DNA from: Octopus sinensis | Lineage: Eukaryota | Direction: 5' to 3' | Assembly (NCBI RefSeq): GCF_006345805.1 | Contig: NC_043017.1 | Location: 6,448,001 to 6,512,000 of the forward strand | Length of the DNA stretch: 64,000 bases | Shown here: positions 1-64,000 of the stretch, in pieces | Layout: every line of letters begins with the position of its first letter | Position numbering within the stretch: the first letter of the stretch is position 1 | Program-made: the position numbers and the translations under genes | Notes under the pieces: generated by a model | The model's database searches: none | The model's input: only the letters and a program-made list of their open reading frames with translations | What the model was told of the DNA's origin: nothing

Positions 1-60
1 ATAATGCAACATTTTTACTTTTCAAAAATTCCAATTCTAAAAGGTCGAAAAGAAAACAAA

Positions 61-89
61 CCCGAGCAACGCCGGGCTATACTGCTAGT
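61..89 (+). mobile_element. Helitron-like 3' terminus
   Basis: GC hairpin CCCGAGCAACGCCGGG followed 8 nt later by CTAG|T, the classical Helitron 3' end. Confidence 0.6.
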
Positions 90-119
90 AAAAAGATAAA
101 GCTGTAGCTATACTCATCT

Positions 120-310
120 ATTGTTATACCAACAGCCGTCTACGTCTGGCGAAACCCGGAAGAAGACGGTGAAGGTCTCTCAGTTACTGGTCGCGTTCCA
201 TTAATGCTGCCTGCATTCAGCCCTGGACATCTCTTTCCGGAACAGAGTGAGAAAGAAAGAAGTGATGAGAAGAGCAGGCAAGGGAAGTTTACAAGACATG
301 ATGACTATGG
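120..310 (+). mobile_element. Degenerate RTE-type LINE ORF2 C-terminal fragment
   Basis: Disrupted translation ...VAFH*CCLHSALDISFRNRVRKKEVMRRAG resembles the RTE motif AFHxRCLRxILxIxWxDRVxNxEVLxRAG. Confidence 0.55.
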
Positions 311-323
311 AGGGACATGTAGG

Positions 324-743
324 TGTCTTTACACCTCCATGATGTTTTCAAGTTTCCAGTAGGAATCCTTTGGGGATCCCCGTCTCACGACCCACATGTC
401 CGACAGATTTCTGTGGGGATCGTTGGAGGGTTTTCCAACACTTGTTTTTCCTTTGGGCAGCTGGTTGATGACCATGGTCCTTCTGAACGCTACTTGTGGA
501 TCTCGTGCAAAGATCCATCTAATTCAAACTTACTTCAGATGCAAACAGTGAATCTTTGAGAAAATGTCTCCTAAATTGTCTTTACACCTCCACAATGTTT
601 TCATGCTTCCAGTAGGAATGATTTGGGGATTCTTGTCTCACAGCCCATTTGTCAAACAGTTTTTTGTGGGAATCAGTGGAGGGTTTCCAGCAATTGTTTT
701 TCCTTTGCAGGGCCAGTTGATGACCATGATCCTTCTGAATGCT
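324..743 (-). repeat. Diverged direct duplication (~165 bp, 324-492 and 578-743), possibly LINE-derived
   Basis: Both copies run TGTCTTTACACCTCCA...GATGACCATG.TCCTTCTGAA; the minus strand has a weak QLPKGK pre-RT-like stretch. Confidence 0.5.
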
Positions 744-966
744 GGCAGAAACGTTAGCACGCCGAGCGAAATGCTTTGCGGTATTTCATCTGTCGCTACG
801 TTCTGAGTTCAAATTCTGCCGAGGTCGACTTTGCCTTTCATCCTTTCGGGGTCGATTAAATAAGTACCAGTTACGCACTGGGGTCGATATAATCGACTTA
901 ATCCGTTTGTCTGTCCTTTTTTGTCCTCTGTAATTTAGCCCCTTGTGGGTAGTAAAGAAATAGGTA
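741..966 (+). mobile_element. SINE family C (tRNA-like head; 3' end like the Tx1 LINE)
   Basis: GCTGGCAGAAACGTTAGCACGCC...GAGTTCAAATT B-box...AGCCCCTTGTGGGTAGTAAAGAAA; several copies in the window. Confidence 0.8.
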
Positions 967-1089
967 TTTCTTTACTACTATAATGAGTCATATAAAACAC
1001 TGGAGGGAGGGTTATGGCTGGAATGTCTTTTAGTCATAGATCTGCTTCATCAAAGCTGTCATATTATAAAACAGTGGGAAGAGCAGTAA

Positions 1090-1450
1090 CAATGCTGACA
1101 CCACCATCACTACCTCTTCCTTCCAGTACTACTAATATTACCACCACTACCACAACCACCTTTACTGTCATCACTACTACTACTACCACCATCATTACTA
1201 CCTTCACTGCTACCACCACCAACATCATCACTACAACCGCCACCACCACCACTCCTATTGTCATTGCTACTACCACCACCATTTCCATCACCACAGCTAC
1301 TGCCACCAACAACATTGCCCGCCATTACTACTACTGCCACCACCACCATCACCACTACCACCTTCACCACTACCGTCTCCAACACTGCCACTTACGGTAT
1401 CAGCTCCACCTTCTTAGCCATTGCCACCACTACCACCATCCATACCATCA
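1090..1450. repeat. Degenerate (ACC/ACT)n trinucleotide microsatellite
   Basis: Direct reading; source of the poly-T, poly-H and poly-V ORFs. Confidence 0.9.
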
Positions 1451-1823
1451 TGGAAGCACTCCGTCGGTTACGACGACGAGGGTTCCGGTTGATCCGAATC
1501 AACGGAACAGCCTGCTCGTGAAATTAACGTGTAAGTGGCTGAGCACTCCACAGACACGTGTACCCTTAACGTAGTTCTCGGGGATATTCAGCGTGACACA
1601 GAGAGTGACAAGGCCGGCCCTTTGAAATACAGGTACAACAGAAACAGGAAGTAAGAGTGAGAGAAAGTTGTGGTGAAAGAGTACAGCAGGGATCACCACC
1701 ATCCCCTGCCGGAGCCTCGTGGAGCTTTTAGGTGTTTTCGCTCACAACGCCTGGTCTGGGAATCGAAACCGCGATCCTATGACCGCGAGTCCGCTGCCCT
1801 AACCACTGGGCCATTGCGCCTCC
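1451..1823 (-). mobile_element. SINE family A (tRNA-derived head GGAGGCGCAATGGCCCAGTGGTTAGG)
   Basis: A-box TGGCCCAGTGG, B-box-like GTTTCGATTCC; near-identical copy at 49134-49515. Confidence 0.85.
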
Positions 1824-1892
1824 ACATACCATCATAACCACCATTATGATGATCACAACTACAACTACAAATTAGACATTTCTCTATTGTAG

Positions 1893-1991
1893 CCTTGATC
1901 CATTATTTATTGAAGAACGAGGAAGAAGGGCTCACAATTGAACAACTCATAGACATGTTTACGAAACCTTTTGATATTGTTCTACAAAATG
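1893..1991 (+). CDS. Penultimate coding exon of an unidentified gene (LIHYLLKNEEEGLTIEQLIDMFTKPFDIVLQN)
   Basis: Acceptor tttctctattgtag, donor G|gtaagt, 99 bp, phase 1-1, unique non-repetitive sequence. Confidence 0.65.
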
Positions 1992-2555
1992 GTAAGTTGT
2001 TGTTGCTATTTGCTTTGGTTCACTGGTTTTTAAACAGAAAGATACTAGGATACCATTTCTCTGTTAATAAAAAGACAAAATAGATGTGCTTTCCTGGTGA
2101 GTGACTTGACATGAAACTGTGTTGAAACTAAAACAATTACAGCCTGGAAGATACATATTAGCCATTAAAAAACATGCAAAGTATGTTGTGTGGTCAGAGG
2201 TATGCTTTCGAATATCATGGTTCTGAGTTCAGTCCCACTGTGTGGTACCTTGGGCAAATGTTTTCTACTATAGCTTCAAGCTGACTAAACCAGAAGAAAG
2301 AGTGAGAGAAAGTTGTGGCGAAAGAGTACAGCGGGGATCGCCATAATACCCTGCCGCAGCCTCGTGGAGCTTTATGTGTTTTCGGTCAGTAAACATTCAC
2401 AACGTCCGGTCTGGGAATCGAAACCGCGACCCTACAGCCGCGAGTCCACTGCCCTAACCACTGGGCCATTGTGCCTCCACACACATGTACACACTGAAAG
2501 AAGCCTGTTGTGTGTGTGTATATATATATATGTATGTATATATATATATGTATAT

Positions 2556-2595
<40 letters not shown>

Positions 2596-2596
2596 C

Positions 2597-3050
2597 GTTT
2601 AAATATTGTTGTGCAAGATTTTTTATGTGAAGTCGTGTGTTGAAACAGATATTGTTATATTTCGGAATGGTCATATTGCCAGTTTAGCCAATAAAAACAC
2701 ACGCACTATATATTTGGTGTTATTTTGCTTCAGTGATATTTATTTTTTACATTAATCTTAATCTTATTTCGGCCAAAGTTCTTTCGTCACGCTCCTGTGA
2801 CCGCATCAAATGAAGACATACAATAGAAATACAAAATGGCTGACGGTTAGTAAGGAGAGACACAAGTAAGTGAGAAGAAACAAAGGACCACTGATGCGGT
2901 CACAGGAGTGTGACGAAAGAACTTTGGCCGAAATAGATTAAGATTAATGTAAAAAATAAATATCACTGAAGCAAAATAACACCAATATATAGTGCGTGTG
3001 TTTTTATTGGCTAAACTGGCAATATGACCATTCCGAAATATAACAATATA
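2597..3050. mobile_element. Penelope-type terminal fragment with inverted arms and an HHR-like motif
   Basis: Arms 2650-2807 and 2891-3047 are reverse complements; (TA)n flanks; related copy at ~53400-53600. Confidence 0.65.
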
Positions 3051-3107
3051 TATATATATATATATATTCCCTTCGTGTATTTCACGTTATTTATTTATGC
3101 AAATGTT

Positions 3108-3232
<125 letters not shown>

Positions 3233-3610
3233 TATATATATATATATATATATATGTATAATATATATATATATATACACACAACAGGCTTCTTTCAGTT
3301 TCCGTCTACCAAATCCACTCACAAGGTTTTGGTCGGCTCGGGGCTATAATAGAAGACACTTGCCCATAGTGCTACACAGTGAGACTGAACCCAGAACCAT
3401 GTGGTTGGGAAGCAAGCTTCTTACCACTCAGCCACCCTTGAGCATAATAGATTATTTATGCAATCCTAAATCAAATTTGCAAATTAGCACTTTTCTAATT
3501 AAAAATAAGCAACCGTGTTAATTTATGGTTTCATATTATACATAATGATAGTAAGTGTTGTTATTGCTAAAGTATGTTTGTTTTAGTTTTTTTTTACTTT
3601 TCTTTTCCAG

Positions 3611-3663
3611 ATTTGGTTTGGCCACTTCAAAAATATCTCTATCCGAATGACTACATGGAATAG
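3611..3663 (+). CDS. Terminal coding exon of the same unidentified gene ((D)LVWPLQKYLYPNDYME*)
   Basis: Long polypyrimidine tract plus ccag acceptor; in phase with the 1893-1991 exon; TAG at 3661-3663. Confidence 0.65.
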
Positions 3664-3700
3664 GACAACAGTGGAATTGCAAGCCCTGTGGTCAAGGAAA

Positions 3701-3744
3701 AATAAAATATACTGTTATACTGACGAGCGAAATCATCCAATAAA
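3701..3744 (+). terminator. Candidate polyadenylation signals AATAAA (3701-3706 and 3739-3744)
   Basis: Hexamers 38-80 nt after the predicted stop. Confidence 0.4.
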
Positions 3745-3774
3745 ATATTTATAATCGTTCACTGTCGTTGTACT

Positions 3775-3781
3775 TGCTACT

Positions 3782-3819
<38 letters not shown>

Positions 3820-3942
3820 TGTTGTTGTTGTAGTAGTAGTAGTAGTAGTAGTTGTTGTTGTAGTAGTAGTAGTAGTAGTAGTAGTTGTTATTCTTGTTGT
3901 TGTTGTTGTAGTAGTAGTAATAGTAGTAGTAGTAGTAGTAAT
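3775..3942. repeat. (TAG)n/(TTG)n microsatellite
   Basis: Direct reading. Confidence 0.95.
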
Positions 3943-4009
3943 CCTCCACCTCCTTCTCTGCCTCCTCCTCCTTCTTTGCTGCTTTTTAGCTCCAGGTAAA
4001 CCTTAACGT

Positions 4010-4323
4010 TTTTTTTGTTTTGTTTTTTCCTTCTCGAGCCATGCCTGGCTCATAAGGGCCGGTTTCCCGGTTTCCTTGGCGTATAGGTTCCCTACCTGGA
4101 CGGGACGCCGGTCCGTCGCAGGTGAGCTGCAAGATGCAGGAGGAAAGAGTGAGAGAAAGTTGGGGCGAAAGAGTCAGCAGAAGTTCGCCATTACCTTCTG
4201 CCGGAGCCGCGTGGAGTTTAGGTGTTTCGCTCATAAACACACACATATCGCCCGGTCTCAAATTCGAACCCGAGATCCCTCGATCGCGAGCCCGCTGCTC
4301 TAACCACTAGGCCATGTGCCTCC
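4010..4323 (-). mobile_element. SINE family A variant with a different 3' half
   Basis: Family A-like tRNA head; copy at 43590-43893. Confidence 0.8.
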
Positions 4324-4332
4324 AAACCATAA

Positions 4333-4564
4333 CGGCGAGCTGGTAGAAACGTTAGCACGCCAGGCGAAATGCTTAGGAGTATTTCGTCTGTCTTTATGTT
4401 CTGAGTTCAAATTCCGCCGAGGTCGACTTTGCCTTTCATCCTTTCGGGGTCGATAAATAAAGTACCAGTTATGCACTGGGGTCGATATAATCGACTTAAT
4501 ACCTATGTCTGTCCTTGTTTGTCCCCTCTGTGTTTAGCCCTTTGTGGGTAATAAAGAAATAGGT
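4333..4564 (+). mobile_element. SINE family C
   Basis: Matches 741-966 and 55120-55350. Confidence 0.85.
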
Positions 4565-5064
4565 ACAGATCTATGATCAAAGATACTCTACCCATGGCTA
4601 TTTCATCCTTCTCTTGGAACATTATTCATCAAGAACAGTGTTTTCCAAACTCCTCCGGCTGGTGACACCTTTTGAAACAAACATAATTCAGCAACACACC
4701 AATTAATTTTTATGCAAGCCTAACATTAATTATTTTCATACGATCTACCATGGCCAAAAGATGTGATTCACGATGCAAAAATACAATGAGTAATTATAAT
4801 ATTTGTATTCTCTCTTTTTGCTGAAGTTGTAAAAAAAAACCCTTTCCTGAACCTATCGTTGAGAGTGCGCCATCCGTGCATATTGCTACACAGTTTAGCC
4901 ATAATTAATTATTCTCCATAGGGAGCCGAGCTGGCAGAAACGTTACATTCTTTGACACTGGCCGTTCTGCCTTTTCTCAAATATTACTCTCTAGTAAATT
5001 CTCTACCAATAAGCAATTCTATTGACACAAAAATCTAATTTTCGTCTTCTATTCCTTCTTTTTT

Positions 5065-5260
5065 TCTTTTATTTGTTTCAGTCATTTGACTGCCGCCATG
5101 CTGGAGCACCGCCTTCAGTCGAGCAAATCGATCCCAAGACTTATTCCTTGTAAGCCTAGCACTTATTCTATCGGTCACTCTTGCCAAACCGCTAAGTGAC
5201 GGGGACGTAAACACAACAGCGTCGTTGTCAAGCGACGTTGGCGGGATAAACGCAGATACA

Positions 5261-5314
<54 letters not shown>

Positions 5315-5475
5315 CGACGGGATTCTTTCAGTTTCCGTCTACCAAATCAACTCACAAGGCTTTGGTCAGCCCGAGGCTATAGTAGAAGACACTTGCCCAA
5401 GGTGCCACGCAGTGGGACTGAAACCGGAACCATGTGGTTGGTAAGCAAGCTACTTACCACACAGCCACTCCTGCT
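5065..5475 (-). mobile_element. SINE family B (CORE-like, internal (TA)n(TG)n, CR1-like 3' end)
   Basis: tRNA-like head, CORE-like GCACCTTGGGCAAGTGTCTT, 3' GGCGGTGCTCCAGCATGG...CAGTCAAATGACTGAAAC. Confidence 0.85.
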
Positions 5476-5574
5476 TCTAATGACATATTTTATACGTATG
5501 CATATTGCATTCTTTTGTATCTAATGTATTTAATATATTTTGTATATTGATCTGTCTAACTTGCTTCTCTCATA

Positions 5575-5736
5575 GGTGCAGGAGTGGCTGTGTGGTAAGT
5601 AGCTTGCTTACCAACCACATGGTTCCGGGTTAGTCCCACTGCGTGGCACCTTGGGCAAGTGTCTTCTACTATAGCCTCGGTCCGACCAATGCCTTGTGAG
5701 TGGGTTTGGTAGACGGAAACTGAAAGAAGCCTGTCG

Positions 5737-5801
<65 letters not shown>

Positions 5802-5990
5802 TTGTGCGTCTGTGTTTGTCCCCTAGCATTGCTTGACAACTGATGCTGGTGTGTTTACGTCACCGTCACTTAGCGATTCGGCAAAAGAAACCGATAGAAT
5901 AAGTACTGGGCTTACAAAGAATAAGTCTCGGGGTCGATTTGCTCGACTAAAGGCCGCAGTCAAATGACTGAAACAAGTAAAATAAAATAA
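5575..5990 (+). mobile_element. SINE family B
   Basis: Same consensus; head-to-head with the 5065-5475 copy. Confidence 0.85.
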
Positions 5991-6003
5991 AAAAATAAAA
6001 TAG

Positions 6004-6057
<54 letters not shown>

Positions 6058-6500
6058 CTACAAAATGGGACAAGAGCGCAAAACATCCAGAAGATGATAC
6101 AAAAAACACGGATGGGTCATTCGATGCCTTTAATCTTCAGTCAAGAACCGGATCATCCTCGCAGTTTCGGCTGATTAATCTTGAGATTGCTCCAATCAGG
6201 CCAGCCCTAAGGAAAAACTAAGTTAAGAGCATTAGATTCCTTGGAAAAAAGCTTCGAATGTATACGAAACAAGGACGGAAAAACGGACGATGTTACATGA
6301 ATATAAATACAAAAATTATACGAAAAACAAAAACAATAATAATAACAGGACATCACAACAGGTGTCTTTCGACTGGAGACGAATTGAATTCAGCTGGCGT
6401 GTTAGGAAGTAATCCTTACGGCAGAGGAAAAATGTCGATGATACAGCGAACACTGCCAAACCCATAGAGGCCATAGTCGACCAGCGGTCACGTGAGAAGA
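6058..6500. mobile_element. Dispersed repeat inserted in (TA)n, probably a Penelope-type end
   Basis: Shares TTTCGGCTG...GAGATTGCTCCAA...ATGTATACGAAA with 17660-17850 and 34080-34420. Confidence 0.55.
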
Positions 6501-6697
6501 GAAGAGAGAGGAAAAGAGGAAGAAAGGAATTAAGGAGGGGGAGAAGAGAGAGAGACAGACAGACAGAGACAAAGTGAAATGCAAAGTAAGAAAGACAAAG
6601 AATGTAAAAGAGAGGGGAGAGAGAGTGTTGTACAAGTCGTACAAAGTTTAGTGAAATGTGTACTTACATATAAGAGAACAAAGTGTACGTACGTCGC

Positions 6698-6753
<56 letters not shown>

Positions 6754-7698
6754 CAAAATGGGACAAGAACGCGGGTTACGACGACGAGGGTCCCAGCTGA
6801 TACGAGTAATAACTAACTTGTATAATTTTTTCTCTTTAATGATACGGTATACAAATGTATCAGGAAGAGAACCAGGTGGAATTCTGTTTCAAGCACCTCA
6901 TGTAACCTCTCATTTTCTTGTAATTTTCCAGAACACTTTTGCGATTTAGTATTCTACACAAAGATATCCATACGACAAGGGATAAAAAGTAAAAATTTCG
7001 TGTGTGATTTAAGGACTATCTAGCTGTTATTTTTAGCACGTCTCACAACCACTTGGTACCCTTCTCGTTTATTTGTCATTCTGACATATTGATGTTTTTC
7101 AATGTCTTTCTTACCATAAACACATTTAATTACCTATTACTCGGATTTAAGCAAAAAATTCGGACTGTTCGCATTTTAAACTGATTTTTAAAAATTTGAA
7201 AAATTAAAAAAAAAAAATTTTTCCTCGTCGTACGAATTCCCTTTTATAGAACACAAATTCACAGAAATGTTCTGAAAATTCCAAAAAATAGAAAAAGCTT
7301 ATGAGAGGTTATAAGGCGTGTCTTTACCAGAATTCTTCTGGGAGACACATCTGCAGATTACGAAGAAACTATACAGAATATTTTACGTTGAGTTCTTTTA
7401 TTTAGTCGAATTTCGTTAATTTCATATCAAACCATTTTTCCGTGATTCTCTTTCGTTTGACCTAGATATTTTTTAATTGTTGCTGACTAGGAATCGATAT
7501 TGATGTGTATGAGTTTTTTTTTTCTTTCCAAAAGCAATTCTGGAGAATTGAAAGGGCATTTGCTTTATATTGTCTTTATCATGTCTTAATCATTTTACCC
7601 CATTTTTCTTTTATATGCTCAAAGAGAACGAAGATAATATACTGAAATATTGTGCTGAATATGTTATAGGCGTTTTTAATGCATTTGAGAAGGTCCCA

Positions 7699-8280
7699 TT
7701 AACAAAGGGACGTGGGTTGGAGTTCCACACAGATAGGAAAGTCTTCTTTTTTCTGTCGAGGGCTTATATGCCACTTTGTAAGACTATTTTCCTTAGTCAT
7801 TGCACTAGTGTGTTACTTGTACACCAGCGAATGAGCCTCCTTGCTTCTGTCAAATTTAAGAACTATATTAGTTCGTATTTGTTTTATGTAAACAAACTTT
7901 CTATATGCTTTCGGGGCGAACGGTTTTTCTATACGACGCCGTGTTTTACAATCCTGTAAATAAAAATAATGGGGTCTTTTTATAAAAGCTTAACGCTATG
8001 GAGATCACCGAGCAATGACTAAGGAGAGTAATCTAATAAAGGGGCATATAAGCTCTCGATAGAAAAAGAAGGGTTTCTTATCCGCGTGGGACTCGAAACA
8101 GAAAGGCTAATTCGGTGGTGTGAAGGTAACACACTTAGTCGCATTAACAAAGGGATGTGCGTTCGAGTCCAACTCGGATAGGAAAGTCTTCTTTTTTCTA
8201 TCGAGGGCTTCTATGCCCCTTTATCAGACTATTTTCCACTGCATGGTGATCGCCATAAGCTTACATAAAATGGCATTATC
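7699..8280. repeat. Three ~100-bp related units in +/-/+ orientation with Pol III A/B-box-like motifs
   Basis: 7699-7803 and 8143-8240 are direct copies, 8012-8097 is inverted; GTTCGAGTCC at 8161-8170. Confidence 0.6.
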
Positions 8281-8684
8281 AATATATATATATATATAGG
8301 TTTAACGTTTGGATTATTGGTATCATCTCCCACAATGATCTCAGCAACTTGTGATGCTGGTAAGATTGTATGCAATCCTGTCAATTGCCACTCCTCACAC
8401 TACACCTCTCAATAAGAAAAAGAGGTAGTAAGCATGAGGAATAGTAGGAGAGTCATTGAATAGTTTGAGAGGAGTAATTCGTTTTGTCGGATTTTGCCAG
8501 ACTGGAACCGGACCGGTTAATTTTCGTGAAACCCATATAGATGTTGACACTCTCCCGTTACCCATGGTTCCTCAAACCAGGATTGGTCGAAATCGCTCCT
8601 GTGGTTCTGGAGGAGTTTCGTAACAAAATTTTCACACACACACACACACGTAAATATCGCAATTATAGCATAGATATAGCTCTA

Positions 8685-8980
8685 TTACTGTTTCAGTCTT
8701 TCGACTGCGGCCATGCGGGAGCACCGCCTTTAATCGAGCCAATCGTCCCAAAGACATATACTTTTGCCGAATCGCTAAGTTACGGGGACGTAAGCGCACC
8801 AGCAACGGTTGTCAAGCTGTGTTGGCTGGACAAACACACTCACACACACCACACACACACACACACATACGACGGGTTTCTTTTAGTTCCCGACTAGCAA
8901 ATCCACTTACACTTAGTAGGGCTGAATCCGGAACCATATGGGCGGTAAGCAAGCTACTTAGCACACAGCCACTCCGGCGC
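8685..8980 (-). mobile_element. SINE family B, diverged
   Basis: Family B head and 3' motifs. Confidence 0.7.
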
Positions 8981-9055
8981 TATAGCTAGGATTGATATAT
9001 GTTGACATGAATTTTCATATCCAGGATGCTCAGTGATACATAGGAAGAACTGCTG

Positions 9056-9116
<61 letters not shown>

Positions 9117-10368
9117 ATAGATAGTGTTGAACATCAGTCATTTCCTGTGTATTAAGCGATATTTAACGAGATGCAAAAGGGTCTTTATGGACAATCTGGT
9201 ATGTAAGGACAGGACATTGTGATTTATCGGTAGAGTCTTTCTGTATGAAGTGCTTCATAGTGAATTTAAGACAAGAAAGGAACCACAATATACAGTATTC
9301 AGAAAAGTATTGATCCATGCACTCAGCTGAATGTATAATCTTCCAGGTTTTCAGTCGGCACTTATCTAAATGATGACATTTGTTACACATCTCTAGTTTC
9401 ACAATTTATTAAGGTCGACGAATTTATTAAGGTAAGTGGCAATTTTCATCAATGCAAACTCGTAAATATTTGTTCCGTTCTTGCATGGTCTGCATCTTTT
9501 GCTAATATCGAATGCAGTAATCAGGTTCTTCAAAATTTCATTCCTCTTCTCTATATTTTTGAACAAAGGAATACGGTTGAAATAGAGGTATTAGAATATA
9601 TTTTCCAACATACCTACGTGGTATTTATTCGAAAATGTCAGAACGGATAAACTTAATGTCGTAAGTGTTGTTAGTATTATTAAACCTGCTTAAAGCATCG
9701 AGCTGGCAGAATCTTTCCCACACTGGACAAAATGCTTAACAGCATTTCGTCCGTTTTTATGTCCTGCGTTCAAATGCCACCGGGGTCGACATTGCCTTCC
9801 ACCAATTCGAGAACGATAAAATGAATAGCAGTGAAGCACCGGAGTTGATGGAGTCGACTTGCCTCCTCCTCCGACGAAACTACTCACCTTGTGGCAATAT
9901 TTAAAACCATTATTTATGTCTTTGAAGATGGTTCTTAAGCAATAACGAAGTTGAAAAAGAATATGAGTGAACCTTAAGTGATTATGTGTGTGTGTGTGTG
10001 TGTGTGTGCGTTTGCACGCACGTGTGTGTTTGTATGTGTGTGAGAGTATATGCATTTGCATTATTTGTGATTTTGACATAATTTATCATCATTTAGTGAT
10101 ATCATTTATTATTTATATTTATTCTAACATGATTACTCTATGATTACAATCCTAAAAAAGAGAAAACCCCAACATTTAAACCTAATTTATGTCTTCTTAA
10201 GCTGCTAACTTGAAACAAACATAAATATTAGTAGACGAGAGTTCTAATGACCAATTTTATATGACTATCGATTAGTGTATGTATTTCACGTATTTAACAT
10301 AATTTATAAATTGATCTGTCTAACTTGCTTATACCTACATTATATATATATATATATATATATAATGT

Positions 10369-10415
<47 letters not shown>

Positions 10416-10472
10416 GAGATAAACGTACACTCTTATATTCGTCTCAGCCACTAGGCTAGGTCATGTTGGAGC

Positions 10473-10506
<34 letters not shown>

Positions 10507-10826
10507 TATATTATATTAAATTAGAGATAAAACCACTATTAGACAAATCAAACAGTGAAAAACATAAGACAATACATAAAATTAATTTAAAAATATAAAC
10601 GTTGAAAATTTAAAAGTTGTAAAAATTATTTAAACTTATAAATCTAAATATATATATACAAATATATATATATGTATGTATATTTTTATATTTATATATT
10701 ATTTTGTTTATTTATTTATTTATATTTATTTATATTTTATTTATTTATATTTTTTCTTTATTTTTTTAAAAATTTTATATATAAATATCAAAAGTATTAA
10801 AGGTTTAATAAAAGATAAAGAGTAAA

Positions 10827-10921
10827 ACACTACGATCGTTTCATGGCTGTACCAATTCGAATAACAATAATTTAAATTCAATTAATAATTCGAGTTATGG
10901 TTACAGTCAATCTTCAGGTTA
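10827..10921 (-). ncRNA. Type I hammerhead ribozyme motif in pLTR
   Basis: CUGAAGA-long stem II-GAAA-C GAUC G-UA; palindromic stem III; stem I weak. Confidence 0.6.
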
Positions 10922-12350
10922 ATTGAAATATTTTTAAAATAATCAGAAATATTTAAACAATATTTTTAGGATATAAATAATATAATAATTTTACTTATAA
11001 TAAACTCTCTTATCAAAGTAGAACCTTAAAACTTAATAATAATGATTATATCTAAATCGATTATAATGTTAATTATTAATTTAATTTTTAAGATAAGAAA
11101 CCCACCGTAAATCTAACTTCAGTAATAGTCTATATCTAATTACATAAATATTTTTTTTAAATGACTATTATATATAAAAATTTATCAATGGATATATATA
11201 ATATATATATATGAATATTATTATTAAGATTTAAAATAATCTCTATAAATAAATATATATGCACATATAATAAAGACCTAATAAATTAATATTTCATATT
11301 TAAAAATAAAATATCTAAACTGAAATGTACAAACGAACAATCTTAAACGAACTTTCGGAAATCTTATTTAAAATACTTATACAAATAATCAATTCGTAGT
11401 TATATAGTATCGAATAAATACTATAAATACTATAAATATATTTATCAATGGAAAATATCAATTTAAAGAGACAATAACTAAGTTATGCTATTAAGTTAGA
11501 CATGGCCTGGACCAATATTTGGTCGAAACATATCTAAGTTTATCAAAGTTTATCTAATTTTAATTATAAGAAATTTAAAACTACAATTAATACTATTAAT
11601 ACATGTATATACATAAATCTAAGTTTAGACAACTCGTACTCTTGCTATTTAATATCTAATAATTATATAGAAATTTACGATAATTAGATCATTACATAAA
11701 CAACAATATTTACATAAGAAAAATATTATTACACCAAAGACTTATAGATATTAAAATTTACAATTTAAAGATGTTAAATATAAATAGATACTTACCTTAG
11801 CGAGGTTTTGTAATGAACTAAAATTTTGAATCGGAAAACGTCTTTACAGCGTTTATAAGAATACTCGGGGAATTACGTTATTAGCAAAAAAGAATAAATT
11901 GTTGAAGAATTCATTAAGCGTGAGGAACAAATACGCTTTATCAATGAAGATTGTAAATGGGAATAGTAATGGTTTAAAAAGAGTAAAAGAATGAAGTCAC
12001 AGATAAAGAATAAAATCACTCTATAATATAAGATTTATTAATAAATATGATAAATAATAGTTAATAGAAAATATATTAAATAATTTAAATGATAAAAACC
12101 CCTAATTATTAAATATACTCTAAGAATCTTATATGATTAATAAATATATAAAAAATTTCATTATAGTAACCCCTCAACGTACTATAAAGTCTTTCCCATA
12201 CACTTAAAATAAGCTATAATTAGTGATCATAACCAAAATCTCTAAAATACTTATCAAAATTTGCGGTATAACTATACATACGTATACATATATATATAAA
12301 TATACATACATACACATATACATATATTTATATATACATACATATATATA

Positions 12351-12399
<49 letters not shown>

Positions 12400-12488
12400 T
12401 ACACATATATACACAGAAATACACACATACACATACATACATGTACATACATACAATACTCAATAAATACACATACACTTATATACAC

Positions 12489-12519
<31 letters not shown>

Positions 12520-12754
12520 AATAAATGTATATATATATATACTTATATATACACGTACATCAACCTATACACATATATACATACACAAACACATATATCA
12601 TATAAATAAATACGTATATAAATTTCTATATTCATACTTTAATACAAAAATAGAGGTAAACATTAAGTTTAATCTAAATATTTAATCTTACTAATCTAGA
12701 ATACTATTACATAAATCAACAAATAAGGAGCTAATTAAAGCTAAGAAATATTCA

Positions 12755-15214
12755 TTATTTATCAAGAAATTTATTATATAAGTAAAGTAACTTGTGTCTG
12801 CATTTTATTTTGCGCTCATCCCAGGTAATCACTAAATTATCATGCTTATAAAATAAAATTTCCTTAAACTCATTTGAACATAAATAACAAAAATTCCCTC
12901 CTATACTATATGATGTAGCCTTACTAATTATTTCCCATGATAAAACGTAATTAATATTTTGGGATTTAATCTCCAAATGTATTTACTAAGTCCAGTGGAG
13001 TTAATGAAGTTTTTATTTTTAAATGAATGCATATGCTGTGCGATCCTTAATATTATTTTAGAGGAAGTGGACCCTATATATATATCGCGTTTGAATTATA
13101 ATTATTCTGATTATTCTCATTATGTAATGTAACTATACATTTCTACACTACATCGTTAATATCACATTTACTATTTAAGTTGCATATAGTTTTATCTCGA
13201 CATGTACAATTAATGAGTGTCTTATCTTTTTTATTATTGGTATTATTATATAATTTATTTTTATAAAGATTATTCAGTTTAAATTTGTTAAAAGAAGAAA
13301 TAATGTTACCTACACTATTAGTGGTGGAATAACCCACTCCAAAATTATTACTAGAGAAAATGTTTTTATATTTACGATTATCTCGAATAAATAGTTCAAT
13401 AATACCTAAAATCTCTTTAATAATGTTCGTTTTAACTTGAGCACCATAACGAACTATTAACCAAATTTTATTCTTATTTTTCATCTTATTATTATTTAAA
13501 TTATCATTATTATTGTTACCATTATTATTATTATATTTCTTTATCATATTATTATTATTATTATTAGATTTAAATTTATAATTATAATTAACATTTAAAG
13601 AATTATTAAAGTTTTTATTTTTATTTTTATTCTTGTTTTTATTTATATTATTTTTATTTTTATAATTTTTAAAGTTTACTACCAATATTACTAACAAAAT
13701 TATTATAAATATTATTAATATTTTTATCTCTATTATTAATAGTTTTATCTTTTTTTTAATAAAAAAATTAATATTACTATTATAACCTGCCTCTCTAAGG
13801 GCCTCGTTGTAATAAGGAGCATGCTTATTAAAAATCTCTAAATCATAAGAAAGTAATGATATACGTTTACTTATATTATTAATCAACGATATTTTAATTG
13901 ATGCTGGGTGATTACTATTAATAATTATATATCTAAGGTTCTCATTAAGTTTATGATATGGTTGTGTTTTACCCGTAATTAGATTAAAATTAACATCTAA
14001 ATAATTAACATTAAAATTCTCATTATATATAGTAATACTTAAAACATATCTTTTAAAGAAACTATAAAGTTTTTTCTTATATACTTCTATGTTCCTATTA
14101 GTGCAGTACTTAGTAATAAGTAGAAGGTTATCCCTATATAAACCACCCTCTATTTTTAAATTTTCTAATTGGAGTTCAGATAAATGATAAATACCTACTA
14201 AATCCGTAGCTTGTGCAGAATCAGGTGCTCCCATAGGTATATCAAAAAGTCCCTAGTGTCTTTCCTAGCCCATAATTTATTTTTGTACTTTATAAACGAT
14301 TTCCTAGCCATTTTAATTACATTAACCTCTTCAAAAGTCATTCCCACTTAATTCATTGCAAAAATAAGGGCCTTATTAAACACAATTTCATTAATAGAAG
14401 AATAATAATTATCTATATCTATTTGAATAAATTTATATCGATTTTTATCTTTAATATTATTAAACCAATTTAAAGTATTATTATTACTAAACCATAAATT
14501 TAAGTATTTAAGTTTATTTAATTTACTTATATATTTATCTAAAATAAGTTTACTCAATTTACCAAGGTCAGATTTACATGGACAAATTAATCTAGCTTTA
14601 GGGTCTGAATAAAAATTATCTTTATGGTCTTTCAGAGTAATTCTAGGGTGCATAGGTAAATAAGGTTCAGTTTTATTATCCAACTCATAGTTTATCATTA
14701 CTAATTTAGAGGCCTTATTAGTATTATAAAGTATACTATCTAGAACAATTTTATATTTTTTAATTATTTCTTTCTCTAAAAGGTTATCATATAATTTAAC
14801 ATCAAATTTATAGAGATTCCTAGTTTTATCTGATTCTTCAATAAAACCATCCATATTTCTCATTTCTTTAATTCTAATTGCTAAATTTCTTAAATATTCA
14901 TTATTTCTGTTTGGGTATTAATGAAATTTAATGTTTTTCACCGCCTTCCAAATATTATCTTCTAGTATTTGTAATTCTTTATTAAATGGGGGTTCATTTT
15001 TGGCTTTAAAATTAGAAGTAAAATTATCATTCATACAATCATTAAAATTAGATATATTATAGTTATAATAGTAGGCTTTCCATTTAATTCTAGAAACAAA
15101 ATCCTTAATATTATTAATAAGTTTCAAAATATATTCTTTCCTAGAAGGTATTGGAATATCCTTCAAAGATGAATTCCAAAATAGCGGTTCTATCTCACCT
15201 GTAATAACACTCAA
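12755..15214 (-). pseudogene. Penelope RT plus GIY-YIG endonuclease ORF, broken by stops and frameshifts
   Basis: Motifs IQIDIDNYYSSI, MGAPDSA, GLYRDN (YRDD expected), NYLDV, Cys linker CTCRDKTICNLNSKC, YIGSTS, CYLC and KCRH. Confidence 0.9.
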
Positions 15215-15651
15215 TTTACGTAATTTATCAATATATTAATTAATAATAATAATATTAGGGAATAAATCCAAACTTACAGGAAAAATTAGATTTAGGATTA
15301 AATCCAATTTAATAGTATAAATATATTATATTATATTATATTAAATAAGAGATAAAACCACTATTAGGCAAATCAAACAGTGAAAAACATAAGCCAATCC
15401 ATAAAATTAATTTTAAAATATAAAAGTTAAAAATTTAAAAATTATTACAATAATTTAAACTTATAAATTTAAATATATATATACAAATATATATATATAT
15501 ATGTATATTTTTATATTTATATATTATTTTGTTTCTTAATTAATTAATTAATTTATTTTTTATTTATTTATTTATTCATTTATTTTATTTTTTAAAATTT
15601 TATATATAAATATCAAAAGTATTAAAAGTTTAATAAAAGATAAAGAGTAAA

Positions 15652-15746
15652 ACACTACGATCGTTTCATGGCTGTACCAATTCGAATAACAATAATTGAT
15701 ATTCAATTAATAATTTGAGTTATGGTTACAGCCAATCTTCAGGTTA
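15652..15746 (-). ncRNA. Type I hammerhead ribozyme motif in second pLTR
   Basis: CUGAAGA, stem II UGGCUGUA/UACAGCCA, GAAAC GAUC GUA. Confidence 0.65.
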
Positions 15747-16779
15747 ATTGAAATATTTTAAAAATAATCAGAAATATTTAAACAATATTTTAAAGATATA
15801 AATAATATAATAATTTTACTCATAATAAACTCTATTATCAAAATAGAAACTTAAAACTTAATAATTATGATTATATCAAAATCGATTATAATGTTAAATA
15901 TTAATTTAATTTTTAAGATAAGAAAACCACCGAAAATCTAATGTCAATAATAGTCTATACCTAATAACATAAATATTTTTTTAAAAAAATGACTATTATA
16001 TATAAAAAATTATCAATGGATATATATAAATGTATATAATTATTATAATTGAGATTTAAAATAATCTCTATAAATAAATATATATGCACATATAATAAAG
16101 ACCTAATAAATTAATATTTCATATTTAAAGATGAAATATCTAAATTCAAAAAGACAACCAAACAAACTTAAACGAACTTTGGGAAATCTTATTTAAAATA
16201 CTTATACAAATAATCAATTCGTAGTTATATAGTATCGAATAAATACTAACAATACTATAAATATATTTATCAATGGCAAATATCAATTTAAAAAGACAAT
16301 AACTAAGGTAAGCTATTAAGTTAGACATAGCCTGGACCAATCTTTGGTCGAAGCATATCTATGCTTATCTAAGTTTATCTAATTTTAATTATAAGAAATT
16401 TAAAACTACAATTAATACTATTAATACATGTATGTACATAAATCTAACTTTAGACAACTCGTAATCTTGCTATCAAACAACATATCTATCGCTAAGTAAT
16501 ATCTTACGAACAAACTTAAATTTAATATCTAATAATTATATAGAAAATTACGATAATTAGGTCATTACTTAAACAACAATATTTACACAAGAAAAATATT
16601 ATTACACCAAAGACTTATACATATTAAAATTTACAATTTAAAGATGTTAAATATAAATAGATACTTATCTTAGCGAGGTTTTGTAATGAACTAAAATTTT
16701 GAATCGGAAAACGTCTTTACAGCGTTTATAAGAATACTCGTGGAGTATGTGTGTGTGGTGTTGTGTGTGCGTGAATGTG

Positions 16780-17093
16780 CATCGCTTAGTGGTTGTGATA
16801 TTTGACTCACGATCGTAATGTCGTATGTTCTATTCCCAGCAAGGGTTTGTGTCCTTGAGCAATACAATTTATTTCCACGTTGTTCCAGTGCACTCAGCTG
16901 GCAAAGATAATTGGAACCTGAATTTCAAATGGCCAGATTTGTTACACTCTGTGTCACGCTGAACTTCCCTGAGACCTGTGTTAAAGGCACACACGTCTGT
17001 GAAGTGCTCAAACTACTTGCACGCAAATATCATGAGCTGGCTGTTCCGTTGATCGTATCAGTTGGAACCCTTGTTGTGGTAATCGCCGTGGTA

Positions 17094-17095
<2 letters not shown>
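16780..17095 (+). mobile_element. Diverged SINE with a family A-like 3' half
   Basis: GCTTAGTGGTT head; ACACTCTGTGTCACGCTGAA...GGAACCCT tail shared with family A. Confidence 0.6.
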
Positions 17096-17182
<87 letters not shown>

Positions 17183-17187
17183 AATAT

Positions 17188-17218
<31 letters not shown>

Positions 17219-17317
17219 AATATATATATGTATATATAATACATACATACATACATACATACATACATACTTACATACATACATACATACATATTACATA
17301 CATATACATATATATGT

Positions 17318-17650
17318 ATTAGGTTAAGTTCTTGCGGAATTTTTAATTTTGGTTTTAAATGATGTGTTTTCAAATCAATTTCAGTTAAATTATTTTGACT
17401 TTACAATCATTTTGAAGCCCGTTTTCGCTCTATCTAATCGCGTTACTCTTTTTTCTTTTGAATAATTAGTTCATTTTTTATTCTGGAACGTTGAATACAA
17501 TATGGACTAAAAGAAAATTCGCACAATTTTCTTATTCCAGTTCAAGCTAGGCCGAAAAGCTGTTGAAACAGCTCGCGATATCAACTAGGAACAACGAATG
17601 AACGTATAGCACAATGGTGGTTCAAGAAATTTCGTAGCGGTGACGAGAGT
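17318..17650 (+). mobile_element. Mariner transposon 5' fragment (transposase N-terminal HTH)
   Basis: From 17502: MD*KKIRTIFLFQFKLGRKAVETARDIN..NERIAQWWFKKFRSGDES, Hsmar1-like. Confidence 0.85.
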
Positions 17651-17899
17651 TTTCTTTCCTCAGTCGAGTACCAGATTATCTTCGCAGTTTCGGTTGATTA
17701 TACTTGAGATTGCTCCAAGGAAAAACTAAGCTTAGATTCCTTGGAAGAAAGCAGCGAATGTATACGAAAAGAAGGACGGAAAAACGGCGTATGTTACACA
17801 AATACAATAAAAATAATAATAACATTACATCACAAGAGGCGTCTTTCGACCAAGAACGAATTTTTGGCATAATTTTTCTTCCTATTCATTGCCCTCACG

Positions 17900-18090
17900 T
17901 TCTGTTTCTCGTTCCAGTATCTGAAGACACCAAAGCTGAGGCGGACAATTTTTACATACAATCCACAATCCGATATTAGAGGGGGAAAACCCGCTTAGCA
18001 GTTTGTTCTTTTTTGCTTTTCATTTCCTACAAATTTCCTCGTTGTCTTTCTTCGTTTCTCTTTAAACCACTTTCTGCATCTCTTCCACTC
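17900..18090 (+). promoter_or_regulatory. Conserved non-coding block upstream of GPCR-A; probable splice acceptor of the first coding exon (AG 17916-17917)
   Basis: Closely matches the reverse complement of ~45885-46080 upstream of GPCR-B; begins ttctgtttctcgttccag|TATCTG. Confidence 0.55.
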
Positions 18091-18098
18091 TCTCTCGC

Positions 18099-18136
<38 letters not shown>

Positions 18137-18755
18137 ACTCTAACTTGCATGTGGTCTTTCTGACTGTCTGCCTGTCATTCTTTCCCCGTCTCTTTCTCTC
18201 TTTCTCCCCCTCTCTCTCTCTCTCACATACACTGTTTCTCTTTCTCTTCCAAATCTTTCTCTTTCATACATACTCTTTTTCTTCCCTCTCTTCCTCTCTC
18301 TTTCTTTCTCACTCTGTCTACCACCTTTTTTCTCTTAATTTCCTTAACTCACGATCTCTCGCCCTCTCGTTCCCTCTCTCTTTTTCACATTCCCTCTCTG
18401 TGTTTCTATTTCCATCGTCCTCTCTCACTGTCTTCTCTCTCTTCTTTCACTCCCTTAAACTGAGTGTCTTTCACTCACTCATACTCAGCATATACTCTCT
18501 CTCTTCTCTTTTACTGCAACTAACACTGTCTTTGTTTCACTCATACTCGATCTCCCTTTCTTTCCCTCTCACTCACGCATCTTAATTATATTCTGCCTGA
18601 TTATCCTCCCACTTCCTCTCTCTAATTTTTAAATTCGAAAGCTTAAAATCAGAAACAGTAACAATTCTCCTACTTTTCCCACCGCAAATAACTTGCCTAC
18701 AGCAAAATTTTTAGAAAACCGAGGTGATTCGATTTCTACCCATATATCTGCTGAA

Positions 18756-19424
18756 ATGTTTCTGCCTCGTCTAGAGCAAAATTTTCTAACAGTTCTTTAC
18801 AGTTTAACAACATTTGTTTCAATTTCTGGTAATATATTATCAATAATAGTCTTCGCCAAAGGTAAGAAATGTAAAACGGACATTAAACCTTACCTTCTCA
18901 ATTTGGCAGTTGCTGATCTTATCATGGGAATATTCTGGTATCCATTCATCTTCATATTAATCTTTAAAAACGAATTGGCTTCACACCCGGTCTTTTGCAC
19001 TCTGGTTAGTTATCTTCAGTCATTTTCTGTAAACATGAGTTCCTTCATGAATGTGGCGATTGGTGTTGATCGACTTATCGCTGTTTTGTTCCCACTAAAA
19101 TATCGGATAACGACGTCTAGATCTAGGCCTACAATCGCCCTGATCTGGTTGTTGTCGGCAGCAACATCTTCCGTACCCCTTTTTTTCATCAGAATTGAAA
19201 AAGTTAACCAAGGTGGAAAAAACCATGTGATATGCATAAGTGACTGGGAAAACTCGTCGCATTATTTCATTTACGTGTGGGTGATGAGCATTTGTACTAG
19301 CTTCCTGCCTTTTACTATGCTAACTGTAACTTACGCAATACTTGCTAACTTCTTGTGGAAGAGGATAACACCAGGAAATGAGAACCAGATTAGGGACCAG
19401 CTGGCCACAAGAGCCAAAATAAAG
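18756..19424 (+). CDS. GPCR-A coding exon 1 (TM1-TM5, ICL3): class A neuropeptide-receptor-like (luqin/RYamide, leucokinin, GPR83 neighbourhood)
   Basis: GNIL, NLAVADL, AIGVDRL, IWLLS, FLPFTML..TY, PGNENQIRDQL; donor AAG|gtgaga; first in-frame ATG at 18756, frame open from 18633. Confidence 0.9.
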
Positions 19425-19731
19425 GTGAGATTATTATTATTTTAATATTATGCAACTTGTGTTTGTTAATATTGTTTTATCTGTTTTACGAGAGTCACTC
19501 TGAAATCCGTACATATTTCAATGGCAACCGGTTAGATTACTATATCTATTTTATATGTTAATGGGATCAATATAAGTGTTTTCTTACAATCGTTCTATTA
19601 AATACATCTATTTTATGACAATAACTGTAATTGACATAATCCTATGCACGCAACTGAAGCAGTATTCACTCATATATATATATATATGTATATATATGTA
19701 TATATATATACTATATAATATATATATATAT

Positions 19732-19766
<35 letters not shown>

Positions 19767-19856
19767 ACTGGAATTTACAGAAAAACAAAGACGAAGACAG
19801 GTGTATAAACAACAAACTGGTTTATTAGTTTAACGCTTGGCAAGGGGGGGGGGAGG

Positions 19857-19892
19857 CTTTTACGTTTCGAGCCTATGCTCTTCAACAGAAAG
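19857..19892 (-). ncRNA. Minimal HHR-like motif, core variant CUGUUGA
   Basis: CUUU CUGUUGA A GAGC AUAG GCUC GAAA CG UA AAAG. Confidence 0.5.
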
Positions 19893-20203
19893 GAAAACGA
19901 GAAACTAAACAGGGAAAGAATAAAAAGCTTTAGCGGCTAATTACATCAAGGGAGCTAGGGTGGAAACGATCTGTCTCCAGCATGCGTGAAGTGCCGATAA
20001 GTTCATAAAACTACCAAAACTCCTTCTAAATATACATATGTACATTTTATTATTGATTTAATGTATTAATATTTTGCGTTTAAAGAGGAGGCCGATGCGG
20101 TTGAGGGAACATGCTTAGTTTTAATTAACGCCCTCCAAATTTAATCTGTCTGGTGGGAGAGTGGACAGGAGTCGTTTGAATGTGTGTGTGTATACATATA
20201 TAC

Positions 20204-20273
<70 letters not shown>

Positions 20274-20433
20274 TTATGTATATATGTACACACACACATT
20301 CAAACGACTCCTGTCCACTCTCCACCCAGACAGATTAAATTATATATATATATACATTCAAAATGTGAGCGCGTGTGTACCGTTGGCGATGTTTTTCCTC
20401 CGTCTTTCCTTCTTGGATCTTTCCTTTTCCTAT

Positions 20434-20468
20434 GTTTCTGATGAAGAGCTCTGCTCGAAACGTTAAAC
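20434..20468 (+). ncRNA. Minimal type I HHR (Penelope type)
   Basis: GUUU CUGAUGA A GAGC UCU GCUC GAAA CG UU AAAC; palindromic ACGU stem III. Confidence 0.65.
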
Positions 20469-20562
20469 CCTCCTTTCCTTCTTTCCTGAGCGTCCAATAA
20501 TACTGTACTTGTTCCACGTCCCGCGTTGTTGTGTTTTCTCTTTGTGTTTCGTGCTTGGATAA

Positions 20563-20611
<49 letters not shown>

Positions 20612-20800
20612 CATATACATATGTATATACATATATATACATATATACATATATATATTACATATATATACATATGTATATATATATAAATATATATATA
20701 CAACATATATACATATCTATTTATTCACACACACACACACACACACATACACACACACGCACAAGCACACCATATATATATATATTTCTTCTATTTTCAG

Positions 20801-21009
20801 GTTGTAAAAATGCTGTTTGTAATTGTTGTCCTTTTCGGTTTATGTTGGATGCCTATCACTATAGCTCAACTGATCCTCATACACAATGCTGAATACTTTC
20901 GTAATTCCTTATCCGTACATATCTTATATTGCTTTTCCTGCATTGGTTAGCTCTTGCCCACACATGTGTGAACCCCATCATCTATGGATTCATGAATGAT
21001 AAATTCAGA
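20801..21009 (+). CDS. GPCR-A coding exon 2 (TM6-TM7), with a 1-nt deletion near 20933-20936
   Basis: ttttcag|VVKMLFVIVVLFGLCWMP, then in another frame LHWLALAHTCVNPIIYGFMNDKFR|gtaag; 209 bp versus 210 bp in the paralog. Confidence 0.9.
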
Positions 21010-21199
21010 GTAAGTACACCTTGTTATTTTTGTCTATTTAACACGAGGTGAGCCGTCTGGTCCAGCAAATGTACGATCAAAGCCGTTCCATCAGTGACCG
21101 TCTGTTCGTATTAAGAATGTGTATTTGTCACCTTTGTTGTTTAACTCTAGGACAGCTTTGATTGAGGAGACATAAGATGAAAGACGTTCTAAGAAGAAC

Positions 21200-21229
21200 C
21201 ACCTATCTATCTGTCTGTATGTCAGACTG

Positions 21230-21263
<34 letters not shown>

Positions 21264-21272
21264 CATCCATCC

Positions 21273-21357
<85 letters not shown>

Positions 21358-21442
21358 AATATATATATATATATAAATATATATATATCTGTCTGTCTGT
21401 CTATCTGTCTGTCTGTCTCTCTGTCTATCTATTTATCAATCA

Positions 21443-21526
<84 letters not shown>

Positions 21527-21552
21527 GTCTGTCTATCTATCTATCTATCTAC
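21200..21552. repeat. (ATCT)n / GATA-type compound microsatellite
   Basis: Direct reading. Confidence 0.95.
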
Positions 21553-23097
21553 TGGTTCGGTCCGGACCTCCAAATGGAGAAGAACTGGAACGAGATAACG
21601 AGTAGGGTGGTCACTCTCGCCCAGCAATGGGCCGAGAGGAAACTGTCCCTAAAAGGTGGGCGGAGGTGGTGAACGCGTACATCGCGTCCATCATCTACTA
21701 CCGCCTGACCGTCACCTTGTCCCGACCCTACCATCACCAAACTAGAACGCATCCTCTTCCGCTTCTTGTGGAAAGGATGCGTCCCGATGGTCAGGCGATC
21801 CATTTGCTGTCAACACCCGTTAAAAGGAGGGCTGGGCATGCCGTGGTTGATGATGCGCAGACACGCGCTGAGACTGCGACATCTCCGGCTCTATGTAGAC
21901 GACGGTGAACAGGTGTGGTCGCCGTTTGTGAGGCACGCATTCCCGCAACACGTCTCCATGACCGAACTACATTCGTGGATCAAAAGAGGCCGACGAAGGG
22001 CGAATGGCACCGCGAGTGTCGCGTTGCTCTCAAGCAACTCTGCCGTCCCGGGTCGACCTTGAGTGACTTCAACATAACCAAAGCATTCTATAGGGGATTA
22101 GTGGAGGGTAGGTACGGCGACGAGCTCGAGGCAAACCTGGGCGTCGACGAGGAATACCTGACCCGCCTGTTTCAAACGACTTTCGGCCCGGGACCTATGG
22201 ACAACTTCCAGAGATCCCTGGCCTGGCAGTGCTACCGAGAAGCGCTACCCGTTCGGGATAAGCTCTATAGGCATGGCTCGAGAAACACGGGGCCGACCTG
22301 CCCGAGATGCGGGCAGAGCGACGAAACCGCTCTGCACGCAATCGTGCAGTGTCCAGCAATTTCCCACCTGTGGGCTTATGTCGAACGACTGCTGTCACGT
22401 GTGGGACGTGTCGGTTTATCAGCCGAGTCTATCGTTAATATCGTCACGCCTCCTCCTTCAAACGGGAGGAAGAGCTATTTTTATCATACTTGTGGCTATG
22501 GCGAAAGAATGTATCTGTGGACGCGCCTGAAAGGATTAGAGACAAACACTTTCCTCTCTGGTCAATCTCTCATCAACTTCTTCAAGTATCACTTGAAGAG
22601 GAAAGTGAGAGTAGAGAGGCAAGTTTTGTCTAGTGAATGTTTTAAAAAAGATGGGTTAATGTAGCAAGGATGGCACGTATGAATGACGAAGCCACCTTCT
22701 ATGATTCTATGAACCGTAAAAATTAATACAGAGAGTTGCTTATTTGCAAAAAAAAAAAAGAAAGAAAAAGAAAGAAATATAACATGTGACTTCATTGACC
22801 GAGGTTACCGTGGTCTTTTCCGTAGGCTTTTCTTTCCACGGGTAAACCTGTCCTCCCCTTTACACTCCATATTGACATTTCTGTGATAACGATCCCTATT
22901 GATCAATTTTTTTTCCTCTCCCCCTTTTTTTACCCCCCCTTTTTTTGTCCTCTTTCTCTCCTTTCACGATCCCTTTTTATCGACCCCCCTTTTTTTTATT
23001 TTTATTTTTATTTTTTATTTTTTTTACCTTCAAAAGAAAAGCTCTACCTTGTAATTTGTTCTATCTGTGTGCAGCCCTGTGTGGCTAATAAAGAAAC
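21553..23097 (+). mobile_element. 5'-truncated Tx1/L1-group LINE (ORF2 C-terminus with zf-RVT, plus 3' UTR)
   Basis: PLKGGLGMP; ALPVRDKL...CPRCGQSDETALHAIVQCP zinc finger; pyrimidine-rich UTR ending AATAAAGAAA; embedded in (ATCT)n. Confidence 0.85.
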
Positions 23098-23144
23098 ATA
23101 TCTATCTATCTATCTGTATGTCTCTCTGTCTATCTATCTATCTT

Positions 23145-23200
<56 letters not shown>

Positions 23201-23244
23201 AATATATATATATATAAATATATATATATCTGTCTGTCTGTCTA

Positions 23245-23279
<35 letters not shown>

Positions 23280-23291
23280 ATCTATTTATCA

Positions 23292-23339
<48 letters not shown>

Positions 23340-23340
23340 G

Positions 23341-23409
<69 letters not shown>

Positions 23410-23436
23410 ATGTCTCTCTGTCTATCTATCTATCTT

Positions 23437-23478
<42 letters not shown>

Positions 23479-23562
23479 ATCTAAATATATATATATATAA
23501 ATATATATATATCTGTCTATCTGTCTGTATGTCTGTCTGTCTCTCTGTCTATCTATTTATCA

Positions 23563-23614
<52 letters not shown>

Positions 23615-23615
23615 G

Positions 23616-23660
<45 letters not shown>

Positions 23661-23699
23661 TGTCTCTCTGTCTATCTATCTATCTTTCTATCTATCTAT

Positions 23700-23772
<73 letters not shown>
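23098..23772. repeat. (ATCT)n compound microsatellite with higher-order units
   Basis: Direct reading. Confidence 0.95.
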
Positions 23773-24197
23773 GTGTGTATGTATGTGTGTCTGTGTATAT
23801 ATATATTCGCCATAATAGATCGCTCGCCACTAAACCTTCTTTATTTTCTCTCTCTAACTATTTCTGTGTTCCTTTCTGTGGAGGGGCGAAGGATTAAAAC
23901 GTTAAAGACTTTTTCACTTCCCGAGTGTTAAGCTAAAACATCTGTTTGATGTCTACACCACCTCTCTTCGTCCTTTGTTTTACGTTTTGTGAATTCTCCC
24001 TATATATATATATATATATATATAGTAGTTTTGACTTTAAGAGTCCCTCCTAGCGTGTGGCATTTATGTGTAAGAATGCCCTCAATAACATAAAAATGAA
24101 TACATGTAAAGAAAAAAATTTATGAATTTTTTTGTCTTTTGAGGTTTTTCACGCTAACTACTTGATAAATTCTTATAAAGATTTTATCCTATTTTTA

Positions 24198-24269
<72 letters not shown>

Positions 24270-24698
24270 CATATTAATAAATAAATAAAACATATGCATT
24301 TTCTTCACGGGAGTATAGCCCCGGAATGAACGATATACTCGATCTCCTTTTTCCATACGTTTTTTTTCTATTAGCAGTAATTTTTCTAATCTTTGATGAA
24401 GAAACATTTTATTAATACCAATAATTATTAACCTCTTATTTTCACCCTCAACTATTTATTTATCATCATATATACATCCATATACGTACATACCTACCTC
24501 TACAAGTATATATACATGCATATATGGGTACAGGACACCAAAAAAAAACGTCGAACACAATGAGAAACGAAAATATAAACACAAAACCAAGGAAATGGAC
24601 ATTCTTCTTAAACAACGAAAAAATAGAGCACAGGACATACAAAACAAGGAAAATTCTCCTTCTTCAGTCGCCTTTGCTTCATCTACTCCACGATATAA

Positions 24699-24738
<40 letters not shown>

Positions 24739-24787
24739 CCATGCATACTACATATATATATATATATACATACATATATATATATAT

Positions 24788-24850
<63 letters not shown>

Positions 24851-25020
24851 AATATATATATAAATATATATAAGAGTGTATTTTTCCGTTTTAACAATTA
24901 ACACGGAAAAAATAAGATAGATAGTTACTAGATGTTTATGGTTTCCAAAGCGTTCAGTAAATCACAATACAAATCCATCATTTTCTGTTAAAATGTCTTA
25001 TTGACGAGTTTCATTTCTTC

Positions 25021-25107
25021 ATTTCCCTGAAGAAAAGATTACAATACATTATACTATTTATTCTTTTGAATAATATCAGTGAAATCTTGGAAACATGTGT
25101 CCGAAGT
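25021..25107 (+). ncRNA. Type I HHR motif in a Penelope-type end (related to 38808-38893)
   Basis: AUUUCC CUGAAGA AAAGAUU...AAUCUUG GAAA CAUGUG UC CGAAGU; first stem I pair mismatched. Confidence 0.55.
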
Positions 25108-25186
25108 AAAGGTATTTGAATTATACCTGCGTTAAATTCCATTCAATATATATATATGGATATATATATATATATATATATATATA

Positions 25187-25234
<48 letters not shown>

Positions 25235-25500
25235 TAGCAATTAAGGACAACTACTTTAAGGAAAACTTAACAAGAAATTGTCAGGTAGATAGCGTAAAAA
25301 CCTCATAAGAGAAAAAATTTCGAAAATAATTATTTCTTATTGAACATATTAATTTATATATAGAGGGCATTATATATACATGCCAGAAGGCATTATATAT
25401 ACACATGCCAAACGCTAAGAGGGACAATTAGTCATTTCTACCAAAAATATTACTAATCCCACCGAATGCAATTTTTCAAAGTAAAACATTTAAAAAATAT

Positions 25501-25548
25501 AGACCTGTATCACAGTGATTTCATACTTACGTAATCATCAGCAGGCCT
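25501..25548 (-). ncRNA. Type I hammerhead ribozyme, inverted copy
   Basis: Exact reverse complement of 25881-25928. Confidence 0.8.
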
Positions 25549-25880
25549 GAATGTATTATAAATAAACAACGACCCTGCCCTGCTTAAGCCGATCATCTAA
25601 CTGCTCGACATCAACGAAGCACATGGGTGAGTTTACATATATTACAATCCGGATAAATGGCAAACTTTTACGAATTGCATTTCGGGAGAGGAAAAGTTTT
25701 TTCGGAATAAAAATTTAGCATTAAGGACACTACTTAATAAGAAAACTTAACAAGAAATTGTCAGGTAGATAGCGTAAAAACCTCATAAGAGAAAAAATTT
25801 CGAAAATAATTATTTCTTATTGAACATATTAATTTATATATAGAGGGCAATTTATAATATTGTTTATTTATAATACATTC

Positions 25881-25928
25881 AGGCCTGCTGATGATTACGT
25901 AAGTATGAAATCACTGTGATACAGGTCT
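25881..25928 (+). ncRNA. Type I hammerhead ribozyme
   Basis: AGGCCUG CUGAUGA UUAC GUAA GUAU GAAA UCACUGUGA UA CAGGUCU; 7-bp stem I; predicted cleavage after 25921. Confidence 0.8.
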
Positions 25929-26358
25929 ATATTTTTTAAATGTTTTACTTTGAAAAATTGCATTCGGTGGGATTAGTAATATTTTTGGTAGAAATGACTA
26001 ATTGTCCCTCTTAGCGTTTGGCATGTGTATATATAATGCCTTCTGGCATGTATATATAATGCCCTCTATATATAAATTAATATGTTCAATAAGAAATAAT
26101 TATTTTCGAAATTTTTTCTCTTATGAGGTTTTTACGCTATCTACCTGACAATTTCTTGTTAAGTTTTCCTTATTAAGTAGTTGTCCTTAATTGCTAAATT
26201 TTTATTCCGAAAAACTTTTCCTCTCCCGAAATGCAATTCGTAAAAGTTTGCCATTTATCCGGATGTAATATATGTAAACTCACCCATGTGCGTCTTATGT
26301 CGAGCAGTTAGCTGATCGGCTTAAGCGGGGCAGGTCGTTGTTTATTCATAATACATTC

Positions 26359-26406
26359 AGGCCTGCTGATGATTACGTAAGTATGAAATCACTGTGATAC
26401 AGGTCT
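26359..26406 (+). ncRNA. Type I hammerhead ribozyme, second tandem copy
   Basis: Identical to 25881-25928; predicted cleavage after 26399. Confidence 0.8.
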
Positions 26407-26556
26407 ATATTTTTAAATGTTTTACTTTGAAAAAATGCATTCGGTGGGATTAGTATATTTTTTGGTAGAAATGACTAATTGTCCCTCTTAGCGTTTGGCA
26501 TGTGTATATATAATGCCTTCTGGCATGTATATATAATGCCCTCTATATATAAATAG

Positions 26557-26608
<52 letters not shown>

Positions 26609-27226
26609 ATATGTCTTACCTTCAAAACCACCAATCTTGCCATTCCTGGTCGAAATGATAATTTATCCTGCCATTGATCAAGTTGAAAGCAAGACACTTT
26701 GTGAGTTGTCCTTTGAGCAAAGAAGGAACGCTTGTAAAGAATAAGGATGAAACAAAAACACGTTACGATTTAAAGGTAGACCATCAGACAGCCAGGAAAC
26801 CATTAACACCTGGTTGACGTCTGCTTGACATCGAATTATGGCTGTAAGTGTGGGAAATGTTCATTTGTGTCTATTTGGCACACCATTGCCTCGAAAGAGG
26901 TAAACTTTAGGCACAGTTCCAAACAACAAACTAAAGATGTAGAGGACGATTAGAGCTACAAGATTCGAAAGAAAGAGTCATTGGACCCTACGATAATATT
27001 ATATTCGTTCAAATAATATTGGAAAGAAACGAACGTATTTATCTCCCTGCCCAATATACATAAATACACATACATAGAATCATACATACATACATACATA
27101 CATACATACATACATACATACATACATACATACATACATACTCCAGTATCTTCCAGATTATGTCTAGGCATGCTATGGGACGATAGATCCCCAAAAAATT
27201 CCCCTTTCTTCTATCATTCATAATAA

Positions 27227-27260
<34 letters not shown>

Positions 27261-27731
27261 TATGAAAATTCTGTCTGTGTGGGCTCCCCATATTCCGGTC
27301 TACATTCAGCATTTGGATTTGATTTAAAAACATTTGCATTACTATTTTTAGCAGGCAAAGCTTGGTAGGCCTTTTAGAAATTTCTTTCTCAGAAAACAAG
27401 GGAGATATGAATGATATTTGCACCGTCAATTTCTGTTGAGATTTTGGGACAAAATGACCGTTAGTTGGAATTCAACTTGGGACTGAAACAACAGAATGAT
27501 TGCATTATAGAATTAATACTCATAAGTTCTTCACTTCTGATCAAACACCACCGGGGCATATAGTCATATTGGACGTACTATAGTCATGCGATTTTCCTCT
27601 CTGCAACACCGAGCTTCACGCAGTGCGGCTTCTAAGTATGTATGTATGTATGTACATACACACACACACACGCCATACACACACACACACACACACACGC
27701 ACTCACACACACGCACGCACACACACACACG

Positions 27732-27773
<42 letters not shown>

Positions 27774-27838
27774 CGTATATATATCAACATCATTGTAAGC
27801 GCAAGACTCTATCTGTCTCTGTTTATTTCTAATTCCAG

Positions 27839-27934
27839 GATGATTTAAAAGAACTGCTGAAGAAAGCACGGTCCTTTCCATGCATAAGATCAACAAATGA
27901 TCGTCGGAGATTGAACTACGGCGAAGAGAAATAA
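27839..27934 (+). CDS. GPCR-A coding exon 3 (helix 8, C-tail: [31 protein letters not shown])
   Basis: tttctaattccag|GATGATTTAAAA, phase 0, homologous to the paralog's exon 3. Confidence 0.8.
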
Positions 27935-28267
27935 TTTAGGGGAATTGAAGAATAAGGAACTCAATCTTTGAACTTTGAGGGGAAAAAAATGGTCGTCCTA
28001 GCTGATTGATGGCAAAGGAAACGTGATTCCGAGGGAGAGATAATTTTGTTAATATCTCAGGAACAGAAGTAATTTCGGGCAAAGATTAAGTGAAACATTA
28101 TACATTTCGCTCAGCACCAACCTTAAAATACGCGCATGCGCGCGCGCACACACACACATATACACACACACACACACATATATATATATATTAAGGCGGT
28201 GCTCCAGGATGGTCGCAGTTAAATGACTGAAACAAGTATAAAAGAATAAAAGAATGTATACATACAG

Positions 28268-28315
<48 letters not shown>

Positions 28316-28389
28316 ATATACTAATAATAACTCAAAGATGGAATAATTAAATGCATCACGACGCTTATTTCCTAATGTAACATGTTGCT

Positions 28390-28735
28390 TTTGACTATAA
28401 TCCGGATCCATAGCACGATTACAATTTAATATTACCGTGCACATATGAACTCTTTCTCCAATCCAAATTCTAAATCTTCTATATCCTTATCAACTTATAT
28501 ACACAACCTCAAATCTCAAAGTGTTTCCTTTACTCCATCTTTTACTCTATATTGCAGAATTGTAATTTTAACGAGTTTTGACTATTTATCACCTGGCGAG
28601 ATACATCTGCACCACCAGGTTCTCCTGAACCTGTTGTTGAGTGAGCCACCCGTGAGGGATCGATGCTAGTTGTGTCGAAACAAATGTAATCAATAATAAA
28701 TTCTCGTATATTCCATCTTCCGCATTTCATTTACC
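28390..28735 (+). mobile_element. Degenerate Penelope GIY-YIG fragment with decayed HHR-like motif
   Basis: HMNSFSNPNSKSSISLSTYIHNLK resembles HxxSF...STxLSKYIWxL; CUGGCGA GAUAC...GUGUC GAAAC AAAU GUA at ~28593-28688. Confidence 0.5.
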
Positions 28736-30299
28736 ATTTGTGTGTGTGTGTGTATATATATATATGTGTGTGTGTGTGTGTGCGCGCGCGCGTGTGTGTG
28801 TGTGTGTATGTTTATGTAAGTGTATGCATATCTATATGTATGTATATCTATATGCATATAGATGTACGTATATCTATATGCATATATATGTGCGTGTGTG
28901 TATATATATGTAGTATTTTTTTACTTGTTCCAGTCGTTTGGCTGTGGCCATGCTGGAGCAATGACTTTTTAGTCGAAGAAATCGACCTTTTGTAAGCCTG
29001 TGGCTTATTCTATAGGTCTCTTCTGCCGATCCACTAAGTTAATGGGACGTAAGCACGAAAACGCGCATACGCACACACATGCGAAGGGCTTCCATAGTTT
29101 CCGCTAGCCAAATCCACCCACAAGGCGATAACAGAAGTCACGGGTCCAAGGTGTAAGTCAGGGGTATTAAACCTGAAATCACGTAGTTGTAAAGTGAGTG
29201 TCTTAACGACACAGCCATGCCACAGCCTATACGTAGTAGAACCTTTGAACTTTTCCTCTTCTTAGGAGATTTTCGATAGAGTAGCCCCTTACTACAATCA
29301 AACCGTAGCATATAAATGGTTCAAGAAGAAAGTTTTATACACCTTACTGGATCTGCCCTCTCAGTCCAGGCATAACATCAGTGTAAACTAATACGGTATC
29401 TAAATAAATGTTAATATTATTCTGGGTAAAAATTCCCGGATTTTCTTCAGAAGCATTTCCTGACAAATCAAATGTTCACAAAAGATTTCAATAAGCGCTT
29501 CGTGATAATAAATTACAGCTGCGTAGCGTATCCAAAGTTAAGCCTACAAAACACAGCAACCCGGTTGATCATGCAGAAATACAGACCCTTGTTATTTAAG
29601 TCATACGTGTAACAAATATATCGATTAGGTACGAAGATGAAATTACATCAACAATTTCAAAATATACAACACAAAAGAATAATTACATAAGTATGACTGA
29701 AGAGCAATTCAAAGTAAGATTTCACAACCACACCTGATCTTTCTGACACGTTGACAAGAGAAAATTGTCAGCATTAACCAACCACATCGAGAAACTAAGA
29801 AACCATAGCATTAATGTTAGTACCAAGTGAATGGTGTTTTAATGATTGCAATCATGCAGAAACGGAGCAAGAAAATGCAGGCCTTGCAGAACGGAAAGAA
29901 CAAACATCTTACCTAAAGTAAAGAATTCGATGAAGTGTTTAAACATTAAAAACAAGATCGTCAGAACGAATCCCCATGACGTTAAATTCCACCGAGTTGG
30001 AAATTTTTTCCATCACCTGGCTATCCTCTTTCCGTATTTAAACATTTGGTAGCGCAGTGAAAGGAGACTTGCATTCAAGGCCGTTACTTGTAAACTAAAT
30101 AAAAAAAAAGCAAAGTTAACCTGGGTAAGATTTGAACACAGAGCGCATAGACACACAATCAAACACTACGGGTTATTTTGTTAGACATTCTTGCAATTCT
30201 TAGATAAGATAGAAATGATTAGGTCGTGTACGAAACAGCAAGAAGGATAAAACCTCTAAAAAAACTGTTCGTGTGTTCGCTAAATGTGCAAGAGTCATA

Positions 30300-30462
30300 G
30301 GCGCAGGAGTGGCTGTGTGGTAAGTAGCTTGCTAACCAACCACATGGTTCCGGGTTCAGTCCCACTGCGTGGCACCTTGGGCAAGTGTCTTCTGCTATAG
30401 CCCCGGGCCGACCAATGCCTTGTGAGTGGATTTGGTAGACGGAAACTGAAAGAAACCTGTCG

Positions 30463-30493
<31 letters not shown>

Positions 30494-30662
30494 GTGTGTG
30501 TTTGTGTTTGTCCCCCTACCATTGCCTGACAACCGATGCTGGTGTGCTTATGTCCCCGTTACTTGGCGGTTCGGCAAAAGAGACCGATAGAATAAGTACT
30601 AAAGGCGGTGCCCCAGCATGGCCGCAGTCAAATGACTGAAACAAGTAAAAGAGTAAAGAGTA
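30300..30662 (+). mobile_element. SINE family B
   Basis: Full head to GACTGAAACAAGTAAAAGAG tail. Confidence 0.85.
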
Positions 30663-31291
30663 AAGGAGAGAGTCAGCAGCGAATTCTCCTTCTAATCGCA
30701 ATCTACTGCCTTAAAAAAGAAGAAATAAAGGACATAATAAATAATGTAGTCCTAGATAGATTATGCCAGAATAAATGACAGGATGATCACGGTTGGAAAA
30801 CTTCCATTAATCATAGGTCTGTTCAAACAGAGCTAACCAGGAGCAAAACACTAGCTACAACAACAACAAAAACAACCAAAAAAACGGTGTAAATACAAAC
30901 AGTAAAGCTTCAACATGTTAGATGTTGCTTCCTTTGGTAGAAAACCTTCAGAAGCAGAGACACAGTATTGTTTTCAGTAGCATTGATCTTTCTACGAAGG
31001 AAGTCTTTGTTGCGTTGTTTAGTCAAACGTGTAATAGTTACAATAGCTTTAGGCTGCACGCACCGTTTCTCTTGATTTGTCTTCATCAGAACACAGTAAA
31101 ATAAAGTTGATATCTTTGTTAACCGCTTTGCCGTTTGGGTGGAAATATCTTCAAACTTCTTTCGATATTCCTTTTTGCTTTGAGATTCTTTTAAACTTTC
31201 TTGACTTTATACTTCCTTCCTAAATATTATTTAAATATTGATGGTGTCGTAAATTTGTGTAGTATCATATATACATACATACATACATACA

Positions 31292-31323
<32 letters not shown>

Positions 31324-31592
31324 GATATATACATGTATATATGTGTTAGTTTTTTAAAACTATTAGCCAAATATGTATAATAACTGTGCTTATTAATATT
31401 AATATATACACTGATATATATTTTGTTTTATTTTGTTTTGTTTACCTTGCATTATTGTACCAATGAGTATTATATTATATAAGTGTAGCATTATGAAGTT
31501 TATGCATAAGTTTTTATATTTTACATTTTTTATATTTTTATATTTATATGTATTGGAAAAATAATTTTTTTCACAATTATAACAAATTTAAT

Positions 31593-31702
31593 TCTCTGAA
31601 GAGGCCGTGGGGCATCCTTGTTAATGCCTCATTTATACCTGCCTTTATGGCTTATAGGTTAAATGAGGTATGACTGCCCTCGCTGCCGAAACAGCTGTCA
31701 GA
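31593..31702 (+). ncRNA. Type I HHR with canonical core and long stem II
   Basis: UCU CUGAAGA GGC...GCC GAAA C AGCU G UC AGA; internal hairpin AUGCCUCAUUUA/UAAAUGAGGUAU. Confidence 0.7.
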
Positions 31703-32082
31703 TATGATTTAATTACATATTATATTTGAAATTTTATACTTATATCTCTTTGTCTATTTACATTTACTGTATATTTTGTATAATGCCTTTACTGATATGT
31801 AATGGTGTAATAAAGTATTGTTTGGGTATCATCTGATAGTTGATGTTTTATTGATTTAAGTATGTTTCTCCATTTTCTAATTTTGTAGTTATATATATAT
31901 ATATATATATCAATTCGTTTTGCAAGATTACTGATGTGGAATGGTGTGTTGAAGCAGATATTGTATTATTTCGAGAGATGATTTTTTCTTTACCAATAGT
32001 GCGTGTTTCTATTTAGAAAAAATGTCCATCCTGAAATACAATTGATACACACACACAAGCACACACACACATATTTATATGT

Positions 32083-32113
<31 letters not shown>

Positions 32114-32536
32114 GTGTGTGTGCGTGTGTGTTTGTGTGTGTGTGTGTGTGTGTACGTCAGCAATATATGTGTGTAGTAGGCTAATATGGTCCTAGGGTGT
32201 TTAGGAGTGTGTGGTAGCAGTAGCAGATATCGCAGTATCATATTGTCGCTCAGACTATCGTGTGTTTTTATACATTGCCAGTCACAATGCGCTTCGCATA
32301 CTTTTTAAGCTTACAAATAGACGCCACTCCTCTGGCTAGGCGAGCAAGCCAACATTTTCCCTTGATCGGAAGGCGACCATTTACAACAGCATGGACTGGA
32401 GCAGCGGCAAAGGAAGTGTCTTGCTCAAGAACACAGCGCGACAACCTGTGGGGGGAATCTAGCCGACGATCTTACGATCGTGAGGCTAAAACCCTAACCA
32501 CTAAGCTACTAGGTAACAGATATTTGAATCTAAAAT

Positions 32537-32710
32537 TATTTTCTTTCCTACTCTAGGCACAAGGTCCGAAATTTTGGGGGAGAGAGGCAGTCGATTAGAT
32601 CGACTCCAGTACGCAACTGGTACTTAATTTATCAACTCCCAAAGGATGAAAGGTAAAGTCGACCTCGGTGGAATTTGAACTCTGAACGTAAAGAGAGACG
32701 AAATACATAT
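32537..32710 (-). mobile_element. SINE family C, partial
   Basis: Reverse complement of GAGTTCAAATTCC.CCGAGGTCGACTTT.CCTTTCATCC. Confidence 0.7.
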
Positions 32711-34546
32711 TTCTTGGATTCTACTACTTATTCTATCAGTCTCTTTTGCCAGAGTTTCACGTTCCCGTTCGTGAAACTCAGAGTAACAGCTTTTGTTATA
32801 TTTCTGCTGCTTTTAAATAAAGTATATATATATATATATATATATATAATTCAAATGTACAGAAAACATAAGACGAAAACAGGGGAATCAACAACAAGCA
32901 GCTTTATTAGTTTAATACTCGAGAAGAATGGAAAAGTCTTTGGTGTTATTAATCCAAACAAGTGGAAATATAGCAGCAATGAGATTAAGAATGCACATAT
33001 ATTCAAATTAATTAGAATGTAGTTAGATTTTAAAATATGGGAACAGGAATGCATATAACTGGTTTCGTAGTAGATTTTCAAAATTGTATGAAACTGTTTG
33101 ATGCATGCTGTCTTGTTTCTCTGGCGGTTATTATAAAACTAATTTGTATTTAATTTATAGAATGTGGCTCCAAACGCTGTTCATTTTCGTAAAAATATAC
33201 TGGTGAATGTTCATGTGGCAGTCACTCGAGAAATTCTCATAAAAGCTTTTCTCCATTGAATATGTCATAAGTCAGTTAGAAAAGAGCGATTTGAATAAAT
33301 TAGGAATTACAACCGTGTTTCGTGGTCTGCTACCACAACAGCTCCTTTATAGGATCCAGTTAGCTCAAGACATCATCAGGAGGAACCACGTCCGGTTTCG
33401 GCCCCTACTCCTCTGCCGTTTTGACGTGGCGCCCCCCCCCCCTTTCAGAGGTGTCTTCAGCTCAGGTGTTGAGTGCATGTCTCCTTTCTTCTTCTTTCTT
33501 CTGTTCCCTGGCCTCCTCGATGTATCGTCAGCGAGTGTCAGCCGGTGACTGACTGTCTTGTCAATTTTTTTCCTTTTAAATACCTGCCACATAGGCTCCA
33601 GCAGGCAGCCCCAGCAAGTTGTCACGTGACACTGTCTCACCGTAACTGACTAGTGAAGGCGCGTAGTTTTAGCCCGCGCTTTTTCTAAACGACCGTCACC
33701 TATCAGTCAGCTTGTCTCACCTAATGATGTATTCCGCTGTGTTTTCTCTCTCGTTTTTGGTCAAGTGTAATAAATACTGAAACTTGACTTTAATTAATAA
33801 TATATAATTGAATACGTAAAAATGTTATAGATACTTATTGTTTGTTGTTCTGTGGAAGAATGATGCTATCCATTAGCACTAGTTCACTCCCATTGAACAT
33901 GTTGAAACATATCCCTTCTTTGTTTACACGGTGTAAGATAAGTAAGACGACAAGGTGTGTATTAAATAAAATAGATGATAGCTGCTATATGAATTTCGTG
34001 TTTTCTTAAGAATGAGCGCGGGCAGTTCTACATGATAAATTTTTACGATAATTATTCAGAGTAAAACTTGTCACAAAAAGCGAATTTCGGCTGGTTATAC
34101 TCGAGATTGCTCCAATGTGGCCAGTCCAAAGGAAAACAATAAGCTCAGAGCATTACATTCCGTGGAAGAAAGCACCATATGTATACGAAAACAAGGACGG
34201 GAAAAAAAAGAGAAATGTTACACAAATACAAATAACAGGACATAACAATAGGTGTCTTTCGACTAAAGACGAATTAAATTAAGCTGACGTGTGTTGAAGT
34301 AAATCCTTATAGCAAGGACATAAGATTTAAGAAGCACAGGAGGGAATATAGATGTTGCACGGACAGTAGTCCAACCAAGAAAGAAAGGTCAGGCCTGGCT
34401 GAACACTGGTCACATGAGGAGAGAAGAGATACATACATATATATATATAACAGGAAGATTTACGAAAATAAACAAAAGACGAAGGCAGGTGGAGTACAAA
34501 CAATCAATTGTATTAGTATGGCGCTCAGGAATAGAACTAAAACAAG

Positions 34547-34584
34547 TCTTTTACGTTTCGAGCCTACGCTCTTCAACAGAAAGA
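34547..34584 (-). ncRNA. Minimal HHR-like motif, core variant CUGUUGA
   Basis: UCUUU CUGUUGA A GAGC GUAG GCUC GAAA CG UA AAAGA; 5-bp stem I. Confidence 0.55.
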
Positions 34585-34799
34585 TACACAGAAAAGAAAC
34601 ACGTAGAGAAACAAGGAGAGAAAAAATGCGTGGAGGAGCTAACGAATCAACATGGCGGTCTGATTTCGGCCAGAAGTCAGAGATCAGACGTTAGACGCAA
34701 GAGGGATAGTAGGGGAGATAACAAGGTCAAATGACCTCGCCCCAACATAAGGGTGCGTGTGTGTATGAGAGAGTATGTATGTGCGTATGAAAGGTCTGG

Positions 34800-35340
34800 A
34801 TGGGTGTTGGGGTAGAGTGGGGGTTGTGGGTAGAGTGAAAGGGGGACAGAAGAGAGAGGGAGGAGTGGAGGAGGGAGAAGAGAGATGAGGGGGGGAGGAA
34901 GAGAGATGAGGGGGAGGGAGAGAGATGAGGGGGAGGGAAGAGAGGATATGAGCGGGAGGGAGAGGGGAGAGGGGTGAGAGGGGAGAGGGGAGAGGAGGAG
35001 GAGAGATTAGATGTGTGGTTGAGGGGGGAAAAGGAAGGAGAGGAGAGGAGAGAGGGAAGGGAGGGGGGAAGAAAGAAGGAGAGGAGAGGGAAGGGGAGGG
35101 AAAGAGGGGGAGGGAGAAGGAAGGAGAGGAGAAGAGGAGGGAGATGGGAAAGGGGGAAGAGGAGGTGGGGATGGGAAAGGAGGGGAGAGAAGGGGAGTGA
35201 GGGATCAGAGAGAAAGAGAGCAGGCGAAGAGGGAAGAAGAAAGAGGAAAGAAGAGGAGGGAAAGAGAGTGGGGTGAAAAGATGAAGGACTGAAGATAAGT
35301 AGGAGTCGGGGGGGGGGTTAGATGAGAAGGGGGAGTTGAG
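34800..35340. repeat. Polypurine (GA/GGA-rich) low-complexity tract
   Basis: Direct reading. Confidence 0.9.
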
Positions 35341-35701
35341 ACCAAATGGCGTAAAAGAGCGAAGAGAGAAGATTAATTCCTGTTCACGGCATGTATAATA
35401 AATACATTTATAAATGTATATTATGTATGTATATATGTATGTACGTTTGTATGCATGTATGTGTGTGCACCAGCGTGTTTTATGGGAGGCTTAAAAGGAA
35501 TTGTAGAACGTTTTATTTGTAGTCCTAAATTTTTTACACGAAATGACTTCTGTCCTTTGGATACCGATAGACCTGTCTTTCCTGTAGAACAACTTGGCAT
35601 TGCAATCAGCCAGGACAAGAATTTTTTTTCCTCGAAGTCTGAAGATTAATTTTTTTCAACTTAAATTCTTCGAAAGTAATTTTCTTCACAGTAGCTGAAT
35701 C

Positions 35702-35779
35702 CTATGACGTATATGTTGTTGATGCTGATCTTACGGACGATAAGAGTCGTAATTTCTTGAAGAGATTTTTTAAATCATC
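35702..35779 (-). CDS. GPCR-B coding exon 3 (DDLKNLFKKLRLLSSVRSASTTYTS*)
   Basis: ttctacttgcag|GATGATTTAAAA, phase 0, homologous to 27839-27934. Confidence 0.8.
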   Translation of the reverse strand, partial: DDLKNLFKKLRLLSSVRSASTTYTS

Positions 35780-36047
35780 CTGCAAGTAGAATTAAACATA
35801 CAGATCAACACAGATACGCATACATGGATGTTTATAAATATATATATATATATACACACACACACATGGATGCATACATATATATTTAAACATACATACA
35901 TGCATACATACGTAGATATACACACATATACATACACACATGCACACATACATGCATACATACACACATACATATATACATACGTACGTACAAAATAAAG
36001 TATGAAATATACACGGAGAGAAAACCACCATGTGGATTTTTTACATG

Positions 36048-36200
36048 CTTAGAGATAAAACCACTATTAGGCAAATCAAACAGTGAAAATCATAAGCCAA
36101 TACATAGAAAAAAATTAATTAAAAAATATAAAATATAAAATTCCAAATTAAAATTTTTAAAATTATTTAAATAATTTAAACTTATAAATTTTAAATATAT
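36048..36200 (-). mobile_element. Solo terminal fragment of the Penelope pLTR family at 10521
   Basis: TTAGAGATAAAACCACTATTAGGCAAATCAAACAGTGAAAA matches the pLTR end. Confidence 0.8.
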
Positions 36201-36677
36201 ATATATATTTTTTATTATTATTATTTATTATTTTATTTTATTTTATTTTATTTTTTTATTATAATTATTTTTTTATTTTATTTTTTATTATCATTATTTT
36301 ATTATTATTTTACTTTACTTTATTATTATTATTTATGATTTTATTTTATTTTTTAATTATTTTTATTATTTTATTTTATTTCATTTTTTTAATTATTATT
36401 ATTTTTATTATTATTTTATTATTTTATTTTTTATTATTATTTTATTATTTTATTTATTTTATTTTTTATTATTATTTACTTTATTATTTTATTTTTTTAT
36501 TTATTATTATTTTAATATTTTATTTTATTTTATTTTATTTTATTATTATTATTATTTTATTACTTTATTTTTTTAAATTATTTTTATTATTATTATTTTT
36601 TTATTTTATTTTATTTTATTTTATTATTATTATTATATTATTATTTCATTTTATTTTATACATATATATATATATAA

Positions 36678-37066
36678 AACTAATGTAGGATAAAATTCTT
36701 TTCGAAAAAAAAAAATTATCAATGGCCAGTATATCAAAAAATACCTTTAAAGTTAAATTTATAAACAACTTACAAAATAAGGCCAAAAAATTCTAATACC
36801 AAATATGGCGCAAAAAAGACAAAATTGTCAATAACCATTATAATTTATAATTTAATGGTTATTGACAATGTTGTCTTTTTATCGGCATATTTGGCATTAG
36901 AATCTTTTTTTTTGACCTTATTTTGTAAGTTTTATATATATATATATATATATATACAAAATAAGGGCAAAATTATTTATAAATTTCACCTTTAAAGGTA
37001 TTTTTGATATGCTGGCGATTAATAAAATTTTTTCTCGAAAAAATTTTTTTTTATCCTACATTAGTT
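36678..37066. repeat. ~390-bp imperfect palindrome (foldback element)
   Basis: Ends AACTAATGTAGGATAAAA / TTTTATCCTACATTAGTT; centre near 36845. Confidence 0.85.
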
Positions 37067-37551
37067 ATATATATAATATATATATATATATATATGCTCA
37101 CATATTCATAAATGGGATGGGGAGATAACTTCGTTTCTTTCTAAATTATTTGAATGGACACATTAAATATTCTTCTTTAATTATGTAGCTCTAATCTTCC
37201 TGTACATCTAATATTTTCCCTCTGTGAGATTTGAATAAGGTTTACCTCTTTTCAGACAATGGCGTACCAAATAGACAAGACTAACAATTTTTGATGCTTA
37301 TAACTCTTTGCTTCCAGTCATGATCGTTTGATGTCAATTTTACTCAATGGGCGAGGTCCCGAAACTTAGAGCATAGGTTTCACATATGCTGAACGAAAGA
37401 GACAAACTTCAGTGCTTCTCTATCGCCACCACCTTTCATGCTCGGCTCCAAGCTACTCGTGGACACAACAGAAGCTTCGTTACTCCTATCCCACGGGCAA
37501 TGAATAATAGAGTTTTTACATCAAAATGTGTGTATATATATATATATATAT

Positions 37552-37598
<47 letters not shown>

Positions 37599-37712
37599 TA
37601 CATGTATATATAATATAATACAATATAATATATATATATATAGATAGATATATAGATTGACTGACAGAAACATAATATATATATATATATATATATATAT
37701 ACATGCATTGTA

Positions 37713-37761
<49 letters not shown>

Positions 37762-37904
37762 TGAGTGTATTTTACCTTGTTAACAATTAACACGGAAAAA
37801 TAAATAAATAGTTACCAGGGCAGCAAAAATCTCACAAGTAAAGATGTTGTAACTCCTTGTTTATAAAGGTTGAAATTCGTGTTTACGTTGAATATTTTGA
37901 ATAA

Positions 37905-38935
37905 TATGAATAAAAAATGGAGTTAACGCAGGTGTTAACAAGTATTTTTACTTTCTACATATGTTCGAAAATCCACTGATACTATTCAAAGATAAAAGGT
38001 ATAAACAATGCAATCTTCTCTTCGGGAAAGTGAAAAAACGAAACTCGTCAATACGACATTTTAGCAAAAAATGATGGATTCGTATAGCGATAGACAGAAC
38101 GCTATTAAATATTAATACATTTACTAATACTAACATTAATTTAGCTAATACCATCCAACCCTCTAGAATATTAATAACAAGGTTATTGTATCTGAAGTCA
38201 ATTCCAATAGAATTAAATTTATGTCAAGTAACTCTAAGATTAGAAATTCTATATACCAGTGTGTAATCAGTACTCGTAATAAAGTACGATTTTACATTGG
38301 AAGCACATCGTTAGAGTTATCTAAAAGAATTTCTATCCATTACTCAACATTTAGGGATAGAAATAAACGGAATAGTACCGGTCTCAGCAAACTGATTTGG
38401 GATTTAAAAGACCACAATGAACAATTTCATTTAGAATGGTTGATCCTCTCAATTTCGATACCTTATGACAAAGGCAAGAAATTCTGTCTTCTCTGCAATT
38501 CTGAGTTATTTTTCATTATTTTTCTAAAAATACTCTAGTAAACACGGTTATAGAACGAGCATACAGATGTAAGCATTGGCAGAAACATACTTTTAGTGCA
38601 TATAAGTAGTCTCTATCATTATATATAGTTTAAACTTTAATTCCTTTATATTTAACATTCACTATTAATATCCCTACTCTTTCTGTTAGCTACTTATGAC
38701 GTTATATCATATAACGTTTTTTAAACAATATTAATAGCGTTCTGTCTATCACTATACGAATACATCATTTTTTGTTAAAATGTCGTATTGACGAGTTTCG
38801 TTTTTTCACTTTCCCGAAGAGAAGATTGCATTGTTTATACCTTTTATTCTTTTGAATAGTATCAGTGGAATTTTCGAAACATATGTAGAAAGTAAAACTA
38901 CTTGTTTAAACCTGCGTTAACTCCATTTTTTATTC
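37905..38935 (+). mobile_element. 5'-truncated Penelope element: GIY-YIG fragment with inverted terminal arm
   Basis: 38221-38610: SIYQC...FYIGSTS..SKRISIHYSTF...STGLSKLIW...CLLCNSE; 37905-38110 is inverted relative to ~38730-38935. Confidence 0.85.
38808..38893 (+). ncRNA. Type I HHR, core variant CCGAAGA
   Basis: ACUUUC CCGAAGA GAAGAUU...AAUUUUC GAAA C AUAU G UA GAAAGU; 6-bp stem I; the inverted copy at 37950-38031 lacks one A of GAAA. Confidence 0.75.
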
Positions 38936-39041
38936 ATGGCCGCGTGCATACGTGCATATGTATTATGTAGGGACGTTCGTATATGTAAGTATATCGTTTG
39001 TTCTGCATATATATATATCTGTATTTATGTACTCTTGATAT

Positions 39042-39099
39042 ATTCAACCGATGACGGTAAAGCTTATTTAAGCAAAACCAGAAATCCTGGATCTTGAAT
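39042..39099 (+). ncRNA. Type I HHR, core variant CCGAUGA
   Basis: AUUCAA CCGAUGA CGGU...ACCA GAAA UCCUGGA UC UUGAAU; 6-bp stem I. Confidence 0.7.
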
Positions 39100-39243
39100 T
39101 ATTCAATAATTTTGCTTGTATACTTTGTCCCTCTGTCTTATCTCATGGTGCGATACGAACACTTAACGTGGTTTTCATAGTCAGAGTTTCGACTGCTATT
39201 TCGGCAGTTGGTGTCTCTTAGACACCCTCATTTTTAATTATTA

Positions 39244-39294
<51 letters not shown>

Positions 39295-39679
39295 TAATAA
39301 GGTAGTCACTTCAAAAACTCTCTATAGAATATATAAACATATATATATACATACATACATGCATATATATATACATACATATGCACATACATATATATAT
39401 ATATATACATGCATAATTAAAATCACAATAAGGGTGAAAAAAATTGAATATTAATTAACAACATCAATTTAAAACACTAAGTGGCCTAGCGTAAAAAACT
39501 GTGATTCAGTAAAAATTATTAATACAAGTAATAAGAGAGGGACCACATGTGGTCACTCTAACGCTAGAAATAGATCCGCAAAGGGAATCCAGCACTAAAA
39601 AATTGTTCTCAAGCATTAATTCAACACGCCAAGAATGTAAGCGGGCAGGACAAATGAAAAATAACGAAAAAATGGATTA

Positions 39680-39753
39680 ACTCTATACAATTGTTTCATC
39701 GTTAATAGATTGTGTATTTTACTTACAAATCATTTTCGAATCATCGGTAGAGT
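39680..39753 (-). ncRNA. Type I HHR, core variant CCGAUGA
   Basis: ACUCUA CCGAUGA UUCG...CGAU GAAA C AAUU G UA UAGAGU; 6-bp stem I; inverted copy at 41530-41604 (+). Confidence 0.75.
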
Positions 39754-40205
39754 ATATCAAAAATATAATTTGCTGAACCGAACGCCAAAATCCATACGAA
39801 GCCGAGCAAGGGCGATCGGCACAGCCGATTATACTTGCAGTTACGTTCAAATATCCACATTCTTGGCGCGTTGAAAATACCGGATGTAATGTAAATACTA
39901 CCCCAGTAATTTACTGCCGGTTTGAGAACATATTAATTTATAATTAAAATCATAATAAGGGTGGAAAAAATTGAATATTAATTAATAACATCAATTTAAA
40001 ACACCAAGCGGCCTAGCGTTAAAAAACTGTGATACAGTAAAAATTATTAATACAAGTAATAAGAGAGGGACCACATGTGGTCACTCTAACGCTAGAAATA
40101 GATCCGCAAAGGGAATCCACCACTAAAGAATTGTTCTCAAGCATTAATTCAACACGCCAAGAATGTAAGCGGGCAGGACAAATGAAAAGTAACGAAAAAA
40201 TGGAT

Positions 40206-40942
40206 GTTGTTAAATTGGCAATGAAATGTAGACGACTGGCCGGATGGATCCTCAGAACCTTTAGAACAAGAGAACAAGAAACCATGATGGTCCTCTGGAG
40301 GACACTTGTCCTAAGCCACTTTGACTACTGCTCTCAGTTATGGTCACCATCCAGTGTCAAGTTGATCACAGAGCTCGAGGCGATCCAACGTAGCTACACG
40401 AAGAAGATAGCCTCTATGCAGAATGTAAGCTACTGGGAGAGACTCAAGAGATTAAAACTATATTCCCTGGAGCGTAGGCGGGAAAGATATGCCATAATAT
40501 ACATCTGGAAGATCCTGGAGGGACGTGTCCTAAACTTTGGCATCGAGAGTTACGCAAATGCCAGAACTGGGCGCCACTGCGTGGTGCCTAGGACTCCAAA
40601 CTTGCCATCAAGATGTAGGACAAGATTCTGTGATAGCCTGGGCTTCCGAGGCCCACAGCTCTTCAATATCCTCCCGAAGAACCTGAGAGACCTGCATGGG
40701 GTGGATGCAGATGTCTTTAAAATGAAACTGGATCTCTTCCTGTCAGGTGTCCCAGATGAACCAACTTCACGTCAGGAGGTGCAGATGAGGGCAGCTGCAT
40801 CGAACTCTCTCATGCACCAAATGGCAGTTGCTAAAAAGCTTTCGTGAAGTAAAACCAAGTAGCAACACCAAATGGCGGTGCCCCAGCATGGCCACAGCTC
40901 ATAAGCTGAAACTAGAATCAATCAATCAATCAATCAATCAAT
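40206..40942 (+). mobile_element. 5'-truncated CR1-group LINE with (CAAT)n tail
   Basis: GWILRTFRTR..LWRTLVLSHFDYCSQLWSP..YWERLKRLKLYSLERRRER; frame open to TGA at 40847; short 3' UTR plus tetranucleotide tail. Confidence 0.9.
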
Positions 40943-42081
40943 TGTTTCATCGTTAATATATTGTGTAATTTTACTTACAAATCATTTTCGAATCATCGGT
41001 AGAGTATATCAAAAATATAATTTGCTGAACCGAACGCCAAAATCCATACGAAGCCGAGCAAAGGCGATCGGCACAGCCGATTATACTTGCAGTTACGTTC
41101 AAATATCCTCATTCTTGGCGCGTTGAAAATACCGGATGTAAATACTACCCCAGTAATTTACTGCCGGTTTGAGAACATATTAATTTATAATTAAAATCAT
41201 AAGGGTGGAAAAAATTGAATATTAATTAATAACATCAATTTAAAACACCAAGTGGCCTAGCGTAAAAAAACTGTGATACAGTAAAAATTATTAATACAAC
41301 TAATAAGAGAGGGACCACATGTGGTCACTCTAACGCTAGAAATTGATCCGCAAAGGGAATCCACCACTAAAGAATTGTTCTCAAGCATTAATTCAACACG
41401 CCAAGAATTCAACGCGCCAAAAATGAGGATATTTGAACGTAACTGCAAGTATAATCGGCTGTGCCATTCGCCTTTGCTCGGCTTCGTATGGATTTTGGCG
41501 TTCGGTTCAGCAAATTATATTTTTGCTATACTCTACCGATGATTCGAAAATGATTTGTAAGTAAAATTACACAATCTATTAACGATGAAACAATTGTATA
41601 GAATTAATCCATTTTTTCGTTATTTTTCATTTGTCCTGCCCGCTTACATTCTTGGCGTGTTGAATTAATGCTTGAGAACAATTCTTTAGTGGTGGATTCC
41701 CTTTGCGGATCTATTTCTAGCGTTAGAGTGACCACATGTGGTCCCTCTTTTATTACTTGTATATATACATGCATATATGCATAAACACATACGTGCATAC
41801 ATACGTGTACATACATATATACATTTATGCATAATTACATACTTACATACAAGCATACATACATATGTGTGTGTGTCTATGTATGTATGTATGGTCACTC
41901 TTAGAAAGCCTTTGATGATGTCTCCTCAATTGTGGCTGTGGTAGGGGTAAACAACTACTGTATGAAAATACAATTTCTTAATATGAATAGATGGTTACGG
42001 AAGGAATTTTTTTAGCCTTATATCTACTGGACCAGGCGGCTTACCTGAGGATAAAACAAGAAAAGAACAAGATTCGCTTAC

Positions 42082-42291
42082 TCTGAAATTATCATTCATG
42101 AAGCCATAGATGATAGGGTTCACAAAAGAGTGGGCCATGGCTAACCAGTGTAGGGAAATATATATAGATATTAATTTGGAACCGGGCTTCAAAGCTAGTT
42201 CATAATGGTACTCGAGGAACAAGATTAATATACTTAAAGGCATCCAACATACACCGAACATGACTACAATGGTCAGTAGCATTTTTACAAC
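42082..42291 (-). CDS. GPCR-B coding exon 2 (TM6-TM7)
   Basis: ttttcag|VVKMLLTIVVMFGVCWMP...HWLAMAHSFVNPIIYGFMNDNFR|gtaag, 210 bp. Confidence 0.92.
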
Positions 42292-42517
42292 CTGAAAATA
42301 GAAGAAATGTATATATAAATACACATTAAGCTCAGGACACCACTAGCGAAAAATACGTAAACATATAACGAGAGAAAAGTACAGGACAAAACATGAAAAG
42401 AAGTCTAACTCCTCCTCAGTTGTCGACTATTTATTACCCCTATTTCGAGCTTTACACTTATTGTATATTTTTTATTTATTTATAATCGAACACTACACAG
42501 CCTTATCCACAGTAAGT

Positions 42518-42553
<36 letters not shown>

Positions 42554-43039
42554 AAGTAAATAAGTGGAGTTGAACGCAGATGTTATTTAAATTCTTTTAC
42601 TTCCGACATATGTTTCGAAGACAACATTGGTTTTATTCCAAAGGAATAAACGGTGTAAAATGCAATCTTCTCATCAAGAATGAAAGAGAACCTATCTCAA
42701 CAACAAGACATTATAATAATTTTGATGACTGCATAAATGATAAACAGAACGCTATTAAGTATTTTTTTAAAAACCGTTAGTAGATTCGACGTCAAATGTA
42801 AGCACTGGCAGAAAATACCTTTAGCTCATATAAGTGATTTTATTCATTCAGCCCAGTAGCTACTGGTGATATGGATAGATGTATTATTCACTGTTCCTTA
42901 TATATCGATATTGGAGGGAACAAATCTCGTTTAAGCATTGGGCTTGCTGCGAGTTAACATCGCTGACAAGGCCTAAAAAGGCTGAAATGTATCTGACGCG
43001 CCAGCTAGCCGCTGTCAGGAAAGAATTTCTAGTATATAC

Positions 43040-43420
43040 TCTTTTACTTGTTTCAGTCATTTGGCTGCGGCCATGCTGGAGCACCGCCTTTAGTCGAGCA
43101 AATCGATCCCGAGACTTATTCTTTGTAAGCCCAGTAATTATTCTATCGGTCTCTCTTTTTGCCGAACCGCTAAGTGACGGGGACGTAAACACACCAGCAT
43201 CGGTTGTCAAGCAATGCTAGGGGGACAAACACAAACACACATACATATATATATACATATATACGACAGGCTTCTTTCAGTTTCCATCTACCAAATCCAC
43301 TCACAAGGCATTGGTCGGCCCGGGGCTATAGCAGAAGACACTTGCCCAAGATGCCACGCAGTGGGACTGAACCCGGAACCATGTGGTTGGTTAGCAAGCT
43401 ACTTACCACACAGCCACTCC
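43040..43420 (-). mobile_element. SINE family B
   Basis: Full-length match to the family consensus. Confidence 0.85.
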
Positions 43421-43589
43421 TTCGCCGTTTACACTTTTAAACACAATACGTTTATAGATGGTGTTATCTCGAACAATCAGTCACATTTAAGTATGATGCA
43501 ATCAAATCGGTCGGGTGACTTGCCTGGATCACTTTTAACTCATCCACGCCAAGCGACCCGAATCGAGCGACGAGACATGGATGTCTGAT

Positions 43590-43893
43590 GTTGTTTGTTC
43601 CTTCTCGAACCACGCCTGACTCATAAGGGCCGGTTTCCCGGTTTCCTTGGCGTATAGGTTTCCCACCTGGACGGGACGCCAGTCCCGTCGCAGGTGAGCT
43701 GCAAGATGCAGGAGGAAAGAGTGAGAGAAAGTTGTGGCGAAAGAGACAGCAGAAGTTTGCCATTACCTTCTGCTGGAGCCGCATGGAGCTTAGGTGTTTC
43801 GCTCATAAACACACACATCGCCCGGTCTGAGATTCGAACCCACGATCCCTCGACCGCGAGTCCGCTGCTCTAACTACTAGGTCATGTGCTTCC
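43590..43893 (-). mobile_element. SINE family A variant
   Basis: Matches 4010-4323. Confidence 0.8.
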
Positions 43894-44337
43894 ACCATGG
43901 ATGTCTGGTTTGGGTTTTAGTCACATTGATGTTTCTCTTACTAAAATGTCTCATCTTCGAACGCTATCTTGATGATAACAGTAGTTCTCTAACTGGACTA
44001 GATGATCCGTGTCATTGTCAGTTTAATGTCTGTTCACCCAGTCAATATCTAACCATTAATTAACCATTGACTCAATAAGTTCATCTGACAAAATTGTTCC
44101 CGTTCACCATGCTGCATCCCATTATTTCAGCATTCCCTGTCTTGGGTGGATACATGCGATTCAAACCATAAATGGGACCCTGAAGAGTGATATTACACCG
44201 GGACACAGTAGACCTCGGAACAATGGTGTCTCAAAAATTCTACCACACTCTCCAAGACCCGGAAATTCTCGAACCAGGTTCCCACTCAAGATTGCGCATA
44301 TTCGTGATAGGTACAGTCGATGAAGTGATTGTAAGAA

Positions 44338-44525
44338 GGCGGTGAGCTGGCAGTCGGGCGAAATGCTTAGCGGTATTTCGTCTGCCGCTACGTTGTGAGT
44401 TCAAATTCCGCTTAGTTTGACTTTGTCTTTCATCATTTCGGGGTCTATAAATTAAGTACCAGTTAAGTACTGGGGTTGATTATCCCCTCCCCACAAATTC
44501 GAGGCCTTGTGCCTATAGAAGAAAG
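44338..44525 (+). mobile_element. SINE family C, diverged
   Basis: GGCGGTGAGCTGGCAG head; GAGTTCAAATTCC. Confidence 0.7.
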
Positions 44526-44693
44526 GAAGGTGATTCTAAGAAAATATTTATATTAATCCCAATAACAAAATGAATATAGTAAATTAACCGATTGCCATAA
44601 AACATGTACAATTTTCAGAGCGACAGCCGTAAAACAGACAAAATAATATTAACAAACATAAGATATATAACATTGAAGTAATGGTATTCTCAC

Positions 44694-45460
44694 CTTTCTT
44701 TTGGCTCTTAAGGCCAGCTGATCTCTGCTCGTGTCTGCATTTCCTGGTGCTCTCCTCTTCCACAAGACATTAGCAAGTATTGAGTAAGTCACCGTTAAAA
44801 CAATAAAAGGAATGAAACAAACAAAAACGATGTTCATCCACCAGTAAATCGAACCATGTGACGCTTTTTCCCAGATCTCGCCGCATACCAGAACGATGTC
44901 TCCTTCGAAGTAAGCTTCCGCAACTCTGGCCACAAATAACTCTGCGGAAGCTATTGCCACCGAGAACAACCAGATGAGGGCGATCATGCAGCTGGATCGA
45001 GACGACGTTATGCGAATTTTAAGTGGGAACAAAACAGCGATAAGTCGATCGACACCAATCGCCATATTCGTGAAGGAACTCATGGTTACAGAAAATACCT
45101 GAAGGAACAAAACCAGGGTGCACATGGCCGGGGATAAAAACCATATGTGAAAAAGCACCACCATTAAGGTGAATGGAATACAGAATAATGCCATGATAAG
45201 ATCAGAAACGGCCAAATTGAGAAGAAAAGGTTTGATGTCCGTTTTACATTTCTTGCCTTTGGCGAAGACTATTATTGATAATATATTACCAGTACTGAAG
45301 TGAATGTTGTCAAACTGTAAAGAACCATCAGAAAAGTTTGGGCTTCTGGAGTCAGTTGAGATATAACAGTGTTATGCCATTCATTTAGGCTTACCAAATT
45401 ACGTGTGGCGGTTGAGTTAGAGTCAAGTCCTCCAAAATCGCTTAACTCGCTGTCGTTCAT
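44694..45460 (-). CDS. GPCR-B coding exon 1 (N-terminus, TM1-TM5), with a 1-nt deletion at ~45292/45293
   Basis: gccaagATG start; sequons NDS and NST; GNIL follows a frameshift; NLAVSDL, AIGVDRL, PGNADTSRDQL; donor AAG|gtgaga. Confidence 0.9.
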
Positions 45461-46196
45461 CTTGGCGGTGGGAAAAGTAGGAGAATTATCACTGTCTCTT
45501 TTTTCTTTTTTTTTTTTCGTAAGCTTTAGAATTTTATTTTTGAGAGAGAAAGGGTGAGAAATAATCAGACAGTGTTGCAGAGATGTGTGAATGAAAGGGA
45601 AAGAATGATGGGGTATGAGTGAGACAAAGGTAGTGTTAGTTGGAGAGGAGAGAAAGAGTGCAGACAGTGTGAGAGAAAGACACTTAGTTTATGAGAGGGA
45701 AAGAGAATGATGAATTGTGAGATAGAGATACAAAGACAGAGAGAGAGGGAGAGGAAGAGAGGAATATAGAAATAGAGACACAGACAAGATATGTGAAAAA
45801 GAGAGAGAAGAAGAGGAAAATAGAGGCACAGACTGGGAATGTGAAAGAGAGAGAGAGAAAGAAAGAGAGAGAAAGAGAGAGAGAGAGAGTGGAAGTGATG
45901 CAGAAAGTGGTTTAAAGAGAAACGAAGAAAGACAACGAGGAAATTTGTAGGAAATGAAAGGCAAAAAAGAACAAACTGCTTAACGTCTTTTTCTTCTTCT
46001 CTAATAGCGGATTGTGAGTTTTATGTGAAAATATCCGCCTTAGCTTTGGTGTCGTCAGATACTGGAAAGAGAAACAGAAAGAGAGAGAGAGAGAGTAAAG
46101 TAAAGGAAAATGAATTATAACAAAACTTGATATTAAAGAAACAAATAAAGCTCATTCCCCGAGTCATATTGAACTATCGGCCCTGTTTTCTGGTTT

Positions 46197-46387
46197 CTGA
46201 GACAATAACAAAGGAGATGTACTGCAAACAGCTTGAGCAGCTGAAGTCAATGCTTGAAGAAAAACGACCATCTTTGCTTTCAAGACGAAAGGTGTTCTTC
46301 CAACAGGATAATGCTCGGCCACATAAAGCGAGGATGACATTCGAAAGGCTGGAGTAATTTAAATGGGAAACGCCATACTTGCCGGAC

Positions 46388-46390
<3 letters not shown>
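46197..46390 (+). mobile_element. Mariner transposase catalytic-domain fragment
   Basis: ETITKEMYCKQL..KRPSL..VFFQQDNARPH, then a degenerate PY.PD motif. Confidence 0.85.
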
Positions 46391-46464
<74 letters not shown>

Positions 46465-46467
46465 AAT

Positions 46468-46519
<52 letters not shown>

Positions 46520-46594
46520 ATCTATCTATATATCTATCTATCTATCTATCTATCTACTATCTATCTATCTATCTATCTATCTATCAATCTATCC

Positions 46595-46641
<47 letters not shown>

Positions 46642-46686
46642 AATCTATCTATCCATATCTATCTATCTATCTATCTATCTATCATC

Positions 46687-46774
<88 letters not shown>

Positions 46775-46775
46775 G
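46388..46775. repeat. (ATCT)n microsatellite
   Basis: Direct reading. Confidence 0.95.
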
Positions 46776-47905
46776 TTCTGTCTGTCTGGTCATAGTCTAA
46801 TCTCTGGGCATAACTGGTTGATTTCTTTTTCGCTTTAGGAGAGAGCAGGCAGATGTTTTAAAACTTACATCGAAATTATTCGGGTTTTTCTGTTTTTCTT
46901 CATGTTAAGAATATCGTTTTGTTTTTTGTTTCTGTAACATTTTTGAGTGTATTTGTTGTATAAACATTATGTGTAGCTATTATAAACATTAAAACGTACA
47001 CGTAATTAACATTCAGTTAACTATGCTGCTTTATTCGTCTTTATTAGACATTGTGCTGACCTCATTTAACGCGCATATTCCGCTGAGATATCGTACCTAA
47101 AGAAAATACACCTTATCTAACAATAATCTTTGTGTTGATTTTCTTTAAAACATCTTTTTCTTGCGGAATTTTATTTCCAGCTTTTGAGATGTTATTTGCT
47201 TTCGGCTATTTCGTGTAGTGACCATGCCGATGCAAGTATACAAGTTCCACTCATCAACTTTCAAAAGCTTCTGCCTAAGAAGAACTGATTTCTCTCAGTA
47301 AATTCGTAAACAGCGGGTGACTGTGACAAATAAAAAATGGTTAGAGTGAATGAACCTGCTCTATGTATGCGCCTGTAGATTGGGTAACAACAAAAGGCGA
47401 GGACTCGTGTTTCTGGGGGTCAGGTTAATCCTGGATTTGTGGGGTTCATTGACTGGTCCTAGCTGGAGTTTCTCTTGTATCAGGACGATTGCAACATTCA
47501 TGTGTATACATACTCTGTATAACACATATATTTTTATCTCATGTCACCATTTTCCCCACCTTCTTCTCTCTCATCTTTCCATCATTTTCCTCACAAAATA
47601 CCTAAACTGTCCCTGTAATGTCACCTCATCTGTGCCCCTATGACAAGTAAAAAAAACATTACCACCAGCATCATCATCATCATCGTCATCATCATCGACA
47701 CTATTTAGATTTGACATTGTGAGAAAAAAAAAACGCCTCTGTGTGTGTGTGTTTGTGCGTGTGTGTGTGTGTGTGTGTTTATGTGTGTGTGTGTGTTTGT
47801 GTGCGTGTATGTGTGTGTTTGTGTGCTTGTGTGTGAGTGTGTGTGTGTGTGTTTTTGTGTGTGTTTGTGTGTGTTTGTGTGTGTTTGTGTGTGTGTCTGT
47901 GTGTT

Positions 47906-47948
<43 letters not shown>

Positions 47949-48346
47949 GTGTGTGTGCGTTTGTGTATGTGTCTGTATGTGTGTGCGTTTGTGTGTGATA
48001 TGCGTGTATGTTTATGTGTCTGCGAGTGCGCGCGCAGGAAATTGAGGATTGTTGAATATGTGAAAAGACAAGACAGTCTGTCTTATCGTATGGGAGAATT
48101 TCTTCGAGAAAACAAGCGAATGGCTTCCGTTAGTAAATAAATCTCTTCTGGGCATAACCAGTCCTGCATGAAGCTAATCTCTGGATTATGAAGAAGCATC
48201 CTTTGTGCTATAAAAGAAAACAATAAACACATCTGTATACGCCAAAACAGTTTAGTCTTCTTTGTAAAGATAATGAGTAATTTTAGCCCAATATCGAGGA
48301 ACATACGTGTGTATATTTATATACAAACACGTAGCATATGTATGAA

Positions 48347-48426
<80 letters not shown>

Positions 48427-48573
48427 ATATATTGGCCTGCTCGCTTAGCCAGCGAGGTGGCGTCATTTGAAGGCTAAAACAACGCGGAGCGCATTGTGAC
48501 CAGCGATGTATAGCAACATATGATAGCCTGGTCGGTCACGTGATCACGTGATATATGTACATATATATCTATA

Positions 48574-48609
<36 letters not shown>

Positions 48610-49133
48610 CTCCATATCTCCTTACACATGTGCATATACTCAAACGTCCCACCATCACCACCACCACCACCACCATCCCCACCACCACCAACACTATCAT
48701 CACCACTACTACCATCACCACTACAACAACCACCACCACCACCACCACCACCATCACCACCACCATCACCACCACCATCACCACCACAGATACACACACA
48801 AACACACACATACAAACACACAGACACACATGTACGCATTATGTATAACCTGTAAACTAATTAGAGTCGAGGTTCATTCTCCACCAGATTTAAATTCTAC
48901 GAAACACACACACACATATACATACACATATCATACACACGCACATCATTCACACATAAATGCATAGTCATATACACATCATACATACATATGTTTTATT
49001 TATGTATTAAATATAATCTGTAAGCGGAAATGTAAAAATATGCAAGACTTTTCTTAAGTAAGAATTTCATTCTGTTTTTTCTTTTTAAATTTTTATCTCG
49101 TACACTCCGACGATCTAGGTTTGTATCAGAAAC

Positions 49134-49515
49134 TGGAAGCACTCCGTCGGTCATGACGACGAGGGTTCCGGTTGATCCGATCAACGGAACAGCCTGCTCA
49201 TGAAATTAACGTGTAAGTGGCTGAGCACTCCACAGACACGTGTACCCTTAACGCAGTTCTCGGGGATATTCAGCGTGACACAGAGAGTGACAAGGCCGGT
49301 CCTTTGAAATACAGGTACAACAGAAACAGGAAGTAAGAGTGAGAGAAAGTTGTGGTGAAAGAGTACAGCAGGGATCACCACCATCCCCTGCCGGAGCCTC
49401 GTGGAGCTTTAGGTGTTTTCGCTCAATAAACACTCACAACGCCCGGTCTGGGAATCGAAACAGCGATCCTACGACCGCGAGCCCGCTGCCCTAACCACTG
49501 GGCCATTGCGCCTCC
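49134..49515 (-). mobile_element. SINE family A
   Basis: Near-identical to 1451-1823. Confidence 0.85.
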
Positions 49516-49676
49516 AGAAACTAACTCCTTCTTCGGAGGAAAAATTCTAGTAATTGAAATTAGAAAAGAACATACACACCTGTATACATACGTACATACA
49601 TACACACACACACACACACACAGACACACACGTACATACATACATACATAGATACATACATACATACATACATACA

Positions 49677-49707
<31 letters not shown>

Positions 49708-49959
49708 GTGTTACTTTGAAACATTGCAAAACGAACTCTTTGGTAGTCGAATAATCAATTTTTATATTCAGCTTTTAGAAATAAACATATTATACGCTGC
49801 CTAGTTATTAATTGGGCTGAGTTAATATTTTTGAGGTTAGTGGTGATATTTAAAACTATTAAAAAATTTTTTTTTTAAACTATATTTTCAGATAAAACAC
49901 AATATAGATATTATATTATATCTATCATATTATATTATATTATATTATATTATTATTAT

Positions 49960-50011
<52 letters not shown>

Positions 50012-50019
50012 GTATTTAT

Positions 50020-50061
<42 letters not shown>

Positions 50062-50180
50062 TATATATAAATGTATTTATACATATATATATATATAATA
50101 TATCTATATATATACATATATATATATATAATATGTATATGTATATATATCTATATATATATATATATATATATTTTATG

Positions 50181-50226
<46 letters not shown>

Positions 50227-52631
50227 ATATAATATATATGTATGTATAATGTATTTATGTATGCAGATTAATGTGTATATGTATATCTATCTATCTATTA
50301 TCTATCTATCCATCTATTATACGTATGAATTTGTTGCATGCATTTAACTGTATATATATATATATCTAATATATATATATATATATGTTTGTATGAGAGG
50401 TGAGACAAAAAGATAATATATACTAAATCCAATTAAACAACAGGAATAAAAAAAATAAAAATAAAGATAAATTTAATTTAAACTATTGGAAACAAAAGCA
50501 AAAGCGTGATTGTGAAACAGAATCTAAAGCCATTTAATTAAGAAAAAAAAATAGAGAAAGAAATAATTTTTTTTAAAAATACCTTTAACGATAAATTGAT
50601 GAATAAATAAATATAAAATAAACAAAATATAAAATGAATATAAAGTATAAATATTAAATAAATAAAAAACATATATTTCATTCAAATATAATAAGCAAGA
50701 ATTGACATTGATCTGGAAGCACTCAACCAGAGATGCATATACATACACATATACAAACATACACACACATACATACGCACATACATACATACACACACAC
50801 ATACACACATACATATATACGCACATAAATACATATATACACACATACATACATACATACATATATACCCACATACATACATAACACTCATACATAGATG
50901 CATATATGCGTGCATACATATATTCATACATATATACACACATACATGCATACATACACAAATACATACATATACACACACATACATATGTACATACATA
51001 TATTACACAAATACACACATACATACATATGAACACATACATATATACGTAGTTACAAATATATACATATACATACATTCTTTTATTCTTTCACTTGTTT
51101 CAGTCATTTGACTGCGGCCATGCTGGAGCACCGCCTTTAGTCGAGCAAATCGACCCTAGCGACTTATTTTTTGTAAGCCTAGTACTTATTCTATTGGTCC
51201 CTTTTGCCGAACCGCTATGTTACGAGGATGTTAACACACCACCATCGGTTGTCAAGCGATGATGAGGGACAAACACACACACACACACACAAGCACAAAC
51301 ACAGACACCACATACACAACGCACACACAAATACACACACACACAGACACACACACCACACACACATTTTCAACGTCCAAAGGCACGGACTCAGATTGTA
51401 TAGTGAAGCTCACTTTGCAACTCCATGTCTGTGGTTTCAATTCCGCTGCACGGCACTTTGTCAAACGTGTTTTATTGTATCCTTTTAGGTCGACATTGCG
51501 AATGGAATTTAGTGTCTTTGGTAATATATCTTCTTGCTTAAGGATGACCTGGGACTACACAACATCAGCGTCAACAACAACAGTAACAAAACTAACAATA
51601 TACTCCTACGTTGATAAAACGATCAATCACTACTCCTTTCATGTAGCAACCACAATGGCGTGTTTGACAGATTAAAGAAGAAAGTTATCCAAACGTAACC
51701 TAGAATGTGCACGCCTGAACAGCAATATTTCCGTTAATTCATTTCTGTGGAATTACCATTCCTTAACTCGCAGACCCTCAAAAAGCCTGTAAATCACAGA
51801 CATCGATATCCCGAATCTAGATGAGGTAGCAAAGAGGTTACAAATACGTTTCTCTGTTCCTTTTACTATTTAATTAAAATAAAATAAAATAAACAAACTG
51901 AGATGTGTTCCATCTTGTTTTTGGTGTCAGATATCAAAATATTGAATCGAAATATCGCTTTATTCATATATTCATAAAAGAATATCTGTATGACCAAATA
52001 TTTACTATATTGGCAGGGGTAGGAGATAGTATGGCACACGACGCGAGATATAATGTTTTCTATTGATGTTATAGAATAGTTAGATTTTTTTTTCACGTGA
52101 AAACCCGATATTCAATCCTCTGTCTTCTGGCTAAACACCTAGTTATAGAGAAGAACTTTTGATTTTTTTTTTGTTGCTTATTTCCTTTTTCTATTTGAAA
52201 ACACTGACCATCGCACAAGATCTTTTTCTGTAGATGGGTCTGTCTATATATGTGTATGTATGTATATGTGTAAATATTTGTATGAGTGTTCGTGTACGTC
52301 TGCAACATAATCAATATAAGTTTCTTTATTTTCTTTGATTTTTGTATATCATAAATATTAATATAATCGTATGTGCATACATGTGAGCGTGTGTATGCAA
52401 CTATATATATATACAAAATATATTTTAACGTATATATATATATAAGTATATACACACATACATACATAAGCATATTAATATATTTACATATATATCCACT
52501 TTATGTAAATTCTGCATAACCACCTGTTCATATATAATATTATATATATATATATATATAAACATATTTATATATACCTATACATACATACATATTTATA
52601 TATATTCATTACACATATGTACATATATATA

Positions 52632-52669
<38 letters not shown>

Positions 52670-52753
52670 TTATTATTAATTATTATATTATTATTATTGT
52701 TTTGTATTATTATTATTATTATTATTTTATTTTATTATTGTTTGTTGTTGTTG

Positions 52754-52806
<53 letters not shown>

Positions 52807-53244
52807 ACACGGTATGAATGTAAGTGCATATAAGGAATTAATGTAGTTTTAGCAAAAAACATTTGGATATTAAATTGTAGAAACTAACATTTTTTATTAA
52901 ACATCTGGATTATCTTTTAGTAACACTACAACTATTAGTTTCACCTTCTGCCTTATCTCAGGTATAGGAAGAATACATCTTTAAAAAATTAAAGTATCGA
53001 AATACACACACAGGAGCGCACAAACACGTGTAAACATATTTCACAAACGTATGAACGTATATAGAATATAAAATATTTTGTAAAAATAAGGAGAGAAAAA
53101 AGCCTGTATTAAAGGCTTGTAAATTAATACTATGTTCTACCTGTGTTGATAGTGGTCTTCTGTCACTTTCGAAAGTTTATCTCAACAGGTTTTTTTATAG
53201 GAGCTAGAGCCAACACTATAAGTTACAACTCTGATTCTTTTTGT

Positions 53245-53343
53245 NNNNNNNNNNNNNNNNNNNNNNNNNNNNNNNNNNNNNNNNNNNNNNNNNNNNNNNN
53301 NNNNNNNNNNNNNNNNNNNNNNNNNNNNNNNNNNNNNNNNNNN
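53245..53343. other. Assembly gap
   Basis: Run of N. Confidence 0.99.
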
Positions 53344-54292
53344 NTATATAATATATCTATATATATATATAAGCATATATATATACTATATATATATTGT
53401 TGTATTTCGGAATGGTCATTTTGCCAGTTTAGCCAATAGAAACACATGCACTTATATTTGGTGTTATTTGCTTCAGTGTTATTTATTTTTTACATTATCT
53501 TAATCTTATTTCAGCCAGAGTTCTTTCGTCACACTCCTGTGACCATCAGTGGTCCTTGTTTTCTCTTACTTATTTGTGTCTCTCTTACTAATCGTCAGCC
53601 ATACAAACGCATACACTCACACGATAGATATTATATGCATATATATATATATATATCTATATAATATATATAATATCATATATCTATCTATGTGTGAGTG
53701 TATGCGTTTGTCTCCCTATCGTTCACTTGACAACCAATGTCTCCGTAACAGTTCAGCAGTTCAGTAAAAGAGTCTGATATAAGTACTAGGCTTACAAAGA
53801 ATAAGTTTCGAAGTTGATTTCTCCGACTAAAACTGGCTGCATTTAAATAACCGGAACAAATAAAAGAGTAAAGCGATATATATACTACACACACACACAC
53901 ACCACACACACACACACACTTGTTGCAATCAATTTGGGACGAAGACATTTAGATAGGAAAAAACCATTTCAATAACAATCAAGAATGAGATCAACAAAAT
54001 GCAGAACTTCTTTGAAATGCTAATATTTAATAACATTATCCTCATTGTTATAAGCAGCATTGTTGAGTATTCCGTATGTGCATGTGCACGCATGCATATT
54101 GGTGTATTCCGTGGTCTTAATTATTCCACTTGCCCTTCTTGTTTTCTTCTGACCGTAATCTCCAGCACAGCCTCCGCCAGTCTCTCATAGTCACTCATTT
54201 CGTTGTAAATATGACCAGATATTCGTACATAAAGACATCCTTGAATAGCTTTGATGGGAACCTGGAGAACAAAGCAGATGCATATATCATTT

Positions 54293-55112
54293 AGCTTTTA
54301 CTTGTTTCAGTTATTAGACTGTGGCCATACTGGGGCACTGACAAACAGAATTTCACTCAAATAAATCGATCCCAGTGTAACTATATTTCCTAAGCCTGGT
54401 ACTTACTCTGTTGGCCTCTTTTTGCAAAACTGCTTAAGTTGTGGAGACAAACATGAAGACCAGTTCACACACAAAGGCATACACACAGACATATATATAT
54501 ATCCAATAGGCTTCTTTGAGTTTCTGTCCACCGAACCTAATCACAAGACTTTAGTAGGCCCAAAGCTTTAGTCGACACAACTCTTTAGTTAGCCCAAGGC
54601 TTTAGTTGATCCTAGTTTTTAGTTGGCACAAGGCTTTAGCCAGTCCAAGGCTTTATAGTCAGTCCAAGGCTTTAGCTGGCCCAAGACTTTAGCTGACCCA
54701 AGGCTTTAATTGACCCAAGGCTTTAGTTGACCAAAGGCTTTAGTTGGTCCAAGGCTTTAGCTGGCCCAAGACTTTAGTTGGCCCAAGGCTTTAAGTGACC
54801 CAAGGCTTTAGCTGACCCAAGGCTTTAATTGGCCCAAGGCTTTAGCTGACCCAAGGCTTTAATTGGCCTAAGGCTTTAATTGGCCCAAGAATTTAGCTGA
54901 CCCAAGGCTTTAGTTGGTCCAAGGCTTTAATTGGCCCAAAGCTTTAGTTGGCCCAAGGATTTAATTGGCCCAAGGTTTTAGTCAGCCAAAGGCTATAGTT
55001 AACCTAAGGCTATATAGTACAAGACACTTGCTCAAGGTACCACAAAGTGGGGCTGAACCTGAAACACTGTGGTTGGAAAGCAAACTTCTTACCACATAGC
55101 TATTCATGTGCC
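54293..55112 (-). mobile_element. SINE family B with an internal 17-bp minisatellite expansion
   Basis: SINE tail and head flank the array. Confidence 0.8.
54541..55017. repeat. 17-bp minisatellite (CCCAAGGCTTTAGYTGR), about 27 units
   Basis: Direct reading. Confidence 0.9.
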
Positions 55113-55119
55113 TATATAT

Positions 55120-55350
55120 GGCGGCGAGCTGGCAGAAACGTTAGCACGCCAGGCAAAATGCTTAGTGGTATTTCGTCTGCCATTACGTTCTGAGTTCAAA
55201 TTCCGCCGAGGTCGACTTTGCCTTTCATCCTTTTGGGGTCGATAAATTAAGTACCAGTTACGCACTGGGGTTGATGTAATCGACTTAATACCTATGTCTC
55301 TCCATGTTTGTCCCGTCTGTGTTTAGCCCCTTGTGGGTAATAAAGAAATA
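55120..55350 (+). mobile_element. SINE family C
   Basis: Full-length match. Confidence 0.85.
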
Positions 55351-55454
55351 TATATATCTATATTTCTTTCTTACCCAAAGTCCAGAAAAGATTTAAAAGT
55401 TTGATATTTTTTCATTTGTAATAGGTATTAGATATCAGCTTAAAATGTGTATTA

Positions 55455-55825
55455 AGTAACCACATGGTTCCAGTTTCAATCCCACAGCATGGCACTTTGA
55501 ACAAGTGTCTTCTACTATAGCCCTGGGCCAACCAAAGCCTTGTGAGTGGATTTGGTAGACAGAAACTGAAAGAAGCTCATCTTGTGTGTGCATGTGTATG
55601 TGTGTGTGTGTGTGGGGGTGTCCACCACCACCACTTCACAACAGATGTTGGCATGTTTACATCCTCCTGACTTAGCAGTTTGGCAACAGAAACTAATAGA
55701 ATAAGCATCAGACCTTAAAAACAAAAAATAAGTACAAGAATTGATTAGTTCAATTAAAATTCTTCAAGGCAGTGCCCCAGCATGGCCACAGTCTAATGAC
55801 TGGAACAAGACAAAAGATAAAAAGG
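55455..55825 (+). mobile_element. SINE family B, diverged
   Basis: Family B motifs. Confidence 0.7.
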
Positions 55826-56105
55826 TAAAAGATATAAAACAATGATGATAATGATGATGATGACAACGATGACGATGATGGTGGTGATGATGATGATGGT
55901 GGTGATGATGATGATGATGATTATGATGATGTTTTAAATATAGCAAGTGAAATATATGTCATGTACAAAATTCTTAATCTTTTTGTCAGTTTCTGATTTT
56001 CTTTTGATCAAAAAACTAAACAAATGGAAAATTATACATGCGTGTGGGTGTAATATATATATATATTATATACACACATATCTATATCTATATCTATCTA
56101 TCTAT

Positions 56106-56150
<45 letters not shown>

Positions 56151-56174
56151 CTATATATCTATAATAATATCCGA

Positions 56175-56670
56175 TGACAGGCACTCATGCCAACCCCCTT
56201 TGCTTGCAAAGACCTGTTGGGGCAAGTGAAATTGAAATCGAAATCGGAATCAAAATTGAACAATCCTATGACTGGCACCTGGCAGATGCCAGGACCCCTG
56301 GACTGGTGGTACGTAAAAAGCACTATCTGAATCGTGGCCGATCCACGCTGCCTCGACTGGCTTCCGGCCGGTGGCATGTAAAAGCACCATCCGAATGTGG
56401 CCGATGCAGAGCTGCCTGACTGGCTTCCGTGCCGGTGGCACATAAAATGCACCCAATCCGACTGTGCCATTGCCAGTCTCGCCTGGCACCTGTGTCAGGT
56501 GGCCATGAAAAGCCCCACCCACTACACTCAGGGAGTGGTTGGCGTTAGAAGGGCATCCAGCGTAAGAAACATTGCCAGATAAGACTGGAGCCTGGTGCAG
56601 CCTTCTACTTCCCAGATCCCCGGTCGAACCGTCCAACCCATGCTAGCATGGAGAACGGACGTTAAATGAT
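56175..56670 (+). mobile_element. Repeat family D (non-autonomous retroposon, RTE-like 3' end)
   Basis: 3' CCATGCTAGCATGGA.A.CGGACGTTAAA; the second copy at 59385-59645 (-) has a (GAT)n tail. Confidence 0.65.
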
Positions 56671-56680
56671 AGATATGATG

Positions 56681-56727
<47 letters not shown>

Positions 56728-57459
56728 TACATATTAAAATATACTTATATTATATATATGCAACGGGCTTCTTTCAGTTCTTGAAGGCTTTGGTCGACCC
56801 GAGGCTATAGTAGAAGACACTTGCCGAAGGTACCATGCAGTGGGACTGAACCCAGATCCATGTGGTTGTGAAGCAAGCTTTTAACCATACAGCCATTATT
56901 GAATTGAGTTGTGTGTGTGTGAGTGTGTGTGTGTGTGTGTGCACATGTGCATGTGTGTGTATATACATACATCCACACACACATATGTACATTCATACAT
57001 ACATACATATATATATACCAACCTCAATATTGTACTTATGGTAGAGTTCATTTTGGATTGATTCAGCACAGGAAAAGTCCACTTCTGTCAAAGGGGGTGG
57101 CACAAAATGTAAAGAATCTGGCAGCTGAATTAATGCCATGGAATCTGTACAACAAAAAAAAACAAACAAACAAAAAAAACAATTAAATAAAAACAATAAT
57201 AATACAAAAGGAAAATATCATTAAATGAGAAAAAAAAAGGTACAAATGGAAACATAATGGTGTTGTTGTTGTTGTTGTGTTAGTTTCAGTGAAGGTATGT
57301 GGGTTTAGTTGTGAGGGGATTTGGTTCACAATCATTAAGTCATGAGTTCAATTGACAGCAGAAAGTTGTGACCTTGGGCAAGGCACTTTATTTTACATTG
57401 CTCCAGTCCATTCAGCCGACAAAAATGAGTTTCACCTGTAATTCAAGAAGGCTGGCCTT

Positions 57460-58300
57460 GTGGTGGTGGTGGTGGTGGCGGTGGTGGTGGTGGTGGCGGT
57501 GGTGGTTGTGGTGGTGGCGGTGGTGGTTTGTGGTGGTGGCGGTTGGGTTGTAGTGGTGGTTGTGGTGGTGGTTGTGGTGGTGGTGGGGGGTGGGTGGTGG
57601 TGTTGTGGTGGTTGTGGTGGTGTGGCGGTGGTGGTGGTGTGGTGGCGGGTGGTGGTTGTTGTGGTGGTGGTGGTGGTGGTAGTGGTGGTGTTGGTGTGGT
57701 GGTGGTTGGTAGTGGTGGTTGTGGGTGGGTTGGGGTGGTGGTGGTGGTGGTGGTAGTGGTGGGTTGTGGTGGTGGTGGCTGTGGTGGTGGTGGTGGGTGG
57801 GAGGGTGGTGGTTGTGGTGGTGGTGGTGGTGGTTTGGGTGGTGTGGTGGTAGTGGTGTGGGGGTGGTGGTGGTGGTGGCGGTGGTGGTTGTGGGGGTGGT
57901 GGTGGTTGTGGTGGTGGTGTGGTGGTAGTGGTGGTTGTGGTGGTTGTGGTGGGTGGTGGTGGTGGTGGTGGTTGTGGTGGTGGTGGTGGTAGTGGTGGTT
58001 GTGGTGGTGGTGGTGGTGGTAGTGGTGGTTGTGGTGGTTTGTGGTGGTGGTGGTGTGGTAGTGGTGGTTGTGGTGGTGGTGGTGGTGGCAGTGGTGTTGT
58101 GGTGGTGGTGGGTGGCGGTGGTGGTTGTGGTGGTGGTGGTGGTGGTAGTGGTGGTTGTGGTGGTGTGGTGGTGGTAGTGGTGGTTGTGGTGGTTGTGGTG
58201 GTGGTGGTGGTGGGTAGTGGGTGGTTGTGTGGTTGTGGTGGTGGTGGTGGCGGTGGTGGTTGTGGTGTGGTGGCGGTGGTGGTGGGGTGGTGGTGACAGT
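57460..58300. repeat. (GGT)n degenerate microsatellite
   Basis: Direct reading; source of the poly-P/H and poly-G/V/W ORFs. Confidence 0.95.
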
Positions 58301-58700
58301 TACTGACAACAATGAAAATGATGATAACAGTGGAGGTTGTGGTAGTAGCAGCAGTGGTGATGGCAGCAGTGGAGGCAGCAGCGGTGGTGGCAGGAGATGA
58401 TGGGGTGATGGGAGTGGTGGTGGCAGGAGATGAGAATAATGATGATGACGAAGATGATGATGATGATGATGACGAAGATGATCACTGCAGTGACGATATT
58501 GGTAGGTGGTTTTGGGGGGGGGGGGGATGTTCAGAAAGCTGTAAACAGAAATGGTGGGAATATTCACTCACCAAACATATCAGATGGAGCCACTGGAGGT
58601 GCTGACCATTTCTCTGACAGATACTGAACTGAAAGCAGACCAACCCCGATAAATATATATATAATATAATGGATGTGTATATGTGCATATATATACATAC

Positions 58701-58743
<43 letters not shown>

Positions 58744-58815
58744 TATTTATAATATATACAATATTATATATATATATATTATATATATAAATACATAGTA
58801 TATAATATATACATA

Positions 58816-58851
<36 letters not shown>

Positions 58852-58856
58852 ATATA

Positions 58857-58899
<43 letters not shown>

Positions 58900-60839
58900 T
58901 ATGTATGTATGTATATATGTATATAAATATAGATAGACAGATAGTATAGATATATGCATAAATAAATATACAGAGTGTGATAGGTAAATTGTTGCCATTT
59001 TATATTTTTAATTTCACGCATGCACTTTGTTTGTTTTTGATTTTTCAACTGCATAGTATAGTAGGGTCAGGTGAGTACCATGACGCAATTCCCTCAGCCA
59101 GAAATTTGGGAACGACATGCTGTATTCGCGCCGGAAGACACAACACAAACATTTCAGAGTGTCTGGGCAACAATCTGAGGACAGGTACCGAGAGTGATAA
59201 AAATCAGGACAGTGTTACTGTTGTTTTTAGCCCCAGGTGATGGGAGTGATGACCTCCCTTGCAAATAACAATCGGACATTGACTGTGGATTGTTGGCCAG
59301 CTTAAGGAGATGTCTTCCTGGCACTAAAAACAACAGTAACACCATCCTCTATAGGCCCACCACATTTAGTTGGCAAATATATATCATCATCATCATCATC
59401 GTCGTTTAACGTCCGCTTTCCATGCTAGCATGGGTTGGACGGTTCACCTGGGGTCTGGGAAGCCAGAAGGCTGCACCAGGCCCAGTCTGATCTGGCAGTG
59501 TTTCTACAGCTGGATGCCCTTCCAAATGCCAACCATTCCGTGAGTGTAGTGGGTGCTTTTTACGTGCTATTGGCACAGGTGCCAGACGAGGCTGGCAAAC
59601 AGACACGATCGGATGGTGCTTTTTACGTGCCACCGGCACAGAGACCAGACGAAATATATATATATATAATACAAATAAGAAAATGGAGAAACAATTTAGT
59701 TGGTTCATCAGCTTTCGGATATTAGAATGTTGACTTATTTATTTATTCATTTAACTAAAACGAGAACCTTAATAACATATATATATATACATATATTATA
59801 ATTTGATACATATAAGATAAGAATACAATTATAGAAATCTTAATATAAATTTATTAAATCTCAGAGCGAGATGTAAACAGTAACCGCTCGACAATGTAAA
59901 GTATAAAAGCCATCTCAAGGGCACAGAAAGTGTGTCTAAAGCCAGCTGGAGACAATGATCTCCTGGGGTTAAAAGCTACAGTAACATCCCCACTTTTTGG
60001 TTAGCCATATTGAGATGGCTTTTATACTTTACATTAATATAAATTATAAATTATAAAAATCTTAATACACACACACAACACAGCCTGGTCTGGAAACGGA
60101 GCTCACTACCTCATGGTTGTGAGCCTGATGTTCTAACCAGAGCCATGCAACTTCACACATACACACATATGCAGGTGTGCTATTACTATAAATGATGTAT
60201 GGTCGTTGGTGTTGCTGTAGAAAGCAGGTAACAGGGTGACTGCCAGAGTACCCCCAGGGGTTTGGGAATGGTGATCCAAATTAAGGGACACTTATGTCGA
60301 CTTACCAGCTCGTTTGACGAGGGATCTCATGTAAGAATGGATTCTGTCTTCTCCAAGAGTTCTCCAGAAATCAATGTTCACCAACATGGCGAAGAATGAA
60401 GAATAATCACGCAAACCTAGAATGGACAGAAGAGGAAGGTTAATGGGAGATTGTGTATTGGTGAGTGTCTGTCATTGTGTGTGTGTGTGTGTATGTGAGA
60501 GAGAGAAGAGAGAGTATCTATGTATGAGAGAGAGAGAGAGTACTTATGTGTGTGTGAGCATTTGTGTGTGCGTATGTGTGTGAGGAGAGAGAGAGAGACA
60601 GAGAGGATTTGTATGTGTATGAGCATTTGTGTGTGTGAGCATTTATGTGTGTGAAGGCGTGTGTGTGAACATTTGTGTGTGTGTGAACATTCATGTGTGT
60701 GTAAGTGTGTGTGTGTAAGCATTTATGTGTGTGTGTGTGTAAGCATTTATGTGTGTGTGTGTGTGTGTAAGCATTTATGTGTGTGTGTGTGTGTTTGTGT
60801 GAAAGAGAGAAAGAGAGTATTTATGTGTGTGTGTCTTTT

Positions 60840-61029
60840 TCATTTTTTTGTCCCAGTCACTGAACTGCGGCCATGCTGGAGCATTGCTTTGGTGAGTTTG
60901 GACAAACCAATCGAAGCCAATACTCTTTTCTAAGCCAGGCACTTATTCTATCACTCCCTTTTACTGAACCACTAAGTTACAGGGATGTCAACAAACCAGC
61001 ACCAGTTATCAATGTGGTAAAGGGTAAAC

Positions 61030-61080
<51 letters not shown>

Positions 61081-61266
61081 ATATATATATATATACATAC
61101 ATATACATACACACACACACACATACATACACATACGATGAGCTTCCGCACAGTTTCTGTCAGTAGAAGACACTTGGCCAAGGTGCTAAGGAAGTGCAAA
61201 CTGGGATTGAACCCTGAACCAAGTGATCGCAAAACAAGCTTACAAGCTTCTTAACCACTCAGCCAT
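60840..61266 (-). mobile_element. SINE family B, diverged
   Basis: Family B motifs. Confidence 0.7.
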
Positions 61267-61349
61267 GCAAAAGAGATTTCTTAATAAAACTGAACTGGTT
61301 TTAGTAGGACTTAATCTGACGGGGGTAAAGTAAACAATTGGATTAACAC

Positions 61350-61578
61350 AACCACCACTCCTACTATCACCACCACCACCATCACCACCACCACCATCAC
61401 CACTACTACCACCACCACATCACTACTACTACTACTATCACAGCCAGAACCACCACTACTACTACCACCACCACCACTACTACTACCATTACCAGCATCA
61501 CCACTATTACTTCTACTACTACTATCACAACCACCGCCACCACCATCACCACTAGTACCACCACCACTACTACTACTA

Positions 61579-61611
<33 letters not shown>

Positions 61612-62110
61612 TCACAACCACAACCACCACTACTACTACCACCACCACCACCACTACTACGACCACTACTACGACCACCACTACGACTACTATTGCTGCT
61701 GCTGCTGCTAATAACACTACCACCAGCACCACTACTTCTTCTATGACTTCTCCTTATACCATTGCTATCACGTCTCCATTTACTACAACTTTTACAAGTA
61801 CTACTACCACTACTACTACTACTACTACTATCACAACCACCACCACCACTACCTCCAGCATGATTACTACTACTACTGCTGCTGCTGCTGTTGCTGCTGC
61901 CGCTACTATCACCACCACCACCACCATGCCAATACTACCACTACAACCACCATTACTACCACTACTTCTATGATTTTCTTTTCTACTACTACTACCACCA
62001 CCACCACTACCACCACCACCACCATAATCATCACACCACCTCTGACAATTATCATCACCACCATTATCATCATCATCATCATCATCATTGCCACCATCAC
62101 TACCACTTGT
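61350..62110. repeat. (ACT/ACC/ATC)n microsatellite
   Basis: Direct reading. Confidence 0.95.
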
Positions 62111-63402
62111 CCATCCCATCCAAGCCACTAACTCCTACGTAATGTGAATCGGAAAGATCTGTCAATATACATGGTGAGTCTATAAATTATCTTTACAATT
62201 TATTACCATTAATTGTGGAAGTTGTAAAGATAATTTATGAACGAGATAGGGAGATAGGACTATTGTCTGCCTCCACTGGACACCAATCAAGCAACGATAG
62301 TTATCAACCAACTAATTAATCAACAAATTAATCAAATAGCCAATCAATCTATTAAACCAGCTATTCAGATAACCAATCTGTCAATTAATATAACAACCAG
62401 ACAAGTAATTGAGCCAACTAACCAACAAGTCAACAAGCATACAGCTAAATAAACTATCAAACAATGAATTTTCCAATCATTCAGAAAACAAGTCAGGCTA
62501 TTTGCCAACTTGCCATTTAGGCAACCAATCTGCCAGCTAAGCAATCAACCAAGCCATCAGCCTATGGACTTGTCACGTGAAGCTAGCTAGCCAATTAAGA
62601 GACAAAATAAATTCCGAACCACTGACCGATCCACCGAACCACTGACCAATTCACCAAACCACCGACCAGACCATAAACCAAGCAGTAAGTCAAATAGCTA
62701 ACCAATTTACCAGACAATCGGCCAATTAAGCAACCAATCAGCAAATCAATAAGGCAATCAATGTATTAATGAACAAGCCAACTAAGCAACCAATCTGCCA
62801 ACCCAGCTACCAATAAATCGATGAAACGACCAACCAATCTGCCAACATCCTGTCAACTAGGCAACCAGTCTGCTAACCAAACAATTTAGCAACCAGCCAG
62901 TCAAATAGGCAACAAATCTACCTAGCAACAAACCAACCAAGTGATCATCTAACAAGTAACTATTGATATAGATGTCTAGAAATCTAATCAATCAAGTGTG
63001 ACCGTACAACCATACAGCCCAACATCTAAAACTAGTTGGGTGTCCCCTCTAACTGTTTACCTGCTTCTCTAACCATTCACCCATCCATCCTCACATCCTC
63101 CCATCCTCCCATCCTGCCAACCAACTGGCCGGCCAGCCATTGCGACTTGTCACACAAGCAATCAATCATACAACAGCTATACATACAATACATATGTATG
63201 CGTGTGCGCGCATGTGTGTGTGTGCACGCGTTTGTGTGCGCGCGTGTTGTGTGTGTGTATCTGTATACATAAATATATAGGGAGAGATATACAGACATAT
63301 ATGTGTGTGTGTATATCAAACAGCTTCCTTTTGGATCAAACAATAAAGTAAACGTATCGCTCATCTACAATAAAAAACTTGCCCAGGCATGTGGAACATT
63401 AT

Positions 63403-63433
<31 letters not shown>

Positions 63434-63494
63434 AGCATATGATGCATAAATACAAAGATATACATTCATATGTGTATATGTGAGTAGGTGTCAT

Positions 63495-64000
63495 GGGTGT
63501 GTGTGTGTGTGTTTATATATATATATGCATGCATGTATGTATGTATGTATGTATGTATGTATGTATGTATGATTATGTATGTATGTATGTATGTATGTAT
63601 GTATGTATGTATTGATGTATGTATGCATGCATGTATGTATGTATGTATGTATGTATGTAGGTAAGTAGTGTGTGTTTATATATATGTATATGCATGCATG
63701 CATGCATGTATGTATGTATGTGTATGTATTATGTATGTATGTATGTATGTATGTATGTATGTATGTATGTATGTATGTATGTATGTATGTATGTATGTAT
63801 GTATGTATGTACGTACGTACGTACGTACGCATGTATGTATGTATGTATGTAGGTATGTAGGTAAGTAGTGTGTGTTTATATATATATATATATATGCATG
63901 CATGCATGCATGTATGTATGTATGTATGTATGTATGTAGGTATGTAGGTAAGTAGGTATGTAGGTAGGTATGTAGGTAGGTAGGTAGGTAGGTAGGTAGG
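63495..64000. repeat. (ATGT)n/(AGGT)n compound microsatellite
   Basis: Direct reading. Confidence 0.95.

What the first reader, a model, noticed from the sequence alone, without database searches (positions are those of the whole stretch)
39414..41760. Second, different retrozyme-like array (~527-nt unit, CCGAUGA core) in intron 2 of GPCR-B, same geometry
Seen: about 2.4 tandem units plus an inverted arm, no ORF of its own. The HHR has a 6-bp stem I, palindromic ACAAUUGU stem III and GUA site, but core CCGAUGA. Along GPCR-B transcription (minus strand) the order is antisense arm first, then tandem sense HHRs, as in GPCR-A intron 2. The unit differs from the 478-nt unit apart from a short TAGCGTAAAAA motif, so the two insertions are independent.
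Basis: partly seen in the sequence, partly recalled or inferred. Interest (0 to 1): 0.8.

Follow-up and report, generated by a model that had tools for sequence, protein, structure and literature searches.

The report
Penelope-driven hammerhead retrozyme in octopus intron
A short non-coding jumping repeat with a predicted self-cutting RNA motif, one of about a hundred copies scattered through this octopus genome and likely inserted by Penelope retrotransposon proteins; its odd core letter is an already described variant, so it is a mostly ordinary member of a known class.

Summary
The 527-nt tandem units, the inverted arm, the type I hammerhead (HHR) with CCGAUGA core and the position in GPCR-B intron 2 are all real.

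The unit belongs to a dispersed family (about 100 insertions examined) with Penelope-like element (PLE) footprints: (TA)n targets, a target duplication, partial tandems and head-to-head arms. It also has two fixed 3' ends 108 nt apart, one of each kind in 48 of 62 head-to-head insertions and never two alike. 'Antisense arm first' follows from that geometry.

The family core is mostly canonical CUGA(G/A)GA. CCGA marks a younger subfamily and was inherited, not decayed in place. It is the known U4C variant, reported active but slower in a viroid. Two neighbouring PLE-type families also spread CCGA, and one of them UUGA as well.

Verdict: a new animal retrozyme (non-autonomous PLE) family. Cleavage, circular RNA and the partner PLE are not shown.

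The parts
39400..39415 (+). Left copy of target-site duplication (16-nt string, overlaps the element end by 2-3 nt; TSD about 11-16 bp)
   Evidence: Same string at 41760-41775
39414..39940 (-). Complete 527-nt unit (3'-most of the tandem arm); ends at fixed end E2 (unit position about 527)
39414..39521 (-). 108-nt PLE-type 'tail' between fixed ends E1 (unit 419, window 39522) and E2
   Evidence: 48 of 62 head-to-head insertions have one E1 and one E2 end, none has two alike
39680..39753 (-). Only intact sense type I hammerhead: CCGAUGA core (U4C), U10.1-U11.1 mismatch, extended stem II, palindromic stem III, GUA site
   Evidence: stem II pair T-A in 84 and C-G in 16 insertion groups
39941..40205 (-). 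3' part of the middle unit (unit positions 264-527)
40206..40938 (+). 5'-truncated LINE 3' fragment with (AATC)n tail, inserted in stem III of the middle hammerhead with a 10-nt target deletion
   Evidence: related C-terminal frames at other loci (L105, L117)
40939..41187 (-). 5' part of the middle unit (positions 1-253) with broken hammerhead at 40939-41005 (core CCGAUGA, cut site lost)
41188..41408 (-). 5'-truncated first unit (positions 305-527), no hammerhead
41408..41762 (+). Inverted arm (unit positions 66-419) ending at fixed end E1; carries a CCGAUGA hammerhead at 41530-41604 with one stem I mismatch
41760..41775 (+). Right copy of target-site duplication
35780..42081 (-). Host intron 2 of GPCR-B (rhodopsin-family neuropeptide-receptor-like gene)
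   Evidence: Exon 2 ends at 42082 (NFR|GTAAG), exon 3 starts at 35779

Best explanation
This is one insertion of a dispersed, non-coding 527-nt hammerhead repeat family that was likely copied into a (TA)n tract by the reverse transcriptase and GIY-YIG nuclease of a Penelope-like element, that is, an animal (non-LTR) retrozyme. SHOWN: the dispersed family, (TA)n targets, target duplication, partial tandems, head-to-head arms, two fixed 3' ends 108 nt apart used once each per insertion, a strongly folded unit, inheritance of CCGA in one subfamily, and later damage by a LINE. INFERRED: multimeric transcripts self-cleave through a dimeric hammerhead (the 8-bp palindrome pairs between two motifs) and may circularise. 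The PLE protein nicks both target strands, primes one at each start site, and the two 5'-truncated cDNAs are joined head to head; arms longer than one unit would come from a circular or multimeric template. The CCGA core likely still cuts, but more slowly (my odds about 60%). This copy is likely a dead end: one intact sense hammerhead cannot release a monomer, and the upstream antisense arm would pair with it or with the broken unit in the host pre-mRNA.
For: Family: 102 matches from the 40 candidates scored of 1777; 93 HHR-bearing copies in 76 insertions. Ends: of 106 groups, 62 are head-to-head; 48 of these have E1+E2, 0 have E1+E1, 0 have E2+E2, and 14 have an end elsewhere. The 478-nt family shows the same rule in 22 of 24. 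A neighbouring RT+GIY-YIG family has the same type of HHR, inverted arms and a tail at one end. PLE papers describe this anatomy (PMC8557442 and PMC3846280 passages) and equate the tail with two RT start sites (PMC11167929). Structure: z -6.3; a compensatory stem II pair and many G-U-compatible changes; N7 takes all four bases. CCGA clade: 15 of 73 rows, nested in CUGAGGA copies with the two variable core columns masked, mean distance 3.2% against 4.3%; an older subfamily has CUGACGA. U4C is reported active in a viroid (second-hand).
Against: No autonomous partner with matching ends was found. No cleavage or circular RNA was shown. The tail (108 nt) and unit (527 nt) are longer than the 30-40 nt and 170-400 nt given in the papers read (though within the 51-972 bp range of the 2026 preprint). 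The CCGA clade has only 69% bootstrap support, the root is a midpoint root, and no one-clade test was run. The predicted fold of CCGA copies favours a competing hairpin over stem II (0.68 against 0.14; CUGA copies 0.13 against 0.33). In the 2026 preprint only 1 of 9 retrozyme dimers cut in vitro, and HHR cleavage was not needed for PLE insertion in vitro, so spread does not prove activity. End classes used broad bins (unit 405-432; 500-14) because alignments run on into (TA)n. Two scaffold loci (C12758, C13200) are probably the same insertion.
Confidence: 0.85

Rival explanations
1. Same element, but the CCGA hammerhead is effectively inactive and hitch-hikes, because cleavage is dispensable for PLE-driven insertion (relaxed selection). 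This is compatible with the best explanation except for the ribozyme step.
For: U4C creates a competing hairpin in this family. A neighbouring family has no canonical core among the first 100 listed: 47 CCGAUGA, 50 UUGAUGA, 3 others (hand count). HHR mutants did not affect insertion in vitro. U4C 'considerably decreases activity in vitro' (PMC3088659).
Against: The changes that spread are confined to C/U transitions at core positions 3 and 4. In the autonomous family, position 4 reads C 54, U 45, A 1, G 0 among the first 100 of 730 (hand count). Other core changes in this family are scattered (5 of 79). The three G8A copies are no closer to each other than to CUGACGA copies, as expected for independent CpG decay.
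Confidence: 0.35
2. The copies are truncated pLTR remnants of an autonomous Penelope element, not a self-propagating non-autonomous family.
For: Same HHR type and end rule as the coding family next door. One copy abuts a PLE ORF fragment head to head (L245/L258).
Against: Units join head to tail with no ORF between them. In the fetched loci screened with one PLE protein, hits lay apart from the repeat except in L245. That fragment's best genomic relatives are only 70-79% identical, so it is an older remnant. Flanks were only about 1.5 kb and only one PLE query was used.
Confidence: 0.07
3. The array was kept by the host to regulate GPCR-B pre-mRNA, as the parallel with GPCR-A might suggest.
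For: Both paralogues have an HHR array in intron 2, with the longer arm in the sense orientation.
Against: Both families are dispersed (2582 genome matches to the shared 17-mer), and this intron alone holds three HHR element families. The arm order is forced by geometry. The middle HHR is destroyed. GPCR-B has a frameshift near TM1 in this assembly.
Confidence: 0.03
4. A DNA-level repeat (MITE, foldback element or minisatellite) with a chance hammerhead match.
For: Long inverted arms and a target duplication; no Rfam hammerhead hit.
Against: The two outer ends are different sequences, not terminal inverted repeats. Inner ends are variably 5'-truncated. G-U-compatible and compensatory changes point to selection on one RNA strand.
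Confidence: 0.02

Closest known systems
Animal (non-LTR) retrozymes (PMC7229834; bioRxiv 10.64898/2026.07.22.740005)
   Same: Non-coding tandem unit with a type I HHR and palindromic stem III, low GC, highly self-paired predicted monomer, co-occurrence with PLEs; already reported in a mollusc (mussel).
   Different: Longer unit than the 170-400 nt circles, an extended stem II with a U-U start, and a CCGA subfamily. Inverted arms and tail are not described there: 'inverted' and 'target site' have 0 hits in PMC7229834, and 'tail' has 0 hits in the preprint. Circular RNA is not shown here.
EN+ Penelope-like elements and their pLTR/tail insertions (PMC8557442, PMC3846280, PMC11167929, PMC4209133)
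   Same: Partial tandem plus inverted 5'-truncated copy, tail at one end only, TSD, microsatellite or AT-rich targets, dimer-type HHR.
   Different: No RT or GIY-YIG ORF; tail of 108 nt against 30-40 nt; partner element not identified.
[quoted passage not shown]
   Same: The same core substitution.
   Different: Here it is in a type I, dimer-dependent genomic motif and is amplified in three repeat families; activity is untested. The original 1998 paper was not held, and the two citing papers differ on how much activity drops.

Membership tests
Animal non-LTR retrozyme | Non-coding tandem repeat unit, dispersed in the genome | tested here: met
Animal non-LTR retrozyme | Type I hammerhead in each unit | tested here: met
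   Met for the family (93 HHR-bearing copies; tandem intact pairs e.g. C9:59.35 Mb). Found by motif and covariation; Rfam models did not score it.
Animal non-LTR retrozyme | Two consecutive intact HHR units in this copy (the preprint's 'active' criterion) | tested here: not met
   Middle HHR broken by the LINE; this copy is a damaged member of the family
Animal non-LTR retrozyme | Highly self-paired monomer | tested here: met
   z -6.3, 0 of 60 shuffles; G-U-compatible and compensatory changes
Animal non-LTR retrozyme | Self-cleavage and accumulation as circular RNA | not testable with these tools
   Only contigs of runs guessed to be RNA were available
Non-autonomous Penelope-like element | Partial tandem with inverted 5'-truncated arm | tested here: met
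   62 of 106 groups head-to-head
Non-autonomous Penelope-like element | Tail at one end only (two RT start sites) | tested here: met
   48 E1+E2, 0 alike, 14 other; length 108 nt, longer than published
Non-autonomous Penelope-like element | TSD and AT-rich or microsatellite target | tested here: met
   16-nt duplicated string here; (TA)n flanks at most ends
Non-autonomous Penelope-like element | Sequence match to the pLTR of an autonomous partner | tested here: inconclusive
   No match among the window's PLEs or the fetched loci; no genome-wide PLE survey was run
Autonomous PLE | RT plus GIY-YIG ORF | tested here: not met
   No ORF in the unit
Canonical hammerhead core | C3-U4-G5-A6-N7-G8-A9 / G12-A13-A14, A15.1-U16.1, H17 | tested here: inconclusive
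   All met except U4C here and the U10.1-U11.1 mismatch, both described natural variants; activity untested

The most novel reading that the evidence does not exclude
Each insertion is made by one Penelope RT-nuclease dimer on a circular (or multimeric) retrozyme RNA, the two subunits priming opposite target strands at two different fixed sites and displacing each other's cDNA. This would explain why the two ends are never alike and why the arms overlap (the E2 arm runs past the E1 site in 44 of 48 insertions). In addition, weakened hammerhead cores (CCGA in three families, UUGA in one) would spread repeatedly in this genome because slower cutting preserves the template.
Probability: 0.3. Interest if true: 0.65.

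Novelty: new member of a known kind. Interest (0 to 1): 0.38.

Why it matters
The locus itself is a damaged transposon copy and matters little. The family is useful in two ways. First, it supplies insertion-footprint evidence (tail, inverted arm, TSD, TA target) that animal retrozymes are moved by Penelope machinery; the 2026 preprint argues this from co-occurrence and trees. Second, the strict one-of-each end rule with overlapping arms constrains how PLE inverted insertions form, which PMC8557442 names as an open question. Natural CUGA, CCGA and UUGA subfamilies side by side also give a ready test of whether the hammerhead matters for spread.

Tried and rejected
- Rfam scan: no hammerhead family among the 150 of 167 rows shown for the window, and none at E<=10 for the span.
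- Expression: no RNA holder listed. Contigs from four runs guessed to be RNA cover 23, 18, 17 and 16 of 30 bins, mostly at 86-99% identity. They cannot show strand, ends or circles, so I draw no conclusion.
- Partner search through the shared 17-mer: the first 30 loci were 28 of the 478-nt family and 2 of this family, with no linked ORF.
- The apparent chimera with a PLE ORF (L245/L258) was rejected as an old remnant.
- The idea that both ends sit at the base of one tail hairpin: pairing probability about 0.6 in the window copy, not reproduced in the whole-unit fold of another copy or in the two other families, so dropped.
- ADAR-editing signature: private A>G 5.3 against T>C 5.1 per thousand, so none.
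- A catalytically dead G8A lineage: not supported.
- Extra conservation of the HHR in the C27 zinc-finger cluster: 0.51% against 1.8-2.9% in most flanks, but the adjacent non-HHR part is also 0.51% and the copies were picked by an exact pattern, so inconclusive.
- A 107-bp A/B homology at 37173-37277 is not exon 3.
- Global alignment of the two units was uninformative.
- Earlier-findings look-ups returned nothing.
- Literature searches listed no paper on octopus retrozymes or on CCGA in PLE hammerheads. Subscription papers are mostly missing, including a 2017 RNA Biology paper on PLE hammerhead dimers that I recall but did not read. No supplements were read, and they could hold such variants.

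Full report
Observation. The span holds a head-to-head repeat insertion. On the minus strand it reads: inverted arm (41762-41408, unit positions 419 to 66 backwards), partial unit 305-527, a middle unit, and a complete unit (39940-39414). The units are 95-97% identical. A 16-nt string is duplicated at the two ends (39400 and 41760), within (TA)-rich DNA. The hammerhead at 39753-39680 is as described. The host intron is confirmed: database proteins align to exon 2 ending at 42082 and exon 3 starting at 35779. One of them is labelled Octopus sinensis and is 100% identical over the aligned 55% of the query.

Bases 40206-40938 are a 5'-truncated LINE end with an (AATC)n tail on the plus strand (Atlas lead). 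It replaces 10 nt of the middle hammerhead, including the cut site and the 3' strand of stem I. Only one intact sense hammerhead is left, so a host transcript cannot release a monomer.

The family. A genome search scored 40 of 1777 candidates and gave 102 matches. Pattern searches added more. Among 106 groups, 62 are head-to-head, 40 lie on one strand (some are locus-edge pieces) and 4 are complex. Of the 62, 48 have one end near unit position 419 (E1) and the other near 527 (E2). None has two alike, and 14 have an end elsewhere (an independent end test gave 27 of 27 two-ended cases among 50 groups). Either arm can be the longer one (E2 longer in 28 of 48). In 44 of 48 the E2 arm runs past the E1 site, so the arms copy overlapping template. 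The 478-nt family follows the same rule in 22 of 24 head-to-head loci, and a third family (483 nt, with a copy at window 38938-39240) has two ends 97 nt apart. This is the PLE footprint: partial tandem, inverted truncated copy and a tail at one end (passages of PMC8557442 and PMC3846280). PMC11167929 (parts 1-2 of 4) maps the tail to two RT start sites, finds both target strands cut and extended, predicts a dimer, and finds HHR cleavage unnecessary for insertion in vitro.

RNA structure. The circular monomer folds far better than shuffles (z -6.3). Across 107 groups, stem I is paired in 600 of 612 cells. The first stem II pair is T-A in 84 and C-G in 16, probably a single event. Long stems show many G-U-compatible changes, and N7 takes all four bases (most copies were found with patterns fixing part of the core, which biases core invariance). 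The palindrome ACAAUUGU can form an 8-bp duplex between two motifs, the dimer mode described in PMC4209133 (parts 1-2 of 4). The U10.1-U11.1 mismatch is also described (PMC3088659 section 8).

The CCGA core. With the seven core letters left free, 143 matches were found and 100 listed. Of the 79 outside the C27 cluster, 58 are CUGANGA, 16 CCGANGA and 5 other (hand count). Exact CUGAUGA is only 2 of 79; CUGAGGA dominates. The equal raw counts (69 against 69) mislead, because 53 CCGA matches come from one insertion multiplied with a C2H2 zinc-finger gene cluster. A tree of 73 of 76 insertions (3 dropped for short cover or low identity; core positions 4 and 7 masked; midpoint root) puts 15 CCGA rows in one clade (69% support). 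That clade is nested in CUGAGGA copies and has the lowest internal distance, 3.2% against 4.3%. An older subfamily has CUGACGA. So CCGA is most likely derived, and it was carried by the template RNA rather than arising at this locus.

CCGA is known. One citing paper says it did not affect viroid self-cleavage (PMC9608096 passage). Another says it considerably lowers activity in vitro but suffices in vivo (PMC3088659 passage). It recurs in viroid-like RNAs (bioRxiv 10.64898/2026.09.16.752053 passages). The original paper was not held. In this family it is predicted to favour a competing hairpin.

Neighbours. The RT+GIY-YIG family at 37906-38937 has a similar hammerhead, with CCGA in 54, CUGA in 45 and CAGA in 1 of the first 100 of 730 matches (hand count). 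The 483-nt family has CCGAUGA in 47 and UUGAUGA in 50 of the first 100 of 175 (hand count). Non-canonical cores have therefore amplified in three families here. That fits tolerated, weaker cutting, but it also fits relaxed selection; spread alone cannot decide.

Relation to the 478-nt unit. There is no overall homology (local score 38, shuffles 38.7), so the two insertions are independent. They share a 17-mer that lies at an insertion end in both families, a hint of a shared mobilising protein. The partner PLE was not found.

Comparison and verdict. It works like a PLE insertion and fits the animal retrozyme class as a family (PMC7229834 passages and section 14; preprint 10.64898/2026.07.22.740005 parts 1-3 of 5). 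This copy fails the two-intact-hammerhead criterion. Cleavage and circles are untested. It is a new member of a known kind. The modest added value is the strict end rule with a long tail and the repeated spread of weak-core variants; the seven searches listed under Tried and rejected showed neither for retrozymes, but the library lacks most subscription papers and no supplements were read. Interest 0.38.

Noticed in passing
G000:C27:12.50-13.01 Mb (L047-L060, L091-L098, L286-L324): One truncated CCGAUGA insertion of this family was multiplied to 53 copies with a tandem C2H2 zinc-finger gene cluster. It lies in sense orientation about 1.1 kb upstream of the zinc-finger frame in the stretches read. 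39 of 53 keep core and stems intact; the apparent extra conservation is confounded by ascertainment.
   Followed up: partly
window 37760-38937: 5'-truncated autonomous-type Penelope copy (GIY-YIG fragment at 38167-38538, inverted arms, tail at one end) with a CCGAAGA hammerhead at 38814; young family, top copies 97-98% identical.
   Followed up: partly
window 38938-39240: Truncated copy of a third non-coding hammerhead family (483-nt unit, ends 97 nt apart) whose two main subfamilies are both non-canonical, CCGAUGA and UUGAUGA.
   Followed up: partly
window about 45290 (-) and about 20900-20923 (+): GPCR-B has a frameshift near TM1 and an early stop in exon 3 relative to a 405-aa relative; GPCR-A has a frameshift in exon 2. 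These are pseudogene lesions or assembly indels.
   Followed up: partly
window 25226-26554: The 478-nt family is much larger (2582 matches to the shared 17-mer, mostly this family in the first 30 loci) and forms head-to-head arrays of dozens of units, e.g. G000:C11:55.27-55.29 Mb.
   Followed up: partly
window 10495-16744 (-): Penelope-like RT fragments with an Asn-rich stretch between 1.4-kb direct repeats (90% identical); my motif scan found no hammerhead there. The family label is recalled; Pfam gave no hit.
   Followed up: no
window 24949-25143 and 42551-42800: Older pLTR-like relatives (72-81% identical) of the element at 37906-38937, with degenerate hammerheads.
   Followed up: no
window 21909-22664 (+): Another LINE 3' fragment with a zf-RVT domain in GPCR-A intron 2.
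   Followed up: no
unit positions 60-135 and 300-380 across the family: Inner truncation points of the arms look clustered near the two strands of the long 66-84:303-321 stem; not tested statistically.
   Followed up: no
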